Of a stretch of 64,000 nucleotides of DNA, positions 1-64,000 are shown piece after piece (positions within the stretch are counted from its first letter, which is position 1; every line of letters begins with the position of its first letter). This stretch comes from Octopus vulgaris. Lineage: Eukaryota. The translations under genes and the position numbers were made by a program. The stretch is taken from contig OX597816.1 of NCBI GenBank assembly GCA_951406725.2, positions 73,842,001-73,906,000 of the forward strand. Reading direction: 5' to 3'. The notes below the pieces were generated by a model. The model was not told where the DNA came from. It was given only the letters and a program-made list of their open reading frames with translations, and searched no databases.

Positions 1-112
1 AATTTAGTACCAGTTGCGTACTAGGGTCAATCTAATCAACTGGTCCCCTCCCGCAAAATTTCAGTCTTTGTGACTATAATAGAAAAGATTATTATTTATT
101 TTTTTTTTTTAA

Positions 113-324
113 GGCAATGAGCCGGTAGAATTGTTAGCATGCCGGGTGAAATGCTTAACAGTATTCTGTCTGTTTTTATGTTCTGAGTTCAAATTCCACT
201 GAGGTTGACTTTGCCTTTCCTCTTTTCAGGGTCAATAGATTAAGTACCAGTGAAACACTGGAGTCAAAGTAATTGACTTAGCCCATCCTCCCAAATTTCA
301 GACCTTGTGCCTATAGTAGAAAGG

Positions 325-330
<6 letters not shown>
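113..330 (+). mobile_element. High-copy SINE (a cleaner copy lies on the minus strand at ~10425-10592)
   Basis: Recurrent motif ttctgagttcaaattcc..gaggtcgactttgcctttcatcc..aagtaccag is seen repeatedly in the window (also ~22210-22415, 35690-35815, 56290-56475). Confidence 0.7.
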
Positions 331-373
<43 letters not shown>

Positions 374-375
<2 letters not shown>

Positions 376-680
376 TAGTTTTATTTTGATAACGTGCTTT
401 TACTTCACTACTGAGCGCAGCTCTAGGTGCCTTGGGTATGTGCTGTGGTTTGCTGTGATGCTCTTATTTTTACTGTATTGAAAGTGCTTTACATAGGATG
501 TGTGCAATTTTCTGTATGTTATATATATTTGTTAGTCCTGGTGTTTTTGTTATGTATTTGTCTGAATGTTTTTTTATCATACCTAATGCACCTACTATGA
601 TAGGAATTGTTTCTGTTTTTAGATTCCACATTTGAGTTACCTCTATTTCCAGGTCTTTGTATTTTGAAAGTTTTATTATT

Positions 681-685
<5 letters not shown>
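374..685 (-). mobile_element. 5'-truncated R4/Dong-clade non-LTR retrotransposon 3' end inserted in (TAA)n
   Basis: KLSKYKDLEIEVTQMWNLKTETIPIIVGALG is the RLE C-terminus typical of R4/Dong elements. AATAAA lies near the 3' end, and (ATT)n flanks both sides. Confidence 0.75.
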
Positions 686-763
<78 letters not shown>

Positions 764-1371
764 ACCTTATAATGAGGCTGTAAGATTTGAAATTATTTAA
801 TGTGTGCTGGTTTACCAACAGGGGAGTAGTGGGAGGCTGATTAATTTTTAATGAGGTTCAATAATTGATGATCTTAGATGATTAATTAACTAATTCTTTT
901 GTAATGATGATAATGACCAAAGTTGAAGTGTGGTCAGCAATAAGTACAACTTCCATGGATGGACACAGGAATGGTCAAATGGGTAAGGAGTTTGGTTCCC
1001 ATCCATAATGTCTTGGGTTTGGTCTCAGAACATGGCAGTGTCTTATGGAAAGGGGTCTATTACCATGGGTCAGGGTTGACCTCAAATATAGGGAGTGAAG
1101 TTTGATAGATGGGAGCTACATAGAAACCCATCTTGGACAGATACCCATAGAATGACTCTCACAGATGGCTCCCACAGAATGATTCCCACAGAATAATTCC
1201 CACAAAACAACTGCCAACAAATTGAATAGTTTCTACAAAACAACTCCCACACTGAATGTCCCCTAAACAATATACACACCCTCACCAATATGGCACCTCT
1301 ACAGCCTAATCCCAGCTCCTTCCCCCCACCCAACTTCCTACCCACAAAGAAAGAAGAATGTAATCACTTAC

Positions 1372-1459
1372 TTCCCCCTGGCAGCATTAATCCAGCCGAC
1401 AGCAGCAAGTTTCCGCTCATCGATCGTGAGTGCCATACCTTCTCCAGTCGTTCCATTCA
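1372..1459 (-). CDS. NPL: N-acetylneuraminate lyase exon (VNGTTGEGMALTIDERKLAAVGWINAARGK)
   Basis: TAG acceptor and GTAAGT donor, 88 nt. Contains the GTTGE signature of the NAL/DHDPS family. The gene continues beyond the left edge of the window. Confidence 0.92.
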
Positions 1460-2480
1460 CTACAACATTTAGAAAAAAAGATGGGGTGAGAAAGAGCTGC
1501 AAATTTAAACATCTACAGTATTGATGAGTTAAATGAAGGACCCTCTATGATAACTAGAAATGACAGTCTATTCAGCTTCAAATGGCACTGCATCATCTTA
1601 AAAAATTAAGGACACTTTGAACACTAAAGTCTTACATATACAAGAAGATGTGATGGTCGTGGCTGGAATACTTTTGATCAGAGATCCACTTTGTCAAGAG
1701 TAACTTAGTGTTAACAATTACTGAATTGATGACAAATTATCTTCATCGATGGCATATAAGAATTAAATGAATAGAATAAAATATAAATTTATTATCATCA
1801 TCACTACCATGATCATCATCGTTGTTGTTGCTGCCATCATCATCATTTAGCATCCTTGTTCCACACTGGCATGGATTGGTCAGTTTGATAATCTCCAACA
1901 TGGTGGAGGAATGCATCAAACTTCAATGTCTGCTTTGCCATGGTTTCTATGGCTGGAAACCCTTCCCAGCACCAACCACCTGACAGGGTGGACTGGGTGC
2001 TTTTATTGTGACACCAGCATTAGTGAGGTCACCATGTAACACGAAAGAAAAGGAAAGGAAAGAGAGTAGAGAGGGGTGTGACTTTATACCAGGTGTTGAG
2101 AGGCAAAATTCTGTTAGAGGAACAGGAACAGGTGTCTTGTTGTAGAAGAGATACAGTGCTACCTTGAATAATGGAAATTGATAAAGTAAAAATTAAAATA
2201 ATTAAATTAATATAAACACTTGAAGTAGTCATTGGTTAAATTTCTGCTGTGTATATAGCATTTATGATGTCTACAAATGTGGAATGGCCCAGGCTGAAAT
2301 ATTTTATCTCAGAGAAATTTCTCAAAGAGAACAGTATGTTAGAAGGGCTTTGCTCAGAATGCTGTCAGATGGCCAACATGGTGTTTTGAGATGATTCTCT
2401 CTCCTCGGTTGATAGTGGCAGGCAGATACAAAGACATACATATACACACATAGATATGTATATACACTTTATTTGTGCAT

Positions 2481-2653
2481 TGACAAGGCAACCAATGGTT
2501 TCATGTGAAGTGATTTTTACAATTGTTCAAGTGTGCCACATGGAAGTGTTGGTATTTGACTCTGTCCAAAAATGGAGTACCAACATTTTCCATGTGGCAC
2601 ATTTGAACAATTGCAAAGATTTCTTCACATGAAACCATTAGTTGCCTTGTTAA
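2481..2653. repeat. Fold-back (~75-bp arms) carrying the 3' half of an HHR-like motif
   Basis: tgacaaggcaaccaatggtttcatgtgaag... pairs with ...cttcacatgaaaccattagttgccttgtta. GAAA-CCATTGG-TT is present; the 5' core is absent. Confidence 0.75.
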
Positions 2654-2727
2654 ACCCCAAATAAAGAATATTTATCCACCAATGTAGTGCTGAGCATGCA
2701 TTCTCACTGTTTGATATTAGTGCACAT

Positions 2728-2797
<70 letters not shown>

Positions 2798-3129
2798 GTG
2801 TATGATGGGATTCCATACAGCTTCTATCTACCAAATTCCCTCACAAGGTAATGGTCACCCTGGGGTTATAGTAGAAAACCGGGAATACAAAATCATACAA
2901 ATTGAGATGTTTAACCACGCAGCCACACCATCTTGGCCTCTTCGAATAGACTCATGATCAAAGATATTCATGACAGTTTATATTTTGAGGTGGAGCAGGG
3001 GATAATTTATCTAGGAGTACATTAACTATCATGTCTTTTTATAAAATAATAGCATGTTTTCAAAAGGAGATTTGGCTGTTATTTCTTGTAGGTCAAGTGA
3101 TTAGGTAAAGGGTGCCTCATTAGCTGGAG

Positions 3130-4027
3130 TAATTGGCTGGTCATTTGTTTTACATGTGGAGACATGACAAGGGACTTGCAGAAATTTCCTTGTGGACTGA
3201 TCTGCTAAGAGTGAAAGCTAATAGACCCCAGCCATCACCACCACCAAAGAGCATCAGAGCCCTAAAGGAAGGTGACAAAGCTCCCAAGGTGAATGCAATA
3301 TCAGGGCACCCATTTTCTATTTCACATTCAGCCTCAGACTGGGAGATGCAAATGGACCTGAAGGGCAGACTTGTTTTCTCAGAGGAGATGCTATGTTCCT
3401 ATACAAACAACCATTGTGGTCAAACTCCCACAGTGCCCTAGTAGGACATACTTGATATTTCCCACCTGGAAAAGAAAGCCAAATATCAGGGCTTAGACAA
3501 TGAGGCTCTTGGCAAGGGATGGCATGCAGCCTCATTCTCCATCAACGTCATCTGTTGTGGATTTCATGCTAGATCAATGCATTATTTCCTGCAGAAGATA
3601 GGTCTGGAAGCCCCTACGTCTTCATCCAGAGGTCTCGGCAGTAGCTGCTTGATCTGCATGCTTCCTATCTAGCTGCTCTTTATGAGCAGCATTCCCATGC
3701 TCATCGGCAACAACAGGATGCTTATGGCGTATGTGCTGCGAACGACCTGCAGCCATCAATAAAGCCATCAAGGAAACAGACATGGCAGCTGAAACTAGTT
3801 CAAGGTGGCTGTGATTGATAGGAGACCACAAGTGGAACCTTTGCACAGGTGAAAACTAATTTAGTCTGCACTGCCTGACTCAGGTAAAAATGTACAGGTA
3901 AGAGGTGAAGTTGTTGTGACCCTGAGATACCTGTTGATGATACGGAAGGGTTTCCAGCATTGTAAAGAACATACAAGACCTCTGAATAACCCCTACAGAT
4001 TCTGCAAGGAGGCAAACCATCTCTGAT
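3130..4027 (+). mobile_element. Decayed, rearranged Hero/NeSL-like (RLE) non-LTR retrotransposon 3' region
   Basis: Motifs WRHDKGL, DWEMQMDLKGRLVF, an inverted PDIWL segment, and AINKAIKETDMAAETSSRWL. Confidence 0.55.
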
Positions 4028-4487
4028 GTATATTTCACCTATTTGTGAAGGCACGTGGCCTAGTGGCTTGGCATGTTGCATTCACAAGTGTGAGATTGTG
4101 GTTTCAATTCCTAGACTAGTTGTGCATTGTGTTCTAACACAAAACACTTCATTTCACATTGCACCAGTCCACTCAGCTGTCAATAGCCTTCTGGTCATGG
4201 GAAATGTTGGCCTGCTCACCTAGCCAGTGGTGTGGCATCATTTGAAAGCTAAAACAATACAAAGAGCATTATGACCAGCGATGTATAACATCTAATAGTC
4301 TGGTCATTCATGTGATAATGTGATTTCACCAATCTATTACACCTGATGGATAAGTAATTGTTATTTGTACATAAACATGTGTATATACATGTCTAGGCTG
4401 ATGTAGGTATATGTGAGAATGTGATGTGCTGTGTATGTGTGGGCGTGTGTGTGTGTGTGTGTGTGTTCAAAAGGGATGATGACTTAC

Positions 4488-4558
4488 CAAAGATATTGTC
4501 GACCTGACTACGGACCAGGAAATCTATATAGATATCAAAGCTGGAAAAGTCAATATCA
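4488..4558 (-). CDS. NPL: N-acetylneuraminate lyase exon (DIDFSSFDIYIDFLVRSQVDNIF)
   Basis: Long polypyrimidine+GCAG acceptor and GTAAGT donor, 71 nt. Phase 2 in and phase 1 out fit both neighbours. Resembles vertebrate NPL [24 protein letters not shown]. Confidence 0.9.
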
Positions 4559-4726
4559 CTGCAAAAAAAGAAAAAAGAAGAAAAAGTATTTAGTTATTTT
4601 ACAATAAAACAGTTTACTGTTTACCCAACAAGTGTAGCTGTGTGGTTGACAAGTTTCTTTCCCAACCACATGGTTTTGGGTTCAGTTCCACTACATGGCA
4701 ACATGGGCAAGAGTCTTCTGCCATGA

Positions 4727-5591
4727 GGTCTGATCAATAAGTATCCAGACTGTTGCTATAGTAACGAAGCTAAAGCACGCAGAGTGAAGCTGCTTGGCAA
4801 TGATTGACCTTGAACTCTGCTGTGCATGCAAATTAAGTTTTAACATTCTAGCTCACTTCTGCTTTTTACAGCAGTGCTTGGAAGGAAGGTGTGTAGCATG
4901 TGATCAATGCATTGACCATGACAGAGAAAGTTGTCATGGTGATACCTGTTCAGAGACCTATGCAAAGTTGCAGAAAATATATATGGAGAGGTGTGTATGA
5001 GCCACACAGAAGTGTACGAGTGGCTCAGATGCTTTCAAGATGGTTGAAAAAATGTCAATAGTGATGAACATTCTGGGAGACCTGCAACCTGCAGAACTGA
5101 GAAAACATCACAGATGTACATGCAGTTATGAGGGGAAATCATTGAATTACCATCTGTGAGTTATTAGAGGATGTACAGGTTAGTTATGGTTCAGTTCAGT
5201 CCATTATCACTGAAGATTTGGGTATGAGACACGTGTCTGCCAAATTTGTGCCAAAACTGCTTTCAGCCAACCAAGAAGACACTCAGGTTTCAGTTGCACA
5301 AGATCTTGAGTGTGTCAAGAATGTTGAAAACTTTGCATAGGCCTCTGAGCAGGTATTGCCGAACTTTGCACAAAATTTGATGCAGATTCTCTGCTCAATT
5401 TTCTCTGTCATGGCCAATGCAGCAATCACATGCTGCACACCTTCCTTCCAAGCACTGCTGTAAACAGGGAAAGTGAGATAGAACATTAAAACTTAGTGTG
5501 CATGCACAGCAGAGTTCAAGGTCAATCTGTGCCAAGCGACTTCACTCTGCATGTTACTATGGCAACAGTCTGGATACTTACTGATCAGACC
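4727..5591. mobile_element. Mariner-derived non-autonomous element with long (~250 bp) inverted termini, nested in a SINE
   Basis: TIR ggtctgatcaataagtatccagactgttgc / gcaacagtctggatacttactgatcagacc. Transposase remnants MTEKIEQRICIKFC and VYEW..F.DG..SGRP. Partial copies at 25335-25720 and 27230-27412. Confidence 0.85.
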
Positions 5592-6172
5592 ACATATAAC
5601 CACAGGCCAACTAAAGTCATTTTCCATGCTGACATGGATGGACAGTCTGACAGCTTCATAGTCTGCTTTTGATATGGTTTCTTAAGGATGGATGCTTTTC
5701 ATAACGGCAACCACTTTGCAGAGTGTTCTGGGTGCTTTTTAAGTGGAACCAGCACTGGTGGGGTCTCCAAGTAACTTGCAAGACAAAGTCCCATCAAATG
5801 GGGAGGGGGAGTAGTATTGAGTGGGGTGGCTCTGTGACAGTTGGTGAGCAGTTAATACATGTAAAACAGGGATAGAGAAAGGTGTGTTACAGTAGAGGGG
5901 AGACATGGATACCCCAGTTGGAAAAGAAAGAAGAGAGAGTGAGAGAGAAACAGAAAGACAAGGATAGATGGTGGTGGAGATGTGTCAGGACACAGCCAAT
6001 ATGTGTGCATGCATGTGTGTGCATATACATTTGTGTGTGTGTATGTGGGTGTATTTTTATTAAAAAAGAGGATAAGACCAATATTTAACAAAACAATCAT
6101 ATCATGTGGCCAGCATGAAATAAGAACCTTAGAGATAATATTTAATACAGATATATAATTATATAAGCACAA

Positions 6173-6275
6173 TTGCAGCATGGAAAGTGTTTATATGTCA
6201 TTTAAAAACACACAAAAACTGTTAGATTCACTTCAACATTTAAATTTATTTGTCAAAATATTCTCATCGCTTTCG
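6173..6275 (-). mobile_element. Fragment of the same HHR-bearing family as 23563-23820, truncated within HHR helix II
   Basis: Near-identical to 23563-23665; microsatellites on both sides. Confidence 0.75.
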
Positions 6276-6289
6276 TATGTATGTATGTA

Positions 6290-6320
<31 letters not shown>

Positions 6321-6323
6321 ATG

Positions 6324-6356
<33 letters not shown>

Positions 6357-7984
6357 CAATTCTGGAGGATATATTATGAAATTATATCTTTTTTCTTTTA
6401 CTTATTTCATTCATTCAACCATTAGACTGAGGCCATGCTGGGGCACCACCTTGAAGAATTTTTAGCCGAATGTATTGACCCCAGGACTTATTTTTTAAAG
6501 CCTGGTTCTTATTCTGTCAGTCTCTTTTGCCAAACCATTATTTATAGCACGATGCAGTAAATAAACAATTTCAGAAGATATACTCCAAAATTGATTTTCA
6601 TAGGTGTACGGTGTGACCTTTATAACTGAGGGGATCCCTAACAAGGAATTTTGCCAAAAACAGCATCAGTTTTCTTCACAGAATCCTTTAAAACATAAAG
6701 GTTACATGCCAAGCACATTAGTGCGCACTTTAAATACATCTTGTATGTGTCTGCCCTAACCCTAACCCTATCTGTCTACATACATACACACACATACACA
6801 CACACACATTCATACATACATACACACACACACACACATACACACACATGCATACATACACACACACACACACGCAAACACACATATACATATGTAAACA
6901 CACACATGATCAGTTTAATCATTTGGTATAAACCTATTTCTTCACAGCGTCAGGTCAATTGTCTTTTGCTATTTTTCGCAGTATTCTTTACTCTGAATTC
7001 AAATCTCATGGCTGTCAACTACGTTTTCCATGTTTTGGGGGTTAATAATGTTATGTACCAGCTTTATAATGAGGTTGTTTCTTGCAGTCTGTCCCTGTAT
7101 CTCTCCAATTCTCTCTCTCTCTCTCTCTCTGGAAGAGAGGAGCTGTAGGAGAGGACTGAGATGGAGAGGGCGATCAGTGCTAGGTTTTAAAACAAAATGC
7201 CCAATCTCCTGTTTGGCCATAGACAAAGTGGAGTACCAGTGACAGGATGATAAACACAAGACCACTGGTCAATAAACTAACACAAATGTATAGTAATTCT
7301 ACATTTTATAACTACCAAATGCACTAGCGTAGCTAGAGTTTGTGCCGCCCAGAGCGGCCCTTCAACTTGCCACCCCCAGACCCCACAAAAAACATATACT
7401 ACCAACAGCAATAGCCTACAACATGATGGAAAGTGCTGCCCGGGGCAGACTGCCCCACCAGCCATGCTAGTAAACAAACGTACCTACACATAGTTCCTAT
7501 TTACAGCTGAGAGAACTGAGTCAGCAAGAAATTACAGTTTTGTTCATAGACACAGTGAAGCGCTGGTGAAAGGCTAATGACTCATCAGGACACTTACAGC
7601 TTGTCAATTCTTGTTACTTTAAGAGAAAATATAAAAAAAACAAAAAACCCCAATTATTATGTACTTAATCTAAATCTCTGCCATAAACCAGTCAGGGTTA
7701 TTGATCTGGGCTCTATTATAATGTGATCTTTAAACAAAGATCTTTTCACCATATCCTCGCAACAAGTTGGATTATTTCAACAAACATTTGTAAAAGGTAA
7801 TGTATCAATATTATTGGCAGCTGATCAATACGTGTTTATTGTGCTTCTGTTGATAATCATCATCGTCAATGCTTTAACGTCCACTATTTCATGCTTGCAT
7901 GGGTCAGAGGAAATTTATCGAGGCAGATTTTCTGCACCCAAATGCCCTTTCTGCTGCTGCTTGTTTGTTTGTTTGTTGAGCGAA

Positions 7985-8335
7985 GCAGTCTTCGTCCTAG
8001 TGGGAGAAGTCCGCAACATGGTCCTTTGCTATTCGAAAGACCCGCGGAAGAGAAAGTAGGTCAACCCCCGACACCGAGGGCATCGACGGATGGATGAATG
8101 AGCATCCAGGCTCAACGGTTGCGTAGGAAGTCGGGGACAAAAAACAGGAAGAAAGAGTGAGAGAAAGTTGGAGCGAAAGAGTACAACAGGGGTCGCCACC
8201 AACCCCTGCCGGAGCCTCGTGGAGCTTTAGGTGTTTTCGCTTAATAAACACACATAACGCCCGGTCTGGGAATCGAAACTGCAATCCTCCAGCCATGAGT
8301 CCGCTGCCCTAACCGTTGGGCCATTGTGCCTCCAC
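7985..8335 (-). mobile_element. tRNA-derived SINE (second copy 54520-54885)
   Basis: Minus-strand head ggaggcacaatggcccaacggttagggcagcggactc..ggtttcgattccc with A- and B-box. The two copies align over ~350 bp. Confidence 0.85.
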
Positions 8336-8489
8336 TTCTGCTGCTGCTGCGACCATTGGTTTCCAAGCACAGCAATATTTCTCCATGATCTAAGATGTTT
8401 TTACAGAAGATGGGAAATATAGGACATGGAATGTATGCGAGTGATGCTTGGTAACAACTATGGCATGATGCTGAGGCAAAGAGATGGTA

Positions 8490-8785
8490 ACACACACAAG
8501 CGTGTGCACACATACACACACATGCACACACACATGCACACACATACACAGACAAATACACACATACAGATGCACACACACACAGACGCACACAGATATA
8601 CACACACAAATACACACAGATGCGCACAAACATGCATACACATGTGCACACATACACACACACATACACACATATGCATACATGCACAAACACATGCACA
8701 CACATACATACACACAAATACACACATGCACACACATGCGCACATACATGCACACACACGCACACACACACACACACACACACAG
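8490..8785. repeat. Degenerate (CA)n microsatellite (representative; similar at 28690-29200, 33400-33730, 55360-55650)
   Basis: Direct inspection. These tracts are the source of the low-complexity ORFs. Confidence 0.95.
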
Positions 8786-9708
8786 AGTCTTTTATTAAGA
8801 CTGAAGCTGAGAGTTTGTCTTGTGACTCAAGCTTCACACCACTGCAATCATTAAGCAAAAATTCCCTCTCATTCTCTCTCTTTCTTTCATTATCTTTCTG
8901 CATGTAAAGTCATCTCTACCCTGCTAACCCACCCAGTCCAAACCTCTGTATCACCCCACTTATTTGTCACCCCCGACCAATGTCCCCTAAGATCATGTCC
9001 TGACACATCTTTACCTCCATCTCTCCCACTATTGCTGACCTGCCCCCACTCTCTTTATCTTAGTCGTCCCCTTTCGCAACTGGAGGATCTATGTATCTAC
9101 CCAACAGCAAGACATCTACTCCTGTCCCCTTATCACCCTAATATCTCATCAACTGGCACAAAGCCACCACCCCACTCATTACTACTCTCTCCTCCCAGCT
9201 AAGAGGAGTTTTTGGCCTTGCAAATTACTTGGCAACCCTGCTGGTGCTGGTGACACATAAAAAGCATCACTTCTGGTGCCACGTAAAAAACAACCAGTCC
9301 ACTCTGCAAAGTGGCTGACATTAGAAAGAGCATTCAGCTGTAGAAACCATGCCAAAATTGAAAAATGAAGCCCAGTGTATAGCCTCTGATCTTATCAGCT
9401 CCTGTCAAACCATGGAATCCACACCAGCATGAAAAATGAGCATTAAATGATGATAATGATGATGATGATATAAATGTATATGTGTGTGTGTGTATGTATA
9501 TGTATGTGTTGTGAATTTCTCAAAATACGAAGTAGGAGAACAGCCAACAACTGATGAAGGGTTGCTTTATTATGTTGCTTGTCTTGTTTTCCATTTGTTT
9601 CTTTTGTTGTTCACAAAAAAAGTTTGTATTCCATGTTTTTGTTTTCCGTATTTCATGTTCTTTTCATAATTCTTGTTGTGTTCTGTGATGTCCTGTGCCC
9701 AAATATGC

Positions 9709-9753
<45 letters not shown>

Positions 9754-9782
9754 CATGCATATATATTTTAAATTATTTATAC

Positions 9783-9829
<47 letters not shown>

Positions 9830-10209
9830 TGTGGTCAATGCCAGTGCCTCCTGACTGGTCCTGTGCTGGTGGCACATAAAAAGCACTATTCGAGTGTGGT
9901 CATTGCCAGTGCCACCCAACTGGCCCCCATGCCAGTGGCATGAAAAAAGCACCCACTACACTCTCAAAGTGGTTGGTGTTAGGATGGGTACCCAGCTGTC
10001 GAAACCTTGCCAGATCAGACTGGAGCCTGGTGCAGCCTTGTCGCTTGCCTGTCCCCAGTCAAACCGTCCAACCCATGCCAGTATGGAAAGTGGATGTTAA
10101 ACAATGATTATGATATACATATACATTGTGTGGAAACAACTGTAGTGATTAAGAAATAACTGTCCAACCATACTGCTTGTTGACTCCAATTTCTTCAATT
10201 ATATATTTG

Positions 10210-10241
<32 letters not shown>

Positions 10242-10816
10242 CATATATATAAATATATATCAAGAAGGCAATGACAAATGACTGCGACCTTTGGCATTAT
10301 GCTGTGCTTGAGAAGAAGACCCATCAAGCCAAGTGAAACTGCAGTTGGGGAAGATACTTATTTCTTTACTACCTACAAGGGGCTAAACATAGAGGGGACA
10401 AACAAGGACAGACAAACGAATTAAGTTGATTATATAGACCCCAGTGCGTAACTGGTACTTAATTTATTGACCCCGAAAGGATGAAAGGCAAAGTCGACCT
10501 CGGCGGAATTTGAACTCAGAACGTAACGGCAGACAAAATACGGCTAGGCATTTCGCCCGGCGTGCTAACGTTTCTGCCAGCTCGCCGCCTTTGGGAAGAT
10601 ACTGGTGTCATGCAAATGGCACCCATGCTGGTGGCACATAAATGCATTCACTACACTCTCAGAGTGGTTGGCATTAGGGAGGACATCCAGCTGTAAAAAC
10701 CATGCCTTCCAACTTGCTGGCTCTGGTTAAACCGTCCAACCCATGCCAGTATAGACCAGATACGTTAAATAATGATGATTTTGATATACACACATATGTT
10801 CATACATACATACATC

Positions 10817-10851
<35 letters not shown>

Positions 10852-11052
10852 GCAATAATAATTCTCTAAATGAGATATAGACAGTGACTGCTCCATAACA
10901 TAAGGGACATTAGCCAACTGAATATGGCTAGGGACAGGGCAGGGTGGTGGGGGTGTCACTGTTGCATTTAGCACCAGGCGAACATCAACGTCACCAGATA
11001 GGCCGACGCCATCACGGCGTCCTCTATCTTGCAAAGGGAGATCATTCCCCAA

Positions 11053-11125
11053 GAAGCGGATGCCACATACGGACCTAGGTTTCAAGGTGTATTGCCTATT
11101 ATCAACGTATGGTAGGCACCGCTTC
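11053..11125 (-). ncRNA. Type I hammerhead ribozyme (U3:A8 variant), copy 1
   Basis: CAUACG-UUGAUAA-uAGG caauaca CCUu-GAAA-CCUAGG-UC/CGUAUG. Helix I is extended by UGCC/GGCA and GAAGCGG/CCGCUUC. Confidence 0.85.
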
Positions 11126-11407
11126 TCGACGAACAACTCACCGTGCAAGATATATATAAAGATTTTCAAGTAAATACATTTACTGATTTCGAAAATCTGT
11201 TCGACAGCAATAATAATTCTCTAAATGAGATATAGACAGTGACTGCTCCATAACATAAGGGACATTAGCCAACTGAATATGGCTAGGGACAGGGCAGGGT
11301 GGTGGGGGTGTCACTGTTGCATTTAGCCCCAGGCGAACATCAACGTCACCAGATAGGCCGACGCCATCACGGCGTCCTCTATCTTGCAAAGGGAGATCAT
11401 TCCCCAA

Positions 11408-11480
11408 GAAGCGGATGCCACATACGGACCTAGGTTTCAAGGTGTATTGCCTATTATCAACGTATGGTAGGCACCGCTTC
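11408..11480 (-). ncRNA. Type I hammerhead ribozyme, copy 2
   Basis: Identical to copy 1, offset by 355 bp. Confidence 0.85.
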
Positions 11481-12014
11481 TCGACGAACAACTCACCGTG
11501 CAAGATATATATAAAAATTTTCAAGTAAATACATTTACAGATTTCGAAAATCTGTTCGACAGCAATAATAATTCTCTAAATGAGATATAGACAGTGACTG
11601 CTCCATAACATAAGGGACATTAGCCAACTGAATATGGCTAGGGACAGGGCAGGGTGATGGGGGTATCACTGTTGCATTTAGCCCCAGGCAAACATCAACG
11701 TCACCAGATAGGCCGACGCCATCACGGCGTCCTCTATCTTGCAAAGGGAGATCATTGATAGAGGACGCCGTGATGGCGTCGGCCTATCTGGTGACGTTGA
11801 TGTTCGCCTGGGGCTAAATGCAACAGTGACACCCCCACCACCCTGCCCTGTCCCTAGCCATATTCAGTTGGCTAATGTCCCTTATGTTATGGAGCAGTCA
11901 CTGTCTATATCTCATTTAGAGAATTATTATTGCTGTCGAACAGATTTTCGAAATCAGTAAATGTATTTACTTGAAAATCTTTATATATATCTTGCACGGT
12001 GAGTTGTTCGTCGA

Positions 12015-12087
12015 GAAGCGGTGCCTACCATACGTTGATAATAGGCAATACACCTTGAAACCTAGGTCCGTATGTGGCATCCGCTTC
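12015..12087 (+). ncRNA. Type I hammerhead ribozyme, copy 3 (predicted cleavage after C12068)
   Basis: Helix I 12029-34/12069-74, core TTGATAA 12035-41, GAAA 12057-60, palindromic ACCTAGGT helix III, GUC triplet. Confidence 0.85.
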
Positions 12088-12242
12088 TTGGGGAATGATC
12101 TCCCTTTGCAAGATAGAGGACGCCGTGATTTGCGTCGGCCTATCTGGTGACGTTGATGTTCGCCTGGGGCTAAATGCAACAGTGACACCCCCACCACCCT
12201 GCCCTGTCCCTAGCCATATTCAGTTGGCTAATGTCCCTTATG

Positions 12243-12281
<39 letters not shown>

Positions 12282-12294
12282 GACACATATAAAT

Positions 12295-13125
12295 CATCAT
12301 CATCATCATTTAACGTCCGTTTTCCATGCTAGCACGACTTGGACGGTTCGACCGGGGTCTGGGAAGCCAGGAGGTTGCACCAGGCTCCAGTCTGATCTGG
12401 CAGTGTTTCTACAGCTGGATGCCCTTCCTAATGCCAACCACTCCATGAGTGTAATGGGTGCTTTTTACGTGCCAGGAGAGGCTGGCAGCGGCCCCAATTG
12501 GTTGGTGCTTTATCGTGCCACTGACACAGAAGCCAGTCAAGGCGGCGCTGGCATCGGTCATGTTCAGATGGTGCTTTTTACATGCCACCAGCACAGGTAT
12601 CACAACTACAATTTCCATTTGATATTTATTTTGATGTTGATGTACTTGACTCAATAAGTCTCCTCAAGCACAGCAGGTCATGTGCCACCGGCACAGAAGC
12701 CAGTCAAGGCAGCGCTGGCATCGGCCACGTTCGGATGGTGCTTTTTACGTGCCGCTGGCACAGGTATCGTAACTACAATTTCCATTTGATATTTATTTTG
12801 ATATTGATGTACTTGACTCAATAGGTCTCCTCAAGCACAGCAGGTCACCCTACGATCCAAAGTAAGCACAGCAGGTCGTTCTGCAATCCAAGGTACTTTG
12901 GATGGGCTAGGGCTATGCGAAACTGGTGCAGGAAGCAGCCTGGGTCTTTGCAGTCACAGCATATCTCCAGAGATCTCGGTCTTTTGTCATTGCCTCTGTG
13001 AGGCCCAACGTTCGAAGGTCATGCTTGACTACCTCATCCCATGTCTTCCTGGGTCTACCTCTCCCCCTGATACCTTCAACTGTTTGGGAGTGGCACTTCT
13101 TCACACATCTCTCCTCTTCACACAT
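12295..13125 (+). mobile_element. Composite (CAT)n-flanked SINE with internal ~60-150 bp duplications, joined to a minus-strand RTE LINE 3' coding end (12930-13125)
   Basis: cagctggatgcccttcctaatgccaaccact motif, seen in many copies (9830-10110, 15700-16190, 17450-17810, 26365-26860, 49280-49990). RGRGRPRKTWDEVV..DRDLWR is an RTE C-terminus. Confidence 0.75.
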
Positions 13126-13494
13126 CTATATATATAAAATGTATTTGTATGCTTGTGTGTTTCTATACCTACTCTAATGCAAATTAAAGTTATGTCACCA
13201 TAAGTCAATGCTCTGCCTGAGCATAACTCAGATCTCACTTGGAGACAATGTGTCAAGTAGTAATCAAAGTCCGTTTCTTCTAAAAGATATTTTGTTATCA
13301 AGGTGATTATTTTGTGGGGCATTAACCTTATCTACACACTGCATTTACAATACAATTCATATATGCATACATACATACATATCTACATAATTAATAATAT
13401 CAAAGGGTAATCAGAAATATTAGAAATTTCTGTTACCAGTGGCCTAGCGTGTAAAACTTTAGTCAATAGACTATATATTATTCACATAAATACA

Positions 13495-13862
13495 GTGTAC
13501 ATTTAAACACATAAGAGGCATCCATCATAGGACTCTTTGTATGCTGGGGAGAACAGACAAATTCCAAACCACTGTTAGGGATAAAATTTCTAAGGGAATG
13601 AAAAATAAAAACATTTGCCATTTAACTCCTGGACCAATGGTTTCAGACTTTTTGTAGCAAATACCTGCTGAAGAAGACTTCGCCTAGCAAATTATTTTAC
13701 TTGCTAAAAAATGTCTGAAAAGCATTGGTCCAGGAGTTAGCTGGTAAATGTTTTTATTTTTCATTCCCTTTGAAATTTTACCTTAATAGTGGTTTGGAAT
13801 TTAACTGTTCTCTCTAGCGCGCAAGGAGTCCTATGATGGATGCCTCTTATGTGTTTAAATTT

Positions 13863-13866
<4 letters not shown>
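13495..13866. mobile_element. Fold-back PLE-type terminal remnant with apex HHR
   Basis: Arms 13495-13660 and 13701-13866; microsatellite flanks. Confidence 0.8.
13664..13734 (+). ncRNA. Type I hammerhead ribozyme (canonical CUGAAGA core, helix III damaged)
   Basis: CCUG-CUGAAGA-AGAC..UAGCAA/UUGCUA..GUCU-GAAA-agcauug-GUC/CAGG. The opposite arm preserves GAAACCAUUGGUC. Confidence 0.75.
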
Positions 13867-13925
<59 letters not shown>

Positions 13926-13928
<3 letters not shown>

Positions 13929-14863
13929 CTCTGTCTAGCTCAGTAACATGTCATTCATGTAAATTATTCTTTCAGTATTCTCTCATTACTCTGTCTAGCT
14001 CAAATATGTTTTTCGCTTAGTCTTGTCTCCCTGTTGCTCCCGATTCATAGCCACTTATCTTTCCCCTAAAATCATGACTTTCTCAGATTTTTCAAACCTA
14101 CTTTCTTGCTCACACGATTAACAGAACCTCTTCCTAGTTTATGGACTAGTTAGATTGCCTGACGAACTCAGATTTTACCTTTTTTCCCCCAAGTCTATAT
14201 TAATTATCAAATAATAAATATTATCGACACTGCCGTCCCCTTTCAACTATGCTAGTCAAAGTTCCTCACACCACTTCCTCCCACGTGTTCCTTGACCACC
14301 TCTTTCCCCCCCTCTCTAACTAACCCTGTCTCTCTCCCTATGTTTCTCTATGTCCCCCTCTTTCCATAACCACCATCGCCATATATAAACGAGCGAATGC
14401 ATAATCGGTAATCCCACTCGCTTCCAAATCCCTAACAAAGAATTACGCACAGCTCATGAACGGTTAAAGTTAAGAAATTCTTCTTTCAACCTCGCTTTCC
14501 TCTACCTTCTATCTTTGCACGTATCATCATTATTCTTTCATTATTCTTCGATTACTCTCTCATTATATTATTCTTCAGTACTCTCTCACTATATTATTCT
14601 TTCAGTATTCTCTCATTATTCTGTCTAGCTCAGTAACATGCCATTCATGTAAATTATTCTTTCAGTATTCTCTCATTACTCTGTCTAGCTCAGTAACATG
14701 CCATTCATGTAAATTATTCTTTTAGTATTCTCTCATTACTCTATCTAGCTCAAATATGTTTTTCGTTTAGTCTTGTCTCCCTGTTGCTCCCGATTCATAG
14801 CCACTTATCTTTCCCCTAAAATCATGACTTTCTCAGATTTTTCAAACCTACTTTCTTGCTCAC
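13926..14863. repeat. 750-bp pyrimidine-rich unit with ~190-bp terminal direct redundancy and internal 60-bp tandem repeats
   Basis: 13926-14113 recurs at ~14676-14863; 60-mer attactctgtctagctcagtaacatg... repeats; starts at (TA)n. Confidence 0.8.
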
Positions 14864-14990
14864 ATGAGCATGGCCGCAGTCAAAGGACTGAAACAAGTAA
14901 AAGAGTAAAAGAGTCCAAATGAAGATGGTGATAAAGCAGATGTAAAATGATTCATAAGGGGTCTGGAACATGTATACAGTCTATGTATAA

Positions 14991-15080
14991 AGTCTTACAG
15001 CCGTTTCGGAAAGATATAGGTCGCTATGGGCGAGCTAACTCCAATCATAGCAATACTCGGTATTTCTCTCATCAGAGTTA
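14991..15080 (-). ncRNA. Degenerate type I HHR
   Basis: CUGAUGA-gagaaaua...uaucuuucc-GAAA-CGGCUG-UA/AGAC. Helix I is weak. Confidence 0.5.
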
Positions 15081-15330
15081 ATAGAATCACAAGGTTCAAA
15101 TTTTAAAGGCTAAAGGTGTGTTACATAAAAATCAAATGTTTGATCGGACCATCATCTTTGGACATATGATATTAAACACAGTATATATATATATATATAT
15201 ATATACATATATATGGTGATTAGACATATTCTTTACAGAGCACTGAAAATGAACGACCACGCCTGTATGACAGTGATGCTCATTTACAACTATCACAGGA
15301 TGTCAAGAGAAGTGTGCAGACTAATACACA

Positions 15331-15380
<50 letters not shown>

Positions 15381-15615
15381 TTTTACTTGTTTCAGTCATT
15401 AGATAGCGACCATGCTGAGGCACTCCCTTGAAGAATTTTACTTAAACAGATCGTTCCTAGCATTTATTTTTTTTAAGCCTTGTACTAATTCCAACAGTCT
15501 CTTTTGCCAAATTACTTAGGAGGATGTAAACACACCAACATCAATTATCAAGCTGTGGGGGTGGAGAACAAACAGAAACAAGAGCGCACACACATATATA
15601 TGTATGTATATATAT

Positions 15616-15656
<41 letters not shown>

Positions 15657-16230
15657 TTATATATATATGTATATATTTATATATATATGTATATATTTGT
15701 ATCAGAACCAAAATCGAAGTCGATCAACATCAATGGAAATTGCAGCTGTGATACCAGTGCCGGTGGCACGTAAGCGAACCATCCGATCGTGGCCATTGCC
15801 AGCCTTGCTTGGCCCCATGCTGGTGGCACATAAAAAGCACCATCCGACCATGGCCGTTGCCAGCGCCACCCCAACTGGCCTCCGTGCCGGTGGCATGTAA
15901 AAAGCACCATCCGATCGTGGCCGTTGCCAGCCTCGCCTGGCCCCCATGCCAGTGGCACGTAAAAAGCACCATCCGATCATGGCCGTTGCCAGCTTCACCT
16001 GGCACCTGTGCGGGTGGCACATAAAAAGCACCCACTACACTCATGGAGTGGTTGGCATTAGGAAGGGCATCCAGCTGTAGAAACATTGCCAGATCAGACT
16101 GGGCCTGGTGCAGCCTTATGGCTTCCCAGACCCCAGTTGAACCGTCCAACCCATGCTAGCATGGAAAGCGCATGCTAAATGATGATGATGATATATATAT
16201 GTATAAGGATGAAAAGGAACACACGAGTTG

Positions 16231-16534
16231 ATATATATGAAAAAACAAGTCAAGATAGAAAATGCTAAAATAATTTTATAAAGAACATTTCAGTACCGGT
16301 TTCAGTCATTTTGAGACCTTTTCAACTGTTAAATAATTAAATTTTAAAAAATTTAAAGAAAAGTTCTTTTAAAAGAATATTTGTATAGTATTCAAATATA
16401 AGTAGCATTTTCTTTGTTTCTGCCTTTCACTGTCTCTCTTGTTTACACTTGTGCGTTCGAGGTCTCAAAATGACTGAAACCGGTACTGAAATGTTCTTTA
16501 TAAAATTATTTTAGCATTTTCTATCTTGACTTGT

Positions 16535-16548
<14 letters not shown>
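16231..16548. mobile_element. Fold-back PLE-type terminal remnant
   Basis: Arms 16231-16319 and 16460-16548; (TA)n flanks. Confidence 0.8.
16291..16328 (-). ncRNA. Minimal type I HHR (U3:A8 variant)
   Basis: CAG-UUGAAAA-GGUC ucaaaau GACU-GAAA-CCGG-UA/CUG. Confidence 0.75.
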
Positions 16549-16572
<24 letters not shown>

Positions 16573-17048
16573 GTATGTGTGTGTGAGAGAGAGAGAGAGA
16601 AATATAGGTTTAAGTAGAACAATTCAAACTTTTTTGAGAAGGAAGTAATTTCTAATAAAAATTTATCATATTCAGAAATATCCTGCTAGAGCAAGCAATA
16701 AGAATGTGAAAATAACAATTGAAAATGTTTGTTATAGGTATAAAGATACCCTGAACAATTATAAAAAGTGAGAAAAGATGTTAAAAATATCAAAATTAGA
16801 TTTAATAAGCACATACAAACGTTTCAAAGGGCAATACAAATATGTCAGAAAAAATTTATAATAATAATACTTATAATTAAAGTTATGTATTTTCATTCTC
16901 GTCAGTGTGAAGAGTTTAAGGAAAAAACATTCAAGAAAGTTATTAATAAAAATCAAAAAGCAAAAGCAAATGGGATAATTTTGATTTTTTAACATCTTTT
17001 CTCCATTTTTATACCTTTAACGAACTTTTTATACCTATAATGTACTGT

Positions 17049-17410
17049 GAAGGCGCATGGCTCAGTGGTTAGGGTGTTGAGCTTAAGATCGTGAGGTTGT
17101 GAGTCTGATTCCCAGCCTGGGTTGTGTGTTGTGTTCTTGAGCAAGACACTTTATTACTCCAGTTCACTCACCTGTAAGAATGAGTTGCAACGTCACTGGT
17201 GCCAAGCTGTATCAGACCCTTTGCCTTTCCCATGGAAAACATCGGTGGCTTGGAGAGGGGAAGCCAGTATCCATGGGTGACTGCTGGTCTTCCGTAAAAA
17301 CAACACTAGGTGGGGCATTCACCAGTGAGGTGACTTTCTGTCCAGATTTGTACTCCAGAGGGGAATCTCTTAGGTGCACCCATGGTCATTCCTGACTGAC
17401 AGAGTCAAGT
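17049..17410 (+). mobile_element. tRNA-derived SINE (second copy 54988-55330; related heads at 39237 and 39880)
   Basis: gaaggcgcatggctcagtggttagggtg..gtgagtctgattccc head; the body is shared between copies. Confidence 0.8.
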
Positions 17411-17417
17411 TAAGTGT

Positions 17418-17449
<32 letters not shown>

Positions 17450-18066
17450 AATCAAAATCAAAATCGAAATCGATCAACATCAATGGAAATTGCAGCTGTG
17501 ATACCAGTGCCGGTGGTACGTAAGAGAACCATCCGAACGTGACCATTGCCAGCGCTGCCCCGACTGGCCTCGTGCCGGTGGCACGTAAAAAGCACCATCC
17601 GATCGTGGCCATTGCCAGCCTCGTCTGGCACGTAAAAAGCACCCACTACACTCACGGAGTGGTTGGCGTTAGGAAGGGCATCCAGCTGTAGAAACATTGC
17701 CAGATCAGACTGGGCCTGGTGCAGCCTTCTGGCTTCCCAGACCCCAGTTGAACCATCCAACCCATGCTAGCATGGAAAGCGGACGCTAAATGATGATGAT
17801 GATGATGATACACACACACAAATATGTACCATAAGCATTATTTTTACAGTGTATATATTTACAATATTTATATATACATTATTTAGCAGTATTTTTCCTC
17901 TTGTTTCAGTCATCAGACTGTGGCCATGCAGGGGCACTGCCTTGAAGAAGTTTCACTTGAATGAATTGACCCCAATGCTTATTTCTTTTTTTGCTCAACC
18001 ACTAAGTTATGGGAATGTAAACACACCAACACTGGTTGTCAAAGATCAGTGGAGGACAAACACAAA

Positions 18067-18099
<33 letters not shown>

Positions 18100-19639
18100 A
18101 TTCTGAGTTTAAATGCTGCCAAGGTTAACTTTATCTTTCAGGTCAATGAAATAAAGTAAAAGTCAAGTGCTGGAGTCAATGTAATTGACTTATCCCCTCC
18201 CCCCAAAATTGCTGGCCTTGAGCCCTGCAAGATACTGATGTGGGAATACTTTAATGAGGTAATGTTGTGATCTCAGCCACTTAAATGCCATGGAAAACAG
18301 ATAACTGATCTTATGAATCATGGCGCTCAAGAACAGTATAACCCCCACCCCCGTATGCATGTGTGTGTGTGTATGTGCCTGTGCCTCTGTGTGTGTGTGC
18401 ATGTGTCTTCTTAATATCAGAGATAAGACATTTAGTGTAATCAAAAATTAAGCCACAACACAAATAAAAATACTGTAAACATTATGTAAAAATTAATGTC
18501 ATCTCAGCTCAAACATTTAAACAATTTCCTGTTGCTCAGGAAACATAAGATAAGCGAGTGTAGGATTTAGTTCCTCATCCTTATTCCCTCAATTTATCAA
18601 CCAAACTTTTCAAATGTCCTCACTGTAAATCTGTCTTTGAAACCTTCAGGGTTGCAGGTTAACTTCTATTTAATTTATGGGTTAGACAAAAAAAAAAAAA
18701 TTGAATGATGAATTTTATTTGTAATTATAGAGTAAAATACACATATCAGCCATTCATCATGTGATCATGTGATCAACCAGACTATTGGATGTTGTTATAT
18801 TATACATCGCTGGTCACATTGTGCTTTGCATAATTTTAGTTTTTGAATGATGCCACTCTATTGGCTAGGTAACCAGGTCAACATTCCCTCTGATTGGAAG
18901 GCTACTCTGTCACACGATAACCCAATTACAGCTGAGTGGACTGGAGCAACACAACACACAGCCAGTATGGGAATTGAAACTGCAATCTCATGATTGTGAG
19001 TGCAACACACCTAGCCACTAAGCCATGCATGCCTGCATTAAACATTCATAAACACAGAAAAATTGTTAACTTCATTTAATCATTTATTATTTCAGGTCAA
19101 AAGATTTCATCACACAATCTGCAACCTGGTCACCAACACAGTTCCACAGTAACTGGTCTGAGACGAGGTTGTTGACCAGTATACACATGGCTTCATCATC
19201 ATCATCATCATCATCATTTAATGTCCATTGTCCAAGCTGGCATGGTTTGGATGGTTTGACCAGGGCTGGTAAGCTGAGGGGCAGCACCAGACTGCAATCT
19301 GATTTGGTATACTTTCTACAGCTGGATTTCCTTCCTCATGCCAACCACTCCGAGAGTGTAATGGATGTTTTTACGTGCCACTAGGATGGGTGCCATTTAT
19401 GTCACACCAGTATCTGCCACAACTATGATTTCACTTGGGTTTATGGCTCTTCTTCTCGAGCACAGCATATTGCCAAAGGTCTTGGTTGTTTGTCATCACC
19501 TCCATAAAGCCCAACACTCGAAAGGTGATTTTTATGTGCCACCAGCACAGGTGCCAGTTACGCGACACTGGCATCAGCCATGACTATGATTTCACTTAGC
19601 TTGATGGGTCTTCTCATGCACAGCGTATCACCAAAGGTC

Positions 19640-20825
19640 TCGGTCACTAGTCATTGCCTCCGTGAGGCCCAACGTTCAAAGATCATACTTCACCACCATG
19701 CCCCATGTATTTCTGAGTCTACCTCTTCCACAGGTTATAGATCGGCACTTGTTTACACAGCTGTCCTCATCCATGTGCTTCACATGACCATACCAGCACA
19801 GTTGTCTCTCTTGCACACCACATCTGATGCCTCTTATGCCCAACTTTTCTCTCAAGATGCTTACACTCTGTCATACATGCACACTGACATTGCACATCCA
19901 GCGAAGCATGCTAGCTTCATTTCTTTCAGACCTACACATGTCCTCAGCCCTCACAGCCCATGTTTCACTGCCGTGTAGCACAGCTGTTCACACACAGGCA
20001 TTATACAGTTTGTCTTTCACTTTGCGAAGGAGGCCCTTTGTTACCAACAGAGGTCAGAGCTCTCTGAACTTTGCCCAGCCTATTCTTATTCTCGCAGCTA
20101 CACTCTCAGAGCATCCACTTCTGCTACTGACTTGGTCACCTAGGTAATGGAGGCTATCAACTACCTCTAGCTTACCCACCTGGCATTTGACGGAGTCTAT
20201 TTGCTGTCCATTTTTAGTGTTTATTGTAACTGTGCACCTTCCACACATGAAAATTATTTTCCCAGTTAACCTTCCGCTGATATTGCTGCACCTCTTATGT
20301 GTCCATAGCTTACACTTGGTACATCTTATGGGATTTCTGTCTTCACCTTTCCTGCAGATTAAGCAGGGCCATCTACCTGAAGGAACATTTGGTTTGCCTG
20401 CCTTCCTACTTACTAAGACTTTGTTTTTTGCTAGGTGAACTCCAAGGCCCTTTGATTATAGACCTTACTTCCACACCTGAAACTTCTTCTCTAGTTCTGG
20501 TAGTGATTCAACAATAAGAACATGGTCATCAGCAGAGAGGAACTCCCAGGGGCAGCCCATTTTGAATTCCTCTGTTATTGTCTGGAGGACTATGATGAAC
20601 AAGAGGGGGGGGGCGCTGATCACTGGTGAACCCCTACTTGTACCCTGAATTCATCACTATACTTGTTGCCAACCCTGAGCTTACTGACAGCATCCCTGTA
20701 CATGGCTTGTACAGCCCTCACCAACCACTCATCTATCCCTAGTTTCAGCCTTGACAACCAGATAAGGGATTGAGGCACTCAATCAAAGGCTTTCCCCATG
20801 TCAACAAAAGTCAAGTACAGAGGTT
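19640..20825 (-). mobile_element. Decayed RTE-clade LINE (RT and C-terminal region)
   Basis: LYLTFVDMGKAFD, RVQVGVHQ, LEVVDSLHYLGD..ARIRIGWAKFREL, with stops and frameshifts. Confidence 0.85.
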
Positions 20826-21186
20826 TTAAATATAGAGGGGGACAGTCACAATAACATACTAACACACACATATATCTGACGGGCTTCCACACAATTTCCA
20901 TCTACCAAATTCACTCACAAGGCATTGGTCAGCTTGGGGCTATAGTAGAAGACACTTAGACAAGGTGCTGTACAGTGGGACTGAACCTAAAACCATGTGG
21001 TGGCAAAATGAGCTTCTTAACTACACAGCTATGCCGGTACCCAATAAAAGTGTATGAATTAGTATCTAATTAAAGATGTAATAATCAGACATTCGTTAAC
21101 ATAAATAGAGGGGAGGAGATGGGGGAGAGGGTAGAGGGGGGGAGATGTCTTAGATGAAAAGAAGCCACCAAAGAATCATTACTCAC

Positions 21187-21251
21187 CCATTTGGTAAAAA
21201 TGGAGTTGATGTAGAATTAATCACGCCACTTATCCAAAAACGGTTGGGATC
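21187..21251 (-). CDS. NPL: N-acetylneuraminate lyase exon (DPNRFWISGVINSTSTPFLPNG)
   Basis: Polypyrimidine+CAG acceptor and GTGAGT donor, 65 nt, ends in phase 2. Matches the NPL/DHDPS-family N-terminal G-x5-TP(F/M)-x-xNG strand. Confidence 0.85.
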
Positions 21252-21648
21252 CTGAAGGAATAAAAGAAAACCAAAGTTTATTTTTCAAAAATATTTTTAT
21301 ACATTTATTCACGAGTACAACAGAATATGAAAAACAGGAAAAGGTTAGTGACAAGAAGACTCTAAAGTCTTGCATTAAATAAATGTCTGTCAAAAGCCAT
21401 GCTAGCCTTGCTAGGAAAACTGACATTAAACAAGGAATGGTAATGTATGAAGCTATCTCCATGATGCTTTATTTTGCCAACATCTATTCAATTTTAGAAT
21501 GTTACATATAAAAGTTACAAGTTTCTGAAGATTTGGTAATTAGTCTTACATTGTGTGATTAATAATCACCTTGTGTTAATGAAACACACACAAGATGATG
21601 TAACTAAATAACTTAGAAACAATCTCTCATGTTTTGTTTCATTTTATA

Positions 21649-21690
<42 letters not shown>

Positions 21691-22029
21691 CACTGGAGTG
21701 GTTCCAGGTTCAGTCCCACTGTATGGCACCTTAGGTAAGTGTCTTCTACTATAGCCTCGAGCTGACCAAAGCCTTGTGAGTGGATTTGGTAGACGGAAAC
21801 TGAAAGAATCCTGCCGTATGTGTGTGTATGTATTTGTGTGTCTGTGTTTGTACCCCCCACCATCATCTGACAATCAATGTTGGTGTGTTTATGTCCCCAT
21901 AACTTAACAGTTTGGCAAAAGAGACTGATAGAATAAGTACTAGGCTTACAAAGAATAAGTCCTGGGGTTGATTAGTTTGACTGAAATGACTGAAACAAGT
22001 AAAAGAGTAAATATGTGCACGTGCATGCA

Positions 22030-22079
<50 letters not shown>

Positions 22080-22927
22080 CATATATAAATGTGGTTTTGG
22101 TCATTTTGACTGCTCCTTCTAGCATGTGAGCCTGCCTGTTAAGGGTCACCCCTTTTGTGTTTAAATGTACACTGATTCACTAATTTTATATACATATATA
22201 TATATATAGGTTTCAAATTTTGGTACAAGGCCCACAATTTCAGGAGAGTGGTGGGGTGGAGGTAAGTCAATTACATTAACCCCAGTACAAAACTGGTACT
22301 TATTTTATCAACTTTGAAAGGATGAAAGGTAAACTTGATACTGGTGGTATATGAACTCAGAAAAAAGGCCACTAAAGCATTTTGTCTGACATGGTAACAG
22401 TTTTGCCAGATCACCATATATATATCTCTTATTATAAAAGGCAGATTTTATCTGCCTCCCTTTGGGAGTTATAGAAATCTACAATATAGGATTTCTTCAA
22501 TTACAATTTACCTACCATTTTTAAGAGTACAATGCATCGCGTCATGCCAGGTCCAGTTTTTAAAATTTAAACTCCAATTAAGCAAAATTTACAGAAAACT
22601 CACATTCTGGTGTGTGTGTCAAATGCTTTTCTTAGTCTGGTTTACACCACACGCAAACGCACACACACAGTGGGCAACGAATAAAATGAAAGTAATTCAC
22701 TTACTGTAGTGAGTGATTCTTTCACTCTGCCTCCCACTTCCTCTTTCCACACATAGACACGCAAATATATAAATAAAATTGTAAGCTAACGTGCGTGTGT
22801 GTGAGTGTGTGTGTGTGTGCGCGTGTGTGTGTGTGTGAGGGACGTGTGTGTGTGTGTGCGTGTGCGTGAGTGTGTGACAGGAAAGTTTTTTAAGACGAAT
22901 ATAAGACATATATCCAAGTAGCAGAAA

Positions 22928-23190
22928 GATAAGACAGTAAGGTGTGATTTGAGGGAGATTTGGCTGCTATTTCTACCATGTCTAGCTGCCATGTAGGGGT
23001 CTCCCTCATAGGCTCATACATACATATATACATAGATAAGACAGTAAGGTGTGATTTGGGGGAAATTTGGCTGCTATTTCTACCAGGTTTAGCTACCATG
23101 TAGAGGTCCCCCTCATTGGCTCATATATATATATACATACATAAGACAGTAAGGTGTGATTTGAGGGAGATTTGGCTGCTGTTTCTAACA
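22928..23190. repeat. Three tandem ~105-bp copies
   Basis: ataagacagtaaggtgtgatttgagggagatttggctgct at ~22929, 23036, 23141. Confidence 0.85.
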
Positions 23191-23562
23191 GGTCTGTTAG
23201 GCCTTCTCATGTAAACTCAAGCTTTCTCATGCCTTGAACATAAGACCAAAGCAGAGAATGTATTCTTTTATTCTTCTGCTTTTTCCAGCCATTGGTCTGT
23301 GGCCATGCTGGGGCAATGCCTTGAAGAATTGTAGTTTAATGAATCAACTCCAGTTTTATTTTTGTAAGCATTGTACTTATTCTATCTGTTTCCTTTGTCA
23401 AACCACTAGGTGACAGGGATGTAAACAAACCAACATTCGTTGTCAAGCAGTGGTGGAGGACAATCACAAGCACAGACACACACACACACACACACATACA
23501 TGCATACACATATACACACATACATACATACATACATATATATATATGTGTGTATATATATA

Positions 23563-23820
23563 TTGCAGCGTGGAAGCTGTTTGTAAGCCATTTAAGAAAC
23601 ACACAAAAACCGTTACATTCACTTCAACATTTAAATTTAATTTGCCAAAATATTTTCGTCGCTTTGAGACCGCGACCTGTTCACTGACAAAAATATCGTG
23701 CTAACAGGTCGGGTCTCAAAGCGACGAAAATATTTTGACAAATTAAATTTAAATGTTGAAGTGAATCTAACGGTTTTTGTGTGTTTCTTAAATGGCTTAT
23801 AAACACCTTCAACGCTGCAA
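23563..23820. mobile_element. Fold-back PLE-type terminal remnant
   Basis: Arms 23563-23681 and 23703-23820; (TA)n flanks; inserted in a SINE microsatellite. Confidence 0.85.
23644..23688 (-). ncRNA. Minimal type I HHR (G3:C8 variant)
   Basis: GUCA-GUGAACA-g-GUCGC ggucucaaa GCGAC-GAAA-AUAU-UU/UGGC (UGAC in the other arm). Confidence 0.75.
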
Positions 23821-23940
23821 CTGTTTTCGTTCCAGCACACGATCTCTTTATATATATATATATATATATATGTATATTGGTAAAAACAGTAAGATAACAA
23901 AAGAAAGAAAGAGACCTCAATATTATGTAAATAGAGGAAA

Positions 23941-24334
23941 TCTTTATATATAAAAGTGAGGTTGTGTGTCTGTCTCCTACGATTTAGATTCCTAACTACT
24001 CCCACATTTTGCGGTGCAGTTTAACCAAAACCGGGTATCTTATACTCGTGATTCATATCGAGACCGTCTGGGTATTAGCGCGCGTCTACGATGAGTCTAC
24101 GATTTAAAAAAAAATTTACCATCAATTTTTCCCATTTTTAATCCATTTTTGACATATATAAGGGAAGTAACTCTCTAAAATTTATTATTAAATCTCAGAA
24201 CGTAAAAAGCTACAGTAACACCCCTCCCCCTTTGTGGTTAGCCATATTGAGATGGCTATTATACTTTACATCTCTAAAAATGCTTATATAATTATTTCCC
24301 TTACAAACCCGAGCAACGCCGGGCGATACTGCTA

Positions 24335-24335
<1 letters not shown>
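23941..24335 (+). mobile_element. Non-autonomous Helitron
   Basis: A|TC 5' end, 3' hairpin cccgagcaacgccggg followed by CTAG|T. Confidence 0.85.
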
Positions 24336-24366
<31 letters not shown>

Positions 24367-24727
24367 GGTGGTGGTTGTCTACTCCTTATGCAGAGTTTGA
24401 CCACCTCCTCCTGGACCTACACCTTAGCACCATCATGGCATTTGATGTGGCTTTTTAAACCAGACAATATTCTGAAAGAGACACCCACATAGACTGCATA
24501 TCCAATTTGGACCACCAAGAGCTGCAGATAAGTTCTGATCTTTGTGGATCTTAAAATGTCTTTTGAGGCCTCTATTAGATTTGCAGACCTTCTAGCATAT
24601 ATTACAATAAAAAGCGTGCACAGAATCATATAGTCAGAATAGTTGGTGGAGGTTTGTTTACCATGGGTTTGCAAATGAGATTTGAGCCCAGCAAAAAGAA
24701 CACATGGTCTGTCACAAACATATATAT

Positions 24728-25131
24728 AGGCGTAGAAGTGGCTGTGTGGTAAGTAGCTTGCTTACCAACCACATGGTCCCGGGTTCAGTCCCACTGCATG
24801 GCACCTTGGGCAAGTGTCTCCTACTATAGCCTCAGGCCAACCAAAGCCTTGTGAGTGGATTTGGTAGACGGAAACTGAAAGAAGCTCGTCGTATATATGT
24901 ATATATATATGTATGTGTGTGTTTGTGTGTCTGCGTTTGTCCTCCCAACATCGCTTGACAACCGATGCTGGTGTGTTTACGTCCCCGTAACTTAGCGGCT
25001 CGGCAAAAGAGACTGATAGAATAAGTACTAGGCTTACAAAGAATAAGTCCTGGGGTCGATTTGCTCGACTAAAGGCGGTGCTCCAGCACGGCCGCAGTCA
25101 AATGACTGAAACAAGTAAAAGAGTAAAAGAG
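24728..25131 (+). mobile_element. Full-length high-copy tRNA-derived SINE with central microsatellite (many other copies, e.g. 21688-22010, 29313-29943, 35040-35405, 58460-58812, 63225-64000)
   Basis: gtggctgtgtggtaagtagcttgc..gggttcagtccc head; tail gtcaaatgactgaaacaagtaaaagagt. Confidence 0.85.
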
Positions 25132-25722
25132 TATATATATATATATATACATTTGGCATTAGGAAGGGCATCCAGCTGTAGAAACACTGCCAGATCTGAC
25201 TGGCCTGGTGCAGCCTTCGAGCTTGCCAGACCCCAGTTGAACCGTCCAACCCATGCTAGCATGGAAAGCGGACGTTAAACAATGATGATGATGATGATGA
25301 TGATACACACACACACACACATATATACATACAAGGTCTGATCAGTAAGTATCTAGACTGTTGCCATGGTCAACAAAGCTAAAGTACGAAGAGTGAAGAA
25401 GCCGCTTGGCAAAGATTGACCTTCAGCTCTGCTGTACATGTGCACCAAGTTTTAACGTTCTAGCTCACTTCCACTGATTACAGCAGTGCTTGGAAGGAAG
25501 GTGTTTAACGGATGATCGATGCAATGACCATGACAGAGAGAGTTGAGCAGAGAATCTGCATCAAATTTTGCCAAAAGTTTTAACATTCAGGCTGACTTTC
25601 CCTGTTTACAGCATTGCTTGGAATTAAGATGTGTAGCGTGTGATTGTCACATTGACCATGACAGAGAAAGTTGTCATGACGATACCTGCTCAGAGACCTA
25701 TGCAAAGTTGCTGAAAGTGTAA

Positions 25723-26181
25723 CTAACAGCTAAGCCCGGTTTCACCCGGTCGGTTTGGATGATGTGGCTGTAAAACCTGTTCTGTGTAAGCATTCGACTT
25801 GTTTGGGCACACTTATGTTAAACAATTTTAGAATTACTTCTATCTGTCAAAACACTAAAAATAACTGACCAACAAAAAAAAAACCCAACCAAGATTCAAC
25901 CAAATCAAAAAATAAACCCAAATACTAAGTGAACAAAGATGAACCATACCTTTTCCATTGCACTTGCACATGCGCACGCACAAACACACACACATTCACC
26001 TAACCCCCCCTTTACATACACACACATATATTCACACAGAGTTGAAACGCTGTTTGATATATTTTTTCAGTGTACAACTTTCATCATCCCACTACCAAGT
26101 ATGACATCACCCCTTCCATCCTTATTCATCTATCACCCCTTCCTTTCTCATTCATAAACACAAGGGTATTATTATAGTAGA
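25723..26181 (-). mobile_element. Non-autonomous Helitron-like element
   Basis: Minus-strand 5' tctactatataata; 3' hairpin ccgggtgaaaccggg followed by TTAG|T. Confidence 0.6.
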
Positions 26182-26858
26182 TTATCTCGATAACCATGGG
26201 AGCAATGAAAAAAATACAACGCCCAAACAATACCACTGGATTATTCTATATATCTGTGTAATTTTTCATGCAATTCCACCCAGCTGTTTGACCATGAATA
26301 CCAAGACAAGAAAGAAGCCCCCATGTCAAATATATATGTATGTATATATATATATATATATATATCATCATCATCATCATCATTGTTTAACGTCCACTTT
26401 CCATGCTAGCATGGGTTGGACGGTTCAACTGGGGTCTGGGGAGCCCGAAGGCTGCACCAGGCCAGTCAGATCTGGCAGCGTTTCTACAGCTGGATGCCCT
26501 TCCTAACGCCAACCACTCCGAGAGTGTAGTGGGTGATTTTATGTGCCACCGACACAGGTGCCAGACGAGGCTGGCGAACGGCCACGCTCGGATGGTGTTT
26601 TTTATGTGCCACCAACACAGGTGCCAGACGAGGCTGGCAGACGGCCACGCTCGGATGGTGTTTTTATGTGCCACCGACACAGGTGCCAGATGAGGCTGGC
26701 GAACGGCCACGATCGGATGGTATTTGTTACGTGCCCACAGCATGGAGGCCAGTCGATGCGGTACTGGCTACGGCCACGTTCGGATGGTTTTCTTGTGTGC
26801 CACCGGCACTGGTACCACAAAGATACAAATTCCATTGATGTTCATCTATTTTGATTTG

Positions 26859-26919
<61 letters not shown>

Positions 26920-29135
26920 GTAAGTAAGTATTTATGCATGAATGTATGGATATATATAGGGAGGTTCAGTCATAACATCGTGGGCAAGTGTTTTCAATTT
27001 TAGGCTTCAGTTAGACCAATGCCTTGTGAAAGATAATGGCAGAGGGAAAATGTGTAGATCCTCTGTGTGTGTGTGTGCATGTCTGGGTTCGTCCCACACC
27101 ACTGTTTGACAACCAGTTAGTGTGCTTACATCCCCATAACTTAGCAGTTCAGCAAAGAGACCAATAAAATAAGTACCAGGCTTTAAAAAGTAAGAACCAA
27201 GTTCAATTCAGTTAAAAGTTCTTGGTTGGTCATGGCGATACCTGCTCAGAAACCTACGCAAAGTTGCAGAAAGCATATGGAGAGGAGTGTATGAGTCACT
27301 CACAAGTGTACGAGTGGTTCAGATGTCTCCAAGATGGCTGAAAAAAATGTTGATAGTGATGAACACTCTAGGAGACCCGCAACCAGCAGAATTGAGAAAA
27401 AACATTGCAGAAGTAGGTGCTCCAGCATGGCCACATTGTGATGACTCAAACAAGTAAAAGATAAAAAATAAACCAAATATATAATAATGTTGGAATTTAG
27501 CCATAAATTTTTAGAATTATTTTGGTCTCCGGTGATCTTTCTAAACCAATTAATCTTTGAATAGATTTTTCAATACAATTCTATATTCTATTCACATTTT
27601 GTAAATAGCGAAGTCCATTCCTGTTGTTATTATTATTATCATTATTATTATTATTATTACTAAATTCTCTTCTCTGAGGTAAATAATTGCAATGAGCAAA
27701 TGAAATTTTAATAAATGTTTGGTGATATCTTTTGGCAGCTTGGTTTACATTTAGATTAACCAGAAACATAATCCAGATGCTTCAAACTGACACAGCCTGG
27801 TCTCAGTAAATATGGTAGAAAATTGGTTTCTAATTCTTTTGTTGTTATCTTTTGGAGAAGCTTCAAAATTAATTTTAGCCATAAAAATGCATTTGCAATG
27901 CAGGAAGGAATATCTTGTAAGTGTGATGAACAAAGAGAATAAAAATAACACAGGAGGAACAAATTTTAATAGACATTGCATTAGTTTAGAGCTTAAAAGG
28001 AAGGGAAAGTGTATTGATGCTTCGGACAGTAATCATTCATCAAAAGAAAAGCATAGGAAGAGTGAGAAAGAGGAAAATTGACAAGAAAAAGAAACAAAAA
28101 TTGGTGAGGGGGGATTAAGAAACCAGGTGAGAATGCAGCCATGTGGTGGTGGTGAGTCATGAAGGAAGGAGGGGTGGGGGATGCACAAAAATGCTAGACC
28201 AGGAGGAAAGGTAGTATCTGACCATTGACAGGACCTCCAAGATTGACATGTTTACAAAGAATAAGCGCTGGGGTCGATTTGTTCAACTAAAGGCGGTGTT
28301 CCAGCATGGCTGCAGTCAAATGACTGAAACATATAAAAGAATAAAAAGAATATTGCTGGTGGAGTGGGGGGAGGTTGAAGCTAACCCTTCCTTCTACAAG
28401 TCAGAGTCTTTCCAAATGCCAATGGGTTTACAATGTGGACTGGGTGCTTTGAAGTGGCACCTACACTGACAGGGTCACCAAGTACCTTGCAAGACTAAAA
28501 AAAGAAAAAAGTATTAGTAATGGTGGGAGTGATAGTGAGAGAGGAGGTAGAGGTGAAAGTAGAAGTGAAAGTGATAGCAGTGGTGGTTGTGGTAGGGGTG
28601 ACATAATATACTTTGTGTGTCAGGAAATTGTGTTCAGTGGACCATGACAGGTGACATTGTTAGAATAAATACCAACACATTCCATCTAACACATACATGT
28701 ACAGGGAGACACACGCACACATACATACATCAATACACACATGTCAACACATGCATACACTGCGACTCACACATACACACACACACACATCAACACACAC
28801 ATGCACACAAACACACATACAGAAACACACCAGTATGTAGACATGCAGACACATGCATACACACACATAAACACACTGACACACTCAACGACACAAACAC
28901 ATACATGGATGCACAAATATACACGTACTCCCACACACATGTACACCTACATACACAAACATGCAGAAACCAACACATATCCACCAAAATGCTCATATGA
29001 AAACACACACTCACACACACACACACATATACACATTCTCTCTCTCTTTCTCTCACACACACACTTCAATGACAGATTTGATGACTGAATGATCTAGCAA
29101 AAGGACTTTGTATGTGTGTGTGGTGTGTGTGTGTG

Positions 29136-29219
<84 letters not shown>

Positions 29220-29719
29220 CAGACAGACAGAGACAGAAATTATATAAATGAGGGATGAAGGCAGCTGGGACCACGAGATGGTCTGATCCTCCCTGTGTAG
29301 AACAAATTTTTGTTATTCTTTTTTATATTTTTTTCTTTCAGTCATTTGACTGCAGCCATGCTGGAGCACCACCTTTAGTAAAGCAAATCGACCCCAGGAC
29401 TTATTCTTTGTAAGCTTAGTACTTATTCTATTGGTCCCTCCTGCTGAACCACTAAGTGATGGAGCGTAAACACACCAGCATCGGTTGTCAAGCAATGTTG
29501 AGGGGACAAACACAGACACACAAACATACACACACACACACACATATATATATATAGGATGGGCTTCTTTCAGTTTCCGTCTACCAAATCCACTCACAAG
29601 GCTTTGGTAAGCCCGAGACTATAGTAGAGAACACTTGTGCAAGGTGCCATGTAGTAGGACTGAACCCGGAACCATGTGGTTGGTAAGCAAGCTACTTACT
29701 ACACAGCCACTCCTGCGCC

Positions 29720-29751
<32 letters not shown>

Positions 29752-30994
29752 TACATATATATATATATATACATATATATATATGACGGGCATTCTTTCA
29801 GTTTCCGTTTACCAAATCCACTCACAAAGCTTCGATCAGTCCGAAGCTATAGTAGAAGACACATGCCCAAGGTGCCATGCAGTGGGACTGGACCCGGAAC
29901 CATGTGGTTAGTAAGCAAGCTACTTACCACACAGCCACTCCTGTCGTATTTATTTTGTATTTTTCAGTAATTTTTTTTATTAATTTCTAGGGTTGATGCC
30001 CTTTGTAATGTCAACTTGTTCACACACACACACCCACACACAAATATACATCTGACCCCTCTGTGCTTTCTTCTCTCATTTTCCTATCAAGAGAGCCATG
30101 TATCTCCTCTACAACACAACACCTGTTTCTGTCCTTCTTTCATGCATCGTTTAGCATCCGCCTTCCATGCTTGCATGTGTGGGATGGTTTTACAGGTGTT
30201 GGCCAGGCATAAGCCTACACCAGACTTCTGTAACTATTTTGGCAAGATTTTTAGAGCTGGATGCCCTTCCTAACACCAACCTTACATGGACTTAGTGCTT
30301 TTTACATGGCACAAGCACAGGTGAGGTCAGTTTTGGCAAGGCTTTCACAGCTGGAAGCTCTTCCAAGTGCCAACCACTTTACAGTGTGAATTGGGTGCTT
30401 TTTAAGTGGCACGCCTCATCACCTAATGTAAAGACACCTCTCTTGATACTACAGAGCCACCCTCACTCATGGGCTTTTGTCTTGCAAGTTACTTGGTAAC
30501 TTCACTGCTGTTGATTCTACATAAAAAACACCCAGTACACTCTGTGAAGTATTTTGCATTAGGATATACATCCAGCAGCAGAAATCATGTAGACTCTGGA
30601 ACATGGTATAGCCTTCTTGCTCAGAAGCACCAAACACTCCATCTAGCTCATGCTAGCATGGATGCTGCTGCTGATATATATATATATATATATATATTAT
30701 AGGTGCAAGTGTCTATCGTCATCGCCATCATCATCATCATCATTTAACGTCGTCCATCGTCCATGCTAGCATGGGTTGGATAGTTTGACCAGAGCTGGTA
30801 AACTGAAAGACTGCACCAGACCCCAGTCTGATTTGGCATGGTTTTCTATGGCTGGATGCCCTTCCTAATGGCAACCACTCCAAGAGTGTAGTTAATGCTT
30901 TTACGTGCCACCGACTCCAGTATCTGCCACGACTGCGATTTTGCTCGGCTTGATGGGTCTTCTTTTCAAGCATGACATAATGCCAAAGGTCTCA

Positions 30995-31260
30995 GTCATT
31001 GCCTCCCTGAGGCCCAACACTCAAAAGGAACTCAGCCACTTTGCTTCCATGAAGCCCAATGTTCGAAAAGCACTCAGCCACTTTGCCTCTGTGAGGTACA
31101 ACGCTCAGAAGGAACTCAGTTATTTTGCTTCCATGAGGCCCAACACTCGAAAGGGACTCAGCCACTTTGCCTCTGTGAGGCCCAATACTCGGAAGGAACT
31201 CAGCTTCTTTGCCTCCATGAGGTTCAACACTCAAAAGCAAGCCTCTGTGAGGCCCAACAT
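30995..31260. repeat. ~41-42-bp tandem repeat derived from the RTE/SINE tail junction
   Basis: About six copies of actcagccactttgcctc(c/t)(a/g)tgaggcccaacactcgaaagga. Confidence 0.85.
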
Positions 31261-33623
31261 ATGTATGGTTAAAAAGCTTGCTTTCCAACCGTGAGCACCA
31301 AGAGTAAGTGTCTCCTACTCTAGCCCCAGGTCAAGTGGAGCCTTCTGAAAGGATTTTGCAGAAACAAAGTGAAAGACATCCATCTATTTATGAATATTTA
31401 TGTGGGTAGACTGGAGCCTGGTGCAGCCTCCTGGCTTCCCATACCCAAGTCGAAATGTCCAACCCATGCCAACATGGAAAACAGACATTAAACGATGATT
31501 ATGATGATGATGTACCTTTTTCTTCTGATATCATGTCATTGACCATCCCCCCAATAGTGCTGGCTGTTATTGCAGTGACTCATCCAGCATGGAAAGTGGA
31601 TGTAAAACATTGACGGTACACACACATATACACACATGAACACAAACACACACGCGCGTGCATATGCATGCACGCACACAAGTGGTCATCCTCTTCAGTG
31701 AGTAAAAAAGAGCCGGCATGAATAAATATGCATAGTTCTTCAATTAAAGTCTTCCATACATACACATCTGTAATTACAGTGTTCTATACTTCCACTTCTT
31801 TAATCCAATTGCATATCTGTAATTACAGTCTTCCATACCAGCGCATCTTTAATTACTGTGTTCCATACTTTCACATCTTTAATCCAATTTGCGGCTTACA
31901 TTAGATTGAATAACATTGTTTGCAACGTTATTTCAACTCACCACCACCACCACCGCCACTACTACTGCTGCTGCTGCTACTAACAGTTCGAGCAAAAGAG
32001 GGAGCTTCTACACGGTCACATGACTTGTTAGAAACAACAGCTAAATCAAACCTTCCACCGTTTTAAACAAGGACACACTAGAAAATGTATAGTCGAAGTT
32101 ACATCAAAATAATGATATAGTTAGTCATGGCTGGTTTACTCGATCAGGGTTGACCCAGGGCTAAATAATAGCAGCAACAACAATATAAGATTATACTGCA
32201 TTAATAATCCCCAAATTAATCACATTTAATGAGGATTAGTAACGTAATCCCTCCCCCGCTTACACACAAGCGCACAAGCACTCACTTTCTCTCTCTCACA
32301 CACACACATATACATATACATCCATATACACACACTGAGACACTCATGTATCATTTACATTATATGTGTATACGCACATGTGTGCGTGTGCGTGTGCGTG
32401 TGTGTGCGCGGGCGTGCTTAAACATACACACACACACACATATATGTATGCACACATGCACACTTATACATACACGTGTGCGCACGATCGCATTACTTTT
32501 ATGACTGCAATTTACCACGGCCAACAAGATCACCGTCACCACCACCGCCAACATAACCACTACCACTACCACCACCGCCGCCAACATAACCACTACCACC
32601 ACCACCACCGCCGCCGCTGCAGCCATGTCCATCATTAATAACAGGTTTGGCTCGCGACATGAGATTTGTGGAAGGCAGAGAAGAGAGCAACGCGGAGTTT
32701 CTTAAAAGGAAGATCAAAGGGAGAGTTTGGCAGCGAGGTGTATGTGTGTGTGTGTATGTTTGTTCCCCCACCCCCACAGTCGCTTGACAACAGGTGCTAG
32801 TTTGCTCATGCGCCCCCCCCCCCATAGCTTAGCGGTTCGTCAAAAGACACCGGTAGATTAAGTACCAGACTTTTTTTTTTTTAAATGAGTACCAGGGTTG
32901 CAATTCGTTCGATAAAAACCCTTCAAGGCAGTGCTCCAGCCTGGCCACCCTGCATCGTATTTACACAAACACACACGCACACAAGATCGAGAGGGGGAGA
33001 GACAGACAGATTTAGGTGTTTATGTGTAAAAGAGATGTGATGTTCGCATCAATTTTGTAACAGCTCAAGCGTAGCAGCTTCAACGTATATTTAGTGCATA
33101 TGGTGATGATGATGAGGAGGAAGAAGAGGAGGCGAGGAGGGGGAATAAATCAATATCAAGGGAGTTGTTATTTAGCCCTAGGTCAGTCGTGTTTGAGGAA
33201 GCCTATGATGAAAGGCGTTCGTTCGTTGCACTCACGAACATCCGGTATTTTATTCAGTGCACTTAAGACCAGATATTTAGAATCTCCAACCTTTCTTTTA
33301 AAACACAGGAGTATGTGGTCTGAGGGAGATTTAGCTGTTGTTTCTAGGAAATCGAACCACTACTCGCGCGCGCGCGCACATACACACACACACACACTAA
33401 AATAGACAGACAAACAGACAGGCAGAAAGAGAAAGAAAGACATACAAACAGATAGACAGATAAATAGATAGAGAGAGAGAGAGACAGAGACAGACAGACA
33501 GAGAGACAGACAGACAGACAAATAGACTGACATGAAGAAAGAGAGAGAGAGAGATACAGATATACAAATAGATAGATAGACAGACAGACTGACAGGCAGA
33601 AAGAGAGAGAGAGAGATACAGAT

Positions 33624-33678
<55 letters not shown>

Positions 33679-35004
33679 AAGATAGATAGATAGATAGATA
33701 GGTAGAGAAAAAAAAGAGAGAGAGGGAGAGAAATCTTAATGAGGCAAGTTCTAGGCCCTGGACTTATTGAAGATAAGAAACTCAGGATTTTGTGGTATTC
33801 ATGCCTTTATTCCCCACCACCACCATGCCCACCACTAGCACTCATGAGTATACAAGAAAACCATGACCATCACCACTGCAACCACCACCACCACCACCAT
33901 CATCATAACCACTAGCATCAAATTCACCACCACATCAACAACTAACAGCACACCATCAACCATCACAGCCACGATTAGTCTACCGTCACTAACTTCAGCA
34001 TCACCACCACCGACAACAACACGACCATCACTACCACAACCAGCACCACAACCCCAACTAGCATTAATATCACCACTACCAACACTGCCTCCTCAACAAC
34101 CACCACGACCATCGCTATCATTAGCATCGCTATCATTAGCATCGCTATCATTAGCATCGCTATCATTAGCATCACCACCAACAACACAACGGTCACCATC
34201 ACCGCGAAATTCTTTACAATCTGAGACCAAAATAGAAGTCGTTTATACCTGTAGCTATCAACCCTTTTTTTTTTTTTTTACCTATGGACCCTTTTTTACT
34301 CCTATCTTACTCAGATGGACTCTCATAGCTATTTGATGTTCAAAAAATCTTATATTTTCATATTTAAATAGAATTGTATAAAAAATAAATTGTTAAAATA
34401 TTTTGTCTCTTGTAGAAGCATAACGAATTTATTGGAAATAAATTTTAACAACAAAAAAAATCTCGTGAGGACCCCGAAGGGCCATATGGACCCCGGATGA
34501 TGTATGTATATACGAATGTTGACATATAAAGATGATCTCGATGGGACACGAACCCTCAACAATATTAAATGAAACGTGACATCGGTTCTCCTGAAACCTA
34601 TTGTTAGAAGTCACAATACCAAGTTTTTATTATGGAAAAGCCATTGTACACCGAATCGATACTGTAAATGATCGGTTCTTGTTTTATCGATTATGGAGAG
34701 ACGAACGGCGAATGAGAGTAGCACTAGCTGGATTTGAACCCAGATGCATGGGAAAGAATCACAAACGGCAAAGATTTCTCTAAACAAGATTCTTTGTAAT
34801 TTCTACCACCGAATGTTGGCCTCATGAAGATAGAGACAATAATTCTTCGTAATTTTGGCACAAGGCCAGCAATTTTAAAGGGAAACGGGTTTAACCGATT
34901 ATATCGACTCCAGTACTCAGCTGGTACTTTATCAGTGGTCAGCCGTAAGGCCAAATCCCTTATGAGCGAGAAACTCAGGGTAACCCCATAAACCGGCCAC
35001 ACCC

Positions 35005-35037
<33 letters not shown>

Positions 35038-36086
35038 CACTCTTTACTCTTTTACTTGTTTCAGTCATGTGACTGTGGGCATGCTGGAGCACCACCTTTA
35101 GTCGAGCAAATCTCGACTTATTCTTTGTAAGCCTAGTTACCGAACCGGTAAGTTATGGGGATGTAAACACACCAGCATCGGTTGTCAAGCGATGTTGGGG
35201 GGGGGGGGGGGAATACAGACACACAAACACACACACACATATAATACATATATACGACGGGCTTCTTTCAGTTTCCGTCTACCAAATCCACTCACAAGGC
35301 TTTGGTCGGCCCGAGGCTATAGTAGAAGACACCTACCCACGCAGTGGGACTGAACCCGGAACCATGTGGTAAGCAAGTTACTTACCACACAACCACTCCT
35401 ACGCCTATATATATATATATATATTATCGAACTCAAAAGGAAGACTGTTAAGCATGATTCTGGATGGATTTGAACCCGTAACTTTAAGCAAAACAACGAA
35501 ATATTAAACACACAACCACAGTCACAATTTCTCGTTTTCTGAAATATTGTTTAAAACAAAATATGGAGAGAGATAAATAAACTGAGATAAGTTGGTGAAG
35601 AGAGAGAGAAATAATTACGTTCTCCGGGAACAATTTCTCGTGACACACATTGTTATTTTTGGTCAGCAATAATAATACTTTCTTATTTTGGCACGAGACT
35701 TACAATTTTAAGGGGAACGGCACTTACATCGACTCCAGTGCTCGACTGGTGCTTTGCTTTATCGACCCCGAAAGGATGGGAAAGCAAAGTCGACCTCGGC
35801 GGAATTTGAACTCAGGAGGAACAATAACATTAATGAAAATAATAATAAATTATCTAGTAGTAGTAGTAATAATAATAATAATAATAATAGCAATGCTAAT
35901 TCCTAAATTGCTACAAGGGTCGAAATATTTTGTGGATTCTGGTCAGTATAATCGATTATATTGAGCCTCGTGTATAACTGGTTACTTTGTTGATTGACTG
36001 CGAGGGAATGAATGAAAGTCGTATCACCACGTCATGTGAACACGGGATAAACACAACAATATTTAATGTGCTCGCATGCGCGAGCA

Positions 36087-36117
<31 letters not shown>

Positions 36118-36178
36118 ACACACGCACATACACAAACCTGTATATATGTACATGCGTATATATGCTTCCACACGTAAT

Positions 36179-36253
<75 letters not shown>

Positions 36254-36521
36254 GTAATATACATTCATATGTGTGTGTGTGTGCGTACTTCATATACACA
36301 CGCATCTCTATATCGAATGCAATTACTGATTAAGGTAGGTGTGTGTGTGTGTGTTATGAAAATAATCTGTACCACTTAAATTGAGAGACTGAGAACGATG
36401 ACTAATGAGAGAGAGAGAGAAAGAGAAGAGAGAGAGAGAGAAAGAGAGAGAGAAGACAATGTCAGGAAAAAACAGAATCTGAGTTGGGTTTGGAACTGGC
36501 GACTGTCGGTTTTGAACTTAC

Positions 36522-36536
36522 CGTTTCTGAATCCAT
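36522..36536 (-). CDS. NPL: NPL candidate first coding exon (MDSET)
   Basis: Minus strand reads ATG GAT TCA GAA ACG followed by a perfect GTAAGT donor. Phase 0 matches the next exon. It lies in the CpG-rich zone. Very short, so the assignment is tentative. Confidence 0.55.
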
Positions 36537-36838
36537 GATAGAGTCAACAGGCAGCTGATATATACGTATGTGTAAGTGTTGTATAATATGTGTGTGAGTG
36601 TGTGTTTATGTATACATATGTATGTGTGTGAGTATTGACAAGACTTGCAACAGTTCTTCCCAACAGACCGCACTTCTCAAACTGAAGATCTCTCTCTCTC
36701 TCTCACACACTCTGTCTGTCTCTCTTTCTGCCTGTCTATCTACCTATTTTCCTCCCCTCTCGTCTGTCTGTCTATTTCTCTTCTTATTGTGTTGTTGGTT
36801 ACAGTAATGGTAGCGGCAGCGGTGTGAAACTTACTTTC

Positions 36839-36900
<62 letters not shown>

Positions 36901-37458
36901 ACATACATACATTGACACGCGAGCGCGTATGCATGGAATGCGTCAGAAAAACATCACACATTCAACACGACCAAGAATTGTGAATCTGAAAGAGTTTTTT
37001 TTTTTTTGCCGCACCTATACATATATACACACACTCAAACACACACAAACGCTCACACACAGACACACACACGCACACACAGCACACACAGACGCACACA
37101 CACACACACGTACGAGTACATACGCGTATCGATATGCAACCGGGCACCTTATCTGCAATCGCAGTAGGTGGTGTAAATTACCCCATGTACTCTGCTAACA
37201 CATACACGCACATACATTAGGACTAAACCTTCTCTGTCTCACGATAAGATGAAATTTGTGGAGCATAGCTCTTCATACGTGCGCGTATGAATGCACGCCT
37301 GTGTATTTGTAAGCACAAATCTATATATAAATATTAACGTACGTGTGTGCATGTATGTATGTATGTATGTATGTATGTATGTATGTATGTATGTATGTAT
37401 GTACAAAATCATCTTTAGGTGCTTTTGAGCTTGGGTGCTGCACCAAAGTGGTCTTCTG

Positions 37459-37492
<34 letters not shown>

Positions 37493-38109
37493 TTAGTGTA
37501 ACAAAGCTGCCTAATGAGAGCGCCCCCGCCTCCTCCTATTCCACCATACATCACGATCCTATAAGACATTCTGGACCCCGACAAGCTGTACGACCGACAC
37601 AGCATCTAAATTAGGCGTGGTGTATGTGTGTGTGTGTGTTAAACGACAATGTGGAATGTGTGCGAAGAACGGAGAGAGAGAGACAGACAGACAAGCAGGC
37701 AGACAGACAGACGAGCAGGCAGACAGAGAAAATGCGCGTGTATAAGTCGGGTGCAACAATGATCTATAACGTGTGAATGTATGCTTGTATGTGTGTATGT
37801 GTATGAGAGAGAGAGAGGGAGAGAGGAAGAGAGAGCGTAATGCTTCAGCGATATAGCGTGCGTGCCTGTGTACGCGTATGTGTATGTGTGAGTGTGTGTG
37901 TGTGTGTATGTGTGTGTGTTTTACTGTAGAATGGTGTGCTGGCACATGCCAGAATATACTGGAAGAAAATAAATGATGTGAATCAGTCGTGAAACACCAC
38001 CCATCCCTCCACATCCACCCCTTGAACTTGTCTATAAAAATCGATACACCCAAATATACACACACACATATACATAAGTATTAGTTATATATATATATGT
38101 GTGTGTGTG

Positions 38110-38150
<41 letters not shown>

Positions 38151-38567
38151 ACATAATCGATATATATATACTTAACAAGTGGATGTAAGCAAATACTCGT
38201 TATATCGTATGAATTTCCTTCTCTACAATTGTATTTATTTATATGCATTCTCACTTCCGGGTGACTGGGTCGATTGGCGCCTCGCATTTGCAGTTTTTTC
38301 TTCCCTTTACGATAATTAGAGAGAACTTCACACAGAGAAAAGGAGAGAGAAAAAGACAGATATATATATATATATATACCGGAGTAAACACATAAATGTG
38401 AAACAAGGTGGAAAAAAGAGTACTCAAATACCAGTGGTAGAGTAATATGCTTTATTTTAAGCAGCAGGAAATTCCTGTAGAAGCTCCTTCTATAAAATAA
38501 ATTAATTTACTCTGCTATGTATTGAGTACCTTATTTAATGTAGTTAACCCCGACTCAACCCAGGACC

Positions 38568-38622
<55 letters not shown>

Positions 38623-38625
38623 ATA

Positions 38626-38657
<32 letters not shown>

Positions 38658-38919
38658 CATTCTATTATTGTTTTACCTGTTTCACCCATTTGACTGCGGC
38701 CATGCAGGAGCACCGCCTTAAATGGTTTTAATCGAACAGATCGACCCCAGGACTTATCTTTCAAGTTTAGCACTTATTCGATTGGCTCCTTTTTGCCGAA
38801 CCGCTAAGTTATGGGGACGTAAACACACCAACACCGATTGTCCAGCAGTGATGGGGTACAAACATAGACACAAAGACAGATATACATTCACAAAACACTT
38901 AGTTGCGTTAACAAAGGGT

Positions 38920-39186
38920 TAAAGTTGTAAAGACATGAACATGACGTACATAGGGGAGACATATAGGAGCATTGCGGAACGAATAAATGAACATCGGAGA
39001 CAATATGACGACAAAAAACAGTCCTCCATACTCTACCAACATGCCAAGGACCACCATGGAGGCAACTTGGGTCAACTTGACATCCACATCTTATCCAAGC
39101 ACCCGAAAGACCCAACACTCAGACAAATACAGGTGTACGTCCTTATAAATGAAACCTCCCCAATACTAAATAGGAAATATACGTAG
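38920..39186 (+). pseudogene. GIY-YIG endonuclease C-terminal fragment of a second Penelope-like family
   Basis: YIGETYRSIAERINEH...H....H..G...LRQI....I....P.LN pattern. Confidence 0.8.
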
Positions 39187-39591
39187 TAGACAGCTGTTTT
39201 TATTGATAGGTTTGTTAGATAATTCGCCATTATTATGAAGGCATGTAGCTTAGTGGTTAGGGTATTTGGCTCATGACTGTAACGTCGTGTGTTCAATTCC
39301 CAGCAGTGTGTTATATCCTTTAGCAAAACACTTTATTTTCACATTGCTTCAGTCCACTTAGCTGGCAAAAATGTGTTGTACCTGAATTTCAAAGGGCCAG
39401 CCTTGCCACATCCTTAATGTGTTACGCTGAATCACCCAGAGAACTGTGTTAAAGATACGTGTGTCTATGGAGTACTCAGCCACTAGCACCTTAATTACAA
39501 GAGTAGGCTGTTCCGTTGATCGGATCAGCTGGAACCCTCATCATCATAACTGACAGTGTCAGGCAGCTGTTATACACACGTGCATGCACAT

Positions 39592-39629
<38 letters not shown>

Positions 39630-42453
39630 GGGTGGTTGATTCTCAATTAGTTTTAATGATGATGATTCAGTTATTTGAGCAATTGAATCTCCTGCTCATT
39701 GAATTAGCATGCAAGTGGTCGAGTACTCCACAGACGTGTGTACCCTTGATATAATCCTTAGGCAGAATCATAGTGATACAGTGGGAGTTTGTAAAACAAA
39801 GTGTAACTTAGTAAATTACAGTTCCCGGCTTCTGTACAGTTTCTGTCCATCCAATTTCACTCCTAATGTAAAGGTTGAAGTGGAGATTAGGGTGTTGGAT
39901 TCATGACTGTAAGATTGTGGTTTCAATTCCTGAATTGGGCAATGTGTTGCATCCTTGAGCAAGACACTTTATTTCACATTGTTCCAGTTCACTCAGCTGA
40001 CAAAAATGAGTAGTACCTGTGATGGACTGGCATCCCATCCAGGAGAAAGTATATTCGTCAGAGAATCCAGGAAAGCAACCTTGTGAGTTTATATGACTTG
40101 AGAAGGATCCTTATCCTTTGTTTGGGTTGACCCAAAGCTATAGAAAATGACATTTGCCTCCTAAGATGCCAACAGTCAGATTGAACCTAGGACCTCATGG
40201 TTATGAAGCAAACTTTTTAACTAATCAACCACATTATGTCTATACACACACATGCACAATTATACTTATCCTTATAATATACAATGGGGGTTTCTGTAAA
40301 TCAGAAGGGTGTCCTTCAACAATGACTCCCCCTATAAATACTAAAGGTGACCCCTTGATAATACATGGTGAAGAAAGGTGCAGACCTCCCCCAAAGCTTA
40401 CAACATAGTAGACTTCACTAAATACACCCAAAGACAACCAGATGGTAGTTTTTATCTGAACACTAATTTGACCCTTTTGCTACGATATTTCTGTTAAAAT
40501 ACACAACCTTTGTTTTGGTCAAATTTTAAAATAATGAAAAATTTAGTAAATTAACTGTCATTAATAACTGGTGTTTGGAATATAAATTTGTGGCAAAGCT
40601 TCTACTGTATTTTGAACCATCTGACTCAGATTTCTTGGTTTAGAACCATGGCTTAAGTATGATACCATAAATGGTAAAGGCCGGCTACAAGAAATAAACT
40701 GTTTCACCATAAAAGTCAATGACACATCCATGAATATGGTTTAACCAATCAGATTGGCTCATGTGTAACCAATCAGTGGTAGACTTGAAAGAAAGTTTTG
40801 TGAATTTTCTTGCTAAATAGTTCTACAAAAGGTTCTAGAACTTTGGCTAAACATTATAAAAGTTGGGATACTGAACTCCCAAGCAGAACAACTTCAGATG
40901 CTACACAGAACTTTGTCAATCAGTTTTGTCGCAAAGGTGTTCTCACTTTTCTACTTTGTTATACAAAACCATGAACAGCTTTTGTATAAATAAGTAAAAT
41001 ATACTATGCAATGAAGATTTTTAACTATCACATTCATTATCCCATGTAAGCCATTTTATTCAAATATTTATAGTACAAACATAAATGTTTGGGGTTATAA
41101 AAACCATTGAAACAAGAAATATTAGTGTGTTTGATCATTCTCACCTTCACACACAGCCTACCTAATAATGTGAACTACCAACAATAATTTAATGACAAAC
41201 TTGCGCTAAAATGGATAACCTGACTAAAAATTAATATGAACATTTGATGGAAGGTTCTAATTTGGACCACTGAAAACCAGAAAGTTCATATCATAAAACC
41301 AAGGGTGGTCTCAGCAAGGTTGGTATTAAAAGCAAAGTTTACTGGTTAAACCCATCAACACATAGTTTGGTGAAAAGAAATAAATAAATGGAGTAAAAGT
41401 ATTAAATAGGAGAGTCTAAATAGCCAAAACTGTGAAAAATAGGTTGATGTCACTCCCAGTTGTTGGCTTATATCCTGGTTGATGTAATAGTACAATTACA
41501 ATAGATCTTTTATCTCATGCAGTCAGCTTTTATTTGATTCATTGACAACATGGTACAAGATACAGTTGTGTGGTTAAGACATTCACTTTACTTTGCAACC
41601 ATGAGATGCTGGGTTCAAGCCTACAAGCATCTTGGTACTTCAATATTTTAGAGGTCAATGTCACTGGCAATTTGAACAAATGTTTTCTTCCAGAGTCTCA
41701 GTTTCACAGAATGCCTAGTGAATAGAATTTGGTACACTGTGTGAGCCCAGGACTATTAACCATGAGGACTACTGCAACAAAAGTGAAATGCAAATTTAGT
41801 TATATTAAAAGTGCTTAGTCATATTTGTTTGACGCGCTGGTTTTTCGCTATGCGACATCAATCTTCTTTTAACATCTGTCTTGAAGGATAATGGTGTTTG
41901 CTTCATTGGTCAGTTATAATCACACTGATGTGATTTCCCCAGGGTCTGATCCTGTACTGGTTATATGGAGATCCTGGTTACAACCTAAACAACAGAGACC
42001 CCTTTTCAACTTCACTGGAGTACTCCAAAGAATGGAAATAAAAAATTTGTGTGTGTGTGTATCTTTTATCTTTTGTTCGTTTCAGTCATTACATTGCAAC
42101 CATGGTGGGACACCACCTTGAAGAATTTTAGTTGAACAGATTAACCCCAGTATTTGCGTGTATTTAGATTAAGCCTGGTACTTAATCTATTAATCTATTT
42201 TACTGAACTGCTAAGTTATGGGGGCATAAACACACCAACACTGGTTTCAAGCAGTGGTGGTGGACACACGGACACACACACACACATACACATGATGGGC
42301 TTCTTTCAGTTTCTATCTACCAAATCCACTCACAAGGCTTTGGCTAGCTCAAAGCTATAGTAGAAGACACTTGCCTAAGTTGCCATACAATGGGAATGAA
42401 CCCAGAACCAAATGGTTGGGAAGAAAACTTCTTATCACACAGCTGTACCTGTG

Positions 42454-43869
42454 TACATCCACGATACCAACCATGCTCTCCGGCTTTTCAACTCTTTCTC
42501 CTTTCCTCCCGGCTCCTCCAAAATCCTTTTTACTATGGACATCCAAAGCCTCTATACTGTTATCCCTCACCACGAAGGACTGCAGGCCCTTCGACACTTT
42601 CTTGACCTCCGCTCTAACCCTGTACCTGACACCTCCACACTCATTCGTCTGGCCGAACTTGTCCTTACTCTGAACTGCTTCTCGTTCGCGGGCGAGTTCT
42701 ACCATCAGGTCTCGGGAGTGGCCATGGGAACGCGAATGGGCCCCAACTATGCGAACCTGTTCGTTGGCTATGTTGAGGCCCAAATATTCTCTAATTTCAC
42801 TGGTCCCACTCCTGAACTATATGGTCGTTACATTGACGACATTATCGGTGCCACCTCACTCTCCCGCGAACATCTAGATTCCTTCCTCTCTTTCGTCCAA
42901 TCTTTCCATCCAGCCCTCCACTTCACTTCCACTATCTCCAACACCTCTGTCTCCTTCCTCGACATTTCGGTTAGCATTCTTCACTCCACTCTTACCACCT
43001 CCATTCACTACAAACACACAGACTCACACTCATACCTCAACTTCTCTTCCTCCCGCCCAGAACACACCAAGCTTTCCATCCCCTATTCCCAATTCCTCCG
43101 TCTACGTAGGCTCTGTAGTGACGACCATAACTTTGAGACTCAGTTTCAACGTATGGCTCACCACTTCACCCTACGTGGATACCCCCTCACCACTATCCAC
43201 ACCGCCCTTGCCAGAACACGGTCCGTGGACCGTGTATCTGCTCTCTCTCCCCGAACCCGCCCTGTAGTCTCCCGCCTCCCTTTTCCCCTCACTTACCACC
43301 CCACGACCCTACGTCTCCAACGCACCATTCTTCGAGCTTTCCGTCAGCTCCAGTCCGACCCGTCCACTTCACACCTCTTCCCTAACCGACCCCTCCCCTC
43401 TTTCAAACGAGCCCACAACCTTCGAGACCTTTTGGTCCATAGCTCCTTCCCTGACCCTACCTCCCAACCCGGCTCGTTCCCCTGCTCCCGCCCACGTTGC
43501 CGCACTTGCCCTTACCTCTCCAACACCACCCGCCTCACTAGCACCCACCATCGACCCTATCCCATCATCCACTCCTTCACCTGCACCTCCAGCCATATTA
43601 TCTATTGCATCTCTTGCTCTCTCTGCAATTCCTTGTACATCGGACAAATGGGACGCCGCTTGGCTGACCGGTTCGCGGAACACCTTCGTGACATCCACTT
43701 TGCGAACGACACACCGGTCTCACGCCATTTCCGCTCCACCGGTCACTCCTTGCAACACCTATCTGTGTTCGGTTTGTCCTTACACAGAGGCCATCCAGAT
43801 TCCCGTTTGCGCCGTGAACAGGAATTAATCTTCTCTCTTCGCTCTTATACGCCATTTGGTCTCAACTCT
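42454..43869 (+). CDS. Penelope-like reverse transcriptase + Cys-linker + GIY-YIG endonuclease (N-terminally truncated)
   Basis: MDIQSLYTVIPH, QVSGVAMGTRMGPNYANLFV, RYIDD, FLD, YKHTD, CSRPRCRTC, IIYCISCSLCNSLYIGQ..RFAEH, PFGLN. The ORF ends outside these coordinates are SINE and low-complexity read-through. Confidence 0.93.
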
Positions 43870-44477
43870 CCTCCCTCCTCATCTAACCCCCCTCTCCCCC
43901 CTCCTCACCTATCCTTTCCCCCCCGACCCCTACTTCTTCAGTCCTTCATCCTTTCACCCCTACTCCCCTTCCCTTCTTCCCTCTTTCTCCCTCCCTCCTT
44001 CCCTCTTCCCCTTCCCTCTGCTCCCTCACTCCCTCTCTCCCCTTCTCTCTCCCCCTCTCCCTCTTTCCTCCTTCCTCCCCCTCATCCCCTTCCTTCTCCC
44101 CCTCCCCATCCTCTCCTCCTCCTCCTCCCCTTCTCTTTCCCCCCTCTTCTTCCCCTCCCCTTCTCTCCCCCTCTTCTCCCCCTCCCCCTCTTCTCCTCAC
44201 TACACCACACGACGTTACACATCACATCATATATGATGTGCCATACTAATACATACACCAATTAATACATACTAATACGTACTAATACATACTAATACAT
44301 ACTAATACATACACCAACCCTATACATACACACGTCCAGACCCCGCATACGCACTTATACTCTCTCATACACACACACACACACTTATACATACTAATAC
44401 GTACTAATACATACTAATACATACACCAACCCCATACATACGCACGTCCAGACCAATCCTACGCACTAATACTCTCT

Positions 44478-44512
<35 letters not shown>

Positions 44513-44746
44513 ATACATACTAATACATACACCAACCCTATACATTCACACGTCCAGACCCCTCCTACGCACTATTAGCTGGTCCTTCAACCCTTTTATC
44601 AACCCTATTATCTCCCCTTATTTCGCTCTCGCGTCTCATGTTTGATCTTTGACCTCTGGCCGAAATCAGATCGCCATGTTGATTCGTTAGCTACTGCACG
44701 CATTTTTTTCTCTCCTTCTTTCTGTGTTTTTTTGTCTCTCTGTGTA

Positions 44747-44784
44747 TCTTTCTGTTGAAGAGCGTAGGCTCGAAACGTTAAAGA
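44747..44784 (+). ncRNA. HHR-like motif of the Neptune terminal repeat (atypical CUGUUGA core)
   Basis: UCUUU-CUGUUGA-a-GAGC guag GCUC-GAAA-CG-UU/AAAGA. Confidence 0.65.
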
Positions 44785-44881
44785 CTTGTTTTATTTATAT
44801 TTCCTGAGCGCCATACTAATACAATTGTTCGTTTGTTTTCCACCTGCCTTCGTCTTTTGTCTATTTTCATAAAGCTTCCCG

Positions 44882-44916
<35 letters not shown>

Positions 44917-45183
44917 TGGCTGTAGTGGTTGCACTTGCTGACCCGACTACATTGTATTCATTGATGAGGGGCCTGCTGTGAATAAGGTCAAACCAAAGAA
45001 CCATACTACCCACCCAGACATATGCAGACTCACATAGCAAAGTAAGTCCATCATCACCACACACATCTCCACCTCCTTACAACCACCATTCCTTCCTTTC
45101 TTTCCATCACCTTCCACCCCTCCCCCACCAAATGCACACAGAAATACCCACATACCCCAATCATTCTTCTCATTATTCAAAAT

Positions 45184-45849
45184 TGATTAACAACCCTCAG
45201 TTAAACATTCATTGATATTATTTAGTCCGAAGAAATGAACGAATGGACTGTGATCCACCCGGTGTCCATCAATACTACAGACTGCACTGTAATCGTCCCA
45301 GGAATACAGAGTATGATCTTAAAAGAAACCTGTGCTATGTGGAAACGTACGTAGCAATGCATTAAAACATTTCTAAATTCCATCTAAGGATTATTGTTGA
45401 TATTACTATGTTCATCCTACATTATATTGGTGCAGCTCAGTGTGACCCCCAAAACCTGGTATTGCCAGCTGGCATTGTTATACTGTAGCCGGCATAATAG
45501 AATAGGGGCTTTTATATGCATGTTCAAAACATTTCCTATAAATGAAATTAAAGGATATACATATATATATGTATGTATGTGTGTGTGTATAATTCTATAT
45601 ACAAACACATTGTTTGTAGTCTCTCGAGTCTGAGGAAAACAATTCCACAAAATCTGGCTGAACAAGCAGCAGAGATGATTTGATAATGATGATCAAATGT
45701 CTGTGCAAATGTCAAATCAACAATGGCAGGCACATTAAAGCATACAGGTGCATTAATGCATACAGCATGAAACTAAACAAAAAAAAAAAACAAAAGAAAA
45801 ATCTTTTCCATTTTAGTAAACACTTCAACAGCAAAGGTAGCTTGCAAAG
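45184..45849. repeat. ~665-bp segment duplicated at 48076-48741
   Basis: Near-identical sequence; identical ORF-track peptides offset by 2891 bp. Confidence 0.95.
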
Positions 45850-46189
45850 CAACTAAAAAACAAGAAATGATAAAGCATTAGCTACATAGCCACGCCCTTG
45901 CTACCTGTCCAACTTGGCCATCAAAAGCTATGTAAAATATGGGAGATTTTTCTGCCACACCCTGCATACATCACGGATGTCTCCTTTGTATTTAAGACAG
46001 ACAATTCAAAGCCAGACTGAAACTATAAATATTAATGATTGAATATAAAATGCTAAATGATTTCCAGTTTGTTCTAAAAATACTAATTAGATGCGTGAAA
46101 TTCATTGATACATAATTCATTAAATGGATGCTATTTTAGCATTTGACTGGCACAATTTCTATGTCTTTTAATTTCAGTAAATAATCACA

Positions 46190-47600
46190 CAATTTTCCCA
46201 TACCCACCTCTTCCCTATTCTCTTTAGAGCTAGAAAGACTCGGAGAAATAAACCAATCTGGAAGAGAAGACAATGGAAGCTCAAAGACCTAGCAAACAGA
46301 CAAAAATTTGGAGATTTACTAATGGAAGCTTCTGACGAAAGATTGGAAGAGTTGAGGACATATAGCTTAGAGGACAATTGGAAGTTCCTGCAGAACAATC
46401 TACTGAGGGCTATGGATGAAATCTGTGGTTGATGCAGAATTCCAGATAGACCAAGCGTGACATGATAGTGGAGCAAAGAGGTTGACAGTGCTATAAAAGC
46501 AAAAAAAAAAAAAAAACAGGCCTGGAAAGACTAGAAAACTGGTGAAGATAAGAGATTTGCAAATGTTCTACAGCATGAAGATCAGAGGTGTGAGGCGTTC
46601 AGGATTGTAAAGCAGTGTATCAGAGAGAATAGAGATGTGGTGGGTGAGAGATATGTGCGAATGGATAATGGTATGCTTGCACTTAGTGACACAGAGAAGA
46701 AGAATGCAGGGAAGTGTCACTATGAAAGGTAACTAAACATGGAAAATGAATGGGAGAAAGAGTGTCTATCAAATATCCAACCAATTGAGGGACCAGCCAT
46801 CAGAGTTGATAGCAGCATAATAGATAAGGTAATTAAGGACATGAAGACAGGGAAAGCCCCTGGGCCATCAGGAATCACAGCCGAGATGATCAAAATTTCT
46901 GGTGGTGTTTGATACAGTCTAGTCACCCATATAGTTAATCAGGCTATTCAGGAAGACATCATCCCCAATGACTGGTGTAGTGGTATTATAGTTAACTACT
47001 ATAAGAGTAAAGGTGATGCCTTAGATAGAAACAACTACAGAGAGATTAAATTGCCAGACCAAGTCATGAAAATTACTGAGAAGGTTATAACTCAATTGAT
47101 TAGAAATAGAATTAAACTAGATGAAATGATATTTGGTTTTGTTCCTGGGAAGAGTACCACAGATGCCATCTTCCTAGTGAGACAGCTGCAGGAAAAGTAC
47201 TTGGCCAAAAGTAAGCCATTGTACTTAGTCTTCGTCAACCTGGAGAAGGCTTTTATCAGTGCACATGTATGGCAAAGTCCAAATGTATTGAGAGAAGAGT
47301 TGGGCATAAGTGGAATCAAATGTAGCATGTAAGAGAGAAGACTATGTTGGTTTGGACATGTGATGTGTATGAATGAGGAGAGCTGCATAAAGAGGTGCTG
47401 ATCACTGAAAGTGAATGATATCTGCAGAAGAGGGAGACCCAGGAAGATATGGGATGTAGTGGTAAGGGCCAATCTCAGGATGTTGGACCTCACAGATGAA
47501 ATGTCAATGGACCTGAAGTTCTTGAGACCTGAAGTTCTGTTGACATGAAGTTCTTGAGAAGACCCACCCACGTCAGCAAAACTGAGTTTTAGAAGTGCTG
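46190..47600 (+). mobile_element. Decayed, internally deleted RTE-clade LINE
   Basis: MKTGKAPGPSGITAEM, YKSKGDALDRNNYR, FGFVPGKSTTDAIFLVRQLQEKY, RRGRPRKIW. Confidence 0.9.
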
Positions 47601-47844
47601 TGTGTCCCACCCACACATAACAAGAAAACTTCTCACACACCCTACCACAACAAACCAAACTACGTCTCTACATCTCTTCTCTTCCTCACATTTCTGCTTC
47701 ATGTACTATGCTTACCTCCTACTCCCCAATCATGTCCTCTTGGCCCTGTGCTCTATAAAACAATGCTGGAACTTTTGTGAAGTGATGCCTTTTAACACCT
47801 CTGTTATTTTTTTTCTTCACCTCTTCCACATCTGCAAATTCCAT

Positions 47845-49180
47845 AGCACCAGCTTTCGTCACCAGTGATGACCTCCAAAAAAAGGTCCAGATCAACTTCC
47901 AACTGGTCTTTCAGTTCACAACATGCATTCAGTTGTGACTACTTCTGAGCTTCCGTGAGCAAGTGAGGCACAAATTTCACTGCGACTCTCTTTATTCCCA
48001 AGTCCTCACTCATAATTCATTGGCAGGAGCTCCAGGACACTTGAGTCACATCAACAAGTTTATCAATTGTTCAGTGATTAACAACCCTCAGTTAAACATT
48101 CATTGATATTATTTAGTCCGAAGAAATGAACGAATGGACTGTGATCCACCCAATGTCCATCAATACTACAGACTGCACTGTAATCGTCCCAGGAATACAG
48201 AGTATGATCTTAAAAGAAACCTGTGCTATGTCGAAACGTATGTAGCAATGCATTAAAACATTTCTAAATTCCATCTAAGGATTATTGTTGATATTACTAT
48301 GTTCATCCTACATTATATTGGTGCAGCTCAGTGTGACCCCCAAAACCTGGTATTGCCAGCTGGCATTGTTATACTGTAGCCGGCATAATAGAATAGGGGC
48401 TTTTATATGCATGTTCAAAACATTTCCTATAAATGAAATTAAAGGATATACATATATATATGTATGTATGTGTGTGTGTATAATTCTATATACAAACACA
48501 TTGTTTGTAGTCTCTCGAGTCTGAGGAAAACAATTCCACAAAATCTGGCTGAACAAGCAGCAGAGATGATTTGATAATGATGATCAAATGTCTGTGCAAA
48601 TGTCAAATCAACAATGGCAGGCACATTAAAGCATACAGGTGCATTAATGCATACAGCATGAAACTAAACAAAAAAAAAAAAACAAAAGAAAAATCTTTTC
48701 CATTTTAGTAAACACTTCAACAGCAAAGGTAGTTTGCAAAGATCAGTTCATGAATTTTCATGATGTTTTTATTCATTCGGGAGGTCAATGGTTGCCCTGA
48801 ACTAGGTTGGTCATCAAGTGACAGGTGACCATTCCTAAAGAGTGAAAACCACTTGTAAACTTGTGTTTTGCTTATGGCTGTGTCCTTGTAAGCTGTTTGA
48901 AGTATGAGAACCGTTTCAGCCATCGTTTTCCTCAGCAGAAAACAGAATTTCACAGAAGCGTGCTGTTCCTTCATTTCAGTCATTGCAAAAATCAATGAAC
49001 AATGGAGAATCACTGTAAAACAAAAATGCAGCATTTGGAAGTATGACCCCACTGGACAACACTGTCTGGTCAGCAGACTGATGCCTGAGGGTCACATGAA
49101 GAGGCTTTTAGTGGCAGAAGCCTGAACTACCATGGGCTTGTCCCACAGAGAACATTTCCAGTTACTTTTGGTATGCCCTC
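47845..49180 (-). mobile_element. Mariner transposase relic interrupted by the duplicated 665-bp segment
   Basis: EQHASVKFCFLL..VYKWFSLF..KIHELIFAN (48733-49000) continues as NH*TIDKL..RVAVKFVPHLLT..ITGDESW (47845-48080). Confidence 0.85.
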
Positions 49181-50701
49181 ATATAATTTTACATATTCTG
49201 GTAAAATGAAATTTCTCTCTAAAAATTATGTGGGAATACGTAGGTACAAACTACGCTACACTTTTTTAATTCTTATACAGAAACTTTGCTTGTGAAGACC
49301 TATTGAGGCAAGTGAAATCAAATCAAAATCGCTGACATGGCCGATAACAGTACGTCTGATTGGCACTCATGCCAGTGGAATTTTAAGAGTACATCTGAAT
49401 GTTGGGTGTAACTGGCCCACTTATGAGTACCCCTCATTCATTGGACAATGAACTTTGCTTGTAAAGACCTATTGAGGCAAGTGAAATCAAATCAAAATCG
49501 CTGACATGGCTGATGACAGTGCCACCTGATTGGTACTCGTGCCAGTGGAATGTTAAAAGTACATCCAAGCATGAGCGTTGCTTGGGCCACGGATTGGCTC
49601 CCATGTCAGTGGCACATGAAAAGCACCATTCAAGCGTAATCGTTGCCAATGTCGCCTTGCCAGCACATGTGCTGGTGACACGTGAAAAATAACATTTAAG
49701 CATGGTCGCTACCAGTGCCGTCAGACTGGCTCCTGTGCAGGTAACACGTAAAAAGCACCTTTTGAGTGTGGTGGTTGCCAGAATTGCCTGACTGGCCCTC
49801 ATGCCGGTGGCATGTAAAAAGCACCCGCTACACTCTCGGAATGGTTGGCATTAGGAAGGGCATCCAGCTGTAGAAACACTGCCAGATCAGATTGAGCCTG
49901 GTGCAGTCTTCTGGCTCACCAGTCCTCAGTCAAACCATCCAACCCATGCCAGCATGGAAAGCGGACATTAAATGACAATGATGATGATGATGAAACACAC
50001 ACACATACATAAGTAGTATGTATATGCTATATTTATTCATGTATAAGTTTCACTCATATATAAGCCACATCCCAAAATGAGTGTTACACCTTGATACAAA
50101 ATATTTTCCCCATTCAAACTGATTTCAGTTTTGCCTTATATGTAAGTCACACCCCAGATTTTTCCAGTTAGAATCAAGAATAGTGTGACATATTTACATT
50201 AAAAAACAGTGTAGCTATATATGTGTATCTGTTTTTGTATTATTAAACTGAGGTTATTCATTTTAAGTAAGCTTAACAAAAACAATAGACCATTTACAAA
50301 TGGATGACCTGCAATTAAAAGTAGGGTCATCTTTACTGTAAAATTTGAGATTTTTCTGTTTGACTCACAAAGTTTGATTCTTTATGACATTTTCTACACA
50401 GATGTAGTTCTGTATACTAATTATGAAAGTCACATTATTATTATTACCTCCACCTTAGCGAAGGCAGAGGTATCGTTTTTAGTTATGTTTCTTTGTTTGT
50501 CCGTGGATAAGATATCTCAAGAACCGCTGGATGGATTCATAGGAAGCTTTCAGTTTCCGTCTACCAAATCTACTCACAAGGCTTTGGTCAGCCCAAGGCT
50601 ATAGTAGAAGACACTTGCCCAAGTTGCCATGCAGTGGTACTGAACCCAGAACAATGTGGTTGGTAAACAAGTTACTTACCACCCAGCCACTCCTGTACCT
50701 G

Positions 50702-50744
<43 letters not shown>

Positions 50745-50877
50745 AAAATAGGGGGTTTAGTTCACAGGTGATGTAAACGATTAGGTATTCTAGGTGGGTG
50801 TTGTAACAGATTGCTAGGGCTCCATGGTTACACCAGAGTTATGAAGCCATTGCAGATTTCCAATATAACTGATATAA

Positions 50878-51348
50878 AATTGTTAAAGAGGACAACAAAC
50901 GTTATCGCCAGGCAAACATCTCAAGGCATATATATTATTATTATTGCAAAATAAATTCAAAGTCTTACAGCTGTTTCTGGGATATTCCAGAGTACGGGAT
51001 ATTCCTGAGTATGGGATATTCCATCATTGGAGACAAATAGGGAAAATGAGAAGGGTATAGATTAATGAAATGATGATGGAATAAGATCAGAAAGTTGAAC
51101 TGAATTTTTATGTTTCTTCTTTCTTCTCTCTCTTCATCTCCTTATTCCTTTACTCCTGTGCTCTATGTTGTCATTTTATTAATCTATACCCTTCTCATTT
51201 TCCCTATTTGTCTCTGATGACAGAATATCCCATACTCTGGGATATCATAGAAACAGCTGTAAGACTTTGAATCTTTTTTTTCCAATAATAATAATGTATA
51301 CTTGAGATGTTTGCCTTGCCTTAATGTTTGTTGTCCTCTTAAACAATT
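50878..51348. mobile_element. Fold-back PLE-type terminal remnant (left arm extends to the (TA)n at ~50742)
   Basis: Arms 50878-51073 and 51171-51348. Confidence 0.8.
51210..51265 (+). ncRNA. Minimal type I HHR (mirror copy on minus at ~50962-51034)
   Basis: GUCU-CUGAUGA-..AUAUCCCA/UGGGAUAU..-GAAA-CAGCUG-UA/AGAC. Confidence 0.75.
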
Positions 51349-51493
51349 ATATATATCATCATCATCATCATCATCATCAAGCATTTTAAATCAACCATGT
51401 TTGGATGGTGCTTTTTATGTGCCAATGGCACAGGAGCCAGTCTGGTAGTACTGGCAATGACCCACGCATGTGTACAATATAAGATATATATAG

Positions 51494-51551
<58 letters not shown>

Positions 51552-52001
51552 CATGATTTATTCGTGATCAGAGTTGTTCGTAAACCGAGGTACTACTGTA
51601 TATTGAAATCATTCAACGCATATGTTTCAAGTTTGCATAATATATAACAGGAAAGGCATCCATTATACAAATGTTCCTCAATCAAAGCTTTTCAAAATAT
51701 CACCATTTTGTTATTTTTTCATTATTACAACTTCTACGACTCAATGCCAGAACAAGCTGACCAGTTCAGACTCCACTTGTGTGGATATTCTAACAAAGAT
51801 TTGGATTAGTTTCATATATTTGGTTTGAGTTGAAGAATTCTTATATTGTACACAGGTTCTTAGAGTAACACAAAATGGTGCCATGTCAAAAGTATATATA
51901 TATATACTACTAATATAGGATGAAGTTTTTTTTACAGAAAAAAAATTCCATCAAAAAATGTGGCAGCATATTAAAATACCTTTACGGTTAAAATTATAAA
52001 C

Positions 52002-52515
52002 AACTTATAAATAAGGGCTAAAGAAAATTATTTCAATGCCAATATGCTGATAACAGACTTTTAAAACGTCAATTTCTACATATTATTTACTCGCTACAGA
52101 AAAAAACGCGAAGAACTGAAATCGGGGAAAGCTGGCCGATAGAATTTTTTTAAAAAGTTCGTTATTTCTATATTGAATCAATTTCGGAATTAATCTCATA
52201 GAAGATTCTTTCCTCTTCAGTAGAACATACGAAAGGCTTTGTCTTTTTTCTATGGGCGCATGTAAGTATCTTATTTATATCCTTTCGCATCTTCTACTGA
52301 AGAGGAAAGAATCTTTTATGAGATTAATTCCGAAATTGATTCAATATAAAAATAACGAACTTTTAAAAAAAATTCTATCGGCCAGCTTTCCCCGATTTCA
52401 GTTCTTCGTGTTTTTTTCTGTAGCGAGGAAATAATATGTGAAAATTGACGATTTAAAAGTCTGTTATCAGCATATTGGCATTGAAATAATTTTCTTTAGC
52501 CCTTATTTATAAGTT
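52002..52515. mobile_element. Fold-back PLE-type terminal remnant with HHR in both arms
   Basis: Arms 52002-52236 and 52281-52515, highly similar; (TA)n flanks. Confidence 0.85.
52166..52225 (-). ncRNA. Type I HHR, intact-looking (plus copy 52292-52351 has a helix I mismatch)
   Basis: UUCUA-CUGAAGA-GGAA..AAUCU/AGAUU..UUCC-GAAA-UUG auu CAA-UA/UAGAA. Confidence 0.75.
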
Positions 52516-52688
52516 ATATATATACACATATATATGTATACACATATATGACAGGCTTCTTTTAGTTTCCGTCTACCAAATCCACTCACAACGCTTTGGT
52601 CAGCCTGAGGCTATAGTAGAAGACACTTGCCCAAGATGCCCCACAGTGGAACTGAACCCGGGTTCAAGCTGTATATATGTATATGTAT

Positions 52689-52747
<59 letters not shown>

Positions 52748-55386
52748 GTGTGTGTGTGTGCGTGCATATGCATGTGTGTATATATAGCCTTCTTTTCTGC
52801 ATGGCAGTACAAACTAAGGCACCAGTCATTGACTGAATGGGGGGGGGGGAGAAGAAAAAAATGGTGGCAGCATAATATTTCAATGTCACAATGGCAGTTA
52901 TTGAAACTGATTCAGTTAGTTCTTCCTGTCTAACTTCAAAAACTCTCCTGTATTTGATCCAATCGGTAACGTATAACCGACACAGATAAAAGTCAATTAG
53001 TGCTGAAAGACGAGTAATGATGCAAGATCGATTGACGAGGCTTGTTTTAGTAAAATGCATTCCACATGCTTCCTCTCTCCCCACCCACCCCCCGATATTC
53101 TGTGACACAAACAGCAACAACTTTCACATGTACCACAGTCGTCTCAGTTGAGTTCCTTCTTCTTTTTCTTCCTTTTCGTTTTTAACCTTCTTCTCTTCTT
53201 CCTTTTGTTACTCTTCTATTTCTTCTTTTTTCTTCCTCTTCTTCTCTCTCTTGTTATTGTTGTTCTTCCTTTCAATCCTCCTCCTCCTCTTCCTCCTCCT
53301 CCTACTCCCTCCTGTGTTTGCTGCTGCAGCACATGTTGAGTAGACTGAGATCGGTTGTTGTCAATCTGATCTCAGTAAGACTATGCTACCTGCTTTAGGT
53401 GGTGGGGGGGGTGACTTGAGGAAGATTTAGCTACTATTTCTTGCAGAGAAATAGAATTCATATTGGCATAACCATAGTACAACCCCAAAAACTGACTCAC
53501 TAGCCATTATCATTAAATGGTAACTGGCATAATGAAACAGGAGCTTTATTTGCATACACCTAACGTTGCCATAAACGAAATTAAGAGATTTGGTAGATGG
53601 AAACTGAAAGAAGCCTGTTGTATATTCTTTTATTTGTTTCAGTCATTTGACTGTGGCCATGCTGGAGCATTGACTTTAGTTGAACAAATCAAACCCAGGA
53701 CTTATTCTTTGCGCCTTCATATCATCAGCAGCAGCAACAGCAGCAACATCATTGTTGTCATCATCATCATCATCATTTAATGTCCATTTCCCATGTTCTT
53801 TTGCCGAACTGCTAAGTTATTGGAGGGGAGGACGTAAACGCACCAACATTGGTTGTCAAGTGATGGTAGGGGGACAAACAGACACACAAACATACACCAC
53901 CCCTCACACACACACATATGAAAGCCTTCTTTCAGTTTCCATCTACCAAGTCTACTTACAAGGCTTTGGTCGTCCTGAGGCTAGTAGAAGACACTTGCCC
54001 AAGGTGCTACACAGTGGGACTGAACCAGGAACCATGCAGTTGGGAAGCAAGCTACTTTTCTGTGTCTGTGTTTGTCCCATCCACCACCGCTTGACATCTG
54101 AAGTTGGTGTGTTTACCTCCCTGTAACCTAGCAGTTTGACAAAAGTGACTGATAGAATAAGTACTAGGCTTACAAAGAATAAGTTTTGGGGGTCAATTTG
54201 TTCGACTACAGGTAGTGCTCCAGCATGGCTACAGTCAAATGACTGAAACAAATAAAAGAATATATATATTTACTGTGCTAGTGTCATGTAAAAAGCACTA
54301 GTGCCGGTGCCACATGAGAAGCACTGAGTCCACTTTGTAAAGTTGTTGGCATTAGGAAGGGCATCCAGCCATGGAAATCGTGCCAAAGGAAACAAATGGA
54401 ACTTGGTGTAGCCCTCTTTCTTGCTGGCTCCTGTCAAACCGTCCAACTCATGACAGCATGGGAAATGGACATTTGATGATGATGATGATGTTAGTGCTGC
54501 TGCTGCTGTTGCTGTAGAGCAAATGGTCTTCATCCCAGAGCTCGCAAGATGGGAGAAGTCCGAAACGTAGTCCTTTGCTATTCGTAAGACCCGCAGAAGA
54601 GAAAGCAGGTCAACCCTCGACACCGAGAGCATCAACGGATGGATGAATGCGCACCCAGGCTCAGCGGTTGCATAGGAAGTCGGGGACAAGAAACAGGAAG
54701 AAAGAGTGAGGGAAAGTTGGAGCGAAAGAGTACAACAGGGCTTGCCACCACCCCCTGCCGGAGCCTTGTGGAGCTTTAAGTGTTTTTGCTCAATAAACAC
54801 ACACAACGCCCAGTCTGGGAATCGAAACTGTGACCCTCCGACCGCGAGTCCACTGCCCTAACCACTGGGCCATTGCACCTCCACTTGCTGCTGCTGCTCA
54901 TGATGATGATGTTGCTGCTGCTGATGATGATGAAGACAATGATGATGATGATGACAATGATGATGCTGGTGCTGCTGATGATGATATGAAGGTGCAAAGT
55001 TCAGTGGTTAGAGCATTGGGCTCACAATCACGAGGTAGTGAGTTCAATTCTCAGACCAGGCTCTGTGTTGCATCCTTGAGCAAGACACTTTGTTTTATAT
55101 TGTTCTAGTTCACTCAGCTGTAGAAATGAGTTGTGACATCACTGGTGCCAAGCTGTATCAACCCTTTTGCCTTTCCCTTGGATAACATCAGTGGCATGGA
55201 GAGGGGAGGCTGGTATGCATGGGCGACTGTTAGCCTTCCACAAACCTTGCCTAGACTTGTGCCTTAGAGGGGAATTCTCTAGGGGCAATCGCATGGTCAT
55301 TCATGACTGAAGGGGGTCTTTACCCTTTTACCCATTACATACACACACACACACAAAGATGGATGGATGGATAGAAAGATAGATAA

Positions 55387-55483
<97 letters not shown>

Positions 55484-55512
55484 TAGATAGATAGACAGAC
55501 AGACAGAGAGAC

Positions 55513-55591
<79 letters not shown>

Positions 55592-58500
55592 CAGGCAGAC
55601 AGACAGGCATGTATGCAGGCAGGCAGGCAGGCAGACAGACAGACAGAGATAAATATTTCATACGTAAATGTTTTAGAAAAGGAGAGAAACACTTTCCAGC
55701 AAATTTGTAAATAAAAAAAGAAATGAGATAAAAATAGACCAAAACTTCAGCAGAAATAGAAGAAGGAACAAAGATATAAAGAGATTAAAGGAGAGAGAGT
55801 TGGTGGTGGTGGTGGTGGTGGAGGGGAGATAGTTCAAACAACATGACTTGAATATTGAGACAGTGATATGAGAGCTTAATAATATTCACATATGCTTTCT
55901 ATTGCTGTTATAACAAAACAAAGGAATATGTGCAATATTGGAACAGTGGAATGGTGTGGTTATTGTAGAATAGTGGTAGTAGGCTCCTTGTTAGTAGGGT
56001 TATTGTTGGTTTTGTTTAGCTCTGGGTCAATTCCGATCTGGCAGATTTATGATCAAAGGCCTCCAGCTAGCTGGGCTCCTGTTGCTGTTGCTATTTAACC
56101 CCAGGTCAAACCTGACCCAACAACCCATGATCAAATACATACCACTCATGACCATCCTGTCCTTTCCTCCAAACAGTGAACACAGGGAACACAGGACTCT
56201 ACTTTTTGAGACAAGATGGTGGGGCATGATATGAGAAAGATTTAGCTACTGTTTCTAGCAGATCAAGTAACAATGGTACAGTTTGCAATACATACATGCT
56301 AGGTTAGCAGGATGATTAGCGCATTGGGCAAAATGCCTTGTGGCTTATTTACGGTTTATTTATTTACTTATCTATTTACGGTCCTGTACATTCTGAGTTC
56401 AAATCCAGCCAAGGTCAACTTTGCCTTTTATCCTTCTGAGGTCAATAAAATAAAGTACCAAACAAATGCTGGGGTTCATATTCCTTTGATACATTCTGGG
56501 TTATTTTATGAATGGAAATAAAGTAGAAGACACAAAGATTCTTGAACAAGGGTTTTTAACTTGTTTTATAACCTGTCCATCTTTGACTTGGACCTTGTTT
56601 AGGGTGTTCTCTTCACTGAAGATCCAGCTGGGTTGATGGCTCCTGCTGGCTGAAGTCATGGCAGAAGAGGGGGTATCTCATGAAGATGGGAAATGAGAGG
56701 GACTCTACTCACCAGGGAGGACCCAGGAATATACCAACAGATGGTGAATGCAGTAGTGCACTGCAATGGTGCATACCCTGACATCTGACCTGACCTTACA
56801 GCCTGCATCCCTCCTCCTTTTCTTTTTCCCTCTCCGGAAGGACAGCCCTATCATTGATTATAATACAACCACATGACCTGACTTTACAACTTGCATCCCT
56901 CCTCTTTCTCTTTCTCTGGAAGGATAGACCTATCACTGATTATAATGCAACCACATTTCTAAGAAGCCCAAACCAAAGCCACTATTTTTTGCCAGACTTT
57001 GGCAAAAATGTACCATGTATCAATTGGCAACAAAGAACAAGCACTGATCAAGCCACCCTAAGAGACAAGTCTACAGAATGCAATCTTCAACATTAAAGAA
57101 ATCATGAAGATCATGCAAGATGTTGAAGCTAATAAGGTTACTGGTTCTGATCAAGTTCCCACCACAGTTCTGGAGGAATTTTGCATGGAAGTATGGAACT
57201 AGCTGACTTCCTGTGTTATCTATTTCCTCCATGTTTCACTTGTTTTCTAAACCAGTGACAGACCATCTCTGATTGTAAGAAGGACTTTGGATCTTGTCCA
57301 GCAAAATACCTACCAATTTCATGACTCAACATCATCAGTTATAGAACCACTAATCCACCATAATCCACCTGTTAAGCCATCAACTTATCCCTAACAGTCA
57401 ACTTGATTTTTAGGCAACCATGAGCACATCACTGATAAAAGGAACATTAAGGAGGGAAAAGACTTTATGTGGTCATAGAACCTAGTAAAAATAACAGCTT
57501 AATCTCCTGCAAACCATAATCATCATTTGAAGTTTGTTTTCCATGCAGGCATGGGTTGGACGGTTCGGCAGAAGTTAGCAAGCCTGAGAGCTGCACCATG
57601 CTCCAGTTGTCATGGTTTATACTGCTGGATGCCCTTCCTAATGCCAACCACTTTACAGAGTGTATTGAGTGCTTTATTATACGGCCCCATCATGAGTGCT
57701 TTATACATAGCACAGTATGTCCTACTATATCAAAATGGATGATCACATTGGGTAATGTAGTGTCTGATACAGTATAGCTGAAAATAAAGGGTTGATCATT
57801 GCTGAAATTACCCCAAAGCAGGAAGAATTATTTAGATGGTTTCCATGATGTTTCTGTTGACAAAATTTCATTGATATGGGTGTGGTTGACATAAAATCAT
57901 GATAGAAGATACTTGCCAAAGGCACCACGAAATAGGATGGAACCTGAACCCTCATGGTTGAGAAGCTAATTTATTAACTACATAGTCAGGCCTGCATCGA
58001 TAACCAGTTGGAAATTCAATATCTCAAAGGTCATTGATATTCTCACCCCAATAATTTTATTTTTTTATCAATATTTATTGATATTTTCCCAAACTTACAG
58101 TTCAATAATTCATCAATAAAGATCTGTTCATATCAGAAATATGGATACTGATGCAAATAAAGAATGCAGAGAATGGAGGAAATTGGAAATCTATGGATGT
58201 AGGTGTGACTATGTGGTTGAGAAGCTTGCTTCCCAATCATGTAGTCTTGGGTTCAATCCCACTGTGTGCCTAGCCAATTTGGTAGGCAGAAACTGAATGA
58301 AGCCTCTATATATGTGTGTGTGTGCGCGTGTGTGTGCATGTGCGTGTGTGTGCATGCGCGTGTGTGTGTGTGCATGTGTGTGCATGCGCGCGTGTGTGTG
58401 TGTGTGTGTGTCTCTGTGTGTTTGTCTTGAGATCGTGTGATAGATGAAATAAGAGTCACTTAGCAACCACATGGTTCTGGGTTCAGTCCCACTATATGGC

Positions 58501-61005
58501 ACCTTGAGCAAGTGTCTTCTACTATAGCCTCGGGTCGACCAAAGCCTTGTGAGTGGATTTGGTAGACAGAAACTGAAAGAAGCCCATCGTATATATATAT
58601 GTGTGCATGTGTGTGTGTGTGTGTGTGTTAATGTGCGTAAACACACCGATGCTGGTGTGTTTACGCCCCCATAACTTAGCAATTCGGCAAAAGAGACCGA
58701 TAGAATAAGTACTAGGCTAACAAACAATAAGTCCTGGGGTCGATTTGTTCGACTAAAGGCAGTGCTCCATCATGGCCACAGTCAAACGACTGAAATAAGT
58801 AAAAGAGTAAGAGTATGTCAAGCCATGGGAAAATATCACCTTTGCTTGGAAACAGGTGAGGGTTGGTGACAGGAAGGGCATCTGGTCATAAAAAGTCTGC
58901 CTCAGCAAATTCCATCTGATCCATGCATGCCAGTATGGAAAATTGGACATTAAACGGTGGTGGTGATGATGATAAGGACACAGTTTTAATTTCCATTACT
59001 AATTTTGCTATATGGAAAATTCTCAGATCTCAGTTTTTTATTCAATTTTGTCCATATATACATCTCGTTTATGGAATAGAAGCAACACGAAATTCTATTT
59101 TATTCCCTTATGAACATAGAGCTGTTATGATTCCAATATTTTACAACAAAATTGTACTTCCATGTTTTATCAAAGAAATTGTGGAATTCTATGACCAAAT
59201 TGATAATTCACTCAGTCTCTCTGTCAGTGATTTTTGATTCTGATCTGAGGTGTTTGGCAAACACACTGAAAACGAAAGTATATGAAACTAATAAAAGATC
59301 TATTTTCTTCATTGAATACTTTCTTCTTTGATATTTGCAGAAATGATTTATAAAGGGTATCTCTCACTGAAATGGTTTAGAACCATATCAAAATAAAGCA
59401 ATAGAGTTGCTGAGCTTAAATCAAATCAATGCCTGTACAGCCATTCCTCTAAGTGGGGACTTTCAGACAGATTTGCATTCATTAATGCATAATTTTGTTT
59501 TTTTATTTATATATATATATATATTGGGTCATCCCATAAATAATGCAGCTTTTCTGATTGCACGAACTAAAAGTCAGAGAGAGACAGGATAAACTACCTG
59601 CATCAACTTGCTATAAAAACAGGGAGTAATTTTATTTTGTCTTTATTCTTAGTGCAAGTTTTGAAGAATGCAGTTCGATTTTAACAGTTATTTTTAACAT
59701 TTCTTCTCTTCCTCACATGTTCTCCTTCATACATTATGCCTACCTCTCACTCCCCAATCCTGTCCTCATGGCCCTGTTCCTCTGTATCATTGCTATCTTG
59801 TAGCTCCCCCACAACAACTCTATAAATACCCAGGTTTTCACCACTCGCCCCCACCCTGCACTCTTTAATGACACTTCCTTCGCAATATCCTGCCGCTTAT
59901 ATTATGGCATTTCGAACCTCAAGGGTATGCTCTGGCACTTGCCACCATCTATATCTCTTTCTTCCTTTACTCAACCATCCCTTTTATATTCTGATCCCTG
60001 TACCCTGAGAGTATGCCTGACACTTTGCCACCATCTCTATACTGCTGTCCCCCACTCTCTCTCTCTCCTTCTCCTGCACTTCCTTCAGGTTGGGTAACCA
60101 TGTATATCCTTTGTGGCAGCACACCTCTTTCTGTCTTCATTCCTGATCTCTCTCTCTCTCTCTCTGGCCGGGTAACCGTGTAGCTCCTCTACAGCAAGAC
60201 ACCTGTTTCTGTCTCTTTGTCACACTCTAACCTTTCATCATCTGACACAAGGTCGCCTCCTCCCCACTCAAAAGACTTTTGCCTTGCAAATACTTGGTGA
60301 CCCCGTCAGCGCAGATGCCACTTAAAAGCACCCAGTCCACACTGTAAAGTGGTTGGCATTTGGAAGGGCATCTAGCTGTAAAAACCTTGCCAAGACTGAC
60401 CTTGCCTGTGCTTGGGCCACGTAAAAAGCACCCAATCCACTCTGTTGGGTGGTTGATGTTAGGAAGGGCACCCAGCTATAAAAATCCTACCAAAACAGTC
60501 ACAGAAACCTGGTTCAGGCTTTTGCCTGGCTGGCTCCTGTCAAACCATCCCACCCATGCCAGCATGGAAGGCAGACATTAAACAATGATGATGATGATAA
60601 TGAGTGGATTTGAGCAACGTGAAATAAAGTGTTTTGTTCAAGGACACAAACCACTGCCAACAATTGAACTCACAACCTTACAGTTGCGAACCTAATACCT
60701 TACCACTAAGCCACAGGCTGTTACTGAAGCGTGCCATTATCCACATTGCAGCAATTCCAAAACTAACTCTTACAGTATTGAGACATTGTGGAATTACTTA
60801 AAATTGTAGTAATAACACAGCTAAGTCCTACGGTATTTTCTAGAAGCTGTGAATTTGCTATTTATTGTCATCTAAAACCGTTTCATTGTTTCCTGTTGAT
60901 CATTGACATTTCTGTTTGGTTAATGAAGTGGACAGAGGGGAAGAGGAAGAGGAGGAAATCACTGACATTTTTGTCTCGATGACCACAATATATATGTGTA
61001 TATAA

Positions 61006-61037
<32 letters not shown>

Positions 61038-61041
<4 letters not shown>

Positions 61042-61408
61042 GGCAAATATACGTCACGATGTGTTGCCGCTACTGTTTATAACTCGCTCTGAGATTTATC
61101 ATTGTTTGATTTCACTTTTTCAATATCAGTGTCAATCGATACTGGAAAAAGTATATGTATTTGTGAGGGGAACTGACTTCTCATCGACAACTATGATTGT
61201 CACACGCCAATGATAGGTCAATACCTTGAAACTCGAGTCCGTGTGTATCGTAAGTTGAAGACGGGAAGGATGACTTCCCTTCACAAATACTGATAGGGCA
61301 CAGAAAGTGTGTCTATAGCCAGCTGGAGGAGGTGTCTTCCTGGGGCTACAAACTACAGTAGCATCCACCCTTAGGGGTTGGCCATATTCAAATGGCAAAT
61401 ATACGTCA

Positions 61409-61412
<4 letters not shown>
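61038..61412 (+). mobile_element. Retrozyme-like 352-bp monomer with 23-bp terminal direct repeat, inside (TA)n
   Basis: aaatggcaaatatacgtcacgat at 61038-61060 and 61390-61412; central HHR; collinear with the 355-bp unit. Confidence 0.85.
61201..61245 (+). ncRNA. Type I HHR with mutated core (CCAAUGA)
   Basis: CACACG-CCAAUGA-uAGG ucaaua CCUu-GAAA-CUCGAG-UC/CGUGUG. Confidence 0.8.
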
Positions 61413-61447
<35 letters not shown>

Positions 61448-61593
61448 TGAGCATGTGTGTACATCTATATATATGTGTACATCTAGATATATATATGCGT
61501 ATACCTACCTATCTACACATAAATACATATATTTGTGTGTGTGTGTGTGTGTACACACATATTTAATGTAGTCGTTGGTTATGGCTGATCAGA

Positions 61594-61654
61594 AAGTTAC
61601 CATTGGTTTCATGTCTATTATTGCTCTTAGCAATATGGGTAACTCAACAGACCT
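61594..61654 (-). ncRNA. Degenerate HHR-like motif (CUGUUGA core) in a short microsatellite-flanked insert
   Basis: AGGU-CUGUUGA-..UAUUGC/GCAAUA..-GAAA-CCAAUGG-UA/ACUU. Confidence 0.5.
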
Positions 61655-61917
61655 GCTAGCTGGAGGCACATAACCTCTTTACTAATGGAGGTAAGAATAC
61701 AATCTTTGTGTGTGTGTATATATATATATAACATTACCACCATCATCATCATCATCATCATCATTTAACATCCCTGTTCCATGCTAGCATGGGTGGGATG
61801 GTACCACAAAATCTGGCCAGGTCGAAGCCTGCACCAGACTTCTCTGACTGTTTTGACAGAATTTTTACAGCTGGATGCCCTTCCTAACACTGACCACTCA
61901 GCAGAGTGGACTAAGTG

Positions 61918-61980
<63 letters not shown>

Positions 61981-63437
61981 TGTATGTATGTATGTATGTA
62001 TGTTGGACAACATATTTATATATATGAGGTAAAGGAGTTTTCACCATGAAATATAAAAATACAATTTTGTTTTGTTTTCATTTCCTTTTGTGATTTACTT
62101 TTTACCTTCTCGCATCATTCCAACCTTACACAACAAGCTCTCTTATATATATATATATATATATTTATACACACATACATAGATATATAAGTTTATGTAT
62201 ACATACATGTGTGAGTGTGTGTGTGTGTGTGTGTGCATGGGTGTGCCACATAAAATGCAGCTGTGCTGGCACGACATAAAACACTCTTGCGCTGGTGCCT
62301 CATGAAAGCATCCAGTACAGTCTGTAAAGTAGTTGGCATTAGGAAGGGCATCCAAGCTGTTGAAACCATACCAAGTAGACAATGGAACCTGATACAGCCC
62401 TCTGGCTTACCAGCTCCTCTCAAACCATCCTATCCATGATGGAAAACGGATGTTAGACGATGATGATGATGATGATGATGATGATCTATGTATGTATGTA
62501 TGTATGTATGTATGTATGTTCCAGTGTCAAAAGTTTACATGCCATGATAAGAATTCACTAGAATTATAAAGAATACTGGCATCACTAGTGCCATTTATTG
62601 ATTTTACTCTGGATGAGATGAACCCTGGTTGTGTTGCCTCCCCACCTGAATACATAAACCACTTTCTCTTGGTTGCATGTGTCACTCAAAGTTCTTTATA
62701 TTCATTCCTGCAGCTGTTTTCACAATCAATATCCCAGGAATTTATTTTTCACAGAAGCATTAACTCAAAGAAAGAAAACAAATAAAGAAGTAAAATAACT
62801 AAACAAAACTAAACATGCTTTAAAGTATATTGAGCTGTTATTTATTTAATCCAGGTGAGTGGATGTTAAAACAAACATTCTCTTCAGACTGACGCCAATA
62901 TTTGGTATCTCACTTCCATAAAGTTTTAAAACATGAAATCCATTAGTAAAATTGTTGGAAATCAAAGAATCATAAAATGGATTGATTCTTTTTTAAAGGA
63001 GATCAATAATGAAAATATTCGTTTTTAACAGTTTTGGTTCTCAGGTGAGAGACTTAATTCATCACATGCTTTCAAGTCCCACCCTGCCTACCCCATGGTA
63101 CCTTTACCAGAGTCTTCTCCATTGTTACTTTCAGGTTGGGTCGCAACTCTGAGTACAACTTCTTATGCACAAAACATGCATTGGTACCAAAGATTGACTA
63201 ACAGAGGAAAAGGAATTCATATGCAAGCATGGCTGTGTGGTAAGAAGCTTGCTTCCCAACCACATGGTTCTGGGCTCAATCTTACTGTGTGGTATCTTGG
63301 ACAAGTAGCACCTACTATAGCCTCGGACCAAACAAAGCCTTGTAAGTGGATTTAGTAGACAGAAACTGGAAGAAGCCCATCATATATGTGTGTATGTGTG
63401 TGTGCGCGTGTGACTTTATGTCTATGTTTATCCCCTA

Positions 63438-63806
63438 CTAGCAGTATCGCCCGGCGTTGCTCGGGTTTGTAAGGGAAATAACTATAAAGTATTTTTAGAG
63501 AGTTATAGCCAAAAAATGGAAAAGAAATGATGGTAAATTTTTTTAGTTAAAAAGGTCGAGTTGCGTCCCCTAGACAATCTGTGGTTTGTGTTTCTGATTC
63601 TCGACCCCATGTCGAATTTATCGATTTTTTTCAGAACTGGGGGAACTTTTCAAACTTTTCGCTGCGTTAGTTTTGAATTATGACATTGGGCTATGTGTGT
63701 GTCAAGTTTCATCAGAATCGGTTGAAAGCCGTGGTCAGGGTGAGGGTACAACCTAACAGACACACAGAAACACACACAGACAAACTGCCGTTTATATATA
63801 GAGAGA
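63438..63806 (-). mobile_element. Non-autonomous Helitron nested in a SINE
   Basis: Same 3' ~50 bp as 24285-24335 (hairpin + CTAG), a TC 5' end, and a different internal sequence. Confidence 0.85.
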
Positions 63807-64000
63807 TAATCGCTTCACAACCAGTGTTGATGTGTTTACATCCCCGTAACTTAGCACTTAAGCAAAAGATATCAATAGAATAAATAACAGGCTTAAAACA
63901 ATTAAAATAATTAGCCTTGCGGTTGATTTGTTTGACTAAAACCCTTCAAGGTGGTGCCCCAGTATGACCACAGTCAAATGACTAACACAAGTAAAAGATT

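Follow-up and report, generated by a model that had tools for sequence, protein, structure and literature searches.

Retrozymes are an established class of elements that is widespread among animals. Metazoan non-LTR retrozymes are described as noncoding tandem repeats with a unit of 150 to 450 bp, a GC content below 50%, one type I hammerhead per unit, and a self-paired monomer (PMC7229834). The main text of that report does no more than propose Penelope-like elements (PLEs) as retrozyme partners. A study of vertebrate retrozymes (Li, Clavereau, and Pollet 2026; 10.64898/2026.07.22.740005) based its case for PLE dependence on co-occurrence and on homology to pLTRs, drawing on vertebrates, three insects, and a coral; the word "tail" is absent from its main text. 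So far, both the mobilizing enzyme and the circular template have been argued from co-occurrence and pLTR homology. PLE insertions themselves consist of partial tandems, often with an inverted 5′-truncated copy, have a one-sided tail of 30 to 40 bp, and are biased toward microsatellites and (TA)n (10.1101/2021.04.23.441226). Purified PLE protein cleaves both strands of the target and extends them; it initiates reverse transcription at two internal positions on the RNA, and the distance between these equals the tail (PMC11167929).

We analyzed a young repeat array in a 64,000-nucleotide stretch of Octopus vulgaris DNA (contig OX597816.1), here called the window. Its features are listed in Table 1. 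The layout is that of a tail-out inversion inside (TA)n, with both 3′ ends facing outward into (TA)n; arm A spans u160 to u355 on the minus strand, and arm B spans u178 to u311 on the plus strand. Unit positions u1 to u355 correspond to window positions 11206-11560, minus strand, in the hammerhead sense.

Table 1. Features of the octopus array, in window coordinates
Feature	Position	Strand	Remark
Left (TA)n target run	10817..10850		
Arm A, 2.55 head-to-tail units	10851..11756	-	RNA sense minus; outward 3′ end = u355
Units of arm A	10851-11205, 11206-11560, partial 11561-11756	-	
One-sided 44-nt "tail," u312-u355	10851..10894	-	between two putative RT start sites; inverted arm ends at 10895
Type I hammerhead core 1, U3:A8	11072..11105	-	predicted cut 11072/11071; with helix I ~11044-11134
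Putative 355-nt monomer, releasable by both minus-strand hammerheads	11072..11426	-	
Type I hammerhead core 2	11427..11460	-	predicted cut 11427/11426
Inversion junction	11756..11757		arm A u160 joined to arm B u178
Arm B, 1.38 units	11757..12246	+	RNA sense plus; outward 3′ end = u311, no tail
Type I hammerhead core 3	12035..12068	+	predicted cut after 12068
Right (TA)n target run	12247..12275		

An earlier, sequence-only reading of this DNA had described an exact 355-bp period, near-identical and CpG-rich copies in both orientations, (TA)n on both sides, and a densely helical unit, and each of these descriptions held. Tandem Repeats Finder reported the 355-bp period with 2.6 copies at 10851-11756 and 98% matches. 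Units 1 and 2 differ at 3 sites, as do unit 2 and the partial unit 3, and the 490-nt inverted arm (11757-12246) differs from a unit dimer by 3 substitutions and 1 insertion. The (TA)n sequence was seen at 10817-10851 and 12244-12275. The ratio of observed to expected CpG is 0.83 in the unit versus 0.42 in the window. All four helices named in that reading are present in the predicted fold of the monomer, which was more stable than any of 100 shuffled sequences (z = -5.3). The unit, 355 bp head to tail with 45% GC, falls within the 150 to 450 bp and the GC limit of 50% given for retrozymes. The longest stop-to-stop frame within the array is 131 amino acids, and there is no RT or GIY-YIG open reading frame (ORF) such as would mark an autonomous PLE. 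Both flanks (10360-10780 and 12310-12850) are very-high-copy short repeats, with a depth far above that of the unit in four contig sets, and we take them to be SINE-like. Folding of a read-through RNA of the whole locus predicts that the inverted arm covers the plus-strand core, along with one of the two minus-strand cores, by base pairing. The copy at 10851-12246 may therefore be a dead end rather than itself a source.

The closest described elements share much with this array. Its unit size equals that of the mussel (350 to 390) and axolotl (330/350) retrozymes, and axolotl HHR_Amex2 likewise has a 2-bp helix III with a tetraloop and a U.U at the base of helix II (PMC7229834). The octopus element differs from the retrozymes of that report in its U3:A8 core and, compared with the head-to-tail repeats in the main text, in occurring as dispersed short insertions that hold no more than three cores, are mostly tail-out and inverted, and have 3′ ends at two fixed positions. 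Cleavage and circles were demonstrated for those retrozymes and are putative in the octopus family. Like PLEs (Craig et al. 2021; Frangieh et al. 2024, PMC11167929), it has a partial tandem, an inverted 5′-truncated copy, a one-sided tail, an AT-rich or (TA)n target, and a hammerhead in the repeated part; unlike PLEs, it has no RT/GIY-YIG ORF, its tail is 44 rather than 30 to 40 nt long, and its hammerhead is canonical rather than minimal. It resembles the vertebrate retrozymes (10.64898/2026.07.22.740005) in its probable PLE dependence, unit size, and low repeat number, but the evidence here is insertion anatomy, and we found no pLTR homology to a coding PLE. It differs from plant LTR retrozymes in having a type I rather than a type III hammerhead and no LTR pair around an internal region.

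We examined the hammerheads in the array. Each full unit carries the type I motif previously proposed for it: a 6-bp helix I, UUGAUAA, GAAA, a palindromic helix III, and GUC. Helix I is canonical, with an internal loop, and helix II consists of 3 bp and a basal U.U mismatch. There are three cores in total, and the two partial units carry none. Two consecutive minus-strand cores lie 355 nt apart. The cut that had been predicted after 12068 concerns the lone plus-strand core; a same-strand pair that could release a monomer would be found only on the minus strand (11426-11072). Rfam hammerhead models, suggested as a check in the sequence-only reading, returned no hammerhead match even at E<=5 or E<=10, only hairpin look-alikes. 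Because these models miss the cores, identification of the hammerhead rests on the motif together with covariation.

For the covariation analysis, we used 64 sequences, comprising 49 distinct copies of the family and 15 copies of a sister family. Paired cells made up 97.4% of the total, versus 20 to 56% in slid controls. Double-sided changes between the two families were found in distal helix I (2 pairs), helix II, helix III, the palindromic loop, and the 3-8 pair, and one double-sided change was found inside the family itself, in proximal helix I. Since most changes divide just two lineages, this covariation amounts to few events. The 3-8 tertiary pair, said earlier to be preserved, is indeed kept, as U-A in 49 sequences and C-G in 15. 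A further candidate compensatory pair, u87/u144, was rejected as two separate one-sided changes. The U3-A8 pair is a known natural hammerhead variant with activity in vitro, and hammerheads tolerate U.U at 10.1-11.1 (PMC3088659). Schistosome PLE hammerheads also have U3-A8, and a palindromic helix III is associated with dimeric cleavage (PMC4209133). Mapping of four contig sets (X1, X2, X8, and X16; contigs only) gave patchy cover with no end pile-ups and no usable joints. One 390-letter contig of X1, matching window positions 11053-11358, has ~90% unit identity and C/G at positions 3/8.

We next consider the family in the genome. The exact 34-nt core occurs 121 times, while a reversed control pattern gave 0 hits, and a DNA search with the unit gave 1,277 first-look candidates, of which 40 were scored. 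No locus has more than three cores among the 100 listed of the 121 exact cores. The exact cores are dispersed over many contigs, in agreement with the earlier view of a mobile noncoding hammerhead repeat rather than a satellite. From the scored unit matches and listed exact cores we drew 76 distinct insertions: 46 tail-out inverted, 29 single-armed, and 1 complex. Selection of loci required an almost complete unit or an exact core, which leaves short copies undersampled. We distinguished 32 family haplotypes among 60 loci.

Two related groups were identified. The sister family, found beside a PLE, is ~61% identical over the whole unit and gave 2,637 first-look candidates. The third group, a U3.G8 subfamily, is ~90% identical, with 70 pattern hits and a period of 361 to 362; a natural U3/G8 core is on record (PMC7151607). 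U3.G8 is an intermediate state between U3:A8 and C3:G8. In the window, an older sister-family copy lies between TA runs at ~61039-61410 (plus strand), with a damaged core and a model match at 61179-61266, and a C3:G8 hammerhead-like motif near 52220 (minus strand) resembles those at loci L042 and L062. Elsewhere, there are further noncoding hammerhead elements, each having a palindromic helix III of its own, at L074:386-900 (tail-out, ~65% like the sister family), L049:1-290, and L075:3770-4360. These elements suggest that several retrozyme families form a superfamily in this genome. By eye, a CUC-loop-GAGA hairpin within the tail (u325-u345) is seemingly common to the family, the sister family, and the L074 and L049 elements. 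This hairpin is a candidate RT recognition element; we did not find it ahead of TA runs in the PLE loci scanned.

We then determined where the insertions end. Among 123 outer 3′ ends, 68 lie at u303-311, 50 at u348-u2, and 5 elsewhere, and a TA-rich run adjoins 117. The sequence-only reading had expected copies to start at permuted positions. Contrary to this expectation, 118 of the 123 outer 3′ ends belong to one of two fixed classes separated by 44 nt, and only the inner 5′ ends scatter. Moreover, the two classes are paired: 42 of the 46 tail-out loci combine an end at u300-312 with one at u348-355, the remaining 4 have one atypical end, and in none of the 46 are both ends of the same class. 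The 44-nt spacing leaves a one-sided tail, and together with the partial tandem and the inverted 5′-truncated copy it gives the layout of a PLE insertion, a match that the sequence-only reading had missed. The same paired ends were found in 13 of 14 tail-out loci of the U3.G8 subfamily (the exception, L231, stops at u311 on both sides); in the sister family, too, the majority of inverted loci have this pair of end positions. For the inversion junctions, we started from 41 junctions, dropped 13 as unclean, and left out 3 with a gap; an overlap of at least 3 nt was present in 10 of the 25 clean junctions counted, versus 5% expected. The copies are dispersed, and at two nonrepeat targets flanking repeats of 12 nt (L010) and ~11 nt (L218) are visible, longer than the 4 bp by which target duplication in retrozymes is judged; such repeats are unresolvable in (TA)n. 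Since the paired u311/u355 ends match the PLE pattern in an element without an ORF, we infer that a PLE enzyme acted, with one priming event per strand. It is highly probable that this is a PLE-mobilized noncoding retrozyme, taking both options for the template together.

We also searched the PLEs of this genome for a partner of the element. A GIY-YIG scan of the genome gave 6,136 candidates, and several PLE families have long open frames and (TA)n ends. One young family (L061 to L069), with many intact copies, has two ORFs, the upstream one overlapping a 781-amino-acid RT-EN frame; its tail is ~39 nt, versus 44 nt in the retrozyme, and it carries a U3:A8-type core with a palindromic helix III. 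The window itself contains a 5′-truncated PLE at 42400-44883 (plus strand), with a 621-amino-acid frame, an RVT_1 match (E 2e-6), a Cys motif, a GIY-YIG-like domain, and a 3′ terminus within (TA)n; a minimal motif resembling a hammerhead lies near 44750-44790. The PLE family of window positions 42400-44265 is very young and abundant (17,100 candidates; frames up to 1,214 amino acids). A further PLE lineage gave 5,520 candidates; a GIY-YIG fragment of it lies at 38902-39177 (plus strand) in the window, and a relative at L241 has a 665-amino-acid RT-EN frame. Using sensitive blastn and a covariance model, we found neither the unit as a pLTR nor a PLE 3′ region resembling the unit in 80 plus 10 PLE-anchored loci, so that no partner PLE emerged from them. 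Matches in those loci were rejected as pLTRs, each being a separate insertion of a related noncoding family, and a weak match in L046 proved to be a short AT-rich repeat.

These searches bear on the possibility that the copies are 5′-truncated pseudo-LTR remnants of an autonomous coding PLE. Coding PLEs have the same insertion anatomy (10.1101/2021.04.23.441226), U3-A8 hammerheads with a palindromic helix III occur in PLE pLTRs (PMC4209133) as well as in the 781-amino-acid family, Xenopus retrozymes are related to pLTRs (10.64898/2026.07.22.740005), and our PLE survey reached only some of the PLE loci in the genome. Nevertheless, we judge this origin quite improbable. The arms consist of up to ~3 pure units without an ORF, and helix I is of the canonical 6-bp form with an internal loop, not the minimal PLE form. 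No PLE ORF is fused to the unit in 76 plus 19 to 20 family loci; the refuting case named in the sequence-only reading, a unit always found as the terminal repeat of a coding PLE, thus does not hold in these loci. With seven PLE queries, tblastn detected PLE pieces only at least 400 nt from the insertion in the 76 loci, and one 30-amino-acid piece in 20 subfamily loci. No abutting upstream sequence is common to the 29 single-arm loci; one pair shared a repeat that was not abutting. An ordinary satellite, a fold-back artifact, or an assembly error with a chance hammerhead look-alike is barely credible and is largely refuted already. Inverted chimeras are a known long-read artifact, and there is the lack of an Rfam hammerhead family match; against these points stand dispersal over many contigs, fixed paired ends, arms that differ by private mutations, compensatory changes in every helix, and the contrast between 121 core hits and none for the control pattern.

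The remaining alternative accepts mobilization by a PLE but has as the template an uncut linear multimer transcript, or template jumping on linear monomers, with circles as a by-product. We consider this unlikely, even though the anole PLE in vitro used uncut RNA as its dominant substrate and its own hammerhead was dispensable (PMC11167929). A point against excision by hammerheads is that cleavage in vitro failed in 8 of the 9 Xenopus retrozyme dimers examined (10.64898/2026.07.22.740005). The octopus monomer is predicted to misfold, and the geometry of the insertions fits a linear template equally well. As for the template, arms exceed 360 nt in 67 of 123 cases and 715 nt in 10; the cleavage site, u135, is crossed two or three times in 21 alignments; 130 of 131 crossings are free of indels; and no inner end lies at u135, the nearest being at 130, 138, and 140. 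Precise crossing of the cut site is, in our view, unlike what would be expected of template jumping. Copies of a linear source should never be longer than the source, yet arms of 900 to 1,055 nt, with uniform units in each, occur in at least five haplotypes, and the listed exact cores include no locus with more than three. Of 985 subfamily-diagnostic sites compared between units of the same insertion, 964 agree, and new variants fixed in all units require a monomer step. For a variant from one unit to reach all units of both arms, there must be a monomer step followed by remultimerization, and rolling on a circle provides both. Some observations do not fit this picture. At 6 of 84 discordant sites, in 4 loci, the variant is present in some but not all units, and locus L161 is a mosaic; these few mosaic loci favor a linear template and are unexplained by a single circular template. 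Part of the unit uniformity could come from assembly polishing or gene conversion. The sequence-only reading had called the array a rolling-circle cDNA. The part of this claim that specifies a monomeric, possibly circular template is indirectly supported by the arm lengths, the precise crossings, and the unit agreement.

We favor as the probable description of the family a nonautonomous, noncoding non-LTR retrozyme that a PLE RT/GIY-YIG endonuclease copies; the template would be a monomer RNA of 355 nt, most likely circular. Tandem units would first be transcribed. Two hammerheads, evident from their motif and conservation, would then base-pair with each other via the palindromic helix III and excise a monomer, which a host ligase may close, by analogy with work on coral, mussel, and axolotl. 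A protein that is presumably of PLE origin would nick both strands of a (TA)n run, with RT beginning at two internal sites, ~u311 and ~u355, one per strand, where the fixed ends are found. Each cDNA would roll beyond the ligation site for up to ~3 rounds, which would yield the long arms observed, and the cDNA ends would join, often via short microhomology, into the tail-out inversion and one-sided 44-nt tail seen in the insertions.

We also compared predicted folds of the hammerhead. Single cores of both families were predicted to prefer an inactive fold in which 10.1-10.4 pair with helix III/loop 3, and this fold was predicted to be more stable than the active monomer in all 49 family copies and all 15 sister copies. 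When cofolded, two cores were predicted to take the dimeric active form, at -41.2 kcal/mol versus 2 x -19.1 for the monomers. The pairs of the alternative fold show two double-sided changes and one single-sided change between the families. Position 10.1, which is unpaired in the active fold, changed from U-A to C-G together with loop 3; it alone counts as free evidence for the off fold, since the other positions are constrained by the active fold. Because fold energies omit tertiary contacts, we treat the off switch as hypothetical. The fuller model suggested by these predictions is possible, though doubtful: a self-regulating RNA circle, primed twice by the PLE enzyme, with a hammerhead that has a conserved off fold. 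The family may also have evolved in part at the RNA stage. Among variants common to all units of a locus, A-to-G changes outnumber T-to-C changes 15 to 8, a weak and unpolarized excess, and A-to-G changes account for 15 of 58 such variants versus 9 of 171 private variants. With the A/G changes unpolarized, the idea of RNA editing stays unsupported.

A search of mainly open-access papers, PMC7761336 and PMC8967140 among them, found no published octopus or cephalopod retrozyme and no paired-end tail in a retrozyme. The locus shows the genome-readable features of metazoan non-LTR retrozymes, with cleavage and circles as predictions, and we class it as an additional member of that group. The evidence in the genome for its mobilization by a PLE is unusually direct. 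The family preserves a genomic record of the reaction: two putative RT start sites resolved to the base, each used on a different target strand, together with longer-than-unit arms copied from one variant. With a defined 355-nt substrate and defined start sites, the intact PLE proteins of the same genome could be assayed in vitro, and a hammerhead that is off as a monomer and on as a dimer could be tested by mutation. If the off fold is true, the circle would be spared from self-cutting while the tandem precursor cuts as a dimer, and this would explain how animal circles escape self-cleavage, which PMC7229834 left as a question.

Follow-up and report, generated by a model that had tools for sequence, protein, structure and literature searches.

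The window analysed here, a 64,000-nt stretch of the Octopus vulgaris genome (assembly GCA_951406725.2, contig OX597816.1, positions 73,842,001 to 73,906,000), holds at 10851-12246 an insert built of tandem units in two opposed arms, which are joined blunt at 11756/11757 (gap 0) and whose 3′ ends both point outward into (TA)n. Each unit carries a small hairpin (H2), from whose last nucleotide downstream positions are counted. The earlier sequence-only reading had placed this hairpin near the right end of the insert and again in a second insert near 61 kb, and both positions were borne out (Table 1). It had also described the plus arm as matching to 18 nt past the hairpin and the 61 kb copy to 16 nt. 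These extents hold: the plus arm follows the unit to +18 (12246), with the last 3 nt (TAT) common to (TA)n and hence a break at +15 to +18, and the 61 kb copy follows it to +16, with 2 shared nt and a break at +14 to +16. The left junction (10851) lies at +62 from its own minus-strand hairpin, 44 nt past +18. In the circular fold of the family A unit, H2 forms four pairs with a pair probability of 0.98-1.0, and a long-range stem (P0) surrounds both H2 and the proximal (P) site.

Table 1. Features of the two retrozyme inserts in the window.
Feature	Position in window	Strand
Minus (D) arm of the head-to-head insert, 2.55 units of 355 bp	10851..11756	-
Distal (D) 3′ junction, +61/+62 after hairpin 10913-10928	10851..10852	-
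'Tail' (+19 to +62): P0 3′ strand, CUC-N5-GAG hairpin, AU-rich D site	10851..10894	-
Hairpin H2, last minus-arm unit	10913..10928	-
Further hammerhead cut-site words	11072-11083, 11427-11438	-
Further H2 copies	11268-11283, 11623-11638 (-); 11857-11872 (+)	
Plus (P) arm of the head-to-head insert, ~1.4 units	11757..12246	+
Long-range stem P0, 5′ strand (ACAGUGAC)	11823..11830	+
Long-range stem P0, 3′ strand (GUCACUGU), within tail	11897..11904	+
Type I hammerhead-like motif, U3-A8 core (UUGAUAA), palindromic helix III ACCUAGGU, predicted cut after 12068	12029..12074	+
Hairpin H2 (GCCATATTCAGTTGGC), GCCA/UGGC stem, 8-nt loop, family A, last plus-arm unit	12213..12228	+
Proximal (P) 3′ junction, +15 to +18, into (TA)n	12243..12246	+
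Family B insert, 352-bp unit + ~23 nt, single arm, P end, in (TA)n	61038..61412	+
Hammerhead-like motif of the 61 kb family B copy, helix III ACUCGAGU	61201..61245	+
Hairpin H2 of family B (GCCATATTCAAATGGC), 5 bp, loop AUUCAA	61381..61396	+

The 61 kb insert belongs to a second family (B), comprises ~1.06 units and starts at its 5′ side within the hairpin loop. Its hammerhead core reads CCAAUGA, compared with CCGAUGA in other family B copies (G5 changed), and the motif in this copy is likely inactive. A short, old relative lies at 24185-24271, with the hairpin GCCATATTGAGATGGC at 24241-24256 and a P-type end, preceded by an inverted 18-nt D-type piece; since a near-identical copy with the same flanks occurs at another locus (L311), this relative has moved inside another repeat. 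The window also includes, at ~43300-44885, the 3′ part of a very young autonomous element (PLE-2) with an RT + GIY-YIG frame and CT-rich and tandem spacers. This copy carries a minimal hammerhead-like motif at ~44753-44785 and a single 3′ end into (TA)n, and the family has many copies that are 98-99% identical, with frames of up to 1214 aa.

Retrozyme units of this kind are 350-362 bp long (355 bp in family A, 352 in B and 360 in C), have a GC content of 42-47% and stand in tandem, in arrays of up to 13 hairpins. Each contains a type I hammerhead-like motif with a palindromic helix III and a predicted cut 155-159 nt upstream of the hairpin end. Helix I, the core words and the palindromic helix III are all present and covary among families, while the G10.1-C11.1 pair is absent; a scan against Rfam gave microsatellite-driven matches only and no hammerhead match. 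Both the U3-A8 variant and the palindromic helix III have been described before, according to the available text of PMC4209133. No RT or GIY-YIG reading frame was found in the unit, such elements sitting elsewhere in the genome, and only two ATG frames of at least 40 aa overlap the insert, both extending into the flanking (TA)n. In four sets of presumed-RNA contigs the unit was covered piecewise, with no start, end or circle junction, and these sets were given no weight in the argument. The element shares with animal non-LTR retrozymes, as the available texts describe them (Cervera and de la Pena 2020, PMC7229834; Li, Clavereau and Pollet 2026, 10.64898/2026.07.22.740005), units of 150-450 bp in tandem, low GC (below 50%) and long target duplications (12-15 bp here, against a criterion of >4 bp), carries a motif like their type I hammerhead, and differs from the published ones in its variant hammerhead (U3-A8 or CCGA core, no G10.1-C11.1). 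It works like an animal non-LTR retrozyme, and by most tested features is one, with self-cleavage and circles as predicted properties.

In the 2.8-Gb genome (227 contigs), the hairpin word GCCATATTCANNTGGC has 2112 + 2118 exact matches (4230), compared with 1 + 1 for its reversed control, an excess showing that its abundance is not due to chance; the tail motif has 4550 matches and its control none. The mapped set comprises 136 inserts, assigned to families A, B and C and drawn from whole-unit searches (40 candidates scored out of 1542 and out of 2672) and from the first 100 positions of two pattern searches; 6 spurious hairpin matches of 311 were dropped, and likely duplicated loci were kept in the counts (L366/L374, L440/L441, L046/L047, L078/L080). 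Their 212 outer ends concentrate at two sites, with 110 at P (+5 to +20), 94 at the distal (D) site (+54 to +66) and 8 elsewhere; the histogram of 3′ junctions relative to the hairpin, proposed as a check by the sequence-only reading, is therefore non-uniform, with 204 of 212 ends in two windows and none at the hammerhead-cut position (+190 to +205), and neither distribution that would have spoken against that reading is seen. Among the 95 inserts taken in genome order, 76 ends are P, 65 D and 5 other, of 146. Once shared letters are allowed for, P falls at +15 in families A and C and at +13/14 in B, where P-class values of +6/+7 reflect alignments stopping at a subfamily SNP, and D falls at +58 to +63. 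The two sites are 45-46 nt apart, the intervening tail measuring ~59 nt in family I. The third junction (10851), which had been set aside as an exception about 45 nt further downstream, is thus correctly placed but is no outlier, D being used about as often as P. The 2-3 nt of microhomology reported earlier is present at both junctions then cited and does not generalise, as the main classes share 0-3 nt and 11 of 22 family B P junctions with clean TA flanks share none.

The target itself is AT-rich, with TATATA within 14 nt at 180 of the 212 ends and at least 11 of 14 positions A+T at 195. Target duplications of 12-15 bp were found at five of seven non-TA sites with two ends, which argues for a staggered cut leaving both 3′ ends usable.

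The two end types are distributed over the arms by a near-strict rule. Head-to-head inverted arms occur in 76 of the 136 A/B/C inserts, besides hidden partners, and of these 70 pair one P with one D end, none is P/P or D/D and six have an unclassifiable end (probability about 2e-21); P lies on the left in 35 of the 70 and D in the other 35. The same pairing was seen in family D (seven P/D and one P/P of eight inserts), family H (5/9), family I (11/14) and families E/F/G (13/14), the remainder being unclassifiable or, in one case, an artefact; for families D, H and I the queries bias the end type of the first arm, so that only the partner's type is informative. Altogether, 106 of 107 classifiable retrozyme inserts are P/D, one is P/P and none is D/D. 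The sole true P/P insert (L245, 1150-1770) belongs to the old family D, and an apparent second pair at L311 was dropped because it consists of two unrelated inserts ~2.9 kb apart. Among 60 seemingly one-ended inserts, hidden inverted partners were recognised in seven classifiable cases, with the hairpin damaged or missing, and in four more as arms of 9-14 nt. Every one of these 7 + 4 had the opposite end type and none the same, while the short-arm search found no partner for 17 D-ended and 30 P-ended inserts. The rule extends to an abundant autonomous element (PLE-1), whose 781-aa frame has RVT_1 and GIY-YIG matches and whose two end sites lie 37-39 nt apart: all 10 head-to-head PLE-1 inserts have one P and one D end, and the 25 lone ends are without exception P, a tail-to-tail pair (L467) having been left out of the count.

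The arms also carry information on their template. In 31 of the 70 P/D inserts the arms are nested in neither direction, and the P arm extends further 5′ than the D arm in 41, which excludes simple fold-back copying. These figures likewise weigh against an explanation in which D is the single true RT start and the P end is made later on DNA, by endonuclease resolution or by copying of the first cDNA. Such an origin would equally yield exactly one tail per insert, and the available text of Craig et al. 2021 (PMC8557442) attributes the PLE tail to EN-mediated resolution; a P arm that often reaches further 5′ is not a copy of its partner, though, all lone PLE-1 ends are P rather than D, and in vitro the PAc enzyme initiates at both sites (PMC11167929, available text), so we regard this alternative as improbable. 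Arm lengths are uncorrelated (rho 0.17, p 0.16), and in 40 of 70 inserts the arms meet at the centre either flush or with an overlap of at most 8 nt.

Both arms tend to be of one sequence type. No insert of 76 mixes families, where ~9 would be expected among the 22 genome-order B and C inserts if arms were drawn independently, and the subfamily agrees between arms in 34 of 35 family A inserts (31% expected) and 25 of 26 family B inserts (67% expected). The median difference between units of the same insert is 0% in family C (73 pairs), compared with 3.0% between inserts; for family A the figures are 1.2% and 3.3%. A single source locus supplying most of the RNA, or conversion between the arms, could also account for this concordance. 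Of 192 inner 5′ ends, just one coincides with the hammerhead cut, which excludes a cut linear monomer as the template and leaves a circle or an uncut multimer. In the A/B/C families the inner 5′ ends are ~3 times denser 20-140 nt after the cut than beyond it, perhaps because synthesis stalls in the long stem of the fold, or because run-off and trimming occur on some linear templates. A number of one-armed inserts only slightly longer than one unit start at or just after the hairpin (window 61038-61412, L035, L041, L056, L103, L118 and L055); these come mostly from whole-unit searches, which favour such copies, and a stop at a putatively protein-bound domain is a possible reading of them.

Across units of families A, B, C and I, which are 50-59% identical between groups, H2 is the most invariant 16-column window (12/16, against 11/16 for the hammerhead). 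P lies at +9 to +18 from H2 in every family, including family I, where the tail is remodelled and D has shifted by ~12 nt to +71 to +75 while P stays, although the P-site sequence differs and P0 and the tail hairpin are displaced by 4 nt. The loop varies with the P site unchanged (AUUCAR, AUUUAG, AUUGAG, ACUUGG and AUUAGU), so the fixed UAUUCA loop of the sequence-only reading does not stand. Its literal version, in which that loop is the single priming signal and the third junction an outlier, agrees with the constant distance of P from the hairpin but is at odds with 94 ends at D against 110 at P and with loops that differ among families keeping P, and we consider it very improbable.

In a set of 18 diverse copies, none of the four GCCA/UGGC pairs has changed on both sides; the closing pair of H2 has done so in five copies and is unpaired in seven. 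Stem P0 (CAGURRC/GYYACUG) has two pairs with two-sided changes and a pair probability of 0.85-1.0 in the A and B unit folds, against 0.02 in C, where it is absent from the circular MFE; its family I counterpart reads, by eye, CAGC/GCUG. The 3′ strand of P0 lies in the tail, which accounts for the conservation of a segment that is missing from P-ended arms. Fold z-scores of the domain were weak (-0.67 and -1.27), and in a comparison of inherited with private variants, inherited changes affected 0 of 360 stem cells and ~0.7% of cells elsewhere, numbers too small to discriminate. Two further candidates were set aside: an outer stem (CUGGG/YUYAG) proposed by alifold had no two-sided change and a probability of 0 in all three single-unit folds, and a third hairpin with P in its loop was not conserved in register.

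The conservation of H2 and its constant spacing from P fit a positioning signal for internal initiation, and we think it somewhat probable that the hairpin serves as a contact or positioning element. Of the proposal that it is the RT priming signal, the standing as best-conserved window and the fixed distance to P remain; what has to be given up is a sole signal with a fixed loop, given two starts, a variable loop and the place of H2 as one helix of a larger covarying domain. Moreover, the hairpin-to-tail spacing is constant in families A-H, and a role of H2 as a ruler is therefore inseparable from its neighbours.

Because PLE-1 follows the one-P-one-D rule without this hairpin, the main rival holds that twin priming is right but that H2 is a bystander for the RT, kept for circle stability, as a host-protein or promoter element, or for hammerhead folding, with the tail elements and local AU-rich motifs setting the starts. 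The PLE-1 tail does loosely resemble that of the retrozyme (UAUA..CUC-N5/6-GAG..UAUUAU by eye, with no profile match), and in family I D shifts to another UAUUAUU motif. The persistence of P at +9 to +18 from H2 in all families, even in family I with its altered P-site sequence, speaks for an involvement of the hairpin, and we rate the bystander role as unlikely.

A matching signal in a helper was also sought. A check of autonomous PLE ends for the same loop, as the sequence-only reading had proposed, was negative: the hairpin had no matches in 50 loci holding GIY-YIG/RT genes and only three in 50 loci of the second PLE family, all belonging to a neighbouring retrozyme. Neither the domain profile nor the hairpin was found in the ends of PLE-1, PLE-2 or fragments of other families, and no homology of the element to a PLE terminal repeat was found, among 150 scored of 6136 GIY-YIG candidates and in 30 + 20 loci; in PLE loci the profile matched only retrozyme copies. 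One PLE fragment beside a retrozyme (L286), considered as a helper link, proved to be a separate insert. PLE-2 has a single 3′ end in all copies shown. We read PLE-1 as Neptune-like from its cysteine linker; at one locus (L209), a 479-aa frame (268-1707) lies upstream of and overlaps the 781-aa frame (1626-3971).

Taken as a whole, we favour as a probable explanation that the folded H2 region is the docking site of a PLE RT-endonuclease and that both ends of the cut target prime cDNA; the twin priming at P and D is the firmer part of this explanation and appears highly probable. The unit would be transcribed as a multimer and probably circularised by a dimer-type hammerhead. A PLE protein dimer would then bind the domain formed by P0, H1, H2 and the tail, with H2 setting the proximal start 13-15 nt downstream. 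The endonuclease would cut AT-rich DNA, mostly (TA)n, with a stagger of 12-13 nt, as the 12-15-bp duplications suggest, leaving two 3′-OH ends. Priming would then take place at P from one of these ends and at D from the other, matching the pattern visible in the inserts; the chemistry would involve 0-3 nt of pairing and, most simply, the same RNA. Both RTs would run toward the RNA 5′ side, past the hammerhead site and round the circle, and stop at unrelated points, after which the two cDNAs would be joined head-to-head. Inserts with a single arm, such as the 61 kb copy, would arise when the other arm is lost or stays very short. More tentatively, and with less than even confidence, a single circular RNA might be primed at once by both DNA ends through an asymmetrically docked PLE dimer, the PLE 'tail' might be a general record of twin priming, and P0, H2 and the tail might form a portable 110-nt PLE-recruiting module unlike the helper's terminal repeat.

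The nearest known system is PAc, a Poseidon PLE of Anolis (Frangieh et al. 2024, PMC11167929). In its available text, the RT is described as starting in vitro at two internal sites that delimit an optional tail, both strands are cut and extended, starts show no strand preference, ~55 nt of RNA downstream of the main start are required, and a dimer is predicted. The retrozyme resembles PAc in having two internal starts around an optional tail, an AT-rich target, no need for homology and a hammerhead cut that is not a start, and the model proposed here matches the need of PAc for RNA downstream of the main start. It differs in its non-coding 355-nt tandem template, in a tail of 45-46 nt (~59 in family I) rather than 30-40, and in an AU-rich start rather than the AC-rich stem loop of PAc. 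As internal initiation on linear RNA was demonstrated for PAc (available text), a template with no free 3′ end, as the sequence-only reading had supposed, does not require a circle. The rule of one P and one D end per insert, found here, is not stated in that part of the PAc text.

Inverted pLTRs with a tail, often at one end only, have been described in PLEs (Craig et al. 2021, PMC8557442; Arkhipova et al. 2013, PMC3846280), and the available texts explain them by EN resolution or by an antisense template on which self-priming occurs; our counts favour two primed sense templates over both. The available texts on animal retrozymes (PMC7229834; 10.64898/2026.07.22.740005) suggest PLEs as helpers, leave the mechanism open and give no priming site or cis element. 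The class of element, the PLE tail and internal initiation are thus already known. The literature search found neither the one-P-one-D rule, its tie to two primers, nor a retrozyme priming element, figures, preprint supplements and most subscription papers lying outside its range. A related principle operates in L1 twin priming, in which both target ends prime cDNA to give an inverted insert, the second primer annealing at variable upstream sites and the arms not overlapping. Both ends prime in each system, whereas in the retrozyme both starts are fixed and the arms overlap.

The origin of PLE inverted repeats with a one-sided tail and the priming of animal retrozyme RNAs are left open in the available texts of PMC8557442, PMC11167929 and 10.64898/2026.07.22.740005. 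A near-strict one-P-one-D rule in retrozymes and in an autonomous PLE offers one mechanism for both features and supports, directly and at the level of insertions, the mobilisation of retrozymes by PLE enzymes. With its two mapped starts and natural fold variants, the 355-nt template makes the model testable in the existing in vitro assay, and a small RNA module directing internal priming of attached sequence would be of interest for RNA-templated insertion tools.

Two loci illustrate the range of array structures. At L100 (G000:C1:31009321-31013646), one insert carries 10 + 3 hairpins, and its 11 full units differ by at most one base across both arms. At L279 (~1130-1980, minus strand), an array of 119-bp units consists of the hairpin-plus-tail domain and (TA)n, without the hammerhead, and is probably a DNA-level tandem duplication of a short D-ended arm together with its target.

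Follow-up and report, generated by a model that had tools for sequence, protein, structure and literature searches.

A probably disabled copy of an abundant 350–360-nt mobile RNA element with a self-cutting ribozyme in Octopus vulgaris

The insertion at positions 61038..61412 of the window (the whole 64,000-nt stretch of Octopus vulgaris DNA analyzed here) is very probably an animal non-LTR retrozyme, truncated at its 5' end and of a type that acts as a non-autonomous Penelope-like element (PLE). Insertions of its family have two fixed 3' ends, here called E1 and E2, and one of each occurs per head-to-head insertion, which is the signature of the Penelope 'tail'. Judged by its sequence, the 352-nt element is an animal non-LTR retrozyme, with a non-coding unit of 350–360 nt, a predicted type I hammerhead and thousands of copies. 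The features of this copy and of its relatives in the window are listed in Table 1.

Results

An abundant and diversified family

The initial annotation had taken two subfamilies within 50 kb to suggest a diversified, abundant system, and genome-wide counts bear this out. In the 2.8 Gb of genome searched, the hammerhead 22-mer of the 352-nt subfamily had at least 163 exact matches. A relaxed hammerhead pattern and a mid-unit pattern had at least 2477 and at least 4924 exact motif matches, respectively, and a tail pattern at least 2860 matches, with 0 in the reversed control of each; all these counts are lower bounds, and subfamilies with other forms of helix II or III are under-counted. Full-length units of 351–360 nt formed about 15 clusters below 93% identity, leaving aside five artefactual clusters that ran across flanks or junctions, and the subfamilies were 55–93% alike. 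The units had a GC content of 42–47%, occurred from monomers up to 23 units per insertion and had no fixed terminal repeat. No coding frame tied to the unit was found in 44 scanned loci, 20 of them picked by the tail motif, and an ORF with RT and GIY-YIG domains was absent from the inserts, which consisted of the unit alone from end to end.

Contigs from four sequencing runs presumed to be RNA (X1, X2, X4 and X9, under two organism labels) carried variants of the family. They covered the unit and not unique flanks, contained no joints, and are uninformative on strand, level and circularity. At one locus (L255, G000:C1:4977300-4979400), two different subfamilies lay side by side in one (TA)n run. 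At L016/L017, L078 and G000:C1:67.39-67.47 Mb, an identical insertion occurred twice a few kb apart, and these were read as local segmental duplications carrying the element. The literature searched, with most subscription journals outside its scope, yielded no paper that treats this family or reports fixed ends for retrozymes. In Repbase or Dfam, which lay outside the search, the family may already have an entry under a repeat name.

Two fixed 3' ends, one of each per head-to-head insertion

A first look at the 30 top-ranking BLAST loci showed 3' ends concentrated at two positions. Since a choice by BLAST could bias the ends, 80 loci were then chosen by the hammerhead pattern and not by their ends (the first 40 of the general hammerhead list and 40 of the 352-nt subfamily list, 37 in order and 3 as arrays). 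These loci gave 129 3' ends in 81 insertions, of which 68 lay at +160–178 (E1, mode 173–175), 53 at +212–224 (E2, mode 216–219) and 8 elsewhere, so that 121 of 129 fell in two windows spanning 32 of the 352 positions. E1 and E2 were about 45 nt apart and at the same sites across subfamilies 60–85% alike, and the 3' flank was (TA)n in 95 of the 129 cases. The 5' ends of the 80 loci were uniform round the unit (chi2 p 0.92). The expectation that insert boundaries would be circular permutations was therefore not borne out: every subfamily has its 3' ends fixed at two homologous sites, and the 5' ends alone vary freely.

Head-to-head insertions made up 48 of the 81, with 40 E1/E2, 1 E2/E2, no E1/E1 and 7 with an unclassified end. 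Hence, 40 of the 41 classifiable ones were E1/E2 (p 2e-11 against a coin toss). The 33 direct single-arm insertions ended 26 times at E1, 6 times at E2 and once elsewhere. Pooling with the BLAST-chosen loci, with 7 duplicates and 2 broken chains dropped and E1 widened to +155, gave 98 E1/E2, 2 E2/E2, no E1/E1 and 12 other insertions. A set of 40 more divergent loci, mapped by profile with looser end calls, contained 22 head-to-head insertions (15 E1/E2, 1 E1/E1 and 6 other). Arms were joined mostly via microhomology of 0–8 nt. Outside (TA)n, 8 of 9 head-to-head insertions had the same word of 9–15 bp on both sides as candidate target duplications, two of them in low-complexity flanks, and these words partly overlap the last bases of the element.

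At +1 to +4, 7 of 286 5' ends were counted against 3.25 expected (p 0.047). That 5' ends accumulate at the cleavage site was rejected, the best 8-nt window holding 15 ends and the scan-wide null having a median of 14. A recurring G>T at +171 was also dropped as a variant, being microhomology to the target TA.

The insertion at 61038..61412 and its relatives in the window

In this copy E1 is at +173, counted from the hammerhead cleavage site, and the last 3 nt of 61390..61412 are ambiguous with the target TA run. The 23-bp terminal redundancy inside the (TA)n flanks, which the initial annotation had noted, is an exact repeat with a period of 352. The ends had been placed about 180–200 nt from the cleavage site; measured from the predicted site, the 3' end is 173 nt away and the 5' end 202 nt. 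The 23-mer itself is neither special nor a fixed LTR-like repeat, since direct insertions in the family form a continuous range from about 220 to 2078 bp. The copy is an E1 single arm that stopped 23 nt into the second round, and the '1.07 copies' of the 352-nt unit are a chance truncation.

Table 1 Positions of the retrozyme copy, its flanks and related insertions in the window.
Feature	Position	Strand	Remarks
Left (TA)n flank, target microsatellite	60988..61037	.	
Single-arm insertion, 352-nt (CTCGAG) subfamily, 375 bp	61038..61412	+	5' end free at +151, 3' end fixed at E1
23-bp redundancy, copy 1	61038..61060	+	Second round of unit begins; length incidental
'Tail' segment E1–E2	61061..61106	+	E2 at ~61103-61106, internal in this copy
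Conserved stem, 3' strand	61069-61076	+	Within tail segment
CUC/GAG hairpin	61083-61093	+	Within tail segment
Type I hammerhead with helix I extension	61188..61257	+	Predicted cleavage after 61239
Helix I	61201-61206 / 61240-61245	+	This copy
Hammerhead core CCAAUGA	61207-61213	+	Private G5A at 61209
Helix II	61214-61227	+	
Palindromic helix III	in 61231-61238	+	
Near-invariant CCUGGGGCUA block	61339..61348	+	
Conserved 7–8-bp stem enclosing E1, 5' strand	61355..61362	+	Partner is the 61069-61076 sequence in an intact unit
Invariant GCCA/UGGC hairpin	61381..61396	+	Immediately 5' of E1
23-bp redundancy, copy 2	61390..61412	+	Stops at E1
Right (TA)n flank, target microsatellite	61413..61496	.	
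355-nt (CCTAGG) subfamily insertion, left arm, 2.6 units	10851..11756	-	3' end E2 (10851)
355-nt (CCTAGG) subfamily insertion, right arm, 1.4 units	11757..12246	+	3' end E1 (12246)
Third-subfamily short fragment	24205..24269	+	Stem strand and GCCA hairpin

The two arms of the 355-nt insertion in the window are joined head to head and obey the E1/E2 rule. The 352-nt and 355-nt units had been described as collinear, and they align end to end with 223 of 382 columns identical. The global alignment score was 224 (500 dinucleotide shuffles, 87 ± 12, maximum 122), and after removal of the first 55 nt, which hold the hammerhead, it was 180 (shuffles 70 ± 11, maximum 109). The motifs quoted in the initial annotation were all recovered at their positions in both units. 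In the 352-nt unit these include helix I (CACACG, 61201 / CGUGUG, 61240), its extension (CAACU, 61188 / AGUUG, 61253) and the stem strands ACAGUAGC (61355) and GCUACUGU (61069), which correspond to ACAGUGAC (11823) and GUCACUGU (11897) in the 355-nt unit. Further dispersed short tandem repeats with periods of 62–167 bp were observed at 12515-12847, 15758-16032, 19368-19673 and 26537-26735 of the window; they have GTGCC-rich motifs in common and adjoin (TA)n runs.

Hammerhead motifs

The hammerhead of the family has a helix I of 6 bp, a helix II of 3–4 bp and a palindrome as helix III. By a count made by eye, helix III was CCTAGG, CCATGG, CTATAG or CTCGAG in 94 of the 100 matches listed; another group of hammerheads carries a 4-nt CCGG helix III. 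The exchange of CCUAGG for CUCGAG had been put forward as a compensatory change. Both forms are present and pairing is kept, but both are palindromes, and given that the variants listed are palindromic in 94 of 100 cases, the conserved property is self-complementarity. For helix III pairing between two copies, the palindrome duplex is predicted at -10.7 kcal/mol, and a dimeric form has been described for animal hammerheads (PMC4209133).

The core of the 61038..61412 copy reads CCAAUGA and thus carries a G5A change that was absent from the initial annotation. Among 100 hammerheads sampled from the family, 97 retain G5, and nearly all contig depth of the four runs presumed to be RNA has G at position 61209, which indicates that G5A is private to this copy. 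The change is expected to inactivate its hammerhead. Rfam models gave no hammerhead in this copy up to E 10 and 0 matches in the whole window at the gathering score, and RF00163 (Hammerhead_1) matched the sister copy L169 with E 1.5e-4 and 27.5 bits, the gathering cut-off being 34. The motif could be parsed in 15 of 15 aligned units, with positions 3 and 8 being C-G, U-A or U-G, and U3-A8 is a described hammerhead variant. Core variants occur in many subfamilies (U4C, U3-A8, U3-G8, and U-U or C-A at the base of helix II), and variant motifs of such kinds had weak activity in published papers. The frequency of core variants, the Rfam score below the cut-off and the weak activity of such motifs elsewhere count against the retrozyme explanation.

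Conservation of RNA structure

A circular consensus fold of 15 aligned genomic units was compared with 150 column shuffles that kept conservation classes. The fold energy was -29.6 compared with -1.4 ± 3.2 in shuffles, and two-sided pair changes numbered 15 compared with 3.7 ± 2.0 (maximum 9). A 34-pair structure edited from the consensus fold is paired in 97% of cells and has 10 pairs with changes on both sides, a number reached in 0 of 500 shuffles and falling to at most 2 when the structure was slid; these figures are not formal probabilities, because the alignment also supplied the structure and its rows are related sequences. Covariation was strongest in helix I and its extension, and the stem and hairpins around the two end sites were mostly invariant. 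Since fold energy and two-sided changes exceed the shuffles, the earlier reading of structure-level selection on an RNA is supported, and both the alignment and the covariation sought between units were found.

When folded as circles and compared with 100 shuffles, the hammerhead strand gave z -6.0 (352 nt) and -4.7 (355 nt), and the other strand z -5.4 and -3.3, respectively. As the opposite strand folds well too, folding singles out no circle. The ACAGUAGC/GCUACUGU stem had been described as local only across the circle junction. Its strands lie at +116–123 and +182–189 from the cleavage site and are local in any linear monomer or multimer; the stem looks split because of where the 61038..61412 copy starts, and it does not bear on circularity. 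Junction-spanning reads were rejected as evidence of circles, as genomic tandem copies contain the identical junction.

Probably a single template for each insertion

At shared non-CpG polymorphic sites, discordance was 1.0–2.7% within an arm, 0.8–5.0% between arms and 22–40% between loci. In the 360-nt subfamily, 37 young arrays were selected for their similarity to a multimer query; they comprised 383 unit pieces and reached 14.8+8.4 and 8.6+14.5 units. The variants that distinguish loci were fixed in every unit, those of a single locus being present on both arms. Of the other changes, 184 were confined to a single unit and 16 rows were found in 2–3 units, with no intermediates. Minor substitutions recurred between loci 8 times (6.6 expected), 0 of 20 units with at least two minor changes had a pair in common with another locus, and linked variant pairs recurred only inside L217 and L236. 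The monomer junction was seamless in 311 of 312 crossings. The haplotype uniformity of both arms and of long arrays argues for a single monomer template. This pattern is expected if one monomer, probably circular, was copied repeatedly. A circle would be the simplest template of this kind and is the best inference from the uniformity of the long arrays; sources copied while still mutation-free would also yield uniform arrays, and some minor variants may be assembly errors.

The arrays at L207 (G000:C1:161876435-161884763), L213 and L204 are very young head-to-head arrays of 7–8.3 kb and 20–23 units, near-identical across contigs. At L217, linked variants repeat at an offset of 5 units, which reflects a local duplication or an assembly effect, and at L236 a patch of 5 changes occurs in the innermost unit of both arms. 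The 5'-most piece of the left arm of L099 has the haplotype of another subfamily, which suggests a template switch between RNAs. Single-locus variants fixed in an array were read on the hammerhead strand. Of 24 in L001-L170, 7 were A>G, two of them in divergent loci, and none was T>C; of 5 in L201-L240, 3 were A>G and one was T>C. Unit-private changes had an A>G:T>C ratio of 47:59 (Fisher p 0.013 for an 8:1 array-fixed skew). The skew is possibly due to A-to-I editing of the template RNA, although the numbers are small and unsampled source loci could explain it.

Penelope-like elements in the genome

PLE insertions are 5'-truncated partial tandems, often with an inverted copy, with a tail of 30–40 bp at one end only and a bias for microsatellites (PMC8557442). 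Purified PLE protein cuts both strands of AT-rich DNA, and on AT-rich targets its RT starts at two internal sites that bound the tail (PMC11167929). The octopus genome holds a young PLE family with RT and GIY-YIG domains, in which a 781-aa frame was present in 16 of the 148 matches listed. Its ends (16 short and 5 tailed of 21) show the same two-end pattern as the retrozyme. Loci of this family (L107, L112 and G000:C16:20837296-20840559) have a CxxC linker and, in the 3' region, a U3-A8 hammerhead; where present, the tail is about 38 nt long. A second abundant PLE family (L281, L282) gave 15004 first-look candidates and has a 722-aa open frame, for which there was no Pfam match at E 0.001.

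By blastn and nhmmer, the unit had no DNA similarity to a PLE in 30 GIY-YIG loci with about 1.2 kb of 3' flank and 2 loci of the second family, and the loci compared for pLTR homology are a small part of the PLE families of the genome. The best nhmmer hit (E 0.004, opposite strand of L119) was taken for a separate insertion. Resemblance between the tails of the 781-aa element and the retrozyme did not exceed that of shuffles. At L274:2464-2712, one retrozyme arm adjoins the endonuclease region of the second PLE family; this fragment was discarded as a partner and read as the result of insertion into an unrelated PLE copy. No autonomous partner was found among ORFs near 44 loci (20 picked by the tail motif), and other RT elements lay near some copies.

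Discussion

In the mechanism that we propose, tandem copies would be transcribed, and the hammerheads would pair via the palindromic helix III and cut out monomers, which would probably be ligated into circles. A PLE RT/GIY-YIG protein acting in trans would nick both target strands about 10–15 nt apart, and on the same RNA one nick would prime at E1 and the other one at E2. Each RT would copy a random length, often for several rounds, and the two cDNAs would be joined by microhomology. The sole surviving arm is usually E1, as in the 61038..61412 copy. In its full form the proposal is tentative, and we give it slightly less than an even chance: two Penelope RTs on opposite target strands would prime at the structure-defined E1 and E2 of one circular RNA of 350–360 nt and roll up to 15 times, and after joining of the cDNAs, RNA-level changes, possibly A-to-I editing, would be fixed in every unit of the new array. 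If true, the tail and inverted structure of Penelope would reflect obligatory asymmetric two-strand priming, and the family would supply genomic proof of a circRNA transposition intermediate.

A PLE could also insert from a linear template, either an uncleaved multimer or a cleaved monomer copied by end-to-end template jumping, with no circle. This is rather unlikely, but it draws on the finding that PLE insertion in vitro used unprocessed RNA, hammerhead cleavage being dispensable (PMC11167929), as well as on the small excess of 5' ends at +1 to +4 and on the foreign haplotype at the 5' extremity of L099 as a sign of template switching. However, the excess is not above the scan-wide null, unit-specific variants of a linear multimer should pass between loci in register, which the units with several minor changes do not show, and the junctions are almost all seamless. 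It is improbable that insertions of 1–2 units grew in place as a satellite by unequal crossover, as proposed for vertebrate retrozymes. Local amplification has been put forward there (bioRxiv 10.64898/2026.07.22.740005), and linked variants do occur in two units in 2 of the 37 young arrays (L217 and L236), but variants within arrays are nearly all singletons or fixed, both inverted arms are long and keep their fixed ends, and arm lengths form one continuum.

The initial annotation had envisaged a circular RNA reverse-transcribed from random points, giving freely permuted inserts with terminal redundancy. The uniform 5' ends and the strong circle fold of the 352-nt unit agree with this version, which is hardly tenable given that the 3' ends refute it and the minus strand folds well too. 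It is very improbable that the family is SINE-like and moved by an ordinary LINE, its inversions arising by twin priming as in L1. LINE insertions, too, show 5' truncation, inversions, target duplications and fixed 3' ends, and other RT elements lie near some copies, but L1 twin priming leaves one fixed end, whereas here there are two, one of each per insertion, the arms overlap and are not adjacent, priming is internal in a multimer and poly(A) is absent. Returning to PLE-driven insertion with two priming sites, the mover of retrozymes is here inferred from insertion scars and not from co-occurrence. The sharp rule of one E1 and one E2 end per insertion is directly testable by in vitro assay. 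On the question of how Penelope elements make tails and inverted ends, the family offers an ORF-free substrate of 350 nt, recently active as judged from near-identical multi-kb arrays on many contigs, and the uniform long arrays bear on whether satellites are inserted whole or grown in place.

Comparison with known systems

The retrozyme class is known and PLE drivers have already been proposed; the two-end rule is absent from the retrozyme papers compared. Animal non-LTR retrozymes have been described in coral, mussel (350–390 bp) and axolotl, with a proposed circRNA intermediate that a PLE reverse-transcribes into multimers (PMC7229834; PMC7761336). The octopus family has in common with them non-coding tandem units (150–450 bp in that class), each with a type I hammerhead, a GC content below 50% and thousands of copies. 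LTR, PBS and PPT are absent in that class, and here there is no fixed terminal repeat; target duplications, when present, exceed 4 bp, and the flanking words here have 9–15 bp. In the text available of these papers, no fixed priming ends, tails or head-to-head arms are described ('inverted' occurs 0 times in that of PMC7229834), and no motif is said to indicate the partner. RNA circles are demonstrated in the mussel, coral and axolotl retrozymes (PMC7229834), whereas the octopus family is known from genome sequence and its core variants are frequent.

A preprint on vertebrate retrozymes (bioRxiv 10.64898/2026.07.22.740005) arrives at the same class of partner and regards them as non-autonomous PLE derivatives. 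As far as its available text goes, the basis is co-occurrence and pLTR homology in Xenopus, no mollusc is sampled and insertion ends are not treated ('tail', 'boundar' and 'target site' occur 0 times). It favors local amplification of arrays, whereas the octopus arrays look inserted whole and a pLTR homologue was not found in the loci compared. Non-autonomous elements of Chlamys such as MRC1 are likewise non-coding, multicopy, head to tail and PLE-driven (PMC8557442); in the portion of that paper available, they generally have 3' similarity to an autonomous family, whereas none was found for the octopus unit in 30+2 PLE loci.

Unlike PLEs, the octopus element is ORF-free, its 350–360-nt unit being the whole element. 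Its tail is about 45 nt, compared with 30–40 in PLEs, and its hammerhead has a helix I of 6 bp and a helix II of 4 bp, compared with the minimal PLE form. With endonuclease-bearing PLEs it shares partial tandems, an inverted 5'-truncated copy, a tail at one end and AT-rich or microsatellite targets (PMC8557442). It also shares with the Poseidon PAc PLE two start sites downstream of the hammerhead (PMC11167929), which in the octopus element lie 173 and 216–219 nt past the cleavage site.
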